Positions 1 through 64,000 of a stretch of DNA of 64,000 bases are shown here, one piece after another. The notes beneath the pieces are model-generated. The model searched no databases. It had not been told where the DNA came from and saw nothing but the letters and a program-made list of their open reading frames with translations. The translations under genes and the position numbers were made by a program. Origin of the DNA: an uncultured delta proteobacterium (lineage in GTDB: Bacteria; Myxococcota_A; Polyangia; Polyangiales; Houyiibacteriaceae); contig CAVOVB010000001.1 in the NCBI GenBank assembly GCA_963699755.1, positions 960,001 through 1,024,000 of the forward strand. Reading direction: 5' to 3'. The stretch's first letter is position 1, and the number at the start of each line of letters is the position of its first letter.

Positions 1-1
1 C

Positions 2-436
2 GCGAAGGCTCACGACGTCACCTTCACGCACACGATACGACGGGATATTGAGCCGCTTGCCGTTGACGAGGAAGTGGCCGTGGCAAACCAGCTGACGAGC
101 GGCTGGGATCGTCGGCGCGAATCCAGCGCGGAAGACGAAGTTGTCGAGACGACGCTCGAGAAGCTCGACGAGCTTGTCACCGGATGGGTCCTTGCTGTGC
201 ACCGCTTCCCGGTAGAGCCGCCGGAACTGCCCCTCGTTGAGGCCGTAGTTGAAGCGCAGCTTCTGCTTTTCGAGAAGCTGCTTCTTGAAGTCGCTGATCT
301 TGCGGCGACGCGCTGACTTGGGCCCGTGGACGCCGGGGGGATAAGGACGATCCCACATCGTCTTGCGCGAAAGACCGGGAAGGTCGATGCCGAGCGCTCG
401 CATGCGCTTTACCCTGGGTCCTGTGTATCGAGACAT
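2..436 (-). CDS. rpsD: 30S ribosomal protein S4 (runs off the left edge), stand-alone copy
   Basis: Not in ORF track. Manual translation from ATG at 436: MSRYTGPRVKRMRALGIDLPGL...PPGVHG...QLLEKQKLRFNYGL...LLERRLDNFVFRAGFAPTIPAARQLVCHGHFLVNGKRLNIPSYRV. AGGAG SD upstream. Confidence 0.95.
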   Translation of the reverse strand, partial: MSRYTGPRVKRMRALGIDLPGLSRKTMWDRPYPPGVHGPKSARRRKISDFKKQLLEKQKLRFNYGLNEGQFRRLYREAVHSKDPSGDKLVELLERRLDNFVFRAGFAPTIPAARQLVCHGHFLVNGKRLNIPSYRVREGDVVSLR

Positions 437-596
437 CTATAAGGCTCCTGGCGCGGAATCCCTGGGCTTTTGCCCGCTCCGCGCGAGGCGGCCCTTATAC
501 GGCAATCTGTGGGGGAGGCAAATCGAGGTGGAGATCGAGATTGCAGACGCCTGCAGCCGGCTAGCTCAGGGCCGAATTTCCCGGTAATCAGGCGAG

Positions 597-2003
597 GTGG
601 GGGAGCGTCGGACCATTCATTTCGTGTCGCTCGGATGCGCAAAGAACCGCGTCGATACCGAGGTCATGCTGGGGGTGAGCGACCAGTCGGGCTTCAAGAT
701 CGTCGAGGACCCAGCCGAAGCGGAGGTGATCGTCGTCAACACCTGCGGCTTCATTGGGCCGGCCAAAGAGGAGTCCATCGATACGATCCTCGAGATGAGC
801 GCCCACAAGGCCGGCGGCAGCTGCCAGAAGTTGGTCGTGGCCGGCTGCCTCTCGCAGCGCTATCCGGACGAGCTGTCTCGGGAGCTTCCGGAAGTCGACC
901 ACTTCCTCGGCTCGAGCGACATGCTGAAGCTCGCGTCGGTGCTCGGCGGTGGCCAAGAGCGAATGCTGGTCGGCAACCCGGCACGATACACCATGCGCGC
1001 CAGCGACCCGCGTGTCCTGACGGGTCAGACCCACCGCGCCTATATGAAGATCGCCGAGGGCTGTAACCGCGAGTGTAGCTTCTGCGCGATACCCTCCTTC
1101 CGAGGCAAGCAACGCTCGCGCGACATCACAGACCTCGTTCGCGAAGCTGGAATCCTGGCTGCGGCCGGCGTCGTCGAGCTGAACCTGATCAGCCAGGACA
1201 CGATTGCCTATGGGCGCGATCTTCCCGAGCACCGGTCACTCGCCGAGCTACTCATGGCGCTCGCCGAGGTGGACGGCATTCGCTGGATCCGCGCCCACTA
1301 CCTCTACCCCGAGAAGCTGACCGACTCGCTCATCGAGGTGATCGCCGAGCAGGAAAAGGTGCTCCCTTACGTCGACATGCCGCTTCAGCACGCCTCCGAT
1401 TCGATGCTCCGCGCGATGCGACGTGGTCACGGTGGCGACCGGATGTACAAAGTCGTCGAACGCTTGCGCCGCTCGATTCCAGACCTCGTCTTTCGAACGA
1501 CCTTCATCGTCGGACACCCCGGTGAAACCGACGGGGACTTCGAGCAGCTGCGAAGCTTCGTCGAATGGGCCGAGTTCGATCACGTTGGCGTGTTCCTGTA
1601 TTCGCCCGAGGAAGGCACCCCGAGCGGCGACATGACCGATACGGTGGACCCCGAGGTCGCCAAAGCCCGTTACCACGAGCTGATGGACGTCCAGCGTCCG
1701 CTCAGCCGCGAACGCTTGGAGCTGAGGGTAGGGACCGAGCTCGACGTTCTTGTCGAAGGACTGAGTGACGAAAGCGACTTGCTGCTCCAGGGGCGTTGGT
1801 GGGGTCAGGCGCCCGAGGTCGACGGAAGCGTGTACCTGGCCAATGGAACGGCGCGAGCGGGAGAGATCCGGAGGGTCTTGGTGACCGATGCCGCAGACTA
1901 CGACCTGATGGCAGACTTCATCGATGGGCCAGTCGGCCGAGACGCCCCGCCCGACGCAAAAGATCCCCGAGCGCCCAAAGTTAAGCTACGAACACTAGCG
2001 TGA
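597..2003 (+). CDS. rimO: Ribosomal protein S12 methylthiotransferase RimO
   Basis: SLGCAKNRVDTE and VNTCGFI (UPF0004 domain), radical SAM motif CNRECSFC, C-terminal TRAM domain with QAPEVDG. Confidence 0.93.
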   Translation: MGERRTIHFVSLGCAKNRVDTEVMLGVSDQSGFKIVEDPAEAEVIVVNTCGFIGPAKEESIDTILEMSAHKAGGSCQKLVVAGCLSQRYPDELSRELPEVDHFLGSSDMLKLASVLGGGQERMLVGNPARYTMRASDPRVLTGQTHRAYMKIAEGCNRECSFCAIPSFRGKQRSRDITDLVREAGILAAAGVVELNLISQDTIAYGRDLPEHRSLAELLMALAEVDGIRWIRAHYLYPEKLTDSLIEVIAEQEKVLPYVDMPLQHASDSMLRAMRRGHGGDRMYKVVERLRRSIPDLVFRTTFIVGHPGETDGDFEQLRSFVEWAEFDHVGVFLYSPEEGTPSGDMTDTVDPEVAKARYHELMDVQRPLSRERLELRVGTELDVLVEGLSDESDLLLQGRWWGQAPEVDGSVYLANGTARAGEIRRVLVTDAADYDLMADFIDGPVGRDAPPDAKDPRAPKVKLRTLA

Positions 2004-2728
2004 AGTGGACTGGGCTCGCTCTGCTGCTCGCGTCGCTCGTGGCCCTCACCGGCTGTGCAACCGCGGTTCCAGCGATGAGCGGCGGGTCGACGACTCCGAA
2101 GAACCGCACGGACCTGGGCTTGGGTGGCGCTGCCCGCGTACCCCTCGGCGATCTCAGAGACCCGGCCGTGCTCGACCCGGGTGCCTCGCAATACCGCTAC
2201 GCGACAGACGCCGGCGGCGTCGTTCCAATGGCCTACGGCCGCTACGGAATCGCACGCAACTGGGACCTGGGCTTGATGGTTTCGGGTGCGACCGTCAAAG
2301 CCGAGGCGCGCTACGAGAAAGTACTCCAGGAAGGGACGACTCGATCGAGCTTGATCGTCGGCCTTGCGCCTTACGGCGGTTGGATTCCCGACCGCGATCG
2401 ATCGGGCAGCGGTGGACGTGTGGGCTTCGAGGTGCCGATCGTTTACGGAGTCGACTTCGGCGGTGTCTACGAGCTCTGGATCGGAGCGCGCGGCAGTGGG
2501 GAGTATGTCTTCGGGGACTTTCAGGTCGCAGGCTCCGAGCAAAGGGCCAGTGGAGCAGGGGTCCGAGCGGGGCCCGTCATCGGAATGGCGCTCGGCGTCC
2601 GCCGGGTGCATGCCCTGGTCGAGCTGACGGCCGCGTACGAGCACTGGTTCGTCGACCACGCGGGAGCCTCGCTCGACCGTGGTGGTTTCGTGTTGATTCC
2701 AGGCTTTGGGCTTCGTCTACGGCTCTAG
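2000..2728 (+). CDS. Hypothetical lipoprotein, possibly outer-membrane beta-rich
   Basis: Lipobox LTGC, alternating hydrophobic strands, GTGA overlap with the rimO stop. Confidence 0.6.
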   Translation: MKWTGLALLLASLVALTGCATAVPAMSGGSTTPKNRTDLGLGGAARVPLGDLRDPAVLDPGASQYRYATDAGGVVPMAYGRYGIARNWDLGLMVSGATVKAEARYEKVLQEGTTRSSLIVGLAPYGGWIPDRDRSGSGGRVGFEVPIVYGVDFGGVYELWIGARGSGEYVFGDFQVAGSEQRASGAGVRAGPVIGMALGVRRVHALVELTAAYEHWFVDHAGASLDRGGFVLIPGFGLRLRL

Positions 2729-2753
2729 CCGATTCGAGTCGGCCTTCGGCAGC

Positions 2754-3326
2754 TCAGGCGGTCTTCGGCCGGCGCGAGCCCCGCGGCTTCGGGCGCTTGT
2801 TCTTCGGCTGCGGCTTTTCGTTGTCGCCTCGAAGTAGGTTGCCGACAAAGGCCCCCATCAGCGCCATCATCGTAGCCATCAGGACTCCGAGCACATAGGC
2901 GCCCGTCGAGAGCTGGTAGACGTCCGCGATACTCGAGAGGAATACCATGGTGGGAATCGCCGCCAGGAAACCCCCGACCGGTGGCTCGAGAAAGTTCTTG
3001 CCCGGCGAGAGGTAGTTGATCGCTGCGGCGCCGACGAACCAGAGGACGATGATGATGACGATGCCGGGAAACCCCTGCGGATCATAGGTCGGAATGATGA
3101 GAGGCAGGAGTCCCACGGCGAGCGCGGCCATCACGAGAAAGAGCCCGAATGAGATGAATACCCAGCGAAGCTCGAACTCATCGGGTTGATTCCGACGAGC
3201 ATAGAGCTCCTCTTCGCTCAGCTCGGACGCAAGCTCCGACAGGCGCGCCCCGCAGGAACGACAGCGCTCGGAAATCTTCGGATTGCTCGCGCCACATACG
3301 TGGCATTCGATCTCTTCGGCAGCCAT
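2754..3326 (-). CDS. Hypothetical membrane protein with N-terminal zinc ribbon
   Basis: CHVC...CRSC followed by about 4 TM helices; GAGGA SD before ATG at 3326. Confidence 0.7.
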   Translation of the reverse strand: MAAEEIECHVCGASNPKISERCRSCGARLSELASELSEEELYARRNQPDEFELRWVFISFGLFLVMAALAVGLLPLIIPTYDPQGFPGIVIIIVLWFVGAAAINYLSPGKNFLEPPVGGFLAAIPTMVFLSSIADVYQLSTGAYVLGVLMATMMALMGAFVGNLLRGDNEKPQPKNKRPKPRGSRRPKTA

Positions 3327-3490
3327 ATCTTCCTCACTCGACTGGTAGCGTCTCCCCGGGCGCATTGTCTACGGCGGACCGCTGAAGCGCAACTGCCAGT
3401 ACATGCGGGAAAATCGCGCGTGCTTGACGCGGGGTGCGAGGCGGCTACCTTCCCGCCGTTCCCGAAAAACCGGGCTGAAGGAGGCCTCGA

Positions 3491-5362
3491 GTGGCCCGTT
3501 TTATCGACGAGCTCAAGCGTACGCATAGTTGTGGTGAACTCAGAGAGGAGAACATCGATCAGGAGATCGTCCTCTTTGGCTGGGTGCAGAACCGACGCGA
3601 CCATGGCGGCTGCATCTTCATCGACCTGCGTGACCGCGATGGGCTGACTCAGGTGGTCTTCGACCCAGAGACGACGGACAAAGCCGCCTTCCAGACTGCC
3701 GATAAGGCCCGCTCGGAGTGGGTGCTCGGGGTGCGGGGCAAGGTTCGCGACCGTGGCAGCAAGGATGACGGCACGAGCCTCCACAACCCACGACTCGAAA
3801 CCGGTGCCATCGAAGTCATCGCGCTCGAAGCGACGATCTTCAACAAGGCCGAAACGCCACCGTTCGAGATCGAAGACCAAATCACGACCGGCGAAGACAA
3901 GCGCCTCGAGTACCGCTATCTCGATCTGCGACGCCCGATGCTGCAGAAGAACCTGATGATGCGGAGCAAGCTCAATCATCAGGCCCGCAACTACTTCAGC
4001 GACAACGGCTTCATCGAGGTCGAAACACCGTTCATGGTCAAGTACACGCCGGGTGGCGCACGGAACTTCTTGGTTCCGTCCCGTCTTTACAGCGGCCACT
4101 TCTATGCGCTCGCGGAGAGCCCGCAGCTCTACAAGCAGCTGCTGATGTGCGCCGGCTTCGACAAGTACTACCAAATCGTCCGTTGCTTTCGAGACGAGGA
4201 CCTGCGCATCGACCGGCAGCCGGAATTCACCCAGATCGACATCGAGATGTCCTTCATCAATCAGGACGACCTGTTCAAGGTCCTCGAAGGCTTGGTGTTC
4301 CGGCTTTGGAAAGAGGTCCTCGGAGTCGACCTGCTCCAGCGCTACCCGACCGGCGAATTCCCTCGGATTCCTTACGCGGAATCGATGGAGCGCTTCGGCA
4401 ACGACAAGCCGGACATGCGCTTTGGAATGGAGCACGTCGACCTGACCGAGCTAACCGTAGAGCATGGCGGCGGCGGAATCGGAATGTTGGAGCCAATCGC
4501 GAAGAAGTTCAGCGACGGTGCGTACCGACGCGACCTTCCGACAGAGATCGTGAAGGCAATGGTCGTCCCATCTGGGCACGGTTTCTCGCGCAAGGATCTC
4601 GACGCGCTCGAGAAGTTCGTGCATCAGATGGGCGCCAAGGGCCTCGCGCGCGCGAAAGTCGATGGCGAGGGCAGCTGGCTGCAAAGCCCGCTTGCCAAGA
4701 TGGTTACGCCCGAGTTCCGGAAGGCCGTGAACGAGAGGGTGGGAGCAAAGGACGGAGACCTCATCTTCTTCCAGTTCGGGCCGACGGCGAAGGTTCATAC
4801 CGTGATGGCCAACCTCCGTCTGCATCTGGCGCGAAAGCTCGGCGTGATTCCCGAAACCGGCAGCGGAGGGGACTGGAACTTCCTTTGGGTCGTCGACCCG
4901 CCCTTGTTCGATCGCAACGAGGAGAAGAAGCGCTGGGAAGCCGCGCATCACGTCTTCACTCGCCCCCATGACGAGTGCATCGAGCTGCTCGGCAGCGACC
5001 CGGGAAAGGTTCTTTGCTATCGCTACGACCTCGTGCTCAACGGCTTCGAAATCGCCGGTGGCTCGATTCGATTGCACGACCCGGAAGTCCAGAAGAAGGT
5101 CTTCGAGGTGATCGGCCTGAGCGACGAAGAAGCCCGAGAGAAATTCGGCTTTCTCCTGGATGCCCTGACCTACGGCGCCCCGCCCCACGGCGGAATCGCG
5201 TTCGGCATGGACCGCGTTGCGATGCTGGCGGCCGAGACGGAGTCGATTCGCGACGTGATCGCGTTCCCGAAGACGCAGCGGGCCAACGACCTGATGACCT
5301 CGGCACCCTCCAGGGTCGATCCCGAGCAGCTCTTGGACCTCAAGATCAAGACGCTGGAGTAG
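3491..5362 (+). CDS. aspS: Aspartate--tRNA ligase, probably non-discriminating (Asp/Asn)
   Basis: RTHSCGELR, RRDHGG (His here is typical of ND-AspRS), CFRDEDLR, GAPPHGGIAFGMDR; GGAGG SD. Confidence 0.96.
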   Translation: MARFIDELKRTHSCGELREENIDQEIVLFGWVQNRRDHGGCIFIDLRDRDGLTQVVFDPETTDKAAFQTADKARSEWVLGVRGKVRDRGSKDDGTSLHNPRLETGAIEVIALEATIFNKAETPPFEIEDQITTGEDKRLEYRYLDLRRPMLQKNLMMRSKLNHQARNYFSDNGFIEVETPFMVKYTPGGARNFLVPSRLYSGHFYALAESPQLYKQLLMCAGFDKYYQIVRCFRDEDLRIDRQPEFTQIDIEMSFINQDDLFKVLEGLVFRLWKEVLGVDLLQRYPTGEFPRIPYAESMERFGNDKPDMRFGMEHVDLTELTVEHGGGGIGMLEPIAKKFSDGAYRRDLPTEIVKAMVVPSGHGFSRKDLDALEKFVHQMGAKGLARAKVDGEGSWLQSPLAKMVTPEFRKAVNERVGAKDGDLIFFQFGPTAKVHTVMANLRLHLARKLGVIPETGSGGDWNFLWVVDPPLFDRNEEKKRWEAAHHVFTRPHDECIELLGSDPGKVLCYRYDLVLNGFEIAGGSIRLHDPEVQKKVFEVIGLSDEEAREKFGFLLDALTYGAPPHGGIAFGMDRVAMLAAETESIRDVIAFPKTQRANDLMTSAPSRVDPEQLLDLKIKTLE

Positions 5363-5383
5363 CGTGCCGGGGCCCGAAGGAGG

Positions 5384-5546
5384 GCGCAGGGTCTAGACGA
5401 CTAGAAGCCAAGCGACGGGTCGACGAGCCATCTGACCGGAGAAGTCCACGTAAGGAAGGGCATCGGGAAGCAGGTCCCCAAACAGTAGGCCGCAGCCCAC
5501 TCCCGACCGCTGAGACCAACCCCTCTTGAATAGTGGGAGCTTGCGC
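5384..5546. ncRNA. Candidate structured RNA (rod-shaped, 6S-like size) in the intergenic gap after aspS
   Basis: Nested complementarity found by eye: GCGCAGGGTCT (5384-5394) with GGAGCTTGCGC (5536-5546), and GGTCG (5418-5422) with CGACC (5504-5508). No credible ORF. Confidence 0.3.
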
Positions 5547-5566
5547 TGCGTCTGTAATCGCGGACA

Positions 5567-5902
5567 ATGTCAGCAATCATGAAAGTCGTCGTTACGAGTT
5601 TGTTCACCGCTCTGCTGCTTCTCGCTACCACACTGCCCGCTTTGGGTGATGAGGGGGGGCAGGACGACATCAAGAACTGTTACGACATTCACGGTGAGGC
5701 TCGCTATGGAGCGCTCGCATACAAGCACGTCATCATCGTGACCAATCGCTGCGACGTGACCTTGCAGTGCGAGGTTTGGACCGACGTCGATCCGACCCCG
5801 CGTCTACAGGTCAGCGTGGAGCCGAAGGGCACCGCCGAGGTGCTCGCGCGCAACAACTCGCCGACTCGGGTGTTCACGGCGTTTGGCGAGTGTAAGAAGT
5901 AA
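5567..5902 (+). CDS. Small secreted cysteine-containing hypothetical protein
   Basis: Signal peptide followed by a mature region with 4 Cys. Confidence 0.65.
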   Translation: MSAIMKVVVTSLFTALLLLATTLPALGDEGGQDDIKNCYDIHGEARYGALAYKHVIIVTNRCDVTLQCEVWTDVDPTPRLQVSVEPKGTAEVLARNNSPTRVFTAFGECKK

Positions 5903-5909
5903 GGGCTGC

Positions 5910-7004
5910 TCAGTAGAGTGGGTTGTCGTCGGTCTTCTCGAAGAACCGTTCGAAGATCGCGTAGCCGTGTAGCAACTGGTCGAGCTCCGTGTACTCATTT
6001 GGCTGGTGTGCCTGCGCTGCCGTACCGGGGCCGAGGTTGACACCCGGCACTCCAATGGCATCGAAGCGTGCTACGTCGGTCCACGCCTGCTTGCTGCGGA
6101 CGCCGTTGACTCCGCAGCGCATCAGGTGCCGAATGTACGGATCGCTTGCGTGCGGATGGCCGGCCGGTGAAAGGTCGGTCGCTTGAACCCTGCACCGATC
6201 GCCGGCGAGCTCGCGTAGCTCAGCGAACGCTTCTTCCGGTGAGCGGCCGGGCGCAAAGCGATAGTTCACGTTGAGGTCCGCCCTACCGGGAACGACGTTC
6301 CGCGGTCCGCCGCCCTGAATGACGGTCGGAGTCATCACCTCGCGATACAGGTAGCCGTCCAGCTCGACGTCGCGTGGCTCTTGTCGCTCCAGCTCGCTGA
6401 TGAATTTCGCCACTTTGTAGAGGGCGTTGTCTCCTTGCCACGGGCGAGCACTGTGGGCGGTGCGGCCGAGGAAGGTCAGGGTCGCGTGAACCGAGCCCAT
6501 CGCGCCAAGCTGCATCTGATTGTCACTCGGCTCGAGACAGATTGCGAGGTCGAGCTCGTGGAGATCGGGGTGCGTGTCGAGGATCGGTCCGAGCCGGTTT
6601 TCTTCGAATGGGCCTTCTTCGCGTTCGTAGAAGATCAGGGTGAGGTCGCAGGGAAGGGTTTTTCGATCCATGCGTTCGACCAACTCGATCATGATCGCCA
6701 AGCCAGACTTCATGTCGGCCGCCCCGGCGCCATAGAGCCGGTTACCCTCGATGCGTGGCGGGCCATCGTGCTCCGTGCGAACCGTGTCGAGGTGTCCAAC
6801 GAGGGCAATGCGCGGGGCGTCCCGCCGCCGTGCCACCGCATGCACGATCAGGCTGTCGTGGAACCGTGTAATCGCGGCGGAGCCCAGGCTGCTCGTCAGT
6901 CGTTCTTGGACGTGATCGCAAAGCGCCGCCTCTTCACCGATCGGGCTCGGAATCCGAGTCAGGGTGAGCAGCGTGTCGCGAAGCGCATGGTCGAGCTCAG
7001 TCAT
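5910..7004 (-). CDS. dapE: Succinyl-diaminopimelate desuccinylase (M20 family)
   Basis: GHLDTV, GAADMKSG, EREEG, LEPS, HSARPWQG, AWTDVARF, AHQPNE. Start at MTELD (7004); the longer track ORF is a spurious extension. Confidence 0.8.
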   Translation of the reverse strand: MTELDHALRDTLLTLTRIPSPIGEEAALCDHVQERLTSSLGSAAITRFHDSLIVHAVARRRDAPRIALVGHLDTVRTEHDGPPRIEGNRLYGAGAADMKSGLAIMIELVERMDRKTLPCDLTLIFYEREEGPFEENRLGPILDTHPDLHELDLAICLEPSDNQMQLGAMGSVHATLTFLGRTAHSARPWQGDNALYKVAKFISELERQEPRDVELDGYLYREVMTPTVIQGGGPRNVVPGRADLNVNYRFAPGRSPEEAFAELRELAGDRCRVQATDLSPAGHPHASDPYIRHLMRCGVNGVRSKQAWTDVARFDAIGVPGVNLGPGTAAQAHQPNEYTELDQLLHGYAIFERFFEKTDDNPLY

Positions 7005-7039
7005 CGTGGCGGAGCCTAGCAGGCGGTCCGAGCGGAGGC

Positions 7040-7366
7040 CTATCGATCGACGTCGCTGGGCGAGTCCCAGTCTTCGAGCGCGCGCTCCACCGCAGCGCTG
7101 AACGACAACATATCGACCTCGACGGACGCGAACAGCTCTTGAAATGACTTCTCGCCGCGGGAAAGGGCGTCCGCGACCGTGTGGGCCAGCCGGCGGGCGT
7201 CGTATCGAGCGAGCATCGGCTCCCAGGGCGCATCCTCTGTGCGCGTCGGGGCGACCACCGTGGGGATTGGCTCTGTGCTTCCCCGAACCGAGAGAAGCCC
7301 TTCGTGCTCTCCCATCTGGCGCGACTTTCCACCGACGAAAATTGCGAGGAGGGGACGCGCCGACAT
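7040..7366 (-). pseudogene. mobA: Internally deleted MobA-like (molybdenum cofactor guanylyltransferase) remnant
   Basis: N-terminal FVGGKSRQMG joined almost directly to C-terminal EPMLARY and DWDSPSD; 108 aa versus about 190-200 aa for intact MobA. Confidence 0.6.
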
Positions 7367-7372
7367 GAGCGA

Positions 7373-7795
7373 TTAGACCGGAAGCCCGGCATCCCTCACG
7401 AGGCGCGATTCGAGCTTGTCGACGACGCGATTGAGTTGGTCCTGTTGAATCGCGCTCGTGATGAAGTTGGTGACGAATACGGTGGCGTAGGAGGCGACGT
7501 CGAGGATGACCGCGATGATCGAGGTGTCCTGCGCGGGGCCGAGGCCGTTGCGCTCTTCGAACTCGGCGATCTGCTGGGAAATCCGGTAGTCGACCCAGAT
7601 TCCGTAGATCGCGAAGGTGAGCAACACGAACAGGAAGTCGAGCCAATAGCCATGGCCGGTCGGGGTGCGCCCATCGAGCGCTTTGAGGTCTTCGTAGATG
7701 CCGTGGTACCAGAATGGGAGATAGAGCCCAAGGGTGACGATGCTGAGCACCAAAACGAGGGCAGGTTCACGGCGCTCTATCATGGGAGCTGTCAT
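7373..7795 (-). CDS. DUF4234-like small membrane protein
   Basis: LVLVLSIVTLGLYLPFW, repeated as TFAIYGIWV; C-terminal QQDQLN. Confidence 0.7.
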   Translation of the reverse strand: MTAPMIERREPALVLVLSIVTLGLYLPFWYHGIYEDLKALDGRTPTGHGYWLDFLFVLLTFAIYGIWVDYRISQQIAEFEERNGLGPAQDTSIIAVILDVASYATVFVTNFITSAIQQDQLNRVVDKLESRLVRDAGLPV

Positions 7796-7848
7796 CGAAG
7801 GGTCCCTTCCCGCTCGCGCGTGGCTGTACGTCGGCTAGGTTTCGTCCC

Positions 7849-8733
7849 ATGAAGGAGGACGCGATGCAAGCGGCAACCATCGCTGTCATTGGTGATGTTC
7901 ATCTCTTCTGGGACGACGACGACGTCGCTTTCTTCAACCGCGGTGGATACGACCTCTTGCTCTTCGTCGGCGATTTGGCGGGATATGTCCAGCATCGCGG
8001 GCGCCGCGTCGCGCGTTCACTGCGCAAGCTTCGCGTGCCGGCGATCTGCGTCCCCGGAAACCACGACGGCCTCCATGCATTTCAGCTCGGTGCCGAAATC
8101 ACACCCCGCGCGCACCGACTTCGAGACGCGTTCTGCCGAGGTCAGGCGGGTCGCTGCGCGAGCCTCGAGCGTGCGCTGGGCGACGTCGAGCTCCTGGGAT
8201 ACAGCAGGCGCCGCATCGCCCCCGCCGGCGTTCCATTGAACATCGTGGTGGGCCGGCCGCATTCGATCGGCGGAAGGCGCCTCGCCTGCGCTCGCTATCT
8301 CGCGAAACAGTACGACATCCACTCGATGGACGCATCGGCGGCACGATTGAAACGTCTGGTCGATAGCTGCGACGACGCGCCGATCTTGTTCCTCGCACAC
8401 AACGGGCCTTCCGGGCTGGGCGATCGCGCGGACTCGATCTGGGGCTGCGACTTTCGCATGAAAGAGGAAGACTGGGGGGACCGGGACCTCCAAGAGGCCG
8501 TTCAGTACGCGAAGGGCAACGGCCGGACCGTGCTCGCGACGGTGGCCGGCCACATGCACCGCAAAACGAAGTCCGGAAAGCGACGCCCCGCGCAGGTCAC
8601 CCAAGACGGCGTCCTCTACGTCAACGCCGCCGAAGTCCCCCGACACCGCGAAGAAAACGGCGAAAAGCTGCGCCATCACGTAAGACTCAGCCTAGGCGCG
8701 AATTCTGCAACCGCCGAAGACCTCTGGGTCTAG
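7849..8733 (+). CDS. Metallophosphoesterase (TIGR04168-like)
   Basis: GDVH, VGD, GNHD, AHNGP, GHMH calcineurin-like motifs. Alternative start at 7864 has a GGAGG SD. Confidence 0.8.
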   Translation: MKEDAMQAATIAVIGDVHLFWDDDDVAFFNRGGYDLLLFVGDLAGYVQHRGRRVARSLRKLRVPAICVPGNHDGLHAFQLGAEITPRAHRLRDAFCRGQAGRCASLERALGDVELLGYSRRRIAPAGVPLNIVVGRPHSIGGRRLACARYLAKQYDIHSMDASAARLKRLVDSCDDAPILFLAHNGPSGLGDRADSIWGCDFRMKEEDWGDRDLQEAVQYAKGNGRTVLATVAGHMHRKTKSGKRRPAQVTQDGVLYVNAAEVPRHREENGEKLRHHVRLSLGANSATAEDLWV

Positions 8734-8777
8734 ATCCCGAACCCGAGCGCGAAAGGAATTCGTGACATAGTCCGCCG

Positions 8778-9263
8778 ATGCCGAAGCGCCCGATGAAGCT
8801 CTGGCTCATGAAGAGCGAACCCGAAACCTTCTCGATAGATGACCTCGAGCGAAAAGGAAGGGAGCCCTGGGACGGGGTCCGCAACTACCAGGCGCGAAAT
8901 TTCATGCGTGAAATGGCGGTGGGCGACCTCGTCATCTTCTACCACTCCAACGCAAAGCCCCCCGGCGCAGCAGGCATCGGCCGCATAGCTCGGGCGGCCT
9001 ATCCCGACCCCACTCAGTTCGACAAGAAGAGCGAGTACTACGACCCGAAGTCCAAGACGGAGGACCCGCGTTGGTCACTCGTCGACGTCGAGTTCGTGGA
9101 GAAGTTCGACAAAGAGATCTCACTTCAAGCGCTGAAGGACGACGCGGCCCTAGAAGGAATGCTGGTAACCCGAAAAGGCTCCCGACTTTCGGTTCAGCCG
9201 GTGGATGAGAAGCACTTCAAGCGAGTCCTGGAACTAGCGGGCGCGAAGACGCGAGCTCGCTAG
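8778..9263 (+). CDS. EVE domain protein
   Basis: WLMKSEPETFSIDDL, WDGVRNYQARN, FYHSN, RLSVQPV. Confidence 0.92.
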   Translation: MPKRPMKLWLMKSEPETFSIDDLERKGREPWDGVRNYQARNFMREMAVGDLVIFYHSNAKPPGAAGIGRIARAAYPDPTQFDKKSEYYDPKSKTEDPRWSLVDVEFVEKFDKEISLQALKDDAALEGMLVTRKGSRLSVQPVDEKHFKRVLELAGAKTRAR

Positions 9264-9308
9264 AAGCGCATGACCAGGGCGCGGAAATGAGCGCGAGCCG
9301 TTCTCCGC

Positions 9309-11210
9309 TTGTATGGCTTGTTCGCTGATTTGACCTGCTTAGCGATGTCAGTCGATCATGGGCGCGCTTTGCGTTCGAACTTGATGAAGGGCCTTCTGGC
9401 CGGAGCTCCACCGCTCATTGCTTACCTGAGCACGACGTCCGGGTACGCGCATTGGCTCGACAGCGGGGAGTTCGTTGCGGCGGCAGCGGACTTCGGGATC
9501 TCGCATCCACCCGGTCATCCACTTGCTTCGATTGTCCTCGGGACAGCGAATCTCCTCCCCATCGGGGCGCTCTCTTTCCGCATCGCGATCGTCTGCGCAC
9601 TGCTTCTGGCGATTGCCGCAGTGGCCCTGTTCTTCGCCTTCGAGACCAGCTTGAAAGTGACTGATGCGATTCGCCCCTCGCTCCGCGCTCCCCTGGCACT
9701 CGGAGCGACCTGGTGGGTTGCTGGAAGTCCGGGCTGGTGGTTTCAAGCTGTCCGCCCCGAAGTGTACGCCCTTCAAGCAGCGCTCCTGTGTATCGCGATG
9801 GAACGCTTGCTTCGCGTTTCCGTGTCGGGAGAGGGAGGCGATGTTCGTCCGCTCTATCAAGCCGCTTTGGCGCTTGGTCTTGCGCTCGCGAACCATCACT
9901 TCATCGCTTTGCTCGCCATCGTGCCTTCGCTCTGGCTCTTCATCGGCATTTGGAAGACCTGGGGTTGGCGGCCATTCGCCTGGTCGATCGGCTTCGTCTG
10001 CGCCGGATTGCTGACCTACCTCTACTTACCTTTGCGCGCGCTGCAGGAGCCATATCTGAATCTCGGAGATCCATCGAGCCCCGGACGATTCATCTGGGTC
10101 GTCACCGCGCAGGCATTTCAGAAAAGCTTCGCTCCCGAAGCCGTCGCGCCCTTCGGGGAGACGCTCGTCGACGTTCTCATCGCCACGGCGGACGACCTGC
10201 ACGTCGTCACGCTCTTCGTGGCGCTACTCGGTGCTTACTTCATGCTCCGGGTCAAATCCTCTAGGAAATACGGGCTCTTCTGGCTGACTCTCTGGCTGGT
10301 GTACCTGCTCGGGCGCGCGACCCTGGGCTTCGTTCGAGGCAACCCCGATGCGATTGCCTATTTCATGGTCTCGTATGCGTCGCTCGCGATCTTTGCCGCG
10401 TTCGCCATCGGCGTCTTGTTGTCCGCTCTTGGAGCGGCTGTGCCTAGCAAGCCGAAGCTGGCTCCCACGCTCGCTGCGATCGTTGCGCTCGCCGCGTCCC
10501 TTCAATTCGTTCGCTCCTCCGATGCATCGACCCTCGCAAGCTTCGCCGATACGGATGTGTTCGACGATGGCCTGCGCCGTTCCCTACCCGCACGTTCCAT
10601 CGTTTTGGCGCACAATCCGCAGACGATCTTTCGCTACTGGGGCGGAGAAGCCGAGGAGCTGAACCGACCCGACGTGACCATGATCCCGCTACCCCTGCTC
10701 AGCTATCCAAAGCTAGTGGACCGCTACGTCAGGGACGAGCCCGAGCTCAAGCCGCTCCTTCGAAGTTATCTGCTCGACGGAACCCTGAGCGCGCCGGAGC
10801 TCCAGAGCCTTGCCGCGATTCGGCCCGTCTATGTCGAAATGGACGTGCGCGTGACCCAAGAGATGATGGACCTGCTAGTACCCGAGCAGCTCTACCATCG
10901 CGTGCTCACCGCGGACACGACCGACACCGACGAGGCGCGAGCGATGCACGACCACGCTGCGCTCTGGGCCGACATCTACCAGCGGATAGGGCAACCGATC
11001 GAAGAGCACACAGAGGTTCAGCTGATCTGGCGCCACTACACGGATTCCTTGTATTTCGCGGGAGTTGGCGACCGCAACGCAGCTCTTCGGACCGTGGCTG
11101 CCGGCCTGGCCCTCAATCCTCACTCCCAAGAGCTGCGGACGCTGCAGGAGGCGTTGAAGAAGTCGTCACCCGGCGAACGGATCGACGTCGCGCCCTTCAT
11201 GATTCGTTGA
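9309..11210 (+). CDS. DUF2723/TMEM260-like polytopic membrane glycosyltransferase
   Basis: WLDSGEF, HPPGHPL, PEVY, NHH motifs and many TM helices. Start uncertain (9309, 9345 or 9384). Confidence 0.75.
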   Translation: MYGLFADLTCLAMSVDHGRALRSNLMKGLLAGAPPLIAYLSTTSGYAHWLDSGEFVAAAADFGISHPPGHPLASIVLGTANLLPIGALSFRIAIVCALLLAIAAVALFFAFETSLKVTDAIRPSLRAPLALGATWWVAGSPGWWFQAVRPEVYALQAALLCIAMERLLRVSVSGEGGDVRPLYQAALALGLALANHHFIALLAIVPSLWLFIGIWKTWGWRPFAWSIGFVCAGLLTYLYLPLRALQEPYLNLGDPSSPGRFIWVVTAQAFQKSFAPEAVAPFGETLVDVLIATADDLHVVTLFVALLGAYFMLRVKSSRKYGLFWLTLWLVYLLGRATLGFVRGNPDAIAYFMVSYASLAIFAAFAIGVLLSALGAAVPSKPKLAPTLAAIVALAASLQFVRSSDASTLASFADTDVFDDGLRRSLPARSIVLAHNPQTIFRYWGGEAEELNRPDVTMIPLPLLSYPKLVDRYVRDEPELKPLLRSYLLDGTLSAPELQSLAAIRPVYVEMDVRVTQEMMDLLVPEQLYHRVLTADTTDTDEARAMHDHAALWADIYQRIGQPIEEHTEVQLIWRHYTDSLYFAGVGDRNAALRTVAAGLALNPHSQELRTLQEALKKSSPGERIDVAPFMIR

Positions 11211-11219
11211 GCAGGCAGC

Positions 11220-11705
11220 TCAGCGGGCTTGGCGCTCGGCTCGACGCGCGCGCCGATAGACCTCGTAGAGGCTCTGCCGAACCTGTGGTGGCACACTCTT
11301 GCGAAGGTCGATCTTCCAGGCTCGATCCTGCTTGACCAGTACAATCGGCGCGAGCTCGACCGGTGCGGACGCTGCCCGCACCTCAGCGCGCTCGCCTTCG
11401 AGGCTGATCTCGAGCTCGTCCTTGCCTGCGATGAGCTGTCCGAATACGAAGCCACCCAAAGCCTGATCGTGTTCTCCCTGCCAATCCGAAAAGCACGCCC
11501 GGAAGAGCTTCGAATCGAGGAGCTCGAACCGCTCATGGGCTCGGAGTCGGCGTCGCGCTTCCTCCTGAGACATCTCTTGCACGCCATACGCCCGGAAGAG
11601 CGAGTCGATAGCAGCGCTCGGCGACTCGAACCCAGCGGGCGCCGGCCTGCTCTTGCACGAGGCGAGCAGGAGGGCGGCTAGGACACTTAGAAGCGGGGCA
11701 CGCAC
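11220..11705 (-). CDS. Hypothetical lipoprotein
   Basis: Lipobox LASC; LVKQDRAWKID near the C-terminus. Confidence 0.65.
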   Translation of the reverse strand: MRAPLLSVLAALLLASCKSRPAPAGFESPSAAIDSLFRAYGVQEMSQEEARRRLRAHERFELLDSKLFRACFSDWQGEHDQALGGFVFGQLIAGKDELEISLEGERAEVRAASAPVELAPIVLVKQDRAWKIDLRKSVPPQVRQSLYEVYRRARRAERQAR

Positions 11706-11744
11706 CCCCTGCTTATTGCCCTGTTTCGGAACGGTGTCTAACTA

Positions 11745-11772
11745 TTGACGTGAACTTCGCCATGGTTAACTT
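11745..11772 (+). promoter_or_regulatory. Putative sigma70-type promoter of clpB
   Basis: TTGACG-16nt-TAACTT ending 8 nt before the clpB ATG; no SD sequence. Confidence 0.45.
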
Positions 11773-11780
11773 GCGTCGAA

Positions 11781-14360
11781 ATGCGACTCGATAGACTCAC
11801 CACGAAGACGCGCGAAGCCTTGGTTGCTGCCCAGCAGAACGCAGCCGACCGGGGCAACCCGGAAGTGTACCCCGAGCACCTGCTGCTCGAGCTCTTGGCG
11901 CAGGCGGATGGACTTGCACCCGCCATCCTGGAGAAGGCGGGCGCCGATCTGCAAGGAATGATTCGCGCCTTCGGGGCGATCCTCGACCGCATGCCGAAAG
12001 TGGCGGGCGGCGCGGAACCCGGCCTTGCGTCGCGTCTGCGCGACCTTCTGAACAATGCTTGGAAAGAGACCGAAGCGTTCAAGGACGAGTACACCTCGGC
12101 GGAGCACGTGCTCTTGGCGGCATACAGCGACGCTCAGCTGAAGAAAACACTCGCCGCACAGGGTGTCGACCGCTCGAAGCTGCTCGGAGCAGTCCAGCAG
12201 GTTCGCGGGAGCCAACGGGTGACCGACCCGGACCCCGAAGGGAAGTTCCAGGCGCTCGAGAAGTACACCCGCGACCTGACCGAGGCCGCGCGGCAAGGCA
12301 AGACCGACCCGGTGATTGGCCGTGACGAGGAGATTCGCCGCGTCATGCAGGTTCTCTCGCGGCGCACCAAGAATAACCCCGTGCTGATCGGTGAGCCCGG
12401 TGTCGGAAAGACCGCGATCGCCGAGGGCATCGCACACCGCATCATTCAGGGTGACGTCCCGGAAGGCCTGCAAAACAAGAAGTTGCTGGCGCTCGACCTC
12501 GGGGCGATGGTCGCCGGCTCGAAGTACCGCGGCGAGTTCGAAGAGCGACTCAAGGCGGTGCTGAAGGAGATCGAGGATGCCAAAGGCGAGGTGATTCTGT
12601 TCATCGACGAGTTGCACACGCTCGTGGGTGCCGGTGCCGCCGAAGGCTCGATGGATGCGAGCAACATGCTCAAGCCGGCACTGGCCCGAGGCGAGCTACG
12701 ATGCATCGGCGCGACGACGCTCGACGAGTACAGAAAGCACATCGAAAAGGATGCGGCGCTGGCCCGAAGATTCCAGCCCGTTTTCGCAGGCGAGCCGTCT
12801 ATCAACGACACGATTGGCATTCTGCGCGGGCTCAAGGAACGCTACGAGATTCACCATGGCATCCGAATTCAGGATTCCGCGATCGTCGCTGCCGCAACGC
12901 TCAGCGAGCGCTACATCACCGACCGTTTCCTGCCCGACAAGGCCATCGATTGCGTCGACGAGGCCGCATCGCGGCTGAAGATGGAGATCGACTCTCTGCC
13001 CGCGCCGATCGACGACGTCCAGCGAAAGATCACGCAGCTCGAAATCGAGCGAGAGGCGCTCAAGAAGGAGAAAGACGATGCGAGCAAGAAGCGTCTCGTC
13101 GATCTCGAAAAGGAGCTCTCGGATCTTCAAGAGCAGCGCGACACGATGCGCGCGCAGTGGCTCAGCGAAAAGGAGCTGATCACGGAAATTCGCCAGAAGA
13201 AGGAGCTCGTCGAGCGACTCCGCCTCGACCTCGAGCGCGCAGAGCGCACGACCGAGTACGAGGAGGCCGCGCGTCTCCAATATGGTGAGATCCCTGCGGC
13301 CGAGGCGGCTGTCACCCAGGCGCAGCAAAAGCTGGCAGAGATTCAGAGCAGCGCCTCCTTCCTGAAGGAAGAGGTAACCGAAGAAGACATCGCAGAGGTG
13401 GTCTCCAAGTGGACCGGCATCCCGGTGAGCAAAATGCTCGAAGGGGAGAGAGAGAAGCTGCTCCACATGGAAGAGCGTTTGCGCGAGCGCGTAATCGGTC
13501 AGGAGGAAGCCGTGGTGGCGGTCTCGAACGCAGTACGGCGCTCGCGTGCCGGCCTGAGCGAGCCCAATCGGCCGATCGGCTCCTTCCTCTTTCTCGGGCC
13601 GACCGGTGTCGGCAAGACCGAGCTTGCCCGCTCGCTTGCAAATTTTCTTTTCGACGACGACAAGGCGATGATCCGGCTCGACATGAGCGAGTACATGGAA
13701 AAGCACGCCGTGGCCCGTCTCATCGGTGCCCCTCCCGGATACGTGGGTTACGAAGAAGGCGGTCAGCTGACGGAGCCGGTGCGGCGGCGTCCGTACGCAG
13801 TGCTCCTCTTCGACGAGGTCGAGAAGGCACATCCCGATGTCTGGAACGTTCTTCTGCAGGTCTTGGACGACGGTCGACTGACCGACGGACAAGGTCGCAC
13901 GGTCGACTTCAAGAACGTCGTGATCATTCTCACGTCGAACGTCGGCTCGCATCACATCATGGCCCTCGACGACGAGGAGTCGATGCGGAAAGCAGTCTTG
14001 GAAGACTTGCGTGACTCGTTTCGACCCGAGTTTCTCAACCGGCTCGACGAAACGATCATCTTCCACCGGCTCGACCGTGCTCAGCTTCGGGACATCGTCG
14101 ATGTGCAGCTCAAGGGCTTCGAGAAGCGGCTTGCCGAACGAGACCTCCAACTCGAGATCAGCGACGCAGCGAAGGACTTCCTGGCCAACGTCGGCTACGA
14201 TCCGACCTATGGCGCTCGGCCGCTCAAGCGAGCCATTCAGCGATATCTCGAGAACGGTCTAGCCGAAGACATCCTCGCGGGACGCTTTTCGGCAGGCGAT
14301 ACGGTTTACGTGGAGGCGGGCGAGGGAAAGCTCGGTTTTCACAAGGAAAACGCCAGCTAG
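11781..14360 (+). CDS. clpB: ATP-dependent chaperone ClpB
   Basis: Two AAA+ modules ([16 protein letters not shown]), coiled-coil middle domain, Clp N-domain, 859 aa. Confidence 0.97.
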
Positions 14361-14502
14361 CGGGCACGAAACGCGGCTGAGCGACGAATAGGGCTGTACT
14401 TTCGGATCCATACGAGGCCTAGCCGCGGAAAAACCGGCATGCCTTGCGCGCCCGGGTACACTGTGTAAGCCTCCGGCGCTCTTAGAAGGAGCAGAAGCGT
14501 TC

Positions 14503-14730
14503 ATGGTGGAAAGCGTACAGTGCAAGCCTATCGAAGTTCACGTTGGTGAACGTGGACTCGAGCGTGCGGTTAAGCACCTCAAACGCAAGATGGCCACCGA
14601 GGGCATCCTCCGGGAGCTCAAGCGCCGCCGTCACTACATGAAGCCTTCGATCAAGAAGCGTAAGAAAGCCGCGGAGGCCGCGCGTCGCCGCCGAAAGCGC
14701 GTTCGTCAAGTCGCCGAGCGCCCGTTCTGA
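14503..14730 (+). CDS. rpsU: 30S ribosomal protein S21
   Basis: LERAVKHLKRKMATEGILRELKRRRHYMKPS; AAGGAG SD. Confidence 0.92.
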   Translation: MVESVQCKPIEVHVGERGLERAVKHLKRKMATEGILRELKRRRHYMKPSIKKRKKAAEAARRRRKRVRQVAERPF

Positions 14731-14749
14731 AACGAAGCCTTCGGAATCA

Positions 14750-16078
14750 TTACTCCGAGGGCTTTTCGCTTTCCGGCTCGAGACGCCGACCTGGGCTCCA
14801 AGCGTGAAACCGTCCCGTCTGTGCTTCTAGGAAACGCGCGAGGCGGTGAAAGTCGCTTCCGTTCGGGATGAGCCGAACCTCGGTGATGAGCGTCCGCGGA
14901 TTGATCAACTTCGAAAACTCGATGTACTGCAAGTCTAGCTGACCTCTGACGCTGACCATGTGGCCGTCGAGCTCTTCTTCGACGAGGGCACGGTAGGCGC
15001 CGATTCCGAGCTGGCTCGCGAGCATCACATCGAATGCGTGTGGTGGTGCGCACCGCGACTCGTAACCGAGCTGAATGTGCCGGACCTTCTTTCGCGCGCC
15101 AGTGCGTTCCTCGTAGCGGGCCTGGACGCGATCGGAAATCACCTTGGCGAGATCAAAGGCCGCCAGGCGAATATGACCGTGTTCGTCCCGCGGTAGTCCC
15201 GACACCGAATTCTGGGGCAAGAGCTCGGCAAGACCTTCAGCTAAGACAACCGTGCCGTAGAATTGATCGCGTCGTTCGCGTTCGAGCATCATGTCGACGA
15301 TGCGATCGACCAATGCGGTGATTGAAAGCCGGAGCTCCACCGTCTCTATCCCGGTGACCGGGTTGACGCTCACTTCTTCGATCGCCAAGTCGCCCTGCAC
15401 GTCTTCGGTCGACAGCACCATGCTGGCCTCACCAGCGATTGCAACGCCATAGGAAAGCCAACCCGCCTTGCGTCCCATGGTCTCGACGATGAAGTAGCTG
15501 CTCGTGGCGATGCAATCGGCTCGCAGATTCAAGAGCTCTTTGGCCATGACATCGACTGCTGTGAAGAATCCGAAGGTGAAGTCGATGCCGCGATAGTCGT
15601 TGTCGATCGTCTTCGGTAGATGAACGATGCGCACGCGATTCTCCTCGGCGACGTGATGGCGCTGGTACTGGTATAGGAAATTCGCCGTCTTGAGGGTGTC
15701 GTCACCACCGATCGAGATCAGCGCGTCGACCCCGAGGTCGACAAGCGCGTGATGAATCCTTGCGAGACGCTCGGTCTTCTCGGGGTCGAGAAGGTCGGAC
15801 GGAGTCTGAATCGAAGCGCCAGGATTGACGCGTGCCGTGCCGACGATGATGCCCCTGGTATTGCGGATGCCACGAATGTCTGCTGGCGCGAGCGAGCGGT
15901 AGTGCTCCTTCTCGATCATCGGGTGACTGACCGGATCGAAGTCCTGGAGGTTGGTGTACCCGTGAAAGATCCCGAGCACCTCGATGCCAGCCTCCAAGAA
16001 TGAAGTCGCCGCCGCAGCGATCACCGCGTTGGCTGCTGGGGCGGGACCTCCAGAAAAAACGATTGCAACTCTCTTCAT
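14750..16078 (-). CDS. 6-phosphofructokinase, pyrophosphate-dependent type
   Basis: SGGPAPAAN, GGDDT (Asp typical of PPi-PFK), PKTIDND, ETMGR, LGYESR. Start at MKRVAIV. Confidence 0.85.
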   Translation of the reverse strand: MKRVAIVFSGGPAPAANAVIAAAATSFLEAGIEVLGIFHGYTNLQDFDPVSHPMIEKEHYRSLAPADIRGIRNTRGIIVGTARVNPGASIQTPSDLLDPEKTERLARIHHALVDLGVDALISIGGDDTLKTANFLYQYQRHHVAEENRVRIVHLPKTIDNDYRGIDFTFGFFTAVDVMAKELLNLRADCIATSSYFIVETMGRKAGWLSYGVAIAGEASMVLSTEDVQGDLAIEEVSVNPVTGIETVELRLSITALVDRIVDMMLERERRDQFYGTVVLAEGLAELLPQNSVSGLPRDEHGHIRLAAFDLAKVISDRVQARYEERTGARKKVRHIQLGYESRCAPPHAFDVMLASQLGIGAYRALVEEELDGHMVSVRGQLDLQYIEFSKLINPRTLITEVRLIPNGSDFHRLARFLEAQTGRFHAWSPGRRLEPESEKPSE

Positions 16079-16160
16079 GCTCGTGGCCACGGCGAACTGT
16101 AGGCTTCCGAGCGCCGGATTGCCATCCTCACCGACAGGCGCTCTACTCGGTCCCAGCACG

Positions 16161-17000
16161 ATGGCGATCGACCCCGACAGCTTGGGCTACGAGACCCCAA
16201 CGATTGAGTTCGAGTACGGTTGGCGCGACACCGTGATCTATGCGCTCGGCGTGGGGGCATCAGCCGACGAAGAGCTGAAGTATCTCTATGAGGGACTGGG
16301 GCCGAAAGTTCTCCCGACCTTCAGCACGATCCCGACCTTCGCAGCGTTCGATCCCCTGGTCGATCGGATCGGCTGCGACCGGCGTGGCATGGTCCATCAT
16401 AGCCAGCAGGTGGACCTCTTCGGGCCGCTTCGCCCTGAGGCCAAGCTTCGCCTGATGGGCCGGGTGTCGCGCCTTTACGACCTGAAACGACTGGCCATGT
16501 CGGTCTTCATCATCGAAGCGTTCGACGAAGACGGCCAGCTCGTCATTCGAGGCGAGGTCACCCTGGTCCTGCGAAACGATGGTGGCTTTGGGGGCGCCCG
16601 CCCCCCGAAGACCGAACGAATCCCACTGCCCGATCGAAAGCCGGACTTCGAAGTCAGCGAGAAGATCGCCCCGACGCAGGCGCTTCTCTATCGTTTGAGT
16701 GGCGACTACAACCCGCTTCATGCCGACCCGGAGTTCGCCGCCGAGGCGGGCTTCGACAAGCCGATTCTGCACGGCCTTTGTACCTATGGCTACGCGGGTC
16801 GCGCGCTCACTCGGGGGGCATGTGCCGGGGATCCCGAAAAGCTCGCAAGGTTTCGCGCACAGTTCAGCAGTCCTGTTTTCCCTGGCGAAACGCTGATCGT
16901 GCGCAGCTGGAACGAAGGCGAGCGCGTGATTCTGGGCGCCAGCACCGAGGAACGGCCCGAACAGCCTTGCTTGAGCAACGCCTACGCCCTCTTGCGCTGA
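16161..17000 (+). CDS. MaoC/MFE-2-type (R)-specific enoyl-CoA hydratase, double hot-dog fold
   Basis: YALGVG, YRLSGDYNPLHADP, ILHGLCTYG, FSSPVFPGE. Confidence 0.9.
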   Translation: MAIDPDSLGYETPTIEFEYGWRDTVIYALGVGASADEELKYLYEGLGPKVLPTFSTIPTFAAFDPLVDRIGCDRRGMVHHSQQVDLFGPLRPEAKLRLMGRVSRLYDLKRLAMSVFIIEAFDEDGQLVIRGEVTLVLRNDGGFGGARPPKTERIPLPDRKPDFEVSEKIAPTQALLYRLSGDYNPLHADPEFAAEAGFDKPILHGLCTYGYAGRALTRGACAGDPEKLARFRAQFSSPVFPGETLIVRSWNEGERVILGASTEERPEQPCLSNAYALLR

Positions 17001-17033
17001 GGGAACGCCGCCTTTTTTCTTCTTGCCGAAGCA

Positions 17034-18176
17034 TTGATCCAAACACAGTGTCCCTTGGTGGAGCGTACTTCGTTTCCAAGCTACCTTTGGATGCTGGTCA
17101 TCTGGGCCGCGTCTGGCTGCACCGGGGCTGCTCCGGCCGCAACTGAAGCGCCTGCCCCACCGGTTCACGCAGCGACCATCAAGCCCCAGGCGGTGACCCC
17201 GACCTCGGTTGCGACCGCCGAGATCCTCGCGAATCGCCATGCGAACATGCGCTCGGAGACCGCGGGTCGAGTCGTCAATGTCCTGGTCGAAGCGGGCGAG
17301 CGGGTCGAGGAGGGTCAGGTTCTGCTGCGCCTCGACTTGGGGCGCCCTGCGTTCGCGTCGCAGGCTGCGAACGCAGCGGTAGCGCAAAGCGAAGCCCGAC
17401 TGATGCAAGCCGAACGCGAGCTTGAGCGAAGCGAGAAGTTGGTGCGCACCGGCGGCCTGCCAGAGCAACGTCTCGATGATGCCCAGGATGCGGTTCGCCT
17501 CGCTTCGGCCGCTCGTGATGCGGCGCGCGCCGAGGCTCGACTCGCTCGACGTGGTCTCACCGAGGCGGTCGTCCGCGCTCCGTTCAGCGGAACCGTGGTC
17601 GAGCGGACGGTCGAGCTCGGAGAGTACTTGGCGCCGGGAAGCCCGATGCTCAGCCTGGCGGACACGAGCCACTTGAAGGCGCGCGTCCTGCTCGATCCAC
17701 GAGAAGCGATCGACGTGTCGATTGGTGCTCCGGTCCGTATTTCGGTCTATGCGAGGCCGGGTGAGGTCTTCAACGGCAAGGTAGTGCGGGTTGGCGAAGT
17801 CATCGACCCCCGCACGCGTCGGCTTGCGGTTGAAGTCGAGCTCGACCCGCACGGCGGACGCCTGCGTCCGGGTCTAGTGGCCAAGTTCGAAGTCGTCACG
17901 GGCGAGCCAAAACTGGAGATTCGAGTGCCCCTGGATGGGGTTTTCGAGCGTTTCGGCAGCCAACACCTGTACGTCATCGAGGACGGAATCGCACGACGTC
18001 GGGCCATCGAGCTCGGTTCGGTGGGCGCCGGCTTTGCAGAGGTCGTCCAAGGCGTCGAGCCAGGTGAGCTCGTCGTCGTCAAGGGTGTCACGCGGGTGGT
18101 CGATGGCTCGAAAGTACAGGTCGTACCGGTCGACGCGGCCCGCGCATCGTCCACCGAGCAAATGAGCCAGCCGTGA
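17034..18176 (+). CDS. RND efflux periplasmic adaptor (membrane fusion protein)
   Basis: Lipoyl/hairpin motifs GRVVNVLVEAGERVEEGQVL, VRAPFSG, LRPG. Start uncertain. Confidence 0.88.
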   Translation: MIQTQCPLVERTSFPSYLWMLVIWAASGCTGAAPAATEAPAPPVHAATIKPQAVTPTSVATAEILANRHANMRSETAGRVVNVLVEAGERVEEGQVLLRLDLGRPAFASQAANAAVAQSEARLMQAERELERSEKLVRTGGLPEQRLDDAQDAVRLASAARDAARAEARLARRGLTEAVVRAPFSGTVVERTVELGEYLAPGSPMLSLADTSHLKARVLLDPREAIDVSIGAPVRISVYARPGEVFNGKVVRVGEVIDPRTRRLAVEVELDPHGGRLRPGLVAKFEVVTGEPKLEIRVPLDGVFERFGSQHLYVIEDGIARRRAIELGSVGAGFAEVVQGVEPGELVVVKGVTRVVDGSKVQVVPVDAARASSTEQMSQP

Positions 18177-21100
18177 GCATCCCCGCCTTCTCAGTTCGCC
18201 AGCCTGTGCTCGTCAACATCGTTGCGATCTCGACCGTGCTGGTTGGCGCGATGGTGCTGAGCGTCATGCACCGTGAGTCCCTGCCAACGCTACCCACCGG
18301 TTGGGGAACCGTCACCACGACGTACGTGGGGGCATCGCCCGAGGAGATCGAGCAGCTGGTCACCATACCGGTCGAGAACGCGGTCGGGGATGTCGACAAG
18401 GTCGAAGAGATCTGGGGCGTATCCAAAGAAGGCGTTTCGTACGTGAGCTTCCATCTGGATGATGATGTCGAAGACATCACCAGTGCCATCATGGAGATTT
18501 CGAACGAGATTAACCGCATCGACGACTTGCCTGTCGATGCCGAGCGCCCCGTCGTGCGTGAGGTCAAGGTCGACTTCCCAACGATCACGGTTGCCATTCG
18601 AGGCGAGGTTCCCGAGGTCGTTCTGCGCCAGGTCGGCAAAGACATGGCGGACCGAATCGAAAGGCTGCCGGGGGTCTCAGGTATCTGGCGCAACGGCATT
18701 CGAGATCGGGAATTTCGAGTGGATGTCGATCCCGATCGGCTTGCCGCATACCAGCTCCCCCTCACCGCAGTAAGCAGCGCGCTTCGATTCAGGGCGGCCA
18801 ACGTACCCGCGGGGACGACCAAAGGAGAAGGCGATGCCCGACTCGTCCGCGGGATGACCCGAATCGGTGACGTCGAGGAGCTTGCCGGCGTGGTGATTCG
18901 GCCAGACCATGCGGGCGGGTCGGTGCGCGTAGGAGACGTCGCCGAGGTTTCCGACACCTTTGCAGCCGGAGCATTCAGCGGCCGAGTCAACGGCGAGCCC
19001 GCCGTGGTCCTCACTGTTCGCAAGGAAGAGCAGGCAGACAGCGTACTGATCAGCCGAGGCGTACGCGCCCTGGTCGATCAACTCCGACCTAGGCTTCCGC
19101 CTGGAGTCGAGATCGACCTCTTCGGGGACGCTGCCGCGGAGGTCGAGCACTCGCTCGGCACACTCTACTCGAACGCTGCCGTCGGGCTCTTGCTCGTGGT
19201 GCTTCTTCTCTGGGTGGCGATCGGCGCCCGCAACGCCACGATGGCAGCGATCGGTCTTCCGGTCGCGTTGGCCGGCGCGCTCGTCGCGATGCACATGATG
19301 GGCATCACGATCAACATGATGTCGCTCATGGGGTTGATCCTTTGCCTGGGCGTGGTGGTCGACGATGCGATCATCATCATCGAGAACATCTACCGGCACA
19401 TGGAAGAAGGCATGCCGAGGCGAAAGGCGGCCGTCATCGGTACGCAGGAAGTCTTCTGGCCCGTCGTATCATCGACCCTCACCAGCTGGGCGGCGTTCTT
19501 ACCTCTGCTGATGATGGAGGGCGTTCTGGGAGATGCCTTTGCGATCATTCCCAAAGTCGTCGTGGCTGCGCTCGCCGCGTCACTCATCGAAGCGATGTTC
19601 ATCCTGCCGAGCCACATGTCCGATTTCGGTAAGCTTTCGCATTCCAAGCTTGCGGATTTCGGGCCTCCGAGAACCAGGCTGCAACGGGCAAGCGCCCGCA
19701 TCCTGAGTAGCTACGAACGAATACTTCGCTGGTCGCTGCAGCACCGGGCAATCGTCGTCGTCTCGGCGTACGCCATCTGCTTCGTCATGATCGGCGTCGC
19801 ACTCAGCGCCAAGGACGTGATCCTCCTGACCGAAGGTGATCCGGACATGTTCGATGTTCGGATCCACATGCCGACCGACGCTTCCAAGGAGGAAACCGAA
19901 GCGCTTCTCGCCGAGCTGGACGCGCGCATCATCGCGCTCAAGAACCCGGACGTGGAAGCCACGGTGGCCGTTCGGGGGATGACCCGCACCGACATGGGCC
20001 TGAGCTCGGGCGACCATCTCGGTATGGTCACGGTCTTTGTCGTTCCAGTCACCGAACGAAGCAGCCTGCACGGCGGTCGCGACCTGGTGGCTCAGGTAAG
20101 CGAGCTCTACGAAGACGTGGTAGGCCCGGCACGCCTGGAAATCGTGGAGGTGCGGCCCGGGCCCCCGCGAGGCGCCCCCATCGCGGTGCGGATCCGTGGA
20201 GAGAACTACGAGCGCCTGGTCGAGCTCGCCGAGGAGGTGCTTGCCGAGGTACGCGTGACGCCGGGCACGCGGAACTCCGGCCACGACTACGAGCTTGGAA
20301 AGCAGGAGCTCCAGATCAAAGTCGACGAGCAACGCGCGGCGCTTCACGGCCTCACGCCGGAAATGGTGAGCGGATGGCTGCGGAACGCATTTGGGGCAAC
20401 CCCTGCGGCGACGCTTCGTGAGGGCGACGACGAGATCGACATCGTCGTTCAACTTCGGGAAGACGTCCAAGAGGACCCGGCCCGGATCGCTTCCCTTCAG
20501 TTGATTGCGCCCAACGGCGATGAAGTCGCCATCCGCGAAATCGCCGACATTTCGCATGGAAGGGGCCCGGGCGTGATCCGCCGCTATCAACAGAAGCGGG
20601 TCGTCAGCGTGCTTTCGGGAATCGATGAGGAGGCGACCAATAGCGGAGAGGTCAACTCGACGCTGCAGAAGAGCCTCGCGCGGCTGGAAGCTGCGAATCC
20701 CGACGTCCGCTTTGAATACGGCGGCCAGTTCGAGGAGACGCAGGAATCGGTCGATTCTCTGTTTCGAGCGTTCATCGTCGCGATCTTGCTGATCTACACG
20801 ATCCTCGCAACGCAGTTTCAGAGCTTCTCTCAGCCCCTGGTGGTGATGGCGGCGATTCCGCTCTCCTTCATCGGTGTGACTGGAGGTTTCTTGCTAGGCT
20901 CCAAGGCGATTGGCTTGATCGCGCTGGTCGGCGTGGTCGGGCTCACCGGAATCGTGGTGAACGACTCGCTGGTGCTGGTGGATTTCATCAATAAGCGGCG
21001 CGACCAGGGCATGGCGCTCGACGAAGCGATCGTGGAAGCTGGCAGGCTTCGACTTCGGCCAATCTTTCTGACCAGCATCACCACGATCGCGGGACTCTTT

Positions 21101-21343
21101 CCTCTGTCGCTCGCGACCGAAAGCCTTCCGCACCTGGCGCCGATGGCGCAGGTCATCGTCTACGGCCTGACCTTCTCGACACTGCTTACGCTATTGGTGA
21201 TTCCCTGCCTCTACCGGCTCGACGTGGACTTGGCTGGGCGCCTCTCAAGTTGGTTCGCACCACTGATTCACTGGGCGACGGACCCGGGCGCGGCGGCCGT
21301 GGACGAAGCCCCAGACACGACCGTCCAGACGAGCACAGAGTAG
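18173..21343 (+). CDS. RND efflux permease (AcrB/AcrD/AcrF family)
   Basis: 1056 aa; VVDDAIII, GIVVNDSLVL, RLRPIFLTSITT; GTGA overlap with the adaptor gene. Confidence 0.92.
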   Translation: MSIPAFSVRQPVLVNIVAISTVLVGAMVLSVMHRESLPTLPTGWGTVTTTYVGASPEEIEQLVTIPVENAVGDVDKVEEIWGVSKEGVSYVSFHLDDDVEDITSAIMEISNEINRIDDLPVDAERPVVREVKVDFPTITVAIRGEVPEVVLRQVGKDMADRIERLPGVSGIWRNGIRDREFRVDVDPDRLAAYQLPLTAVSSALRFRAANVPAGTTKGEGDARLVRGMTRIGDVEELAGVVIRPDHAGGSVRVGDVAEVSDTFAAGAFSGRVNGEPAVVLTVRKEEQADSVLISRGVRALVDQLRPRLPPGVEIDLFGDAAAEVEHSLGTLYSNAAVGLLLVVLLLWVAIGARNATMAAIGLPVALAGALVAMHMMGITINMMSLMGLILCLGVVVDDAIIIIENIYRHMEEGMPRRKAAVIGTQEVFWPVVSSTLTSWAAFLPLLMMEGVLGDAFAIIPKVVVAALAASLIEAMFILPSHMSDFGKLSHSKLADFGPPRTRLQRASARILSSYERILRWSLQHRAIVVVSAYAICFVMIGVALSAKDVILLTEGDPDMFDVRIHMPTDASKEETEALLAELDARIIALKNPDVEATVAVRGMTRTDMGLSSGDHLGMVTVFVVPVTERSSLHGGRDLVAQVSELYEDVVGPARLEIVEVRPGPPRGAPIAVRIRGENYERLVELAEEVLAEVRVTPGTRNSGHDYELGKQELQIKVDEQRAALHGLTPEMVSGWLRNAFGATPAATLREGDDEIDIVVQLREDVQEDPARIASLQLIAPNGDEVAIREIADISHGRGPGVIRRYQQKRVVSVLSGIDEEATNSGEVNSTLQKSLARLEAANPDVRFEYGGQFEETQESVDSLFRAFIVAILLIYTILATQFQSFSQPLVVMAAIPLSFIGVTGGFLLGSKAIGLIALVGVVGLTGIVVNDSLVLVDFINKRRDQGMALDEAIVEAGRLRLRPIFLTSITTIAGLFPLSLATESLPHLAPMAQVIVYGLTFSTLLTLLVIPCLYRLDVDLAGRLSSWFAPLIHWATDPGAAAVDEAPDTTVQTSTE

Positions 21344-21392
21344 CCGCCGCCGACCCGTGGCAAGCGGCTCGGGGAGCTGCTACGCGCAGGTC

Positions 21393-22190
21393 ATGGCCAA
21401 GCGTTTCGAGAACAAGGTCGTTTGGATCACTGGTGGAGGCAGCGGGATAGGCCGTGCGCTCGCGCTCGGCTTCGCCGATGAAGGTGCCGCTGTGGCCGTG
21501 TCCGGAAGGCGTGAGGAACGGCTTCACGAAGTGGTGCAGGAGCTCGAATCGCGCGGAGCCAAGGGCTTGGCCGTGCGTTGCGACGTTGCCGACGAGGCAT
21601 CGGTCGCCGAAGCGGTTCAGAAGGTCGTTCGAGCTCTCGGCGGCCTCGATGTCGCGGTGGCCAATGCAGGATTTTCCGTCGCTGGCCGAATCGAAAAGCT
21701 GTCTGCAGCAGACTGGCGTCGTCAGCTGGACGTGAACGTCATCGGCGCCGCGATGACGGCCCGCTATGCGATTCCGCCACTACGCGAGCGGAAGGGCCGC
21801 CTGGTGCTCATCGGTAGTGTGAGCTCGATGATCACCACGCCTGGTATGGGAGCGTACTCCGCCTCGAAGCATGCCGTACGCGCAATCGGGCAAGCCCTTG
21901 CAGTCGAGCTCCACGGAAGCGGCGTGAGCTGCACCACCATCCACCCCGGCTACATCGAAAGCGAAATCGCCCAAGTTGACAACCAGGGGCGCTTCGATCC
22001 AGCGAGAGAAGACCGCCGCCCAAAGAACCTGATCTGGTCCGCGGATCGAGCAGCGCGTGTCATGATCGACGCGATCGCAAAGCGAAAGCGCGAGTTCACG
22101 TTCACCGGGCACGGCAAGGCAGCCGCCTTTGCCGGGCGCCACATGCCCGGTGTCATCCACTTCGGCCTCACGCGAAACAAGAAGCCGTAG
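21393..22190 (+). CDS. Short-chain dehydrogenase/reductase
   Basis: TGGGSGIG, NAG, YSASK. Confidence 0.9.
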   Translation: MAKRFENKVVWITGGGSGIGRALALGFADEGAAVAVSGRREERLHEVVQELESRGAKGLAVRCDVADEASVAEAVQKVVRALGGLDVAVANAGFSVAGRIEKLSAADWRRQLDVNVIGAAMTARYAIPPLRERKGRLVLIGSVSSMITTPGMGAYSASKHAVRAIGQALAVELHGSGVSCTTIHPGYIESEIAQVDNQGRFDPAREDRRPKNLIWSADRAARVMIDAIAKRKREFTFTGHGKAAAFAGRHMPGVIHFGLTRNKKP

Positions 22191-22199
22191 GCGCGGTCG

Positions 22200-23219
22200 C
22201 TACTGCACGACGAAGCGGATCATGAAGAGCAGATAGGTCTCTTTGCGACCGCGAACGTCCTGTCGAAGCGCCATTTCTGCGCCGATCTTGCCCTTGGTGA
22301 AGCCAGCGCCCGCCGTGATCTGATTGAGATTTCGACCCTGATCTCGACGGTAACCGAAGCGAAGGGGAACCATCTCGCCGGCGATGTAGCTCACGCCGGC
22401 CCCTGCGATCAGCTCGGTCTTCGGAAAGGTCGTGAAGTCGAAGAGAATATCGCCGCCAATCGTGAAGCTCTCGACCGGGGTGAGGGCGACACTGGAGCCG
22501 GCCATCTGGGGCGCCAGCGAGGAGTGCGTCTTGACGAGATTGTACCCAAGACCTGCAATCTTGAGCCAGGGGATGGGCGTGATGGTCATGGACGCGTCCA
22601 AGGTGATTCCGTCGAACGAAGGTCCCGTCCGCTGCCCTTCGAAGCGTTCCGACTGCAACCGCGCCCATCGAAAGCCGATCCCGATCGCGAGCTGTGGGAT
22701 CGCTTGAATCCCGATGCCGGAGCGCCAATCCCAGCCGGAGTAACGCCGGTTCTCTCCGCTGAACACACCGCGGAAGCTCGTTCCCATCGCGATCTTCTTG
22801 CTGGTCGTCGAGTCGGTGACCGAGCTGCCGATCGTCCAGTACGTGCCCCCACTGCTCTTGCTCCCAGGGATGATCTGGCTGAACGCCTCGACGTGGTAGG
22901 TGCTGACCGCCGCCATGTTGGACGCGTTGTATGCGAGCGCGGAGATGGCTGTGGCACCTGCGCGAACACCCGCGCCCATCGCGAGGCCGTAGCTGGTCTC
23001 GAGTGTGTCCTCTGCCGGAACGAGCGCAGGGTCACCAGGGCCACCGGTCCCCGAAGGCGCCTGGATCTGTCCCAGCACGGACCGAGCCGGGTACAAGGCG
23101 GACAGGAGACCCATGATCACCGCCGCCCACAAAGCTTGTCTTGCCCCCATGGGTCTTACTCCCGCGGAAGCTAACAGCGATGGAACACCCCTCCAAATTG
23201 TCGACTCCGGCCGGTCCAA
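22200..23219 (-). CDS. Hypothetical exported protein, probable outer-membrane beta-barrel
   Basis: Signal-like segment, NASNM (reminiscent of FadL/PorV-type NPA), amphipathic strands. Start uncertain. Confidence 0.55.
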   Translation of the reverse strand: MDRPESTIWRGVPSLLASAGVRPMGARQALWAAVIMGLLSALYPARSVLGQIQAPSGTGGPGDPALVPAEDTLETSYGLAMGAGVRAGATAISALAYNASNMAAVSTYHVEAFSQIIPGSKSSGGTYWTIGSSVTDSTTSKKIAMGTSFRGVFSGENRRYSGWDWRSGIGIQAIPQLAIGIGFRWARLQSERFEGQRTGPSFDGITLDASMTITPIPWLKIAGLGYNLVKTHSSLAPQMAGSSVALTPVESFTIGGDILFDFTTFPKTELIAGAGVSYIAGEMVPLRFGYRRDQGRNLNQITAGAGFTKGKIGAEMALRQDVRGRKETYLLFMIRFVVQ

Positions 23220-23284
23220 GGCGTGAACGCGGTAGCGCCTCGCTTCGCTTCCGATGGCGTTGCGATTAAGCGGCGAAGCGCTAG

Positions 23285-24238
23285 GTGCCTGAAATGCTCG
23301 ATTGGATACTGGATAAATCCTTTATCGGTTACACCGCCCTGGGATTCCGATGCCGTCCTCATTCGCGAATCGAGGCTGACTTAACGGGTCGCGTCGCCCT
23401 CGTCACCGGGGCGACCTCGGGCCTTGGTCGCGAAACGGCCAAGGAGCTCGCACGCCTCGGGGGAAGCGTCGTGCTGGTTGGAAGAGACCCCGAAAAGACT
23501 AGAGCCGTCGCGGAAAACATCCGCGAGCAGACCGGTAACACCAAGTTGCGCACTGAAATCGCTGACTTGAGCGTGATGGCGCAGGTTCGCGCGCTCGCGG
23601 GTCGGATCGAGGCACCGCTTCACATTCTGGTCAACAACGCCGGAGTGCTCTTGGCTGAACGCTCCGAGACCGAAGAGGGCCTGGAAACCAGCTTCGCTAC
23701 CAACCTCCTGGGCCACTTCCTGTTGACCAACCTCCTCATCGAGAAGCTCGAGGCACCCGCCCGCATCATCAACGTGTCATCGGGCGGCATGTACAGCCAG
23801 CGCATTCGTGTCGATGACCTGCAAATGGAACAGGCCCGGTACGACGGCACGACCGCCTATGCGCGGGCGAAGCGTGGGCAGGTCATCCTGACCGAGCTCT
23901 GGGCGGAGGCCCTGAAGGCGCGCGGAATCGTCGTCCATTCGATGCACCCAGGCTGGGCCGACACCCCCGGGGTTTCGAAGTCCTTGCCGCGATTCTACCG
24001 GCTCACCAAGCCGTTGCTGCGCACGCCCGCGCAAGGCGCCGATACCGTCGTGTGGCTCTGTGCGGCGGACGAAGCGGGGCGCTCAACCGGACGGTTTTGG
24101 CACGATCGGACGGCACGGCCGACACATCGCTTGCCTGGGACGAGGGAAACGGCTGCGGAACGGCAGGCGCTCTGGACGCGATTGGCCGAGCTCAGCGGCT
24201 GGTCTGGTACCTTATCCGAGCTCGCGGAAGCAGGATAG
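23285..24238 (+). CDS. SDR oxidoreductase (DHRS12/retinol-dehydrogenase-like)
   Basis: TGATSGLG, NNAG, VSSGGMY, YARAK, MHPGWADTPG. Confidence 0.9.
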   Translation: MPEMLDWILDKSFIGYTALGFRCRPHSRIEADLTGRVALVTGATSGLGRETAKELARLGGSVVLVGRDPEKTRAVAENIREQTGNTKLRTEIADLSVMAQVRALAGRIEAPLHILVNNAGVLLAERSETEEGLETSFATNLLGHFLLTNLLIEKLEAPARIINVSSGGMYSQRIRVDDLQMEQARYDGTTAYARAKRGQVILTELWAEALKARGIVVHSMHPGWADTPGVSKSLPRFYRLTKPLLRTPAQGADTVVWLCAADEAGRSTGRFWHDRTARPTHRLPGTRETAAERQALWTRLAELSGWSGTLSELAEAG

Positions 24239-24247
24239 ATTCCCGCC

Positions 24248-25237
24248 ATGGTCAAGCCAGCAAAGCGTGGCCCAACCAGGCGGCGTATCCTCACCATTTC
24301 GCTCTACGCAGTTTGCTGGCTGTCGCTCACCATGCTGAGTCCGTTCTGGCTCGTGCTTGCCGCTTTGGTTGGCCTCGCACGGCGTCGTTCGTTCATCTTG
24401 CTTAGGCTCCTGGTCTTCGCTTGGTTCTATTTCGGCCTAGAGCTGATAGCGCTAGTGCTCGTTGCGTGGACCTTGGCAACGCGGAGGAGCACTGAGTCAC
24501 GGATCGGTGACCTCTACCGATTGCAGGCCTGGTGGGCCAATGCGACCTTGCTGATCGCCACGAAGCTGCTTCGACTTCGTTTCGCCGTCGTCGGTGCCGA
24601 TTGCGCAACGCCGGGGCCGTCGATCCTCTTGATTCGCCATGCGAGCATTCTCGATACCTTGTTGCCGAGTGTGTTCGTTCAGCGCCCTCATGGGTTTCGA
24701 GTTCGCTACGTGCTCAAGCAGGAGCTCTTGTTCGATCCTTGCATCGACATCGTTGGCAATGCGCTGCCGAACTACTTCGTCGATCGCACGGGAAACACCC
24801 AGCGGGAGGTCGCGGGAATCGCGGCGCTCGCAGAGGGCCTCGGGACCGATGGGGTGCTCATGTTTCCCGAGGGAACCCGCTTTTCCCCGCAAAAGCGGCA
24901 AAGAGCGCTCCAGAAGCTCGAGACCGAGGCTTCCCCGCTACTCGCCCGAGCGCACGAGCTCACTCATGTCCTTCCACCAAAACCCGCTGGCGTGCTCGCG
25001 CTTCTCGATGCGCTACCCAAGGTCGACTGCGTCTTCCTGGCACACACGGGACTCGAAACGTTTGCAAAGATTCGAGACCTCATGAGTGGCGCGGTGGTTG
25101 GCTCGACAGTGCACGTTTACTTGTGGCGTGTAGACGCGAACGACATTCCGACGACGACGGATGAACGACTACGTTGGCTCTACGCTCAATGGAGTCGAGT
25201 CAACGCGTTCGTGCGAAACGCGCACGAAACTTTTTGA
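24248..25237 (+). CDS. PlsC-family glycerolipid acyltransferase
   Basis: HASILD (HxxxxD), FPEGTR, N-terminal TM helices. Confidence 0.85.
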   Translation: MVKPAKRGPTRRRILTISLYAVCWLSLTMLSPFWLVLAALVGLARRRSFILLRLLVFAWFYFGLELIALVLVAWTLATRRSTESRIGDLYRLQAWWANATLLIATKLLRLRFAVVGADCATPGPSILLIRHASILDTLLPSVFVQRPHGFRVRYVLKQELLFDPCIDIVGNALPNYFVDRTGNTQREVAGIAALAEGLGTDGVLMFPEGTRFSPQKRQRALQKLETEASPLLARAHELTHVLPPKPAGVLALLDALPKVDCVFLAHTGLETFAKIRDLMSGAVVGSTVHVYLWRVDANDIPTTTDERLRWLYAQWSRVNAFVRNAHETF

Positions 25238-25239
25238 AT

Positions 25240-25640
25240 TGCCGGTGGAAAAGTTGTGGATGAGACGCACATGATGCGCCGATCACGAGTGATCCCGCCA
25301 CTCAAGAAGTAGTCACAACTGTGAACGAAGTGCGTCGCATGTTGCGCGAACGATAACAAGACGTAATTCGGAATGATTGCAACAGCTTGCCAACAGGTGC
25401 GCGACGACGCGGTAAACTACGCCTTCGTCTGTCAAAAAAACGGCATGTGAATCTTTCGCGATCACAAGTGGTTAGAAATTAGTTCGTCGATCCCCGTAGA
25501 CGCTTGCGAAACACACTGCTAGTTTCGGCGCCCTTCAGTCGAATCACACACGTTGGCCATCGCCATGGTCGGCGAAAATCGATTGTGGGATTGTATTCGC
25601 TCATCGCCGATAGGCTGTGGATTGCCTGTGGACGTCGGTG
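25240..25640. other. oriC left part / dnaA promoter region with degenerate DnaA boxes
   Basis: Lower-GC 435-bp intergenic stretch containing TGTGGATGA (25255-25263), GGTGGAAAA (25244-25252), TGTGGATTG (25616-25624) and TGTGGACGT (25627-25635); consensus is TGTGGATAA. Confidence 0.65.
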
Positions 25641-25673
25641 CCGCATTGCGTGTTTTCTGGGGGCTAGGACTCG

Positions 25674-27032
25674 ATGGAACAATTGTGGGAACAAGCGTTG
25701 GGCAGTCTGAAAGCGCACCTCTCCGCTGAGAACTTCGAGACCTGGCTGCAACCCGTTCAGTTCGGCGGCATCGATAGTGATTCGATCGTCCTCAGGATTC
25801 CCAATCAGTTCTTCGCCGAGTGGATTGCCGCGCACTACCTCGACATGATCCTCGACACCTTGCAGAGCGAGGCCGGCGAAACCCCCATGCCCAAAAAGGT
25901 TCGCTGGGAGCTCGACGAAACCCTGCGTGGCCAGGGGCAAGCTGCGCGTGAAACCCCGCCGCTTTCGGCCCGGCGCGCCCCTCGCGCGACGCCGAAGCCT
26001 CCCGACTCCGCGGACCTCAACCCGAAGTACCGCTTCAAGAACTTCGTCGTCGGCCCGGCCAATCAGCTCGCCCACGCAGCGAGCGTGGCCTGTGGCTCCG
26101 ACCCTGGACGCCGTTACAACCCGCTCTTCATTTATGGTGGTGTCGGACTCGGTAAGACGCATTTGGTCAATGCGATCGGCCACGCAATCGTCCAACGAAA
26201 CCCACGCGCGCGAACGCTCTACGTCTCGGCCGAACGCTTCACCAACGAGTTCATTTGGTCACTGCAAAACCAAGAGATCAATGCTTTCCGGAAGCGCTAT
26301 CGGACGCAGTGCGACGTTCTGCTGATGGACGACATCCAGTTCCTTGCTGGCCGCGAGCAAACGCAAGAGGAGTTCTTCCACACCTTCAATGCGCTCTATC
26401 ACTCCGACAAGCAGATCGTGGTGACCTCCGATGTCTATCCTCGCCAGATTGCGGAGATGCAGGAACGGCTGATCAGTCGATTTCAATCTGGCATGGTCGC
26501 AGACGTTCAGGCGCCCGAGCTCGATACCCGAATCGCCATCTTGCAAAAGAAGGCCGAGAACGAGGGCATCGAGCTCGCCGGCGAGGTGGCGCTTTTCATC
26601 GCGCAGACCATCCGTAGCAACGTCCGCGAGCTCGAAGGCACGCTTCTGCGTGTTGCGGTGAAGGCAGAGCTTCTCGGACTTCCGATGAACCTCGAGTTCG
26701 CCAAGGAAGCGTTGCGGACGGTACTGCCCAATCAGGACACGGCGATGACCGTCGAAGAGATCCAGCGGATCGTCTGCGGTTACTTCGGGATTCGTCTGGC
26801 CGACCTCAAGTCACGTCGGCGGCACCGCGCGGTGAGCTTTCCTCGAATGATCGCGATGTACGTTTGCCGCCAGCGCCTCGGGACCAGCTATCCCGAGCTC
26901 GGCGAGCGCTTTGGTGGCAAGGACCACACCACCGTCCTGAGTGCCGTTCGGAAGATCAGCGGGCTGATGGAGGACCAGGACGAACGCGTCCTCGGCGCTG
27001 TGGGTGCGATTGAGCGCAAGCTCGGCATCTAG
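25674..27032 (+). CDS. dnaA: Chromosomal replication initiator DnaA
   Basis: YNPLFIYGGVGLGKTHL, LLMDDIQF, NVRELEG, GGKDHTTV. Confidence 0.98.
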   Translation: MEQLWEQALGSLKAHLSAENFETWLQPVQFGGIDSDSIVLRIPNQFFAEWIAAHYLDMILDTLQSEAGETPMPKKVRWELDETLRGQGQAARETPPLSARRAPRATPKPPDSADLNPKYRFKNFVVGPANQLAHAASVACGSDPGRRYNPLFIYGGVGLGKTHLVNAIGHAIVQRNPRARTLYVSAERFTNEFIWSLQNQEINAFRKRYRTQCDVLLMDDIQFLAGREQTQEEFFHTFNALYHSDKQIVVTSDVYPRQIAEMQERLISRFQSGMVADVQAPELDTRIAILQKKAENEGIELAGEVALFIAQTIRSNVRELEGTLLRVAVKAELLGLPMNLEFAKEALRTVLPNQDTAMTVEEIQRIVCGYFGIRLADLKSRRRHRAVSFPRMIAMYVCRQRLGTSYPELGERFGGKDHTTVLSAVRKISGLMEDQDERVLGAVGAIERKLGI

Positions 27033-27169
27033 TGCGGGTACTCAATCTTGAATTACGAGCGTTTCCACGCCTCGTGGGGCCTCTTGGCGTGGCCTCGCCG
27101 GCCTGGGCCTTCAGAAGGATTTTGGTGTATACCAGCGCCTGTGCACTGGCTGAGATCAGGCTGGGGAGA

Positions 27170-27325
27170 GCCCCTGTGGACTGCTCGGGGGCTCGGATGT
27201 CCCCAGTCACCTCAAGATCAACACAGGGTTCCGATGTCATCCAAAGCTCAGTTGTTCCGACGGCTTATCTTGCTTCTTCCACAATTCACAGCTGTTAAGA
27301 CGACTACGAATTTTTAAATTAAGAG
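27170..27325. other. oriC unwinding region (DnaA boxes, DnaA-trio-like repeat, AT-rich tract)
   Basis: TCTTCCACA followed by ATTCACAG (27275-27291), then TAAGACGACTACGAA and TTTTTAAATTAA, between dnaA and dnaN. Confidence 0.75.
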
Positions 27326-27376
27326 ATCTAGCGAAGTGAGTAAACAGAAAAAGTCCTCTAAGGAGTGAACCGAAAC

Positions 27377-28513
27377 ATGGAGCTCACGATCGATAAGCAG
27401 CAGTTCCTCCGTGGACTTGCGCGTACGCACGGTGTGGCTGATCGCAAAAGCTCGATGCACATCTTGTCGAATGTCTTGCTCACGGCCGAAGGGCCTGACC
27501 GTCTTCGTCTGTCTGCAACCGATCTGTATCTCGGCGTCACTGCAGTCGTTCCAGCACGGATCAAGAAGGGCGGCAGCATTGCCGTCGCGGCACGGACGAT
27601 CTTCGACATCGTGAAGAATCTACCCGAAGGTGAGGTGAGCTGGAAGCTGAGCGAAAGTCATTTGGTCGAGCTGAGTTGCGGCAAGGTGCGCTATCGCATC
27701 CCGGCCATGCCCGGTGAGGACTTTCCGCCCCTGCCCAATCCTGGCGATGCCGATTTCGCACATGTCGATGCAGGGCTTCTCGCGGAGCTCATCTCGCTGA
27801 CCCAATACTCGATGTCCCACGACGATACGCGGCCGCACCTTGCAGGAACGCTCTTCGAAGGCGACGGAAAGGTGGTCCGTATGGTAACCACCGATGGCCA
27901 TCGTCTCTCGAAAGCGCAGCACAAAATCGCTGGAAAAGGTGCAATGGTGAACTTCAGCATGCTGGTCCCGCACAAGGGAATCAGCGAGCTCAAACGGCTG
28001 CTCGATGACATCAAGGGCAGCAAGGGCAAAGGAGACGAGCCGTCCACCATTGGCATCGCGACCAAGGGGGGCAATGCGTTCTTTCTCCGCGACGATCTCT
28101 GCCTGAATGTGAAGTTGGCAGACGAAAACTTCCCGCCGTACGACAAGGTGATCCCGAGCAAGCAGAGTCGAACGGTGATCGCTGCGCGGGGGCCCTTGGT
28201 CGAGGCGTTGAAGCGAATCAGCTTGGTGGCTAACGACAAGAGCGGCGGCGTGCAGCTGACAATCGAACCGGGCGTCCTACGACTCCAGAGCCAGAACCCC
28301 GAAGTGGGCGAGGGCAGTGAAGAGGTCGACGTCGACTACGCAGGGGACGAGCTTCGTATCGGTTTCAACGCGCGATATTTACTCGATGCGCTGAGTGCCC
28401 TTTCGAATGACGAGATTGCAATCGAGCTAAGCGGTGAGCGTGATCCCGGCGTGCTGAAGCCAGTGGGTGACAACTCCGACTTCATCGGGGTCATCATGCC
28501 CATGCGCATCTAG
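27377..28513 (+). CDS. dnaN: DNA polymerase III beta sliding clamp
   Basis: ILSNVLL, SATDL, TTDGHRL, FPPYDKVIP, IGFNARYL, IMPMRI. Start at GTG 27365 or ATG 27377. Confidence 0.97.
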   Translation: MELTIDKQQFLRGLARTHGVADRKSSMHILSNVLLTAEGPDRLRLSATDLYLGVTAVVPARIKKGGSIAVAARTIFDIVKNLPEGEVSWKLSESHLVELSCGKVRYRIPAMPGEDFPPLPNPGDADFAHVDAGLLAELISLTQYSMSHDDTRPHLAGTLFEGDGKVVRMVTTDGHRLSKAQHKIAGKGAMVNFSMLVPHKGISELKRLLDDIKGSKGKGDEPSTIGIATKGGNAFFLRDDLCLNVKLADENFPPYDKVIPSKQSRTVIAARGPLVEALKRISLVANDKSGGVQLTIEPGVLRLQSQNPEVGEGSEEVDVDYAGDELRIGFNARYLLDALSALSNDEIAIELSGERDPGVLKPVGDNSDFIGVIMPMRI

Positions 28514-28530
28514 TAGAGCAGGGTAGGGCG

Positions 28531-29640
28531 TTGACCTCAGACTTGCGGAGCGCCGAGAACCCAAGCCGTGTCACGTTCCTCCGTGCTCAAGGCTTTCGGA
28601 ATCTGCGCTCCTTGGCGTTCGAGCCCGGGTCGCACTTCAACGTCATCCATGGTGACAACGGTGCAGGGAAATCGAACCTTCTCGAAGCAATTGACTATTT
28701 AGGCGCCCTGAGAAGCTTTCGTGGGGCCAAAACCGAGGACCTGATCGCCCTCGACACCGATACAGCCCTGCTCGAAGCCAGGTTGGAAGGAGGGGCGGCG
28801 GCTCACAAGCTGCGAATCGAGATTGGGCGGTCTCAGCGGAGGGGTTTGCTGCTCGATGGGAAGCGCCCACGTTCGACGAGCGCCTGGCATCAGACGGTCC
28901 GCATGGTGCTGTTCCATCCTGGGGACCTCGTTCTCGCATCCGGCTCCGCAGACAAACGCCGCGCGTTTCTCGACCGAATGCTCGAGCAGATGGATCCGAT
29001 CTATGGCTCCACGCTCACGAGCTATGAGAAGGCCCTTCGCAGCCGCAATCGATTGCTCAAGGAGGAGCGGACCGATCGACGCTCGGTTCGGGCTTATGAC
29101 GCCATTCTCAGCAAGGCAGGGGCGGTGGTAGGCCAGGCTCGCCGCCGCCTGATCGAAGATCTGGCGCCGCGGGTCGTGCGCGCGTTCTCAGAAGTGTTCG
29201 CCGGCGATACCCCTCTCGGCGTTCGCTACCTGCCGCGCGTGGAGCCAACGGAGGAAGCCATTGCCGAGGCCCTGGAGCGTTCGTTCGACAAGGACCGTGC
29301 TCGTGGGTTCACCGTGGAAGGTCCGCACGGTGATGACCTGGAGCTCCAGTTGCATGAGGTAGGCGCGCGGCATCATGGCTCCCAGGGGCAGCACCGAACG
29401 ATCGTGCTTGCCCTCAAGACGGCGGAGCTCGACCTGCTCAGCGAGCGTACGGGCCGGGTGCCGATTCTTCTTCTAGACGACGTTTCGAGTGAGCTCGACC
29501 GAAGCCGAAACCGGCGTTTTTTCGAGGTTCTGAGCCAGACGGGCGGCCAGGTTTTCCTGACGACCACCCATCCGGAGTTCATTCTCTTGGAACAGGATCG
29601 AGTCGATTTCCAAGTCGATCGAGGTCAGGTCACTCGATGA
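28531..29640 (+). CDS. recF: DNA replication/repair protein RecF
   Basis: FRNL, GDNGAGKSNLLEAI, GSQGQ, LLLDDVSSELD. Confidence 0.95.
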   Translation: MTSDLRSAENPSRVTFLRAQGFRNLRSLAFEPGSHFNVIHGDNGAGKSNLLEAIDYLGALRSFRGAKTEDLIALDTDTALLEARLEGGAAAHKLRIEIGRSQRRGLLLDGKRPRSTSAWHQTVRMVLFHPGDLVLASGSADKRRAFLDRMLEQMDPIYGSTLTSYEKALRSRNRLLKEERTDRRSVRAYDAILSKAGAVVGQARRRLIEDLAPRVVRAFSEVFAGDTPLGVRYLPRVEPTEEAIAEALERSFDKDRARGFTVEGPHGDDLELQLHEVGARHHGSQGQHRTIVLALKTAELDLLSERTGRVPILLLDDVSSELDRSRNRRFFEVLSQTGGQVFLTTTHPEFILLEQDRVDFQVDRGQVTR

Positions 29641-30307
29641 TTCGGGCGCTTCTGATGTAGTCGAGCTTGGGGAAGCTCTTCTTCAGGTAGCTGTTGCCCT
29701 CTGTCTGCATCTGTGCTTGCGAGGGCCCGCGGCCGCGAGGCGCGCCTTCGCCGTAGCCGTCATAGAGGGCATCGACCGGAGCCATGTCTTTGACCTTGCC
29801 GAACGGCGCAAAGCCCATTGCGTCGAGACGGGAGTTGTCGCCGAAGTTGATGAAGAACTGCGTGGTGCGCGAATTGGGTCCCGAGGTCGCAAACGACACG
29901 GTGCCGCGCATGTTACTGGCTTTGACGGGGTCGTCAGGGATCCGCTTTTCGCGCCATTCGGCGTTGAGAGCAGGATCGCCGCTGATGCCGCCCTGCGCCA
30001 TGAAGCCACTGATCACGCGGAAGAAGGCCACGTCGGTGAAATACCCATTTTGGACAAGCTCGTAGAAGCGGTCGGCTCCGTGCGGGGCCCAATCTCGACG
30101 CACCTCGAGCACGATTGCGCCTTTCGTCGTGTCGAGCTCAACCGTGTACTGACTCGGGGCCGCACCCTGGCCCAGGGTCGTCGGGCTCCTCGCCTTTGAG
30201 CTGGTCGCCTGGCTCTCTTCGCCCTGGGTCCTAGGCTCAGTTTCTTCTTCCTTGGGGCAGCCGACGAGAAGGACGCCGGCCAACAAACACAAAACTGCGG
30301 TTCGCAT
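29630..30307 (-). CDS. Cyclophilin-type peptidyl-prolyl isomerase (lipoprotein)
   Basis: Lipobox LVGC; WAPHGADRF, FFRVISGFMAQ, RTTQFFIN, GFAPFG. Confidence 0.9.
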   Translation of the reverse strand: MRTAVLCLLAGVLLVGCPKEEETEPRTQGEESQATSSKARSPTTLGQGAAPSQYTVELDTTKGAIVLEVRRDWAPHGADRFYELVQNGYFTDVAFFRVISGFMAQGGISGDPALNAEWREKRIPDDPVKASNMRGTVSFATSGPNSRTTQFFINFGDNSRLDAMGFAPFGKVKDMAPVDALYDGYGEGAPRGRGPSQAQMQTEGNSYLKKSFPKLDYIRSARIIE

Positions 30308-30353
30308 GGGCGTACCTTGGCAAGCCCCCGCCGGAGCGCAAGCTCGCCTGCCT

Positions 30354-31448
30354 TCAGGAGTCGAATAGGCCTCGAAGCTTCTTGAGGAAGCTGGCTCGCT
30401 GCGGGAGCGTTTCGTCACCGATCTCCGCGGCAAGCTCGGTGATCAACTTACGCTGACGCCGGCTGATCTCCTGGGGCACCTCGACCACTACCGTGACGAG
30501 CTGATCGCCCTTGCCGTAGCCGCCATAGACAGGAATTCCTTTGCCTCGGAGACGGAATGCCTTTCCTGATTGGGTCCCGGGAGGGACCTTCATGATGACC
30601 TTTCCCTCGAGCGTGGGGACGTCAATGCTGGCACCAAGCACGGCCTGAGGAAAGGAGATGGGAACGGAAACCAAGATGTCGGCGCCGTCGCGCTGAAAGA
30701 GGCTGTGATCGGTGACTTTGATGTTGATGTGAAGGTCGCCGTTTCCTTCGGGACTTGCCTCCCCTGCGCCTCTGACCGTTCGGACCGCGCCATCTTTGAC
30801 GCCCGCGGGGATCTTCACGCTCAGCGATTCGGCGCGCATCTGTGTGCCGGACCCTTTACAGGCCTCGCATGGCGTTGGGATCTTCTTACCCGTGCCGCGG
30901 CAGGCATGACAGGGGCGCGCTGCGGCAAAAAGACCCCGTTGATACTTCACTTGTGCGCGTCCTTGGCAGACGTTGCACTTGTGGACCGGTGTTCCCGGCT
31001 TTGCGCCGCTCCCGTCGCAGGTCGTGCAGGCGGCGGGGCGCTTGATGTCGATCTTCTTTTCGACGCCGAGTGCGGCTTCGATGAACGTGATCTCCAAGTC
31101 GTAGTTGAGGTCTCGCCCCGTGCGGCGCTTGCGACGGCCCCCGCTAAACACCTCACCGAAGAGGCCTTCGAGAATTTCGCTTACGGCACCGAAATCGCCG
31201 GCTTCAAAACCAGGGCCCCCGCTCTCGAATGCGCCGTGTCCATAGCGATCGTATTGCCTGCGCTTGTCCGGGTCGCAAAGGACGGCGTACGCCTCAGTTG
31301 CCTCTTTGAACAGATCCTCGGCCGCCGGGTCGTCCCTATTGCGGTCGGGGTGATACTTCATCGCGAGCGCGCGATAGGCTTGCTTGATCTCGTCGCCCGA
31401 TGCGGTTCGGCTGACTTCGAGAATCACGTAATAATCACGCTTGGACAC
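30354..31448 (-). CDS. dnaJ: Chaperone DnaJ (class A)
   Basis: KRDYY...HPD J-domain, four CxxCxGxG-type repeats, C-terminal domain. GTG start at 31448. Confidence 0.93.
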
Positions 31449-31527
31449 TGGCTTTCGGAGTGTAGGCGCCGGGCCTCGGGGTGCAAACGGCATGGAATCC
31501 CACCCGATAATGTGGGAGGGGAGTCAG

Positions 31528-32442
31528 ATGCCGGCGGTCGAGCTCGAGATCGAAGAAGATGAGGCCGGGGAGCGGCTCGATGTCCTCCTTGCGCGTCGGG
31601 TTCCCGAGCTCAGCAGGGCCAGGGCCAAGCAGCTCATCGGGCGAGGCGAGGTTTTGGTCGATGGCCGGCGGGCTAAGAAAAGCCATTTGATGCTGGTTGG
31701 CGAAAGGGTGACGCTCAAGAGCTCGCCCGGTCCATCGGACTTTCACGCCGCGCCGGACGAGGGCTTGGTGCTCCAGGTGCTGTTCGAATCAGAAGACTAT
31801 GTCGTGGTCGACAAGCCGGCTGGAGTTCCGAGCCACCCATTGAAAGAAGGAGAGGTCGGCACCCTGGCGGGGGCACTGGTCGCTCGATATCCAGAAATGC
31901 GCGGAGTGGGGTACAGCAAGCGCGAGCCGGGCATCGTTCACAGGCTCGACACTGACACGTCAGGCGTGATGCTCGCGGCGCGCAACCAAGAAACTTTCGA
32001 TGAGCTTCGCCGAAAGTTGCGGGCAGGAGAGATCGAAAAGAGATACCTCGCACGCTGTGTTGGGCTCGTTCCAGCACCGATCCTCATCGAGACCCCGATC
32101 GCGAGCGACCCGCGCGATGGTCGCAAAGTACGGGCCTGCACCGATCCACGCGAGATCAAACGCCTCGGCGCCCAGCCCGCTCGAACCGAAGTCCTGAGCA
32201 GCAGGCCGGCAAAGGACGGCTCGTTGATCGAGGTTCGCGTCAACAACGCCCGACGCCACCAAATCCGCGCACACCTAGCCTCCATAGGCCACCCCCTCCT
32301 AGGCGACCGGCTCTATGGCGGGCCCCCCTTGAGCCACCACCTACTCCACGCTAGCTCCCTCCAATTGGGAACAGGATTGTCCATCGTAAGCCCTTGGAAA
32401 CACAGCCTTTCCGAGCCAGAGATCCCAAAGCAGGATCGCTGA
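31528..32442 (+). CDS. RluA/RluD-family pseudouridine synthase
   Basis: S4-like N-terminus RLDVLL, VDKPAG, HRLDTDTSG, HQIRAHL, GDRLYG; SD before ATG 31528. Confidence 0.9.
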   Translation: MPAVELEIEEDEAGERLDVLLARRVPELSRARAKQLIGRGEVLVDGRRAKKSHLMLVGERVTLKSSPGPSDFHAAPDEGLVLQVLFESEDYVVVDKPAGVPSHPLKEGEVGTLAGALVARYPEMRGVGYSKREPGIVHRLDTDTSGVMLAARNQETFDELRRKLRAGEIEKRYLARCVGLVPAPILIETPIASDPRDGRKVRACTDPREIKRLGAQPARTEVLSSRPAKDGSLIEVRVNNARRHQIRAHLASIGHPLLGDRLYGGPPLSHHLLHASSLQLGTGLSIVSPWKHSLSEPEIPKQDR

Positions 32443-32528
32443 GGGTCCATCACCTGGTCAAGCAGCCACGGGATGCACGCAGGAGACTCGTGGCGAATTC
32501 AGTCTCTCCGGACTTGGATCCTCTCGCC

Positions 32529-34517
32529 TTACGCTCGCAGCCTGGCTCGGAGCTGCTCGACTTGATCACGAAGCTCTGCGGCCTTTTCGAATTCGAGGTC
32601 CTCGGCAGCGAGCAGCATCTCACTTCGTAGCTCTTCGATACGAGCTGAGATGTCTGTCGGATCCGCGGGAGCTTCGCCCTTTCTCAAGATCGGAATGACG
32701 ACGTAGTCTCCCGCTCCGATGGAACGGTCCATTTCGAGGATTGCCTTGCTGACGGTTTGCGGCGTGATGCCGTGCTCTTCGTTGTACTCGGCTTGGCGCG
32801 CCCGGCGTCGTTCGGTTTCCTCGATCGCATAGCGCATCGCCTTGGTGATTCGATCGGCGTACATGATCACTTCACCGCCTGCGTTGCGCGCCGCACGTCC
32901 GATCGTTTGAATCAAGGATCTCGGCGATCGAAGGAAGCCTTCCTTGTCTGCGTCGAGGATGCCCACCAGTGACACTTCCGGAAGATCGAGCCCCTCGCGC
33001 AGAAGGTTGATTCCAACCAAAACGTCGAACTCACCGCGACGTAAATCCCTAAGGATATCAACGCGTTCGAGCGTATTCACATCGCTGTGAAGATAGCGAA
33101 CCCGGACGCCGAGCTCGCCGTAGTATTCCGTGAGGTCCTCGGCCATTCGCTTGGTCAGTGTCGTGACCAAGACGCGCTCGTCACGCGCCACGCGGTCGCG
33201 AATCTCGCCAAGCAAGTCATCGACCTGGTGCTTCGTCGGACGAACCATGACCTGTGGATCGAGAAGACCCGTGGGTCGGATTACCTGCTCGACCACGACG
33301 CCGCGCGCCTGCTCGATTTCCCAATCGCCGGGTGTCGCGCTCACATGAATGACTTCCCCGACTCGTTCTTCCCATTCGGAAAACCGCAGCGGTCGGTTGT
33401 CGAGCGCACTTGGCAGTCTAAAGCCGTGTGCGACTAAGGTCTCTTTGCGTGATCGATCCCCCCGATACATCGCTCCGATCTGCGGCACGGTGATGTGCGA
33501 CTCGTCGAGGATCACCAGAAAGTCGTCGGGGAAGTAGTCGAGCAAGGTCGGTGGCGGCTCGCCTTCCTTCCGGCCCGAAAGATGCCGACTGTAGTTCTCG
33601 ATGCCATGGCAGAAACCCATTTGCTCGAGCATCTCCAGGTCGTACATCGTTCGTTGCTCCAGTCGCTGCTTTTCAAGCAACTTACCTTCTTTTTCGAGCT
33701 TTGGGAGCCACTCGAGAAGCTCCTCTCGAATCGAGTCGATCGCCCTCGTTCGGTGCTCGTCAGGAGTTACGTAGTGACTGCCCGGGTAGACACCGTACTG
33801 TTCGAGCTCTTCGAGTACTTTTCCGCGCATCGGGTCGATCTCGACGATTCGTTCGATCTCGTCGCCCCAATACTCGATGCGCACCGCGAGGTTTTCGGAA
33901 TGCGCAGGAAAGATCTCGACCACGTCGCCGCGGACGCGAAACGTACCGCGATGGAAATCGATGTCGTTGCGTTGGTATTGAATGTCGACCAGGCGTCGCA
34001 AGAGAACGTCGCGTCGAAATTCTTGTCCGACCTCGAGGTTGATCAACATCTCTTGGTACCACTCGGAGGAGCCGATTCCATAGATGCACGAGACGCTCGC
34101 AACGATGATTACGTCGCGACGGGCGAGCAATGAGCGGGTGGCGCTGTGGCGCATTCGGTCGACCTTGTCGTTTACGATTGCGTCTTTCTCAATATAGGTG
34201 TCGCTCGACGGGATGTACGCCTCAGGCTGGTAGTAGTCGTAGTAGCTGACGAAGTATTCGACCGCGTTGTTCGGAAAGAGCTCTCGCATTTCGCTGTAGA
34301 GCTGCGCAGCCAGGGTCTTGTTTGGAGCGATGATCAGGGTGGGTCGCTTGGTCGTCGCGATGACGTTTGCAATCGAGAATGTCTTTCCGCTCCCCGTGAT
34401 CCCGAGAAGAACCTGGTGCCGTTCACGACGCGAAAGCCCCTCCAAAAGCTCGGAAATGGCAGCCGGCTGGTCCCCTTTGGGCCGCAGATCGGTGACCAGC
34501 TCCAACTCCCTCGCCAT
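32529..34517 (-). CDS. uvrB: Excinuclease ABC subunit B
   Basis: [39 protein letters not shown]-terminal UVR domain. Confidence 0.97.
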
Positions 34518-34571
34518 CGACGAAGGCTATCACCCCTTGAAAAAGGGGACAGTTCCCTTAATGAACGAACG

Positions 34572-35288
34572 ATGGATCTCGCTCGCTTCCTCGACGTCAG
34601 CACCGCGATGGCCGCAAGTGCCGCGCGGCCCAATTTCGGAAACGTTCACCACGAACGCCGGAAGCTGCCCGAGCGGCCGTTGGAGCTCTACGAGTTCGAG
34701 CTCTGCCCATACTGCCGGATCGCGCGCGAGGCGCTTTCGGCGCTCAGCCTGGATCCCATCGTCTATCCCTGTCCGAAAGGCGGCCGGCTCTTTCGCGAGA
34801 AGGTCAAACGAGAGGGCGGTCGCTATCAGTTTCCGTACCTGGTCGACTCCAACACCGGAATCTCGATGTATGAGTCGGCAGACATCGTCGACTATCTCTT
34901 TCGAGAGTATGGGGACGGACGGGCGCCCTGGTTTCTGAAACGGAGAAGCTTCGCGGTAACGACATCGATGTTGGCGTCTGCGTTTCGGCCGGGTCGGGGA
35001 CGATACGCCGTTGCTTCGCGTCAGCCAGAGACGCTCCTCGAGCTCTACTCCTATGAAGGCTCGCCGTTTTGCCGGATCGCGCGCGAGGCGTTCTGCGAGC
35101 TCGAGCTTCCTTACCGGCTGCACAACGTGCCACGGCGAAGCCCAGATCGGCAGCGCTACGTCTCGATTTCGGGAAAGATGCAGGTGCCTTACCTGCTCGA
35201 CCCGAACACCGGGGCTCAGATGTTCGAATCGGCAGAGATCCGGCGCTATCTGTATGACAATTACGCCCTCGCGCAGGCGACGGGCTAG
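34572..35288 (+). CDS. Tandem glutaredoxin/GST-N-domain protein
   Basis: Two repeats: LYEFELCPYC...QFPYLVDSNTG..MYESADI and LYSYEGSPFC...QVPYLLDPNTG..MFESAEI. Confidence 0.85.
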   Translation: MDLARFLDVSTAMAASAARPNFGNVHHERRKLPERPLELYEFELCPYCRIAREALSALSLDPIVYPCPKGGRLFREKVKREGGRYQFPYLVDSNTGISMYESADIVDYLFREYGDGRAPWFLKRRSFAVTTSMLASAFRPGRGRYAVASRQPETLLELYSYEGSPFCRIAREAFCELELPYRLHNVPRRSPDRQRYVSISGKMQVPYLLDPNTGAQMFESAEIRRYLYDNYALAQATG

Positions 35289-36373
35289 CTGTTGGTCTTG
35301 GCGAAGCCCTTGGCGAAGTCGACGAACTTCTGGACGTCCGACGGCTCCATGGCGTTGTAGATCGAGGTGCGGATGCCGCCGACGGAGCGGTGGCCCTTGA
35401 TGCCGACCATGCCGGCCTTGGCAGCATCAGCAACGAGCTTCTTCTCGAGGTCTTCGCTCGGGAGCCGGAAGACGGGGTTCATCACCGAGCGGCTGTCGGT
35501 CTCCACGGGACAACGGAAGAAGCCCCCACTTTCATCGATCATGTCGTAGATGTAGCCGGCCTTTTCCCGATTGCGCTTTTCCATCGCAGGCGCGCCACCC
35601 TGGTCGCGCACCCAACGAAGCACGTTGCGAACCATGTAGACCGGGAACGTCGGGATGGTGTTTTGCAGCGAGTCACCCTCGAGGATCGTCTTGTAGCGAA
35701 AGATCTTCGGAATGCTGCTCGGACTTCGCTCTGCCAAGTCTTTGCGCAAGATCAGGACCGTAATGCCCGCAGGGCCGAGGTTCTTCTGGGCTCCGGCGTA
35801 GATCAGGCCGAACTTCGATACGTCGATCGGACGCCATAGAATATCGCTCGACATGTCGGCCACGAGCGGAACATCGCCGCTGTCCGGGTACTGGAAGAAC
35901 TGCGTTCCCATGATCGTGTTGTTGCTCGTGAAGTGCACGTATGCCGCGTTCGGGTCGAGCTCGAGCTCGGCCTGCTTCGGGACGCGTAGATACTTTCCGG
36001 CGACCTTGCCGCTGCCCGCTTCGCGCGCGTCGCCAGTGACGAGGGCCTCGTCCATTGCCTTGTCGCTCCAGACGCCGGTGTTGATGTAGTCGGCCGACTG
36101 ACCTTCTCCACGAAGGTTCATCGGCACGAGAGCGAACTGGGCGGAGGCGCCTCCCTGCATGAAGAGCACCTCGTGCGTATCGGGGATGCTCATGAGCTCG
36201 CGGAAGAGCTCCTTGGTCTCCTCGTGAACTTTCGCGTACGCAGCACCGCGATGGCTGTGCTCGATGAGCGACATCCCCGTGCCTTCGTGGTCGAGGAACT
36301 CGTTGTGGGCGTACTCGAGAGCCGGCAACGGAAGGGTTGCTGGCCCCGCACTGAAGTTGATGACACGAGCCAT
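35285..36373 (-). CDS. serC: Phosphoserine aminotransferase
   Basis: [33 protein letters not shown]. Confidence 0.96.
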
Positions 36374-36444
36374 AGGCGGCGGAGCCTAGCCGCGGTTCAC
36401 GGCGGTGCAACTCGCATCGTCTGCTGGTCTCGACCCCCGGAAAA

Positions 36445-36520
<76 letters not shown>

Positions 36521-36547
36521 AAGGCCGGGCGATCGTATAGCTTCGGG

Positions 36548-36563
36548 GGTTGCACGTGCAACT
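36548..36563. other. parS-like palindrome
   Basis: GGTTGCACGTGCAACT versus the parS consensus TGTTTCACGTGAAACA; perfect 14-bp palindrome core. Confidence 0.55.
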
Positions 36564-36652
36564 CGAAGCGCCTGCCCGGCCGGCAGGAAGGCTGAAAGTC
36601 TGTGCGGTGGCCGGGTTTGCCGATCGGCTGCCCGTTCCTCTATCTTGAGAAG

Positions 36653-37402
36653 ATGGGAGAGACCTGGGGCATCGGGGTTCGTTGGGCGTGCGCCGCCGCG
36701 CTCCTGTTCGGCATGGCTTGTAGCCTGCCCGCAGCTGCGCAAGAGACGGCGGATGACGCCGCTGCGCGTGAGTACTTTGAGCGGGGGCGCGCCGCGTTCG
36801 AGCAGGCCGACTACGAAGGTGCGCTGGTCTATTTCAGGCACGCGTATCGACTCAGTGGCAGGGCTGCGCTTCAGTACAACATCGGCGTTGCGGCGGATCG
36901 ATTGCAGCGCGAGCAAGAAGCGCTGGAGGCGTTCGAGTTCTATCTCGCAGAAACGGAGAGCCCGACACGAGAGGGCGAAGTGCGCGGACGCATTGATGCG
37001 CTTCGTCAATCGCTCGCGGAAAAAGCAGCCACGGAGCGTGCCCTCGAAGAAGCGGCGATTCGCTACGAGGCGATCGCTCGAGAACAAGAGATGAGCGACG
37101 GCGTGCGCGTTCCACGTTCCGCGATCATCGGTGGCAGCGTCTTGGCGGCCGCTGGCGTTGCAGGTGTTGCAGCCATGAGTGTTGGGCTCGCGCAAAACGG
37201 GTCGTGCAGCAACGAAGTCGCGGGACAGTGCACGACACAGAGCTCCGCAACGGCATGGACTTACGTCTACGGCGGCTTGGGCATCGCAGCTTTGGCAGGG
37301 AGCGCGACTTGGTTTGCGATCGGCGCAAAGCGCACGAAGGAAAAGCGAACGACTGAGCTTTCGTTGTTGCCAATGGGGCTGATGGTATCGGGTTCGTTCT
37401 GA
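36653..37402 (+). CDS. Exported TPR-containing protein
   Basis: Signal peptide; TPR pattern AREYFERGRAAFEQADYEGAL...LQYNIG; Gly/Ala-rich hydrophobic C-terminus. Confidence 0.75.
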   Translation: MGETWGIGVRWACAAALLFGMACSLPAAAQETADDAAAREYFERGRAAFEQADYEGALVYFRHAYRLSGRAALQYNIGVAADRLQREQEALEAFEFYLAETESPTREGEVRGRIDALRQSLAEKAATERALEEAAIRYEAIAREQEMSDGVRVPRSAIIGGSVLAAAGVAGVAAMSVGLAQNGSCSNEVAGQCTTQSSATAWTYVYGGLGIAALAGSATWFAIGAKRTKEKRTTELSLLPMGLMVSGSF

Positions 37403-37443
37403 AGAAGGATTGGACTAGCTCTCCGCAGAGACCATAGAAAACC

Positions 37444-38118
37444 CTATATTTTCAAGGTGTTGAGCAGATTCGAAGCCGCGTCGACCAGGTCCGAAGGGCT
37501 CTGCACGCGAGGCGCGCGCAGGATCGGAATGCGGGGTAAGTAGTCGGCTAGGACATCGGCATTCGAGCTGCGACTCAAGTCGTCTTTGTAGGCTCGGTCC
37601 ACGTGGTTGAGAACGATCGCACGGACGGACACGTTTCGCTTCCTGAGCGCTTCGACCGCCGTGAGCGTGTAGGACAGAACGCCAAGCGCATTGCGCGCAA
37701 CGAGAACCGTTTGCAAGTCCAACAGTGCGGCGAGATCCGCGATCGTGTGTTCGCGATCGAGGGGAACCAGGACACCGCCGACGCCTTCTACGATGGTGTA
37801 ATCGGCGTGACTCCCCAGCTCGCGGACGCGCTTGCTGAGTGCGCGCAATGAACCAATCCGCGGGCCTCCGCGCTTTTCGATGGCGTACGGCGCAAGGGGT
37901 TCTTTCGCGCGGTACAGACCCGGTGCGGTGGCCAAGGACAGATCGCCACAGGCAGTCGCGAGGGCGAGTGCATCGACCGGATCCGGATCGACACCGGTTT
38001 CAATCGGTTTGACTGCAGCGATGCGTTTGCCTCTTTCCACACAGGCACTCGCAAGCGCGGTTGCGAGCCAGGTCTTTCCAACTCCGGTGCCCGTCGCGGT
38101 AATGAACACGCCCTTCAT
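37444..38118 (-). CDS. bioD: Dethiobiotin synthase
   Basis: FITATGTGVGKT, KPIETG, VEGVGG. Confidence 0.93.
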   Translation of the reverse strand: MKGVFITATGTGVGKTWLATALASACVERGKRIAAVKPIETGVDPDPVDALALATACGDLSLATAPGLYRAKEPLAPYAIEKRGGPRIGSLRALSKRVRELGSHADYTIVEGVGGVLVPLDREHTIADLAALLDLQTVLVARNALGVLSYTLTAVEALRKRNVSVRAIVLNHVDRAYKDDLSRSSNADVLADYLPRIPILRAPRVQSPSDLVDAASNLLNTLKI

Positions 38119-38119
38119 G

Positions 38120-39301
38120 CTAGGCCTCCCATGGTGCGCCGCCGAGCGATGCGAAAGCGGCGATCGCGTGTGCGATTTGTTCTGGCCGATGCGTAGCCAT
38201 TGGCGTCAGTCTGAGCCTTGCGGTTCCTGCTGCAACCGTCGGTGGTCTTATCCCTTGAACGAAGATGCCACGTTCGAGGAGCTTGGCCGAGAGCCGCATC
38301 GTACGATCGTTGTCCCCAATCAAGATAGGGAGGATCTGACTTGCGCCCTCGGTCACCTCGAAGCCGAGGTCCCTGAGCTCCGAGCGAAGCCTGGCGGCAT
38401 GGTCCAGCAAGACCGTGCGCGCATCGTCAGCCGCGCGAACGAGGTTCAGTGCCGCAATCGATGCGCGCGCGATCATGGGGGGCGGTGCCGTGGAGTAGAC
38501 AAAGCTTCGGGCTCGATTGCGGATCAGCGAGACGGTTTGCTCGCTGGCCCCTACGAATGCGCCCGCAACGCCAAACGACTTACCGAGTGTTCCGACGATG
38601 AGGTCGGGCTCGACGCCTTCGGCCGCGGCCAGGCCTCGACCGTCCGGACCAAGGACGCCGAGGGCGTGCGCTTCGTCGACCATGAGCCCCGCGTCGAAGC
38701 TGCGGGCCAGCTCGGCGATTTCTTTGAGCGGCGCGGTCACGCCGTCCATCGAAAAGAGCGAGTCGGTGACGATCATGGCTCGCTTCGCGCGCGCTCGATT
38801 CTGCCGAAGGAGGGATTCGAGATGGTCCGTGCTCCGGTGCTTGTAGACGTGGACTTGCGCCCTGGAAAGGCGACATCCGTCGATCAGGCTAGCGTGGTTC
38901 AGGGCATCGCTGAAGACCGCATCCCCTGGGCCCAGCAGGGCTTGAATCGTGCCGAGGTTGGCCGCATACCCGGTCGCGAACAGCGCAGCGGAGGGAGTGC
39001 CAAGGTAGTCTGCGAAGAGGGCCTCCGCTTCCTGATGCGCATCCATCGTTCCGGTGATGAGACGAGAGGCGGCGGAGCCGACCCCATCGACTTGCAGTGA
39101 AGTCCTTATGGCCTCGGCGATCGCCGGATGGTTCGCCAAGCCGAGATAGTTGTTGGAGCAGAGGCACAGGATTGGCCGCCCGTCGATCAGGACTTCGGGA
39201 CCCTGGGGCCCGGAGATGCGAGGCGGCTTCCGGAGAAGGCCGGTAGCTACCAGCTCGGCAAGAGCTTCCTGGATCTGGCTCTCGAAGCCCATGGGCGTCA
39301 T
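38120..39301 (-). CDS. bioF: 8-amino-7-oxononanoate synthase
   Basis: SNNYLGL, NHASLIDG, FSMDG, DEAH, TLGKSFG, IRPPTV; adjacent to bioD. Confidence 0.93.
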   Translation of the reverse strand: MTPMGFESQIQEALAELVATGLLRKPPRISGPQGPEVLIDGRPILCLCSNNYLGLANHPAIAEAIRTSLQVDGVGSAASRLITGTMDAHQEAEALFADYLGTPSAALFATGYAANLGTIQALLGPGDAVFSDALNHASLIDGCRLSRAQVHVYKHRSTDHLESLLRQNRARAKRAMIVTDSLFSMDGVTAPLKEIAELARSFDAGLMVDEAHALGVLGPDGRGLAAAEGVEPDLIVGTLGKSFGVAGAFVGASEQTVSLIRNRARSFVYSTAPPPMIARASIAALNLVRAADDARTVLLDHAARLRSELRDLGFEVTEGASQILPILIGDNDRTMRLSAKLLERGIFVQGIRPPTVAAGTARLRLTPMATHRPEQIAHAIAAFASLGGAPWEA

Positions 39302-39346
39302 CTAAGCTCAGCGATGCGCAGGGGTCAAACGCGCCGGGGCCGACGG

Positions 39347-39362
39347 CGTTGCACGTGAAACG
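39347..39362. other. parS site
   Basis: CGTTGCACGTGAAACG, matching the GTT-CACGTGAAAC parS core. Confidence 0.7.
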
Positions 39363-39392
39363 CCCAAGGTCCCGATTCCCCGGGCGCGTGGA

Positions 39393-39408
39393 TGTTGCAC
39401 GTGAAACC
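39393..39408. other. parS site
   Basis: TGTTGCACGTGAAACC; same 14-bp core as 39348-39361. Confidence 0.7.
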
Positions 39409-39409
39409 C

Positions 39410-40375
39410 TTAGAGCTTGAGGCCTAGACGGGGCGCAGTCACAAAGGCTTCCTGGACCGTTTGCAAGGCCTCTTCGACCTCGTCCGAGTGGCCTTTGGGC
39501 AGCACGATTTCGAGGTGGGCGATCAGATCCCCTCTGGGCCTTCCCTTCAGCTGCACGCCTTTGCCGCGTAGCCGAAGCTTCGCGCCATTCTGCGACCCCG
39601 CCGGCACCGAGAGTTGTACGTTGCCCTCTGGGGTCGGCAGGTTCAGCCTGGTTCCGGCGTAAGCCTCGAGCGGCGTCACGGGCACCCGAACATGAAGCTG
39701 CTTTCCGCGGATTGAGAAGTACGGATGCTTTCGCACCTTCACCTCGAGAACCAGGTCACCCGGAGGTCCGCCTTGAGAGCCTTGCCCTCCCTGGCCCCGC
39801 AGCCGGATCTTGCCCTGGTTCCGGACGCCCGCTGGGATCCGGACTTTTAGGGTGCGCTGGCCCTCGTTCGAGCGGAGGTTGAGCTCCTTGGTGCAGCCGA
39901 GCACCGCATCTCGGAAGTCAACCGTGACCTCCGACTCGAGATCGGCACCCCTTCGGGGTGCATAGACGTAGCTGGCTCGGCCCGGTCGTGCGCCCCCGAG
40001 TAGGTCCTCGAGATTGAACTCGAAGTGGCCGCCTTGGCCCCCTGCTCTCTGGCCGCGGGCTGCGGCGCCGAAAATGTCGCCAAAGTCGAAGCCGCCGAAG
40101 CCCGCCGCGCCCCGGCTCGCCGCCTGATAAGCTTCCGGGTCAAAGCCATCCCGCAAGCCCATTTCCCCATACTCGTCGTACAGCTTTCGCTTCTCCGGAT
40201 CGGAGAGAACCGAATAGGCCCCTGATACATCTTTGAAGCGCTCCTCCGATGCTTTGTCGTCCGGATTGCGGTCTGGGTGCAGCTCCTTGGCGAGCTCACG
40301 ATAAGCTTTCTTGATCTGCTCCGGGCTCGCATCCCGCGACACTCCCAAAATAGCGTAGAAATCGCGGTCAGCCAT
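39410..40375 (-). CDS. Class B J-domain protein (CbpA/DnaJ2-like)
   Basis: J-domain with HPD, G/F-rich linker, C-terminal domain, no zinc finger. Confidence 0.88.
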
Positions 40376-40566
40376 GTGGGCCTAACATAGCCACTCGATG
40401 GGTTCTTTCAACGCTCCCCCCGCCGGAAACGGGCCGGATCCGGATGATTTGAGGGCTTCTAGTGCCAAAATCGGCATGAAGATAACCATATAGAGACAAT
40501 ATCGCCCCAAGCCAGGTTTTCATTGCCGTTCTTGCTGCCTCCCGGGTCGCATGATACTCGCTCGCC

Positions 40567-41343
40567 ATGGCCTTGGTCGATGTTAGTCGCATTCCGAAGC
40601 ATGTCGCGATCATCATGGACGGCAACGGGCGATGGGCTCAGGCGCGAGGGAAACCGCGCACGGCAGGACACGAGCGTGGTGCAGACGCAGTGCGCGCGAC
40701 GATGCGTGCGGCTCGCAGGCTGGGGATTCCTGCGCTGACCTTGTATGCGTTCAGCGAACAGAACTGGGATCGACCGGAAGCGGAGATCAACGCGCTGGTC
40801 GATCTGCTCTGCGAGTGCTTGGTGTCGGAACGAAACGAGCTCGTCGACAACGAAATTCGCCTGTCTGCGATCGGCCGCCTGCACAAGCTTCCTCGACATG
40901 CGCAGACGCGCTTGCGTTCGCTCGCCCAAGACACCGAATCGTATGAAGGCATGACGCTCACGCTCGCGCTCTCCTACGGCGGACGAGAGGAGATCATCGA
41001 CGCGGTGCGGGCGCTTGCGATCGAAGCACTTGCGGGTGAAATCGAGGCAGAGGCGATCGATGAAGCGGCGATCGAACGCTACTTGCCATCGATGAACGTG
41101 GGTCCGGTGGACTTGCTGATACGCACCGGCGGCGAGCAACGGATCAGCAACTTTCTCCTCTGGGGATCGGCCTATGCGGAGTTCTATTTCACCGACGAGC
41201 TTTGGCCGGATTTCAACGGAAATTCTCTATACCGTGCGATTGAGGCCTATCAAGGCAGGGAGCGCCGATTCGGGCTGATTCCCGACGGCGACGACGAGGT
41301 AACCGCCAGCAAAGCACCTCGGAAATTGGAGCGCGCAATATGA
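40567..41343 (+). CDS. uppS: Undecaprenyl/polyprenyl diphosphate synthase
   Basis: PKHVAIIMDGNGRWA, YAFSEQNW, LIRTGGEQRISNFLLW, RERRFG. Confidence 0.95.
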   Translation: MALVDVSRIPKHVAIIMDGNGRWAQARGKPRTAGHERGADAVRATMRAARRLGIPALTLYAFSEQNWDRPEAEINALVDLLCECLVSERNELVDNEIRLSAIGRLHKLPRHAQTRLRSLAQDTESYEGMTLTLALSYGGREEIIDAVRALAIEALAGEIEAEAIDEAAIERYLPSMNVGPVDLLIRTGGEQRISNFLLWGSAYAEFYFTDELWPDFNGNSLYRAIEAYQGRERRFGLIPDGDDEVTASKAPRKLERAI

Positions 41344-42185
41344 ACGACGCGATCGAACAACCGCCGATGAAGAAGGGCCTCTCGGGTACCGCGCTTCGCG
41401 TCGCCACCGTCGTTCCGCTGATACCGATCATCCTCTGGATGATGTTCGCGGGGCCGCGTTGGCTCTGGCAAGCCTTCATCTTGGCGGCGATCGCAATCGG
41501 TGGTTACGAGCTCATGTCGATGAATTTTCCATCGTCCCGCGGGCTTCGCATTTGGGGTTCGATAACCTCCGTCTTGTTTGCATACGCGATCATCTTCATG
41601 ACGAGCTCCAGCGCTCTATACGGTATCGTCCTGATCATCGTCCTCGGTGCGATGGCTTGGAGCCTCTTACAAGAGGACCCGCTTCATAACGGGAGCATTC
41701 GCGTCGGCTGGTTGTTGGCCACGCCGATCTACGTGGGCGGCACTCTTGCGGCGGTCGCCCTCATCCGCGACTTCGATCCGACCGGGGCCTGGGTTCTTCT
41801 GGCGATGGCGCTTGCCTGGGGCAGCGACACGGCGGCGTATTTCGTTGGCCGCAAATTCGGGAAGACCAAGCTCGCGCCGCGGATTTCTCCCAAAAAAACG
41901 CTGGCGGGCTCGGCAGGGGGCTTGGGCGCGTCGGTCGTAGGGGCCCTGGCCATGAGCTTCTTTCTGCCGGATCTCGGACCCGTCGATGCGATCGCGCTCG
42001 GTGTTCTCGCTGGCTCTGCAGGACAGGCTGGCGACCTCTTCATATCGGTTCTCAAGCGGAGCAGCGGTGTGAAGGACAGTGGCGGAATCCTACCGGGGCA
42101 TGGAGGAATTCTCGACCGCGTGGACGCCCTTGCCTTCACGGCGCCGGCGACCTGGGCGTACGGCCACTTCATTGCCGGTTTCTGA
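41340..42185 (+). CDS. cdsA: Phosphatidate cytidylyltransferase
   Basis: SDTAAYFVG, ISPKKT, KRSSGVKDSG, PGHGGILDRVD. Confidence 0.94.
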   Translation: MNDAIEQPPMKKGLSGTALRVATVVPLIPIILWMMFAGPRWLWQAFILAAIAIGGYELMSMNFPSSRGLRIWGSITSVLFAYAIIFMTSSSALYGIVLIIVLGAMAWSLLQEDPLHNGSIRVGWLLATPIYVGGTLAAVALIRDFDPTGAWVLLAMALAWGSDTAAYFVGRKFGKTKLAPRISPKKTLAGSAGGLGASVVGALAMSFFLPDLGPVDAIALGVLAGSAGQAGDLFISVLKRSSGVKDSGGILPGHGGILDRVDALAFTAPATWAYGHFIAGF

Positions 42186-42197
42186 TATCCTCTTCGC

Positions 42198-43151
42198 GTG
42201 CTCGAGATTGAGTCCAGCGCTTCTGCTCCGCGCAGCGTATCGGGTGCAACGCGGCTCCTTCTGATATGGATCCTCTCGTTCTCAGCATGTGATCCCAGCG
42301 ATTCCGCCGAAGCACGGGTCGCGGAGACGCAAAGCCCAAAGTCGGCGAGGCACGATGACGCTACGCCTGCGAGGATCGATGCCGAATGGGTGGCTTCCAA
42401 GTTTCAAGCCCCGCCACCGCCGAAGCCTAATGATTGGCTTCGCGAAATCGAAAAAGATCCGATCGCTGCCTTGAAGCAAATGGATCCAGGCGCGCTTCAA
42501 CCTCGTCAGAACCAGTCGCCCAGGTCCTCCGAAACCGGGTCGTTGAGACCCGAGAATCGGGCTCAAAACAATGCGCAGGACCAGCCTGAGAAGCCTCTGG
42601 TCGGCTGGCCGCCAGTGCTCGGTCAGCTCTACCCGAACCTCGTCTTGAAGGACCAAACGGGGCAGATCACCGCGATCGGTGACTTCCAAGGGAAGGTGAT
42701 TCTCTTGGAAGTCGTCGGACTTACTTGCAAGGCCTGCCACGCGTTCGCTGGCGGCAATGAACCCGGCATGAGCCGCTTCCGAGGCGTCGAGCCGCAGCGC
42801 GGGCTCGTCTCGATCGATCGCTTCGCGATGGGTTATGCGGGGCTCTCACTTGAACATCCGGACATCGTCTTCGTTCAACTCGTGCTCTACGGAATGGACG
42901 GCGAAAGTCCGCCTGCCGAAGACGACGTGCGGGCCTGGGCGCGTCACTTCAAGATGGACCGACGCAACAATCAGGTCGTGTTGATCGGCGACCAGCGCTT
43001 CATCAGCCCACAAACCAGGAGGCTGATCCCTGGCTTCCACCTGATCGATCAGAACGGCATCCTTCGCTCGATGAGCAGCAACGACCCGCGCCACGATTCG
43101 CTGCACCGCTCGCTCCTTCCCAAGCTCGCGAGCCTGGTCAAAGGCGAATGA
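42198..43151 (+). CDS. Exported/lipoprotein thioredoxin-fold (redoxin-like) protein
   Basis: Possible lipobox FSAC, low-complexity linker, LKDQTG...FQGKVILLEVVGLTCKAC, IPGFHLIDQNGIL. Confidence 0.6.
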   Translation: MLEIESSASAPRSVSGATRLLLIWILSFSACDPSDSAEARVAETQSPKSARHDDATPARIDAEWVASKFQAPPPPKPNDWLREIEKDPIAALKQMDPGALQPRQNQSPRSSETGSLRPENRAQNNAQDQPEKPLVGWPPVLGQLYPNLVLKDQTGQITAIGDFQGKVILLEVVGLTCKACHAFAGGNEPGMSRFRGVEPQRGLVSIDRFAMGYAGLSLEHPDIVFVQLVLYGMDGESPPAEDDVRAWARHFKMDRRNNQVVLIGDQRFISPQTRRLIPGFHLIDQNGILRSMSSNDPRHDSLHRSLLPKLASLVKGE

Positions 43152-43154
43152 AGC

Positions 43155-43982
43155 TCAACGACCGGCGGCCTTCTTGATCGCCCCGAGGTCCAGGATGGCA
43201 GCTCCTTCGCCGACGATCGTGGGCTGCTTTCCGTCCCACTTTTCGACCGCCCGCAAGTATACGATTTCAGGGCTAATTGTGTTCCGGAGGAGCTCCTGTG
43301 CCTTCGCCTCGGCTTCCGCTTGGGCAAGCATCGCATTCGCCACACCCCGTGCCTTGGCCTCGGCCTGCTCGGCTTCGACCCTGATGCGCGCGAGGTCGTT
43401 CTTCGCAGTGAGAGCGCGCTGCTCGGCCACCTGTTTGGCTTCCACCGCCGCCTGGTACTCCGGCGCGAATTGGAAGTCCGTAATCGACAGCTCGGTCACC
43501 AGGATGTCGCTCTTGGCCAGCGTGACCTTGATGCTGTCACCCAGGGTCGCCTTCACCTCCTGACGCTTGGTGATCAGCTCTTCGGCGGTGTACTGCGCCG
43601 TCGCCTGTTTGAGCGACTCTTGAAGCGCGGGATCGATGATCGTGTTCTCGACGACCAAACGCGTCCCGATGTTGCGAAACACCTCGACCACCTGCGCAGC
43701 GTCGATTCGGTAGTTCAACGCGATCTTGGTCGACACGACCTGAAGGTCTTTGGACGATGCGGTCGCGCTTGCTTCCATCTTGTGCACGCGCGTCGAGATG
43801 TTGATGATCTGCGTCTTGACCGGTGTTCGGAAGTGGATGCCTTCCTGGAGCGCGATATCCTGGATCTCGCCCCATTTGGTCACGACGCCCAGGTTGCCCG
43901 CGTCGACCTGGGTGCAGCCCGACAGCCCAGCAAAAAATAGTCCTACGACGAGGGTTTTGAGCAATTCTGAATCCACTTTCAT
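43155..43982 (-). CDS. SPFH/prohibitin-family membrane protein
   Basis: GVVTKWG, ASSKDLQV, AEELITKR, AVEAKQVAEQ coiled coil, EKWDG. Confidence 0.9.
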   Translation of the reverse strand: MKVDSELLKTLVVGLFFAGLSGCTQVDAGNLGVVTKWGEIQDIALQEGIHFRTPVKTQIINISTRVHKMEASATASSKDLQVVSTKIALNYRIDAAQVVEVFRNIGTRLVVENTIIDPALQESLKQATAQYTAEELITKRQEVKATLGDSIKVTLAKSDILVTELSITDFQFAPEYQAAVEAKQVAEQRALTAKNDLARIRVEAEQAEAKARGVANAMLAQAEAEAKAQELLRNTISPEIVYLRAVEKWDGKQPTIVGEGAAILDLGAIKKAAGR

Positions 43983-44032
43983 ATGCATTTCCACTTCTAT
44001 AGCGCTCCCGAGCCGATTGTCGCCCCGCTTGG

Positions 44033-44686
44033 TCACCAATCCAAGAGCGCAACGAGGATGCCGGTCGCCACGATCAGCGCGCCCGCCATGCTGTCGCCAT
44101 AGTGTTCGATCCACTCGCCTTTGAACAGTCGCGCGCCAGAGTGGGCCAAGGCAACCAAGGCGACCATCGCGCCAACGGTAGCAACCTCATACGCGACGAC
44201 GATCGACGCCGTCTCCACGCTGGACAGCGGAGCCGCCGCAAACAAGATTGGAATCACGGCGACGCAAGGGTCGGCACAGTAGATCAAGAAGAGCGACCAA
44301 GTCGAGGCGCGTGACGCGTCGTGGACGTGGTCGTAGTGATGATGATGGTGACCGTGGAGCCTGTGGGCGAACGCGCCGCGAAGACCCCAGATCGCATAGG
44401 CGACGCCGAAGCCAATCAAGAGCAAACCCGCAACCGATACCATGCGCTCGCCGAACGACTGAAAGAGCTGCGCCCCGAACATCAGCGCGAGCAAGCCCAG
44501 CAGGACGGACACCGTCACGTGACCGAGCCCGCAGATGAAGGCGACCCGGGCTGCCCTTGCTCTGGACCAGTTTCGCGCCCGGGCCACGGCAGCGATCGGA
44601 ACCCAGTGATCGGGGGCCAAAGAGTGCAATGATCCTATGGTGATGGCCCCGGTGGCCAGGGATAGGAAAAGGCTAGTGCTGCTCAT
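44033..44686 (-). CDS. Nickel/cobalt transporter-like membrane protein (NiCoT/UreH/RcnA-related)
   Basis: HSLAPDH, GLGH, His-rich loop HGHHHHHYDHVH, PC motif; overlaps the hypB stop. Confidence 0.75.
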   Translation of the reverse strand: MSSTSLFLSLATGAITIGSLHSLAPDHWVPIAAVARARNWSRARAARVAFICGLGHVTVSVLLGLLALMFGAQLFQSFGERMVSVAGLLLIGFGVAYAIWGLRGAFAHRLHGHHHHHYDHVHDASRASTWSLFLIYCADPCVAVIPILFAAAPLSSVETASIVVAYEVATVGAMVALVALAHSGARLFKGEWIEHYGDSMAGALIVATGILVALLDW

Positions 44687-45431
44687 GCTGCGATCCCTGT
44701 GGGTGCCCGTGATGGTGATGGTGATGCGTTTCCGCCGGCCGGGCCAACGCATCTGGACGTCGCTCTTCCAGCCAGTGCAGCCATGTGTCGATTCCCTCAC
44801 CGGTTTTTGCCGAGACCTTGAGCATCTTGGCTCCTGGCATCACGCGGGCGAGCGCGTCTTCGACTGCGTCGACGTCGAAATCCAAATGCGGAATCAAATC
44901 GACTTTGGTGAGCAACACCAGATCCGCTTTTTGAAACATGACGGGATACTTGAGCGGCTTGTCTTCGCCTTCGGTGACCGAGAGTGTCACCACGTTGGCG
45001 GCTTGGCCGAGATCGTAGATCGCGGGGCAAACCAAGTTGCCGACGTTCTCGATGAAAAAGATGTCGCGGTCGCTCGACGGGAAGTGATGCAGTGCGTGGT
45101 GTACCAGCCGCGCATCGAGATGGCAGGCAGACCCCGTAGTGATCGTAGACGAAACGATGCCCGCAGCATTGAGGCGATCGGCGTCTCGCTCGGTTGCTAG
45201 GTCACCGCTAACCGCGCCTAGCTTGAGGCGGCCCGCTGCCGCCTTGGAGGTAGCCTCCAAAACCGCGGTTTTCCCGGCTCCGGGAGAGCCCATCAGATTG
45301 ATCGCCAACACCCCTAAGCCCTCGAAATGATTCCTATTATGGCCCGCCTGAGCGTCGTTGTCGGAGAGGATTCTCTCCTGCACCTCGATCGGTACGATCT
45401 CCGGGTCACCGCATCCGCAGGTTTCACACAT
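44673..45431 (-). CDS. hypB: Hydrogenase nickel incorporation GTPase HypB
   Basis: MCETCGC, GSPGAGKT, CHLDA, ENVGNLVCPA, TKVD, His-rich tail. Confidence 0.95.
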   Translation of the reverse strand: MCETCGCGDPEIVPIEVQERILSDNDAQAGHNRNHFEGLGVLAINLMGSPGAGKTAVLEATSKAAAGRLKLGAVSGDLATERDADRLNAAGIVSSTITTGSACHLDARLVHHALHHFPSSDRDIFFIENVGNLVCPAIYDLGQAANVVTLSVTEGEDKPLKYPVMFQKADLVLLTKVDLIPHLDFDVDAVEDALARVMPGAKMLKVSAKTGEGIDTWLHWLEERRPDALARPAETHHHHHHGHPQGSQHEQH

Positions 45432-45771
45432 CGGGGGCCTCCATTTCAATTCGTTCCAAGATGATCTCGTCGCCCTGAATCATGCGCGCGGGTCGCCCGC
45501 AGTCATCGCAACGCAGGATCGCTCCGCGCGCAACGCTTCGCTCACACGAGGGACAGGCCCAAGCCGCAGCAACCGTATCGATCGCCAGCTCGGCGCCTTC
45601 ACAAATCGTGCGCTCGCGAAAAGTGTCGAACGCGGTCTTCAAGAGGTCGAGCTCGACTCCAGACAGCTCGCCGATCTTCACGTACAATCTGTGAACCCGC
45701 GAACCTCCGTGCAGGGCAGCTTCTTGTTGCACACGGTCGATCAGAGAAGCGATGATGGAGTACTCGTGCAT
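45424..45771 (-). CDS. hypA: Hydrogenase nickel metallochaperone HypA
   Basis: MHEYSI, GELSGVE, CPSC...CDDC. Confidence 0.94.
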   Translation of the reverse strand: MHEYSIIASLIDRVQQEAALHGGSRVHRLYVKIGELSGVELDLLKTAFDTFRERTICEGAELAIDTVAAAWACPSCERSVARGAILRCDDCGRPARMIQGDEIILERIEMEAPDV

Positions 45772-45774
45772 CTG

Positions 45775-46617
45775 TCAGTCGCTCTCGAACTCCGGTGAGC
45801 GCTTGTCGAAAAAGGCCGCCAGGCCTTCTGCGAAGTTGGGACCGTTGGCGATTCGCGCGAGCTCCGTCAGCTCAGCATCGAGATGAACGTCGAGACGATC
45901 CATGCCCGCCGCTTGATTGAGAAGGCTCTTTGCGACCCCGACCGCGCCGGTGGGCAAATCGGCGAGCTCCCGAGCGATTCGCGTCGCCTCCGCATCGAGC
46001 GAACTAGCCGGAATGACGCGGTTAATTAGACCCCATTCCAGGGCCTCCCGCGCAGTCAGACGCGGGTTGAGGAGCACCAGCTCGAGCGCTTTCCGAAGGC
46101 CGAGCAGGCGGGGAAGGAAGAAGGTCGAGCTTTCCGCACCCGTGAGCCCAGTTTTGAAGTATGCCCACTCGAACCAGGCGCGCTCCGAAGCAACGACGAG
46201 GTCGCAACTCATCGCAATTCCAAACCCCCCTGCTGCGGCTGGCCCGTCGACCACTGCGATGAACGGTTTCGGGGCGCGCCGAATCTCCGAGATGGTGCTA
46301 TGGATGTACTCGAGAATCTGTTTGAAGATTTCCCCATAGCCTGCGTCTGGCGTGCGGGTCTTTGGCTGCAGGTACCCGAGGTCTTCTCGATCGCCGCCGT
46401 CGCGGATGTACTTCAGGTCGGCGCCACTGCAGAACACGCCGCCCTCGCCTCGAATGACCACCGCGCGCACGTCGCGATCGCGCGCGAGCTGCAGACCTGC
46501 TCTTCGGAAGTCCTGAGCGGTCTCGATGTCGAGCGAGTTCAAACGTTCGCGGCGTGCGATGGTCAGGATGCCTACCGCTCCTTCTCGCTCGACTCGGATA
46601 TGTTTCATTTCGCCCAT
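45775..46617 (-). CDS. Stand-alone crotonase/enoyl-CoA-hydratase-fold protein inside the hyp operon (resembles HypX C-domain)
   Basis: FCSGADL, PFIAVVDGPAAAGG, AYFKTGLTGAESSTFFLPR; 3-nt gaps to both hypE and hypA. Confidence 0.88.
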   Translation of the reverse strand: MGEMKHIRVEREGAVGILTIARRERLNSLDIETAQDFRRAGLQLARDRDVRAVVIRGEGGVFCSGADLKYIRDGGDREDLGYLQPKTRTPDAGYGEIFKQILEYIHSTISEIRRAPKPFIAVVDGPAAAGGFGIAMSCDLVVASERAWFEWAYFKTGLTGAESSTFFLPRLLGLRKALELVLLNPRLTAREALEWGLINRVIPASSLDAEATRIARELADLPTGAVGVAKSLLNQAAGMDRLDVHLDAELTELARIANGPNFAEGLAAFFDKRSPEFESD

Positions 46618-46620
46618 CGC

Positions 46621-47658
46621 TCAGCAGATCCTCGGCAGAAGCTCGCCCTCGGCCTCGGCCAGCAAACGGCTTCCGAAGCCGGTGTCGAGAATCACAAATC
46701 CAGGCCGATCGGCCACGCATTCCCCGATAATTGCCGCGTTTCGGCCCAGCGGGTGCGAGCGAAGGGCGTCGAGCACTCCTGCTGCGACCTCGGGCCCTAG
46801 GCCGAAGATCGCCTTGCCTTCGTTCGCCGAGACGAGGGGGTCGATTCCGAGCAGCTCGCCCACAGCGCGAACCTCATCACGGAGCGGCACGGCGGTCTCG
46901 TCGATGATGATTCCGACGCCGCTCTTCTCGGCCATCTCGTGGAGCGCGCTCGAGAGCCCACCGCGCGTGGGATCCTTGAGAGCAACCACGCCCTCCCCGC
47001 CGACCTCGAGGCCTCGGCGAACCAGTGTGTGGATCGGCGCAACGTCGGACTCGAGCGTCGTCTCCAGCGCGAGCTCGTTGCGCGTTGCCATGATGGCCAG
47101 ACCGTGATCACCCATCGTTCCGGTGACCAGAATCTTGTCGCCCGGTCGCAGGCCGCAGTCCGAAACAAGGCGCGAGGTCAGCGCGACGCCGGTCGTGTTG
47201 AGGACCAAGCCGTCGAGCTCCCCGTGACCCATCACCTTCGTGTCGCCGGTGACGATCGTGGTGCCGGCCTCTTCGCAGGTTGCGCGGATCGACGCCCAAA
47301 TTCGGAGCAGATCCTCTTTTGGGAATCCGTCTTCGATAATCGCTGCGCAGGTCAATGCAAGGGGCTCGGTCGCTCCCATCATCGCGAGATCATTGACGGT
47401 TCCAGAGATCGCCAAGCGTCCGATGTCGCCGCCGGGAAACTCGATGGGCTGCACGACGTGCGAGTCGGTGGCGATGACGAGGTACTGATCGCCGATGCGA
47501 ATCGCCGCCCCGTCGTCCATGGCGCCGAGGCCGATGCCGTCTTCGACCTTACCGAGGCCCTTTGCAAAGACCTGCTCGATCAGCGCGCGCATCGCGCCAC
47601 CGCCGCTTCCGTACTTGAGCGTGATCCGTTCGTCGATGAAGCGGGCGTTGCGCGTCAT
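46621..47658 (-). CDS. hypE: Carbamoyl dehydratase HypE
   Basis: TDSHVV, FPGGDIG, GTVNDLAM, TGDTKV, DPTRGG, ANEG, C-terminal LPRIC. Confidence 0.95.
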   Translation of the reverse strand: MTRNARFIDERITLKYGSGGGAMRALIEQVFAKGLGKVEDGIGLGAMDDGAAIRIGDQYLVIATDSHVVQPIEFPGGDIGRLAISGTVNDLAMMGATEPLALTCAAIIEDGFPKEDLLRIWASIRATCEEAGTTIVTGDTKVMGHGELDGLVLNTTGVALTSRLVSDCGLRPGDKILVTGTMGDHGLAIMATRNELALETTLESDVAPIHTLVRRGLEVGGEGVVALKDPTRGGLSSALHEMAEKSGVGIIIDETAVPLRDEVRAVGELLGIDPLVSANEGKAIFGLGPEVAAGVLDALRSHPLGRNAAIIGECVADRPGFVILDTGFGSRLLAEAEGELLPRIC

Positions 47659-48803
47659 GCAGCGCCTCGCTTGATCGAACGAAGGTCCGGTCGACCGCCG
47701 TACTGATTCCAGATCTTGCAGGTGCCTTCCGCGCTCACCATGCAGGCGCCGACCGGCGTGTCGGGCGTGCATTCCTTCCCGAACAGTGGACAGTCGGATG
47801 GAGATGCGATCCCGGCCATGATGTCACCACACTGGCACTGCTGAACCAGCTTGGGCGGTGCGTAACTCCAGAGCGCCGACGCGTCGACGGTGAAGCGCTT
47901 TCTCGTGTCGTACTTCGCGAACTCATCGCGCAGGCGGAGGTTCCCGTTCGGGACATGGGCGATGCCCCGCCAGCGACCTCCGGTCGCACGGAACACCTGC
48001 CACAAGAGCTTCTGTGCATGGACGTTCCCTTCCCGAGTCACGCAGCGCGGAAATGCGTTTTCCACCCGGGGCTCACCGCTGTTGATGACCTCCATGAGCT
48101 TCACCAGGCCGGCCAAGACATCGAGTGGCTCAAACCCTGCGATCACCACCGGCAGGCCGTGACGCTCCACGAATTTCTCGAAGACGCCCGAGCCGGTGAT
48201 CGTGGCGGCGTGTCCGGCCGCGAGGAAGCCTTCGATTTTCGTCTCCGGCATTTCGGCCACAATCTCCATCACCGGAGGGATGTACTTGTGTGCCGAGAGC
48301 ACGGAGAAGTTGTCGGGCGGATCGTCGACCAAGACCGCTGCCGTTGCAACCGCGGTCGTCTCGAACCCCGAGGCAAAAAAGACGATGTCTTCGTCGAGCT
48401 CACGCGCGAGCTCGACGGCCTGCGTGACGCTGTACACCACGTCCACCTGTGCACCCTCGGCTTTTGCATCCGCGAGCGATTGAGACGTGCCGGGCACCCG
48501 CAGCATGTCACCGTACGACGCGATTCGCACACCCTGCTTTGCGAGCGCGACAGCTTCGTCGACCTCGGGCACGTCCGTCACGCAGACCGGGCATCCAGGT
48601 CCCATGATCACATGCAAATCCGGAGGAAAAGCGGCACGTAGGCCGAATTTCGCGATCGCCTGCTCATGGCTCCCGCAGACGTGCATCACCGACACCGGCG
48701 CATGATCGGCTTCATGCACCAGGCGATCGAGCGCTTCGCGAAGGCCGCGCGCGCGCGCCGGGTCGCGAAACTTGAGCTGGGCCACCTGGTCACTCGGATT
48801 CAT
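47655..48803 (-). CDS. hypD: Hydrogenase maturation scaffold HypD (divergent motifs)
   Basis: VCGSHE, GPGCPVC, GFETT, C-terminal Fe-S cysteines ending CMVSAEGTC. Confidence 0.93.
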   Translation of the reverse strand: MNPSDQVAQLKFRDPARARGLREALDRLVHEADHAPVSVMHVCGSHEQAIAKFGLRAAFPPDLHVIMGPGCPVCVTDVPEVDEAVALAKQGVRIASYGDMLRVPGTSQSLADAKAEGAQVDVVYSVTQAVELARELDEDIVFFASGFETTAVATAAVLVDDPPDNFSVLSAHKYIPPVMEIVAEMPETKIEGFLAAGHAATITGSGVFEKFVERHGLPVVIAGFEPLDVLAGLVKLMEVINSGEPRVENAFPRCVTREGNVHAQKLLWQVFRATGGRWRGIAHVPNGNLRLRDEFAKYDTRKRFTVDASALWSYAPPKLVQQCQCGDIMAGIASPSDCPLFGKECTPDTPVGACMVSAEGTCKIWNQYGGRPDLRSIKRGAA

Positions 48804-49113
48804 GAGAGCTTCTCTTCGAGCGATCCGTTGCATCGGGCGCGGCGGCGATCTCTCCACGAACATCTGCCGCCATCAAATCCTGCTCGTCGGCCAAGCGCAG
48901 AAGCTCGTCGTACAAGGCCAAGGTCTCGGCTGCCTCCTCCGGTGGAATCCGCCGAATCGCAAAGCCCACGTGATTCAAGATGAAGTCCCCGGGATCCACC
49001 GGCGCATCACAGACCTCCAGGCGCACTTGTTTCCTCACGCCCCAAAAATCGACGGTCGCGATCTGGTTCTCGCGGTCGACTTCGACCACCTTGCCGGGAA
49101 CACCTAAGCACAT
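48790..49113 (-). CDS. hypC: Hydrogenase chaperone HypC
   Basis: MCLGVPG...GDFILNHVGFAI. Confidence 0.94.
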   Translation of the reverse strand: MCLGVPGKVVEVDRENQIATVDFWGVRKQVRLEVCDAPVDPGDFILNHVGFAIRRIPPEEAAETLALYDELLRLADEQDLMAADVRGEIAAAPDATDRSKRSSHESE

Positions 49114-49132
49114 GGAAAAGCTCCTTGGGGCA

Positions 49133-51409
49133 TCAACCTTTGTCTCCCAGAATGGCGTCCGCGATCAAGGCCTGACCGAGGGCGATTCCGCCGTCGCCCG
49201 GTGGAACTTGGCTGTGCCGTAACACCCTGGTTTTATTGGATATTTTTCTCTCAATTCCGGCGGCCAGCCAGGCGTTTTGGAAAACACCGCCCGTCAACGC
49301 CACGGGTAGCTCCCCCCGTTCTGCCAGAAGCGCCTCCAGCAGCGCAACCGTGACCGCCACGAGCGCGTTGTGAAAGCGCGCCGAAACCTGTCCGGTAGGC
49401 AGTTCGGCCCGCAGATCGTCCACAGCAGCACGCACCGTCGGCCGGAGGTCAACCTCCCAGGGTGCGCGCGCTCGGTCGATCTCGAACGGATATGCGTCCA
49501 CGACCGATTCGTCTGCGACCTGGTCCCACGCGATCGCAACCTGACCTTCGTACGTGGCCCGCGTCCGGCCGAGCGCCAGCGCGCCAAAGCCGTCGAAGTA
49601 ACGTCCGACTCCTCGTGCTTGCGGCGCATTGAGCTCGCGTTCGATCATTTGCTTCACCAAGCGAATCGATTTCGGGTCTACGTCGCCCAAGAGCGCAATC
49701 GAGTCCCTCGATGGCGCGCCGTCGTAAGCGTCGTGCAAGAGCGCGTAGCCGATTCTCCAAACCTCGCGCATTGCAAGATCGCCTCCAGCCAAGCGGAGCG
49801 GCCGAAACGTCGCCAAGCGTTCATATCGACGCGCAGAACAAAGCAAAAACTCCCCGCCCCAGGCCGTTCCATCCTCGCCAAAGCCCGTGCCATCGTAGGC
49901 CACGCCGAGGACGGGCCCCTGCAGGCGATGCTCGGCCATCAGGCTCACGACGTGTGCGTGGTGATGCTGAACGCCGACCAGGGTGACATCATCACGCGCG
50001 TTCGCGTAGCGTGTCGACAAGTACCCCGGGTGCAAATCATGTGCAACGACGTCTGGATGGATCGAGAGGATCGTCTGCATTCGCTCGATCGCTTCTTCGA
50101 AAAAATCAAGCGCAGCGACGGTCTCGAGGTCCCCGATGTGCGGTCCGAAGTACGCGGTGTCGCCCATCGCAATGCAAAACGTGTTCTTCAAGTGCGCACC
50201 GCAGGCGAGGATGGGACGCGCCACCCGACGCGATAAATAGAAGGGCCTTGGAACAAAGCCCCGCGACCGGCGCATGATGGTCGGTGTCCCGCCGATCACT
50301 CGGCCTACCGAGTCGTCGCAGCGCATCGCAATCTTTCGATCGTGGAGCAAGATCGCATCCGCAATCCCTTCGAGACGATGCCGGGCTTCGTCGTTTTCGT
50401 AGCAAATGGGCTCGTCGGACGTGTTGGCCGAGGTCATTACGAGAGGCCGCTTCGCGGCCGCGAGAAGCAGGTGGTGGAGTGGGGTATAGGGTAAGAACAG
50501 CCCAACAAGCGAAGTATCGGGGCTGACCTCGCCGGCTAGACCAGCGCCTGGGCGCCTTCGCAGCAGGACCACCGGCCGCTCCGCCGCCGTGAGAAGCGCC
50601 TCTTCCTGGGCACCGATCTCTGCAAGTGCCTGTGCGGCGGCGAGGCTCCCCACCATGACGGCAAATGGCTTCTCGTCACGATGCTTGCGTTCCCTCAGAC
50701 GACGAACAGCTGCTCCGTTGGTTGCATCACATGCGAGATGAAATCCCCCCAAGCCTTTGACCGCCACCACTCCGCCGCGAGACAAGCGCTCCGCTGCGTC
50801 TGCGAGCGCATCGACCTCGGATGCGGGGTGACCATCGAGTCGATCAAAGCTGAGCGTAGGCCCACATCGTGGACAGGCATTGGGCTGTGCGTGAAAGCGT
50901 CGGTCCTCGGCGTCGTTGTACTCCGCCTGGCACGCCTCGCACATGACGAACCCCGACATCGTCGTTGCTGCGCGATCGTACGGAATGCCCGTGGCAATCG
51001 TGAAGCGAGGCCCGCAGGCCGTGCAGTTCGTAAAGGCATATCCAAATCGACGGTCGTGACGATCCAACACCTCCCTCGTGCAGTCGTCGCAGGTCGCGAG
51101 GTCCGGCGGGATGGACAGGGCCTTCTGACCGTCGGCATCGCTCGATACGATCACGAAGGCATCGAGGCGCTCGTCTGGAATCGTCGTCTCCCGGAGCTCT
51201 ACGATCTCTGCTGCGGCCAAGGTATCTCTTCGTAATTCCTCCATAAATCGGCCCAAAACAGCTTTGCTTGCGAAGGCTTCGATCGTCACGCCCCCGGGGT
51301 CGTTTCGCACTCTTCCGACGACGCCCACGCGACGCGCCAGTCGGTAGACCCAGGGCCGAAAACCAACCCCTTGCACGGTCCCTCGAATCTCGATGCGATG
51401 CCCTGGCAT
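49133..51409 (-). CDS. hypF: Carbamoyltransferase HypF
   Basis: GTVQGVGFRP acylphosphatase domain, CxxC zinc fingers, KGLGGFHL, QHHHAH, GDGGIALGQ. Confidence 0.96.
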   Translation of the reverse strand: MPGHRIEIRGTVQGVGFRPWVYRLARRVGVVGRVRNDPGGVTIEAFASKAVLGRFMEELRRDTLAAAEIVELRETTIPDERLDAFVIVSSDADGQKALSIPPDLATCDDCTREVLDRHDRRFGYAFTNCTACGPRFTIATGIPYDRAATTMSGFVMCEACQAEYNDAEDRRFHAQPNACPRCGPTLSFDRLDGHPASEVDALADAAERLSRGGVVAVKGLGGFHLACDATNGAAVRRLRERKHRDEKPFAVMVGSLAAAQALAEIGAQEEALLTAAERPVVLLRRRPGAGLAGEVSPDTSLVGLFLPYTPLHHLLLAAAKRPLVMTSANTSDEPICYENDEARHRLEGIADAILLHDRKIAMRCDDSVGRVIGGTPTIMRRSRGFVPRPFYLSRRVARPILACGAHLKNTFCIAMGDTAYFGPHIGDLETVAALDFFEEAIERMQTILSIHPDVVAHDLHPGYLSTRYANARDDVTLVGVQHHHAHVVSLMAEHRLQGPVLGVAYDGTGFGEDGTAWGGEFLLCSARRYERLATFRPLRLAGGDLAMREVWRIGYALLHDAYDGAPSRDSIALLGDVDPKSIRLVKQMIERELNAPQARGVGRYFDGFGALALGRTRATYEGQVAIAWDQVADESVVDAYPFEIDRARAPWEVDLRPTVRAAVDDLRAELPTGQVSARFHNALVAVTVALLEALLAERGELPVALTGGVFQNAWLAAGIERKISNKTRVLRHSQVPPGDGGIALGQALIADAILGDKG

Positions 51410-51807
51410 TACGGTCCGTCCTCAGCGACGCTGAGAACGTAGGCGATGAGGTCCCACTTCTGTCCATCGCTCAGCGTCGGCCAGGCCGGCATCGAAGTAC
51501 CGCGCTCACCTTCGCTCAAGACCTCAAAGACCGCGATCGCAGTCGTGTTCGATCGCCATTCGCTGCTGCCAAAGTTCACCGGCTTCCCGGACAGCGCGTT
51601 ACTCCGCACGCCGTTTCCGTCCGCCCGATCGCCATGGCAGAGCGCACACTTCTCTCTGAAAAGCGCCTTTCCGCGCGCGCGCGCTTCGTCCGACGAAAGT
51701 TGGGCTACGGGGACCTCGACCTTGTCGTAGTCGACGGCGGACGATCCGGCTTTGCCGCTACACCCCAAGAGTGCGAGCGACATGAGCAGTGCTCCCATGG
51801 CCTTCAT
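51409..51807 (-). CDS. Monoheme cytochrome c lipoprotein
   Basis: Lipobox LLGC, CALCH, distal Met in GTSMPAW. Confidence 0.85.
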   Translation of the reverse strand: MKAMGALLMSLALLGCSGKAGSSAVDYDKVEVPVAQLSSDEARARGKALFREKCALCHGDRADGNGVRSNALSGKPVNFGSSEWRSNTTAIAVFEVLSEGERGTSMPAWPTLSDGQKWDLIAYVLSVAEDGP

Positions 51808-52306
51808 CGCGACTCTCCGTAGATCGGACCGGTGGATACCCGAGTGACCTGAGCTCTTCGACCACGCGCTCGACGAGCTCGGGAATGCTTGCCTGGACAG
51901 CGGGCGTTCGTTCGAGCCCGAGCTCGATCGAGTCCGGCACCACGCCCAGAATCAGCACCCTGTCCGGATACCGATCGAGCAGGCTCGCCCCTGCGAGGAG
52001 GTCCGCGACCCCAATTTGATGCGGCGAAAGGCGCTCGTAGACCGCCGGAGCCACCTCTTCGCCTTCGATCCGAACCTGCGTTCCGGGCGGCCCGTCGGCC
52101 GCGATCGCATCGACCAGGATCACCTGATCGGCGCTATCGACCAGCGGCAAGAGCGAGAGACCGAGCGTGCCGCCGTCCACGACCATGACGCCCTCGGGAA
52201 ACTCATACTCGCGAATGAGCTTGTGGATCGCGGCAATCCCCGCTCCGTCGTCTGTGCAGACGACATTGCCGAGCCCCAGGATGAGGACCGGCGTGCGGTT
52301 AGTCAT
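51758..52306 (-). CDS. Hydrogenase maturation endopeptidase (HyaD/HybD family)
   Basis: LGLGNVVCTDDGAG, VDGGTLG, LVDAI, SPHQ. Confidence 0.92.
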   Translation of the reverse strand: MTNRTPVLILGLGNVVCTDDGAGIAAIHKLIREYEFPEGVMVVDGGTLGLSLLPLVDSADQVILVDAIAADGPPGTQVRIEGEEVAPAVYERLSPHQIGVADLLAGASLLDRYPDRVLILGVVPDSIELGLERTPAVQASIPELVERVVEELRSLGYPPVRSTESRDEGHGSTAHVARTLGV

Positions 52307-53039
52307 CCCGGTTGCGCCAGCTCTTGGGGAGGAACTTGTAGCCGCTGAACAAAGAGTCGATGAGGCCCATCCCTTCGACGCGAGATACGAGCATCGCACT
52401 CCAGATATGGTGCGCCACGAAGCCGAGGAGGAACCACATCGCGATGTGGTGAATCCAACGTGCGGTCTGCGCGCCGCCCAAGATCGGAAGCAGGAACCCC
52501 CAGAACTCCATGTAACCGGTCGCGCTCACCGAATAAAGAGCGAGCCCCGTGAGGATCAGCGTGATGTAGATCGCGAACACGAGCAGGTACGTCATGCCCG
52601 CCAATGGGTTGTGACCGACGTTGAGCGGTGGCTCTTTGCTGACGAAGGAGTAGAACTTCAGCATCCTGAAGACATCCCCACGGCGCCGCTTGCCCACGGG
52701 CACGAATTGATGCCAGCGCGCGTAGTACGAACCCACGAACATCCAGGCGATGCGCGACGCGACCGCAAGCGCAAAGACGATGGCCGTGTAGAAGTGGACG
52801 ACCTTCACCGTTGCCATCACGAAGTGTTCGCTTCCTGGTTGCGCTGGGATCAGATACGGATTGCCGATGTAGATCCCGGTGATCGCCAGGATGAACACAG
52901 AGACCATGATGAGCCAGTGGGTCGTTCGGACCAAAAGGTCCCAGACGTAGACTCGCTCGATGCCGTGTACGTCGTGCCGACGGGGGCTCACCTGGGGACG
53001 AGCCCCTCCCTTTACCGCGGCCGTCGTCGGGGGAGTCAT
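52299..53039 (-). CDS. Ni/Fe-hydrogenase b-type cytochrome subunit
   Basis: YVWDLLVRTTHW, VHFY, GHNPLA, RWIHH; 4 TM helices. Confidence 0.93.
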   Translation of the reverse strand: MTPPTTAAVKGGARPQVSPRRHDVHGIERVYVWDLLVRTTHWLIMVSVFILAITGIYIGNPYLIPAQPGSEHFVMATVKVVHFYTAIVFALAVASRIAWMFVGSYYARWHQFVPVGKRRRGDVFRMLKFYSFVSKEPPLNVGHNPLAGMTYLLVFAIYITLILTGLALYSVSATGYMEFWGFLLPILGGAQTARWIHHIAMWFLLGFVAHHIWSAMLVSRVEGMGLIDSLFSGYKFLPKSWRNRDD

Positions 53040-54742
53040 CGCACCTTCACGCGAGTGATCTCGCGCCCTCCAGGTTCGACGACGTGCACACCGCAGGCCA
53101 TGCACGGGTCGAAGGAATGGACCGTCCTCAGGATTTCAATTGGCTGCTCCGGATCGGCGACCGGGGTCCCGACCAAGGCTGCCTCGTAGGGCCCCGGCGC
53201 ATCGCCGGAATCCCGTGGGCCGGCGTTCCAGGTGCTCGGAACCACGCATTGATACCGCTCGATCTTCCCATCTTTTACGTGGACCCAGTGCCCAAGCGAG
53301 CCGCGGGGGGCTTCGTGGAAGCCGGCTCCCATCGAATCGGCGGGCCAGGTCTCCGGCTCCCACTTGCTGTTGTCGTGGATGCGAAGCTCGCCGTTTCCCA
53401 TGTTGGTGGCAAGCTCGTCGACCCAGTCGCCGATCTTGTCGACCAGGATCTGCGTCTCGATGCCACGTGCCGCGACCCGGCCGAGCGTCGAGAACAAGGC
53501 CGCGGGTCCGACATCGAGCGTCTTTAGGACGTGGTTGACTAGGCCTTGGACCTGCTCGTGACCCTGAACGTAGTTGACCAGCATGCGCGACAAGGGACCG
53601 ACTTCCATCGGCACTCCGTCGTAGCGGGGCGACTTGAGCCAGGAGTACTTCTTCGACGTGTCGAGGCGTTCGAAGGGCGGCTTCGGGCCCGTGTAGTTCG
53701 GCTTGGTTTCGCCCGCCGACGGGTGCAGCGCTTGGTCCTCGCCGCCCGCGTAGTCGTACCAGGAGTGCGTGATCTGCTCGGTGATCTTCGAAGGGTCGAA
53801 CTCTTCGACCTTCGAGAGGTCGCGACCCCTGATGATGCCAGACTTGATGAAGTGTTCCGGTTTCGCTTCGTCGTCGAGCGGGTACTCGCCGTACACCATG
53901 TAGTTGCCGACGCCCGCGCCGTAGCCGGCCCAGTCTTTGTAGAACGAGGCGACCGCGAGAAGGTCCGGGATGTAGACCTTGCTCACGAACTCCTGCGCGC
54001 CGGCGATCAGCTTCTTGAACTCCGCGATGGTGTGGATGTTGAGCGAAGCCTGCTTGTCCGGGTCGACCGGAGTGGCCATCCCGCCGACGAGGAAGCTCTG
54101 CAGATGGGGGTTCTTGCCGCCCAAGATGGCGTGCATCTTGATGAACTCACGCTGCCAATCGAGCGCTTCGAGATAGTGGGCGACCGCCATCAGGTTCGCG
54201 GCTGGTGGTAGCTTGTAGGCCGGGTGGCCCCAGTACGCGTTGGCAAACGGCCCGAGCTGGCCTCGCTCGACCAGCCCTTTGACACGGTCTTGAATGACCT
54301 TGAAGTACGTGGCGCTCGACTTCCCCCAGTCCGAGATCGACTGGGCAAGCGCCGCGGTTTCCTTCGGGTCGGCCTCGAGCGCCGACACGATGTCGACCCA
54401 GTCGAGCGCGTGCAGGTGATAGAAGTGGATCACGTGGTCTTGGATGCACTGGGACGCGATGATCAGGTTTCGGAGGATCCGTGCATTGGGTGGCGGCTTC
54501 GCGCCGATCGCGTCCTCGACGGCGCGAATCGAAGCGATGGCGTGCACCGTCGTGCAGACGCCGCAGATGCGCTGGGTAAAGGCCCACGCATCACGCGGAT
54601 CGCGGCCTTGCAAAATGATCTCGATACCTCGGAACATGGTCGAAGAAGACCATGCATCGGAGACCTGACCTCCCTCGATTTCCGCCTCGATGCGCAAGTG
54701 GCCTTCGATGCGGGTGACCGGGTCGACAACGATATGAGTCAT
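53036..54742 (-). CDS. Group 1 [NiFe]-hydrogenase large subunit (probably group 1f)
   Basis: DPVTRIEGH, L1 FTQRICGVCTTVH, L2 SFDPCMACGVH plus cleavable C-terminal tail. Confidence 0.96.
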   Translation of the reverse strand: MTHIVVDPVTRIEGHLRIEAEIEGGQVSDAWSSSTMFRGIEIILQGRDPRDAWAFTQRICGVCTTVHAIASIRAVEDAIGAKPPPNARILRNLIIASQCIQDHVIHFYHLHALDWVDIVSALEADPKETAALAQSISDWGKSSATYFKVIQDRVKGLVERGQLGPFANAYWGHPAYKLPPAANLMAVAHYLEALDWQREFIKMHAILGGKNPHLQSFLVGGMATPVDPDKQASLNIHTIAEFKKLIAGAQEFVSKVYIPDLLAVASFYKDWAGYGAGVGNYMVYGEYPLDDEAKPEHFIKSGIIRGRDLSKVEEFDPSKITEQITHSWYDYAGGEDQALHPSAGETKPNYTGPKPPFERLDTSKKYSWLKSPRYDGVPMEVGPLSRMLVNYVQGHEQVQGLVNHVLKTLDVGPAALFSTLGRVAARGIETQILVDKIGDWVDELATNMGNGELRIHDNSKWEPETWPADSMGAGFHEAPRGSLGHWVHVKDGKIERYQCVVPSTWNAGPRDSGDAPGPYEAALVGTPVADPEQPIEILRTVHSFDPCMACGVHVVEPGGREITRVKVR

Positions 54743-55869
54743 TCTGCGCCTCCTTCATCGGTCCGCGCGGGCGGGCCTTCGGGTGGGTGATCCGCGCCCG
54801 TTCCAACGAGCTTCTTTCCGAGGTGGACCAAGGTGTGCCCCGCAAACGCGGTGGTGACACCAATGGTCGCCCAGAAGCCGATCTTGTCGATGTTCGAGCC
54901 TTTGCCGAAGCCGGGGAAGCCTGGCAGGTGCGCGTAGAACGGCGTCATCTTGTCCCAGAAGTCCGGTTCGGCGCAGCCGATGCAGCCGTGGCCGCATGCG
55001 ATCGGCCAGCTCGTGTTGTCGTTCCAACCGACGTTCGGACAGTTCTGGAACGAAACAGGGCCCTTGCAGCCCATCTTGTAGAGGCAGTGGCCGTCGCGGT
55101 GGGCCTCGTCGCCCCATTGCTCGACGTACTGCCCGGTGTCGTAATGCGCGCGCCGCTCGCAGTTGTCGTGAATCGACTTACCGTAGGCAAAAAGCGGGCG
55201 ATTCAGCTTGTCGAGGGCTGGGAACCGACCGTAGGTCAGGAAGTAGACCAGCGTCGCGGTGAGATTCTGGGCGTTCACCGGACAGGCGGACAGATTGATG
55301 AGATTCTTCACGCCGGGCACGGCGTCAGACACACCGAGCGCGCCGGTCGGATTCGGCGACGCAGCGGGAATGCCGCCAAACGATGCGCAGGTTCCGACTG
55401 CAATCGTCGCCAGCGCGCCGCCGCACACCTCCTTGGCAATGTCGATCGCCGCCTTCCCGCCGACGGTGCAATACGCGCCGTTCGCGCCGGTTGGGATCGA
55501 GCCCTCGACGACCGCGAGGTATGCGCCCTTCTGATTCGCGACGACGTTGTGAAGGTTCTCCTCGGCCTGGTGACCGGCCGCCGCCATGATCACCTCGTGG
55601 TAATCGATCGAGATCAGATCGAGGATTACCTCGGCAGCGGTCGGCTTGCTCGCGCGGAGAAAGGATTCGGTGTTGCCTGCACAGTCCTGGAAGTTGAGCC
55701 AGACCAGGGTTGGCTTCGGCTTGTTCTCGATCGCGTCGGCGATCATCGCCGTCGCCCCTTTCGGCAAACCAAACATCACCGCCATCGCAGAGCAGAAGCC
55801 CATGAACTCGCGACGTGAAACGCCGCGTGCCTCTAACTCCCGCCGGAAGTCATTTCCCGGTTCATTCAT
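54739..55869 (-). CDS. [NiFe]-hydrogenase small subunit, Tat-exported and membrane-anchored
   Basis: SRREFMGFC Tat motif, QDCAGNTES, GTCASFGG, HDNCERR, CLYKMGCKGP, GCIGC, C-terminal TM helix; GAGGAGG SD. Confidence 0.95.
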   Translation of the reverse strand: MNEPGNDFRRELEARGVSRREFMGFCSAMAVMFGLPKGATAMIADAIENKPKPTLVWLNFQDCAGNTESFLRASKPTAAEVILDLISIDYHEVIMAAAGHQAEENLHNVVANQKGAYLAVVEGSIPTGANGAYCTVGGKAAIDIAKEVCGGALATIAVGTCASFGGIPAASPNPTGALGVSDAVPGVKNLINLSACPVNAQNLTATLVYFLTYGRFPALDKLNRPLFAYGKSIHDNCERRAHYDTGQYVEQWGDEAHRDGHCLYKMGCKGPVSFQNCPNVGWNDNTSWPIACGHGCIGCAEPDFWDKMTPFYAHLPGFPGFGKGSNIDKIGFWATIGVTTAFAGHTLVHLGKKLVGTGADHPPEGPPARTDEGGAE

Positions 55870-56088
55870 CGGATCCTCCTCGCAGTTGCAGAGCAAAGGA
55901 CGCGGCACTAGTGCTATCGGCCGCCTGTGAGAGGACTCTACCTCCGCAAAGACGCGAAAAACAAGGTTCTCGTTGCAGTTGAGAGACGTTTTCGACGCGT
56001 CGCGCGCATCTTTCGTTTCGAGCCGATCAGGCGCAATATTTGCACCGATATTTTCCGGGCGAGTCGCGCACGCGGTAGCATGCCTCCA

Positions 56089-57360
56089 ATGACTGCCGAG
56101 TCAGAAGAGTATAGGTTCTTCGAAGTCGTCCAGGGCTACATCGAGCAGGCGGCAGCGCTGACCGGCCTTCCGTCTCATGTCAAGGGCATCCTCGAAGAAC
56201 CGAAAAACGAGCTCATCGTACACTTCCCAGTGCGCATGGACGGCGGCGAAACCCGCGTGTTCAAGGGCTATCGGGTTCAGCACAACAACGTGTTGGGCCC
56301 TTACAAGGGTGGAATGAGGTATCACGAACAGGTCACGCTCAACGAGCTGAAGGCGCTGGCGACGCAGATGACTTGGAAGTGTGCCCTGCTTGGCATTCCC
56401 TTTGGTGGCGGAAAAGGCGGGATCAAGTTCAACCCTCGCGAGCACTCGCTCGATGAGCTTCGACGCATCACCCGCCGATTCACCCACGCCTTGGGTAGCA
56501 ATATCGGACCGGCACACGACATTCCTGCGCCGGACATGGGGACGAACTCGCAAACGATGGTCTGGATGATGGACACGTACATGAACACCGGGCCGTCCTA
56601 TGGGAAAAGCGACCAGCGCGCTGTAGTGACCGGTAAGACCATCAATTCGGGAGGCTCTGAGGGCCGCGAAGCGGCGACCGGCCAGGGGGTGGTGCATTGC
56701 ATCAAGGAATGGGCGCGCGAGCACCACTTCGATCTCGAAGGTGCCACGGCAATCGTACAGGGCTTCGGCAACGTGGGTTCGCATGCATCGGTGCTGCTCT
56801 CGAAGCTCGGCGTCTCGACGATCGCGACCGGAGATCACTCCGGCTATCTCCGCAACGAAGAAGGCTTCAATTCGCATAAGCTGCAGGACTACGTCCAGGC
56901 CAAGGGTTCGATCGAAGGCTACCCCCGCGGCGAGAAGATCACGCGCGACGAGTTCTTCGAAACGAAAGCGGATCTCTTCATCCCTGCTGCGCTCGAGAAC
57001 CAAGTCGGCGCCGAGGAAGGCCGCAAGCTCAATGTGAGATTGATCGCCGAAGGAGCAAACGGCCCGATCAACCCGGACGGTGCTGCTGTGCTGGCCGATC
57101 GCGGGATCCCTGTCATCCCCGATATCCTCGCGAACTCGGGCGGCGTGACCGTCAGCTACTACGAGTGGGTACAGAACCGAAACAGTGAGCACTGGGACGC
57201 TGAAGAAGTGCAGCGACGCTTGCTCCACATGATGCGCCGAGCCTATCAGCGAACGATGTTCTACGCGGCTGAAAAGAAGGTCGATCCCCGCGTTGCCGCA
57301 TACGCTCTGGCGCTCGAGAGCCTTGCTACCTCTTACGACGAGCGCGGGATTTTCCCCTGA
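56089..57360 (+). CDS. Glu/Leu/Phe/Val dehydrogenase (glutamate dehydrogenase)
   Basis: GPYKGGMR, GGGKGG, DIPAPD, QGFGNVG, EGANGP, ANSGGVTVSYYEW. Confidence 0.93.
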   Translation: MTAESEEYRFFEVVQGYIEQAAALTGLPSHVKGILEEPKNELIVHFPVRMDGGETRVFKGYRVQHNNVLGPYKGGMRYHEQVTLNELKALATQMTWKCALLGIPFGGGKGGIKFNPREHSLDELRRITRRFTHALGSNIGPAHDIPAPDMGTNSQTMVWMMDTYMNTGPSYGKSDQRAVVTGKTINSGGSEGREAATGQGVVHCIKEWAREHHFDLEGATAIVQGFGNVGSHASVLLSKLGVSTIATGDHSGYLRNEEGFNSHKLQDYVQAKGSIEGYPRGEKITRDEFFETKADLFIPAALENQVGAEEGRKLNVRLIAEGANGPINPDGAAVLADRGIPVIPDILANSGGVTVSYYEWVQNRNSEHWDAEEVQRRLLHMMRRAYQRTMFYAAEKKVDPRVAAYALALESLATSYDERGIFP

Positions 57361-57449
57361 GCTATCTGGAAATTCTGGACCTTCGTACCCAGACGGCGCA
57401 GTAGCAAACAGCTTGACAATTGGGGTCTCGGGAAGCACTTCAATCAGCC

Positions 57450-58364
57450 ATGGTTAGCCAGGCGGTATTTGAGGGAACGATCCCGGAGGGAGGCGTCGGA
57501 GACCTTCTTGGCGGCCTCGAAAAGGTCGGCACGACCGGCGTCCTGACCTTCGAAAGTGAGCACGGCTCCGGCGCCGTTAACCTCGTCCACGGGCAGCTTG
57601 CCGGCGCCGAAACCTCCGCCGAGGAAGAGCGCGCGCTCCAGGTCCTGCTCTCGCTCCGTGAAGGCGAGTTCGCCGTGTACCCGAAGCTTCCGCACCTCCC
57701 GGTTTCGCGCGGGACCGACACCACGCGTCGCGGCTCGCTGGCGGTACACCCGCCTGCCGACTTGATGCGCTATTGCGAGAGCGCGGGACTCACCGGAAGG
57801 CTCTTGCTCGAGCACCGCGGGCGACTCGCGATCGGTTACTACGAGAAGGGCGAGCTCAACGATGTCAGCATCGACGGTGGAACCGCCGCGGACTTCGTGC
57901 TTGCGCTCGAATGGACCGAGGGCACCTTCCGCGTCGATGCGGTGCCGCCTCCCCGAGAGACTTTGCCCGACGCGCTTCGCGACAAGGCATCCGACGCGCC
58001 TCCGAAAAACCCAACCGCGCTTCCCTTGCTCGAGTCCTTTGAACAGGGTCTCGCAGACCTAGGTCGTCCCGACGCGACGCCGGTTTCCGGGCTTGGCCCG
58101 CGCATGGAGGAGCTCGATGAAGATGCGACGATTCGCATCATTCGGCGGCCCGGAGAGGAGGATCTGCCTGAGCCGCGCGCGCGCTGGCGCGCACTGGACT
58201 ATTCTCCCTCCTTCCCGACGGAATCTGCTACAACTGCTCCTGTGAAGTCGAAGGACGACGGTAGGCCGATTGGCACGTTGCGCACGCTCGGATGGGTGGG
58301 CGCGGTTTTTCTCGTGGTGGCCGCGTGCCTCTGGCTTCTCGCGTCGCTCCCGCCTCTGGAGTAA
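57450..58364 (+). CDS. Tandem DUF4388-like domain protein with C-terminal TM anchor
   Basis: Two repeats of TG(V/R)L...G...(W/L)xEGxF, Pro-rich linker, C-terminal TM helix. Confidence 0.65.
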   Translation: MVSQAVFEGTIPEGGVGDLLGGLEKVGTTGVLTFESEHGSGAVNLVHGQLAGAETSAEEERALQVLLSLREGEFAVYPKLPHLPVSRGTDTTRRGSLAVHPPADLMRYCESAGLTGRLLLEHRGRLAIGYYEKGELNDVSIDGGTAADFVLALEWTEGTFRVDAVPPPRETLPDALRDKASDAPPKNPTALPLLESFEQGLADLGRPDATPVSGLGPRMEELDEDATIRIIRRPGEEDLPEPRARWRALDYSPSFPTESATTAPVKSKDDGRPIGTLRTLGWVGAVFLVVAACLWLLASLPPLE

Positions 58365-58374
58365 CCTGCCCGTC

Positions 58375-60027
58375 GTGAGCCCGCGCTTGCGACCGGGACG
58401 CTGGCTGCTCAGCCTGATCGCCTTTCTTCCTCTGGTCCCGCTGCTGGCCATGGATCTTTTCGTGCTGCCTTTCGCGTCCCCCGCGATCGCGATTGCGCAG
58501 GAGGCCGACACCAGGGGCGTGCCCTATCGTCCGGGCGACGTCGTTCCCATCCCGCCACCGGAGCAAGGGTCCGCGGACGACGAGCTTCGCGACCCGTACG
58601 GTGTCGCAGGCGAGGGGCGCCATGCGGATCAGGTCTCGTCGCAGGTCCGCTACGTCCTCGAGGGCATCGTCGTCGTTGGCAACAAGCGAACCAAGGCGAA
58701 GCTGATTCGAAAGTTCGTTCCACTAAAGCAAGGCGACTTCCTCGATCCCGAATCGACCGAGCTCTTGGCGACTGAATGGCGGCTGATGGGCACCGGTTGG
58801 TTCGACAGCGTCCGCATTAGCCTCGAGCGCGGCGCTGAGCACGGCTACGTCGTGCTGGTCGTCGAAGTGCGCGAGCGCAACACGATCGTGATCGAACAAC
58901 TGGTCGCTGGCCTGTCCGAAGGGGTGCGAAAGACCACCGACCGAGGCCGCACGCTGTTTCCCTGGCTGGGGTTCAAAATCACTGAAACCAACCTCGCGGG
59001 CCTCGGGATTGGCTTGTCCGGTACCGCATTGGTGAGCGAATTTCAGCAAGGGGGACGGCTGGACCTTCGGTACCCCAAGCTGATCAAGGGTGAGTACGAC
59101 GTCCGATTCGGGACGTATTTTCTCAACGGACGAGAGTTCTACGGGAACGGTCCCCTGGTCAGCGTCCCCTGCGGCCAGCCGACCTGCCCCGGCACTTCGG
59201 AAGTCACCGCTGCGGTGGTTCGCTATCGTCGGGGCGGCTTCATGGTCGGTACGGGCAAGGACTTCACGTCCAAGCTCCGCTACAGCCTCGACTGGATCGG
59301 CGAGATCGTCAGCGTCCTCAGTCGTCCCGAGGCGGCGAGTGAAACGGTTGGGAATGAGATCAAGCCGATCGAATTCGCGATAGAAGATGGCAGGAGCTTC
59401 GTCTCTTCGTTGCGCTTTGCACTGACCTTCGACAAGCGCGATGACCCTGGGATCACGAAGGAAGGCGTCTTGTTCGTTGGCGGTGTCATGCTCGGCACGC
59501 GGGCGCTTGGCAGCGACTACGACTTCATCAAGCTCGACGTTTGGGTGAGGCGCTGGTGGCGGCTTCCCTGGCTCCACACCATAAGGCTTGGCTTTTTTGG
59601 CGGCGCCGCTTTCGGCAACACACCGTTCTTCTATCTCTTTCACATCTCGGACCTCTCCGATCTCATCCCGTCGCGATTCCTCGAGATGCAGCTCGACGGG
59701 CGTCCACCGCCTAATCTTCTCGGCACCTCGATCGAGAACAACTATCTCGGCGAGCTGGCCTGGCGCCTCGACATCGAATACGACGTCCCCGTCTTCGAAC
59801 GACCTCGGGATCGCGGCCTCCGAGAGGTCAACCTCTACTTGCTGGTCGGCTTGATCTCCCTGTCGGACTTGCGAGACCAGCGCACTGGTTTCGGAGTGCT
59901 AAGCGGCTACGAAGGCGCGTCTCGATATCCACTCGACCTGACCTTCGACTTCGGATTCCGATTCGATACAAGCGTCGGTGTTTTCCAAGTCGGTCTCTCG
60001 ACAGTGGTGGGGTTCATCAGACTGTGA
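58375..60027 (+). CDS. Omp85/BamA-TamA-family outer-membrane protein with one POTRA domain
   Basis: IVVVGNKRTK...RLMGTGWFDSV...VEVRER POTRA, ETNLAGLG, FDKRDD, beta-strands. Start uncertain. Confidence 0.75.
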   Translation: MSPRLRPGRWLLSLIAFLPLVPLLAMDLFVLPFASPAIAIAQEADTRGVPYRPGDVVPIPPPEQGSADDELRDPYGVAGEGRHADQVSSQVRYVLEGIVVVGNKRTKAKLIRKFVPLKQGDFLDPESTELLATEWRLMGTGWFDSVRISLERGAEHGYVVLVVEVRERNTIVIEQLVAGLSEGVRKTTDRGRTLFPWLGFKITETNLAGLGIGLSGTALVSEFQQGGRLDLRYPKLIKGEYDVRFGTYFLNGREFYGNGPLVSVPCGQPTCPGTSEVTAAVVRYRRGGFMVGTGKDFTSKLRYSLDWIGEIVSVLSRPEAASETVGNEIKPIEFAIEDGRSFVSSLRFALTFDKRDDPGITKEGVLFVGGVMLGTRALGSDYDFIKLDVWVRRWWRLPWLHTIRLGFFGGAAFGNTPFFYLFHISDLSDLIPSRFLEMQLDGRPPPNLLGTSIENNYLGELAWRLDIEYDVPVFERPRDRGLREVNLYLLVGLISLSDLRDQRTGFGVLSGYEGASRYPLDLTFDFGFRFDTSVGVFQVGLSTVVGFIRL

Positions 60028-60617
60028 GACTTGCTCTTGCAGCCATGGTCCTGTTGATCGCCGCGGTTGCCTATGGGCAATCGCAGTTGCCCCTGCGCGA
60101 CTTCGGCGTCGCCTGGTCGCAAGGCGCAGCGAAGGTGTCGTTCTCCGCGATCGATCTAGCTGACGAGCGAGTACGTCGCGAGCTTTCGAGTGGCCTTCGC
60201 AAGCGCTTGGTAGTGACCGTCGGTGCGCACCTCAATGGATCCAACTGGCGGATGGGCGTGCGGCAGTTCGGCTGCGATGTGACCCGGGACCTCTGGGAGG
60301 ACGGCTATTTGGTTCGCATCGGCGATCGGAGCGAGCGGCTCGACACGCTCGAACAGGTGCTCGACCGTTGCCTGCTCGTGCAAGGCTTGTTCGTCGGCGA
60401 TCCGAAGAGCTACGAGCTGCAGAAGGGCAAGGACATCTACTTCGCCGTGAGGGCGGAGTTCAACCCCATCTCGAAGAAGCAGTGTAGCCAGCTCATTCAG
60501 CCAGCCACTGGTGGCGATCCGGTCGGTCCCATCAGCGTGAACATCGTCCGGCGCCGGATCTGCCGAGCCGAGCGAACCGTCGAGTTCCGAAGCCAGCTCC
60601 TCAGGGTGCCCGAATGA
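60024..60617 (+). CDS. Exported protein, DUF4390-like
   Basis: Signal peptide; ELSSGL...VTRDLWEDGY pattern; lies directly before an NtrY-like kinase. Confidence 0.55.
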   Translation: MRLALAAMVLLIAAVAYGQSQLPLRDFGVAWSQGAAKVSFSAIDLADERVRRELSSGLRKRLVVTVGAHLNGSNWRMGVRQFGCDVTRDLWEDGYLVRIGDRSERLDTLEQVLDRCLLVQGLFVGDPKSYELQKGKDIYFAVRAEFNPISKKQCSQLIQPATGGDPVGPISVNIVRRRICRAERTVEFRSQLLRVPE

Positions 60618-62125
60618 GCCGCTTCGAACGAAAGATCCTCTTTGCGATCGGCCTATCGGTGTTCTTAGCTCTCGGCGGCAGCATCTTCTTGGCTCAGGGA
60701 GCGCTCCGCGACGTGTACGCGGTTGGCGTCAACGAGCGCTTCGGCACTGAGCTCGTCCATGGTGTCGAGGCACGCCAGAGTCATCTGATGGCGCTTCGCA
60801 CGGGCTCTGACCAGGTCGCGGACGCCGTGGTGTGGGCAGTCGAAGCCGAGGTTGCGAAGAGGGGTGAAAAGTCAGCACTCGAAGCTGTCTTGCAGAACCT
60901 CCTCGAGCGCTACGAAGTCGTGCAAGGGATTCGTGTCGTCAATGCCGGGGACGAGGTGGTGGCGGAGGTCGCTCGTCCGCTCGATTCCTCTTCAGAGCCG
61001 CTCCGGAGCACCGTTCGGAAACGAGAAACACAACTGGGGGCCGGGAAGGTGCGGGTCGCGGTGGAGGTTGCCGTTCCCGAACGATACTTCGAGCGATTGC
61101 AAGAAGCGGGCGAGGTCGCCGACGTCTATTCGCGATTGCAGCGCCAAGGCGCATCGGTGTCGGACGTGTATGCCTGGGTCTTTGGCGTGCTCGCGTTTCT
61201 CGTGATCGTCGCTGCGTTCTTGATCGGTGCGATCGTGTCGCGGCGGGTGACGCGACGCGTGACCGACTTGGCCGAGGCCTCGCGCAAGGTCGGTGCTGGG
61301 GATCTCACGGTCTCGCTCCCCACAGGCGCCGAGGACGAGGTCGCCGAGCTAACCAAAGCTTTCAATCAGATGGTTCGCGACCTACGGGATTCGCGCACGC
61401 GCATCGAGTACTTGCAACGTATCGGCGCATGGCAGGACTTCGCGCGGCGTCTCGCCCACGAGATCAAGAACCCGCTCACGCCGATCCAACTCGCCGCTCA
61501 GGAAATGGATGAGACCTATACCGGCGAAGACAAAGCCTACCAAGAGAAGCTCGCGCACGCACGAGCGATCATCGAGGAAGAGGTTGCGACCCTCCGCCGT
61601 CTGGTCGGCGAGTTCAGCGCGTTTGCCAAGCTGCCGCAGGCCGATCTGTCGCCGTCGGATCTTTGTGAGCTCGTCCACAGCATCGAGAATTCGATCCCCG
61701 CGGTCCTCGAGGATCTAGGCGAAGGGGCCGCTCGGGCAGTGGAAGTTCGACTTAGTTGTGCAACGGAACCCATCGCCGTGCGTATGGACCCCATGATGCT
61801 CAAGCGCTGCGTCGACAACATCTTGCGAAATGCGATCCAGGCGGCGTCCCGCGAGCATCCACACGGAGGAGGCCTGGTCTTGCTCCGCGCATACCAGGGA
61901 GAGCGCAGAGCCTTCGTCGAAGTTCGCGACAACGGTCCCGGCATCGATGAGGAAAACTGGGAACGCGTTTTTGATCCCTATTACACGACCAAAGCGGAAG
62001 GCACCGGCCTCGGCTTGGCAATCGTGAAGAAGGTGGTCTTGGAGCACGGTGGCGAGGTTCGGCTGGATCGCGCGCCCGAAGGTGGAGCGCGATTCAGCAT
62101 CGAGCTACCCCTGATGGAGTCGTGA
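60614..62125 (+). CDS. NtrY-like HAMP sensor histidine kinase
   Basis: 2 TM helices, HAMP, AWQDFARRLAHEIKNPLTPI, N/G1/F/G2 boxes (DNGPG, GTGLGL). Confidence 0.92.
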   Translation: MSRFERKILFAIGLSVFLALGGSIFLAQGALRDVYAVGVNERFGTELVHGVEARQSHLMALRTGSDQVADAVVWAVEAEVAKRGEKSALEAVLQNLLERYEVVQGIRVVNAGDEVVAEVARPLDSSSEPLRSTVRKRETQLGAGKVRVAVEVAVPERYFERLQEAGEVADVYSRLQRQGASVSDVYAWVFGVLAFLVIVAAFLIGAIVSRRVTRRVTDLAEASRKVGAGDLTVSLPTGAEDEVAELTKAFNQMVRDLRDSRTRIEYLQRIGAWQDFARRLAHEIKNPLTPIQLAAQEMDETYTGEDKAYQEKLAHARAIIEEEVATLRRLVGEFSAFAKLPQADLSPSDLCELVHSIENSIPAVLEDLGEGAARAVEVRLSCATEPIAVRMDPMMLKRCVDNILRNAIQAASREHPHGGGLVLLRAYQGERRAFVEVRDNGPGIDEENWERVFDPYYTTKAEGTGLGLAIVKKVVLEHGGEVRLDRAPEGGARFSIELPLMES

Positions 62126-62670
62126 TGAACCAGCAGGAAAAGCCCCCGCAGCGAAGGTGGATTCACTGGTTCGTGACCGCGATGGTCTTCGTCGGGGCCT
62201 ATGCCTGGATGACCCGCGGCAACGCGTCCCCTCTCATGGGCAAACAAGCGCCCGAGCTGAGCATGGCCGTCGCCGCCGGGGCGGAGCCGGACGGTCCAAA
62301 CAAGGTGACCCTCTCGGAGATGGCTGGTGCTGTCGTCGTTTTGGACTTCTGGGCGAGCTGGTGCAGTGCCTGCAAACGCACCACTCCGATTCTCAATGAG
62401 CTCCGCGAGGAGTTCGCGGGGCAGGGTGTCGCATTCTACGCCGTCAACGTCGAGCCCATCGATCGCCAGAGTCTACAGGCGGCTCATGCAGCGTTTGGCA
62501 CGAAGTTTCCGAGCCTGCACGACCGGACCGGCACGGTTCAAAGGCGATATGCCGTCAAGATGCTTCCAACCGTGATCGTGGTAGGCACCGACGGCCTTGT
62601 TCGCTGGGCTTCGACGGGGGTCCCGAGCAAAATGCGCCTTCGAGGGGCGATTTCCGAGGCCCTTGACTAG
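62122..62670 (+). CDS. TlpA-family thiol-disulfide oxidoreductase
   Basis: N-terminal TM helix, LDFWASWCSAC, LPT cis-Pro. Confidence 0.88.
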   Translation: MMNQQEKPPQRRWIHWFVTAMVFVGAYAWMTRGNASPLMGKQAPELSMAVAAGAEPDGPNKVTLSEMAGAVVVLDFWASWCSACKRTTPILNELREEFAGQGVAFYAVNVEPIDRQSLQAAHAAFGTKFPSLHDRTGTVQRRYAVKMLPTVIVVGTDGLVRWASTGVPSKMRLRGAISEALD

Positions 62671-62768
62671 CCGGCTTCGGTCACGGTTGACGTCCTGGGA
62701 TCCCGCTGATAGTTTCGCCGGCCGCGCGGGGCCCACAGTGTAGGTTCCCCGGGAGTGGAGGAAATTCC

Positions 62769-63524
62769 TTGGTTCAAGCGCTTCAGGGTCCAAGCTTAGA
62801 GGAGCGAGTCGCCCAGCTTCAAGAGCTGCTGGATAGCGCCGATCCAAAGGCGCGCGAAGAGTATCAAGAGCGCTTCGACATCGCCTGGATCTATCACGAC
62901 AGCGCGCTCGAAGGCGTCGTGTACTCGATGGACGAGCTCCGGGCTGCCATCTACGACCAGGTCGCCGCCGACCCCACCCTCATTCCGGTCTACGACGAGA
63001 TTCGCAACCACATGGGCGCGATCGAAATGATTCGCGAGATGTCGTCGCGCCGCCGCTTCACACCCAACCTCGAGGTCATCAAAAAGCTATACGCTCAACT
63101 TGCACCCGAGGAGCTCGAAGGGAAGGGGCCACCGAAGTACCGCAAGGACATGCCGCTTCACCGCCTGTACTTCCACGAAATCTCGCAGCCCGACAAGATC
63201 AGTTATCGCATGCGTCAGCTCGTCGAATGGCTTTCCGATCCAGAAACCAAGAAGACGATGCATCCGGTTCGCATGGCGAGCAAGGCGCACTACCAGTTGC
63301 TTCACATCTATCCCTTTCCGCGACACAGCGGCAAGGTTGCACGGCTGGTGATGAATCTCATTCTCATGCGCGCCGGTTTTCCGCCCGTCGTGATCCATGC
63401 AACCGAGAGGCAACGCTACTACGAAGCGCTTCGCAGCGGTGAAGACGCAACGGCGAATTTGGTGAACCAGGCGCTTGGCGCGGCGATCGAAACTGCGATT
63501 CAGCACTTCGAAGACTTGAAGTGA
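62769..63524 (+). CDS. Fic-domain protein with non-canonical active site
   Basis: WIYHDSALEG, EIRNH, AHYQLLHIYPFPRHSGKVARL, RQRYYEAL. Confidence 0.8.
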   Translation: MVQALQGPSLEERVAQLQELLDSADPKAREEYQERFDIAWIYHDSALEGVVYSMDELRAAIYDQVAADPTLIPVYDEIRNHMGAIEMIREMSSRRRFTPNLEVIKKLYAQLAPEELEGKGPPKYRKDMPLHRLYFHEISQPDKISYRMRQLVEWLSDPETKKTMHPVRMASKAHYQLLHIYPFPRHSGKVARLVMNLILMRAGFPPVVIHATERQRYYEALRSGEDATANLVNQALGAAIETAIQHFEDLK

Positions 63525-63528
63525 CGCC

Positions 63529-63999
63529 CTAGAACGCGTCCCCGAGGAAGCGCGGAAGCGCCGAGATCGCTGCGAGATAATTGGCGCCGGCCTGAAGAGT
63601 TGCTTCCGCATTCTCAGGTGTAATTCCGCCGATGGCCACCAGTGGACGGGACAGGGCCTGTCGGACCTTCGCGAGCGTTGAAAGGCCGACCACGGGGTCG
63701 GGGTTGTCTTTGGTGTTGGTTTCGAAGACCGGGCCGAATGCGATCAGGTCTGCGCCCTCTGCTTCGGCGCGGAGGGCCTGTTCCAGGTTGTGCGTTGAAA
63801 TACCGATCTGGATGCCGCCAACGACCCGCCGTGCATCTGCGATGCAGAGATCATGTTGCCCGAGGTGCAGGCCATCCGCCTCGACGAGGTGCGCAATGTC
63901 TGCGCGATCGTTGACGACGAAGGGAACCCCCGCATGCTTGCACGCCGCGCGGACCCGCGTCGCGATCTTCAGGAACGCGAGGTCGTCGAGACGCTTCGC
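63529..63999 (-). CDS. thiE: Thiamine-phosphate synthase (N-terminus beyond the right edge)
   Basis: Not in ORF track. Manual translation: VVNDRAD...GLHLGQHD...GISTHN...FGPVFETNTK...VAIGGIT, stop at 63529. Confidence 0.92.
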   Translation of the reverse strand, partial: AKRLDDLAFLKIATRVRAACKHAGVPFVVNDRADIAHLVEADGLHLGQHDLCIADARRVVGGIQIGISTHNLEQALRAEAEGADLIAFGPVFETNTKDNPDPVVGLSTLAKVRQALSRPLVAIGGITPENAEATLQAGANYLAAISALPRFLGDAF

Positions 64000-64000
64000 G

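Follow-up and report, generated by a model that had tools for sequence, protein, structure and literature searches.

The window analysed here, a 64,000-nucleotide stretch of contig CAVOVB010000001.1 from an uncultured delta proteobacterium, carries a [NiFe]-hydrogenase cluster on its minus strand. Its genes are arranged in the order small subunit, large subunit, cytochrome b, probable protease, cytochrome c, hypF, hypC, hypD, hypE, crotonase, hypA, hypB and probable nickel transporter. The hypE, hypD, hypC, hypF and hypB genes exceed their NCBIfam cut-offs, and one hydrogenase together with one hyp set matches the queries in the source genome. The features are the following:

54739..55869, minus strand: hydrogenase small subunit with the proximal motif C63-A-G-N66 (TIGR00391, over cut-off)
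53036..54742, minus strand: large subunit of a group 1 [NiFe]-hydrogenase; nothing else in the genome matches this query
52299..53039, minus strand: hydrogenase cytochrome b subunit (PF01292)
51758..52300, minus strand: probable hydrogenase maturation protease, which we take it to be from sequence and position
51409..51807, minus strand: small c-type cytochrome (PF13442, PF00034)
49133..51409, minus strand: hypF (TIGR00143)
48790..49113, minus strand: hypC (TIGR00074)
47655..48800, minus strand: hypD, the scaffold that would receive CO (TIGR00075)
46621..47724, minus strand: hypE (TIGR02124)
45775..46617, minus strand: hyp-linked crotonase of 280 aa, candidate formyl-CoA decarbonylase (open reading frame, PF00378, AlphaFold model)
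46159..46161, minus strand: codon of Tyr153, which aligns with Y439 of C. necator HypX (Aquifex Y416)
46132..46134, minus strand: codon of Glu162, which aligns with E449 of C. necator HypX (Aquifex E426); diagnostic residue of G-A-E
45424..45771, minus strand: hypA (TIGR00100, 87.1 bits, just under the cut-off of 88.1)
44673..45431, minus strand: hypB (TIGR00073)
44033..44683, minus strand: probable nickel transporter, a His-rich membrane protein (weak Pfam matches to DsbD_2 and NicO)

The initial annotation had placed an open reading frame for a 280-residue crotonase between hypE and hypA, and the coordinates bear this out: with the end of hypE at 46621 and the start of hypA at 45771, the gap is 3 nt on either side. 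A scan for promoters and terminators gave a result near chance. Several other traits of the cluster are shared with related loci. The small c-type cytochrome gene between the protease and hypF is retained in most related clusters, and the gene for the His-rich membrane protein comes after hypB in most relatives, while hypF is absent from the clusters L023 and L032. Residues 63-66 of the small subunit read C-A-G-N where C-x-x-C is usual for the proximal cluster, a motif common to 34 of 39 related loci. The best PDB match of the large subunit is 3myr; both this match and the C-A-G-N motif may hint at a group 1f [NiFe]-hydrogenase. Elsewhere in the window, a tRNA-Ala(CGC) gene lies at 36445-36520 on the minus strand.

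The crotonase fold of the protein is evident from PF00378 (157 bits) and from an AlphaFold model with a pLDDT of 94.6. Its 25 best NCBIfam matches all fall under cut-off, with oxepin-CoA hydrolase first, PRK05981 among them and PaaG sixth (TIGR02280, 152.7 against a cut-off of 345.15), and the ESM Atlas returned just generic enoyl-CoA hydratase cluster names. The nearest proteins overall, at about 33-42% identity, are PaaG (1,2-epoxyphenylacetyl-CoA isomerase) and the A-Y/F...P-D-G crotonases (NF046063, PRK05981), which also lack both canonical hydratase glutamates. Unlike PaaG, the protein carries G-A-E instead of P-D-G and is encoded in a hyp context, not in one of phenylacetate catabolism. 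The other reference is HypX (or HoxX), an N10-formyl-THF decarbonylase known from C. necator pHG1, R. leguminosarum pRlvC and Aquifex aeolicus (PDB 6J0P). The crotonase resembles HypX in its position straight after hypE, in its fold, in a Tyr and a G-x-E in register, and in being accompanied by a formyltransferase at 26 of 80 loci. In contrast to HypX, it is a single domain with neither a fused formyltransferase (no PF00551) nor the HypX C-terminal tail, and the two share about 20% identity in a structural alignment. The model superposes on residues 274-544 of HypX (6j0p_A) with Z 30.5 and an rmsd of 2.5 over 254 residues; however, HypX ranks 17th to 29th among the crotonase structures matched, several ordinary hydratases being placed higher (top Z 35.1), and therefore the fold by itself does not single out HypX. 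Judged from its sequence, the crotonase falls outside HypX because it is not fused, and outside both PaaG and the hydratases because of its catalytic residues.

The protein is a member of a tight family without a name that is distributed over Myxococcota, Acidobacteriota, Methylomirabilota and Binatota, and many of its members are labelled PaaG by JGI. In a genome scan that yielded at least 304 confirmed relatives, the best 80 (66-93% identity) were kept: 33 come from Myxococcota, 31 from Acidobacteriota, three from Rokubacteria/Methylomirabilota and one from Binatota, with 12 lacking an assignment; Myxococcota SG8-38 is among the nearest relatives. The claim that the gene is linked to hyp genes was borne out. 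For these best 80 of at least 304 matches, hypE lies upstream of the crotonase in all 80, directly so in 53. On the other side, hypA comes next in 68 but not in 10, and in two the contig ends. Many of the 80 are close kin, and therefore even samples were also drawn per phylum. Of the 251 genomes in the Myxococcota sample, 74 have hypD; 20 of these carry the crotonase, against 0 of the 177 hypD-less ones, and at all 20 loci the gene sits between hypE and hypA. It tracks one HypD clade: among 27 genomes with a HypD at least 57% identical to that of the source, 20 have the gene, as against 0 of 47 with a more distant one. The seven exceptions within this clade have hypE joined straight to hypA, so this operon type can exist without the crotonase. 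In the Acidobacteriota sample, eight of 301 genomes carry the gene, and all nine loci, the source genome included, lie among hyp genes. Altogether, none of the 80 + 20 + 9 loci was found outside a hyp cluster. Within the source genus the crotonase is kept in 11 of 13 sampled genomes; one genome of this genus (G534) lacks it and has a hyp set that is only distantly related.

Searches for HypX agree with the initial proposal of a stand-alone counterpart. HypX was found neither in the source genome nor in any of the 50 crotonase carriers searched (0/50), with the positive control recovered. In the Acidobacteriota sample, HypX was present in two of 301 genomes against eight for the crotonase, with no overlap between them, which at such counts is expected by chance.

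The motif reported for the active site (GGFGI, and AY-FKTGLTGA-E-SSTFFLPR) and the lack of the canonical hydratase glutamates were both confirmed in the sequence. At what we take to be the positions of the two catalytic hydratase glutamates, family members have G133 (80/80) and Y153 (79/80), which separates them from true hydratases. The HypX motif given in the initial annotation agrees with C. necator HypX, the pHG1 protein having Y439 and E449. In PMC6802093, Aquifex HypX Y416 and E426 are described as candidate decarbonylation bases, and R. eutropha mutants in HypX Y439 and E449 as HypX-negative. In an hhalign profile alignment, Y153 pairs with Y439 and E162 with E449, HypX having one residue more; MAFFT agrees. 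The proposed match of Y153 and E162 with the catalytic Tyr and Glu of HypX thus stands in the alignment for both residues, but the Tyr carries little weight. Among the best 80 of at least 304 relatives, E162 is kept in 80 and Y153 in 79; one search pattern behind these relatives covered Y153, and none covered E162. Of 109 PaaG-like neighbours, 78 have the Tyr, which was accordingly rejected as a family marker, 103 have Asp at position 161 and one has Glu at 162, this single neighbour grouping with the crotonase family. Residue 161 is Ala in all 80 family members. The signal shared with HypX is therefore the switch from P-D-G to G-x-E. By alignment, this switch removes the catalytic Asp of PaaG, given as Asp136 of the T. 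thermophilus enzyme in PMC7497051. Three deeper relatives with about 40-53% identity (P0139, P0155 and P0138) retain the Glu in two cases (S-A-E, G-T-E) and lack it in one.

A partner formyltransferase, whose existence had been predicted, is found in relatives. In 27 of the 80 loci there is a gap after hypE, and in 26 of these, all from Acidobacteriota, it holds a gene of 180-290 codons for a separate PurN-type formyltransferase that directly precedes the crotonase gene; two neighbouring genes thus encode both fold types of HypX. The partner exceeds the PF00551 cut-off in six of six cases tested. Its best NCBIfam family is PurN in five of six and it scores at PurN level in all six, PurU being the second-best family, and its N-x-H and downstream Asp are invariant, which fits the N10-formyl-THF formyltransferase superfamily. 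A structure model of one member has PurN as its best match (Z 22.8, rmsd 2.6, 197 aligned residues), with the HypX N-terminal part ranked 49-50 (Z 15). Like PurN (GAR transformylase) and PurU, it combines PF00551 with the N-x-H and Asp residues. Unlike PurN, it scores 57.5-85.3 bits in TIGR00639 against a cut-off of 150.1 (6/6), has its own C-terminal motif A-Y-A-x-x-x-E-W-M and always stands before a crotonase; it differs from the HypX N-terminal part in being a separate protein without the second N-terminal subdomain. A metagenome search from the partner side drew on the best 80 of 290 matches. All 60 loci that extend for 450 nt or more downstream have the crotonase as the next gene; over the full 80 loci the figure is 71, and the remaining nine end within 141 nt. 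In three loci (L103, L104 and L107) the order is hypD, formyltransferase, crotonase, hypE; since the two genes keep their order when placed before hypE, the pair moves as a unit. Among the long matches scanned, none showed a fusion of the crotonase with PF00551; these seem to be either double crotonases or read-throughs caused by frameshifts.

The association is nevertheless dispensable. The partner is missing from 54 of the 80 loci, and in whole-genome searches of 50 of these genomes one had a partner-family gene elsewhere (227 bits, near hypC), all others giving at most 92 bits. A FastTree of 79 crotonases shows eight changes in the partner label, at least five of them forced by well-supported branches, from which it follows that the crotonase can do without its partner. 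The 27th gap, in L049 (8208-9479), contains a transposase-like ORF of 423 residues at the place where L052 (9134-9704), 92-93% identical, has the partner; comparison of the two sequences thus appears to catch the loss of the partner in the act.

The source genome belongs to the lineages without the partner. As had been stated, there is no formyltransferase in the window: the three PF00551 genes of the genome lie on contigs C2 and C3 and score as PurN, Fmt and PurU, and a whole-genome search found no gene of the partner family. The crotonase is still under strong purifying selection. Its median dN/dS is 0.063 (34 partner-less relatives, in pairs that share the window gene, with dS about 1.2), within the range of the hyp genes, as the neighbours give 0.042 for hypD (29 pairs), 0.051 for hypB (32), 0.073 for the large subunit (19), 0.093 for hypE (31), 0.100 for hypA (34) and 0.151 for hypF (22). 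Among possible origins of formyl-CoA, the source genome yielded no match over cut-off for oxc (oxalyl-CoA decarboxylase), none for frc (formyl-CoA transferase) among the three of four family III CoA-transferases scanned, and no fhs (formate-THF ligase). Its PFL-like gene is nearest HpsG: the glycyl radical enzyme at G000:C5:112169-114091 matches this sulfopropanediol dehydratase with 881 bits on a partial sequence, the cut-off being 1000. A ThDP enzyme at L219:1486-3237 (G000:C1) has 2-hydroxyacyl-CoA lyases among its top PDB matches and is 84-96% conserved in close relatives. Orthologues of this HACL-like protein were present in nine of 30 partner-less and in 0 of 20 partnered genomes, and PurU in 16 of 30 and 0 of 20, respectively, nine of the 30 having been called partner-less from the locus alone. 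PurU is absent from all nine partner-less genomes of Acidobacteriota and Methylomirabilota, so that it follows phylum; neither protein tracks partner loss, and both were rejected as the replacement source. No single replacement for the partner was found among the candidates examined. Another crotonase, of P-D-M type, begins no more than about 10 nt after purU in the source genome (L229:3611-5275, G000:C2).

The relation of the crotonase to HypX by descent was addressed with profiles and trees. In profile comparison, the family matches its PaaG-like neighbours with an E value of 2e-86 and HypX's C-terminal domain (HypX-C) with 1e-14, the neighbours themselves matching HypX-C with 1e-18. On the other hand, free maximum likelihood trees unite HypX-C with the family, with SH-aLRT support of 99 (60 rows), of 98 after removal of the motif columns (42 rows), and of 100/98 in a careful 30-row tree also lacking the motif; long branches and near-duplicates were left out of the smaller trees. 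The HypX branch exceeds four changes per site. Constraining HypX to group with other crotonases gained 14.9 log units over the 42-row quick tree (p-AU 0.77) and cost 4.95 log units against the 30-row tree (p-AU 0.27). The sequence trees thus lean towards kinship with HypX-C, but the AU tests do not reject the alternative. The idea of a literal split or half HypX is not supported, as the crotonase profile is nearer to the PaaG-like proteins and the partner nearer to PurN. Fission of HypX itself was rejected on the profile and fold comparisons that place the partner with PurN: the formyltransferase of the two-gene form is of a different type, which argues against a plain HypX split under either ancestry.

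Taken together, the hyp context, the partner linkage, the match of Y153 and E162 to HypX, the searches that found HypX in none of 50 carriers and the dN/dS of 0.063 lead us to infer, with a probability of roughly 70%, that the crotonase is a formyl-CoA decarbonylase that supplies the CO ligand of the [NiFe] site, HypX-like in action without being a member of HypX. In the proposed mechanism, the CoA site of the crotonase would bind formyl-CoA, and Glu162 would act as a base, with Tyr153 helping directly or via water, to convert formyl-CoA into CO and CoA. The CO would then be released for use in the Fe(CN)2CO unit, which is assembled on HypCD, encoded beside the crotonase. In many relatives, formyl transfer from N10-formyl-THF to CoA, the presumed acceptor, would fall to the adjoining PurN-type enzyme, so that partner and crotonase would form a two-protein counterpart of HypX. 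Since the partner gene is absent from the source lineage, formyl-CoA must there come from elsewhere in the cell: the housekeeping enzymes PurN, PurU or Fmt may make it as a side activity, or it may be the product of a ThDP lyase or of a family III CoA-transferase with formate as substrate. According to PMC12134894, about 10 nM CO outcompetes the endogenous precursor of the CO ligand, and a small side flux of formyl-CoA could therefore suffice. Several observations count against this decarbonylase reading: seven related hyp operons lack the crotonase, the partner is dispensable and no single replacement for it was found, and HypX holds CoA inside a two-domain cavity, an enclosure that a free crotonase does not have. 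A tie to oxic maturation is plausible given the five COX1-family matches in the source genome; however, five of five carriers and five of five non-carriers are positive, and COX1-family genes also accompany the related crotonase-less operons, so COX1 is uninformative on a link with oxygen.

Other explanations give the crotonase a different part in maturation. It may be an accessory that makes no CO, either a formyl-CoA hydrolase providing formate to HypCD together with a PurU-like partner, or a CoA-binding protein that regulates or protects the Hyp machinery. A single Glu suits thioester hydrolysis in other crotonases. PurU is the second-best family of the partner, and formate is listed as a possible CO precursor in PMC12134894. 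We regard such an accessory as unlikely, as the Glu is in the HypX register and not in that of PaaG, and a PurU-like partner would yield formate without need of a crotonase. The CO might also derive from another thioester or C1 carrier, such as oxalyl- or glyoxylyl-CoA, at least in the lineages without the formyltransferase, which would account for the 54 partner-less loci and for the dedicated formyl-CoA source not found in the source genome. This is quite unlikely: the active-site motif is identical with and without the partner (E162 in 80/80) and the near-identical L049 and L052 differ only in the partner, which suggests one substrate, and no conserved gene for an alternative donor was seen beside the crotonase.

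The remaining explanations deny the protein any role in maturation here. An ordinary PaaG-like or enoyl-CoA isomerase hitch-hiking in a horizontally moved hydrogenase cluster would explain the PaaG-like best profile and PDB sequence matches, the JGI naming and the absence of the gene from seven related operons. It is nonetheless very unlikely, given that the NCBIfam matches shown are all under cut-off (PaaG at 152.7 against 345), that the catalytic Asp of PaaG is absent, that every one of the 80 + 20 + 9 loci is in a hyp cluster and that coupling to a formyltransferase would be senseless for an isomerase. A relic that works only with the partner, and has been decaying since its loss, would agree with the genome-wide absence of the partner. 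Such a relic is scarcely credible in view of a crotonase intact in 80 of 80 relatives (best of at least 304) and kept both in 11 of 13 sampled genomes of the genus and across a partner-less clade of 44 rows; the dN/dS of 0.063 over 34 pairs largely refutes it.

The decarbonylase reading can be extended, more tentatively, to a second and widespread route to the CO ligand. Here, at somewhat less than even odds, a free-standing formyl-CoA decarbonylase would rely on general metabolism for its formyl-CoA and do without a formyltransferase of its own. If so, HypX would have arisen late, when such an enzyme was fused to a formyltransferase of the Fmt/FDH type, and the pairing with a PurN-type formyltransferase in the two-gene form would be independent of this. 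No description of a stand-alone or two-gene counterpart of HypX was found in the literature searched, which covered subscription journals thinly. The family offers a small soluble candidate enzyme and, occurring with and without the formyltransferase, a natural experiment; with it, decarbonylation could be measured separately from formyl transfer, something that the fused HypX precludes. The decarbonylase reading would also extend the enzymology of the CO ligand to soil and sediment phyla in which the gene is labelled enoyl-CoA hydratase or PaaG.

A further observation concerns HypD (47655-48800), whose best plasmid match is haloarchaeal (Natrarchaeobaculum, 60%, L081), against about 40% for bacterial plasmid HypD. 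The Natrarchaeobaculum operon has hypA straight after hypE and no crotonase, and the pattern of HypD matches suggests a mobile hyp clade that spans domains.
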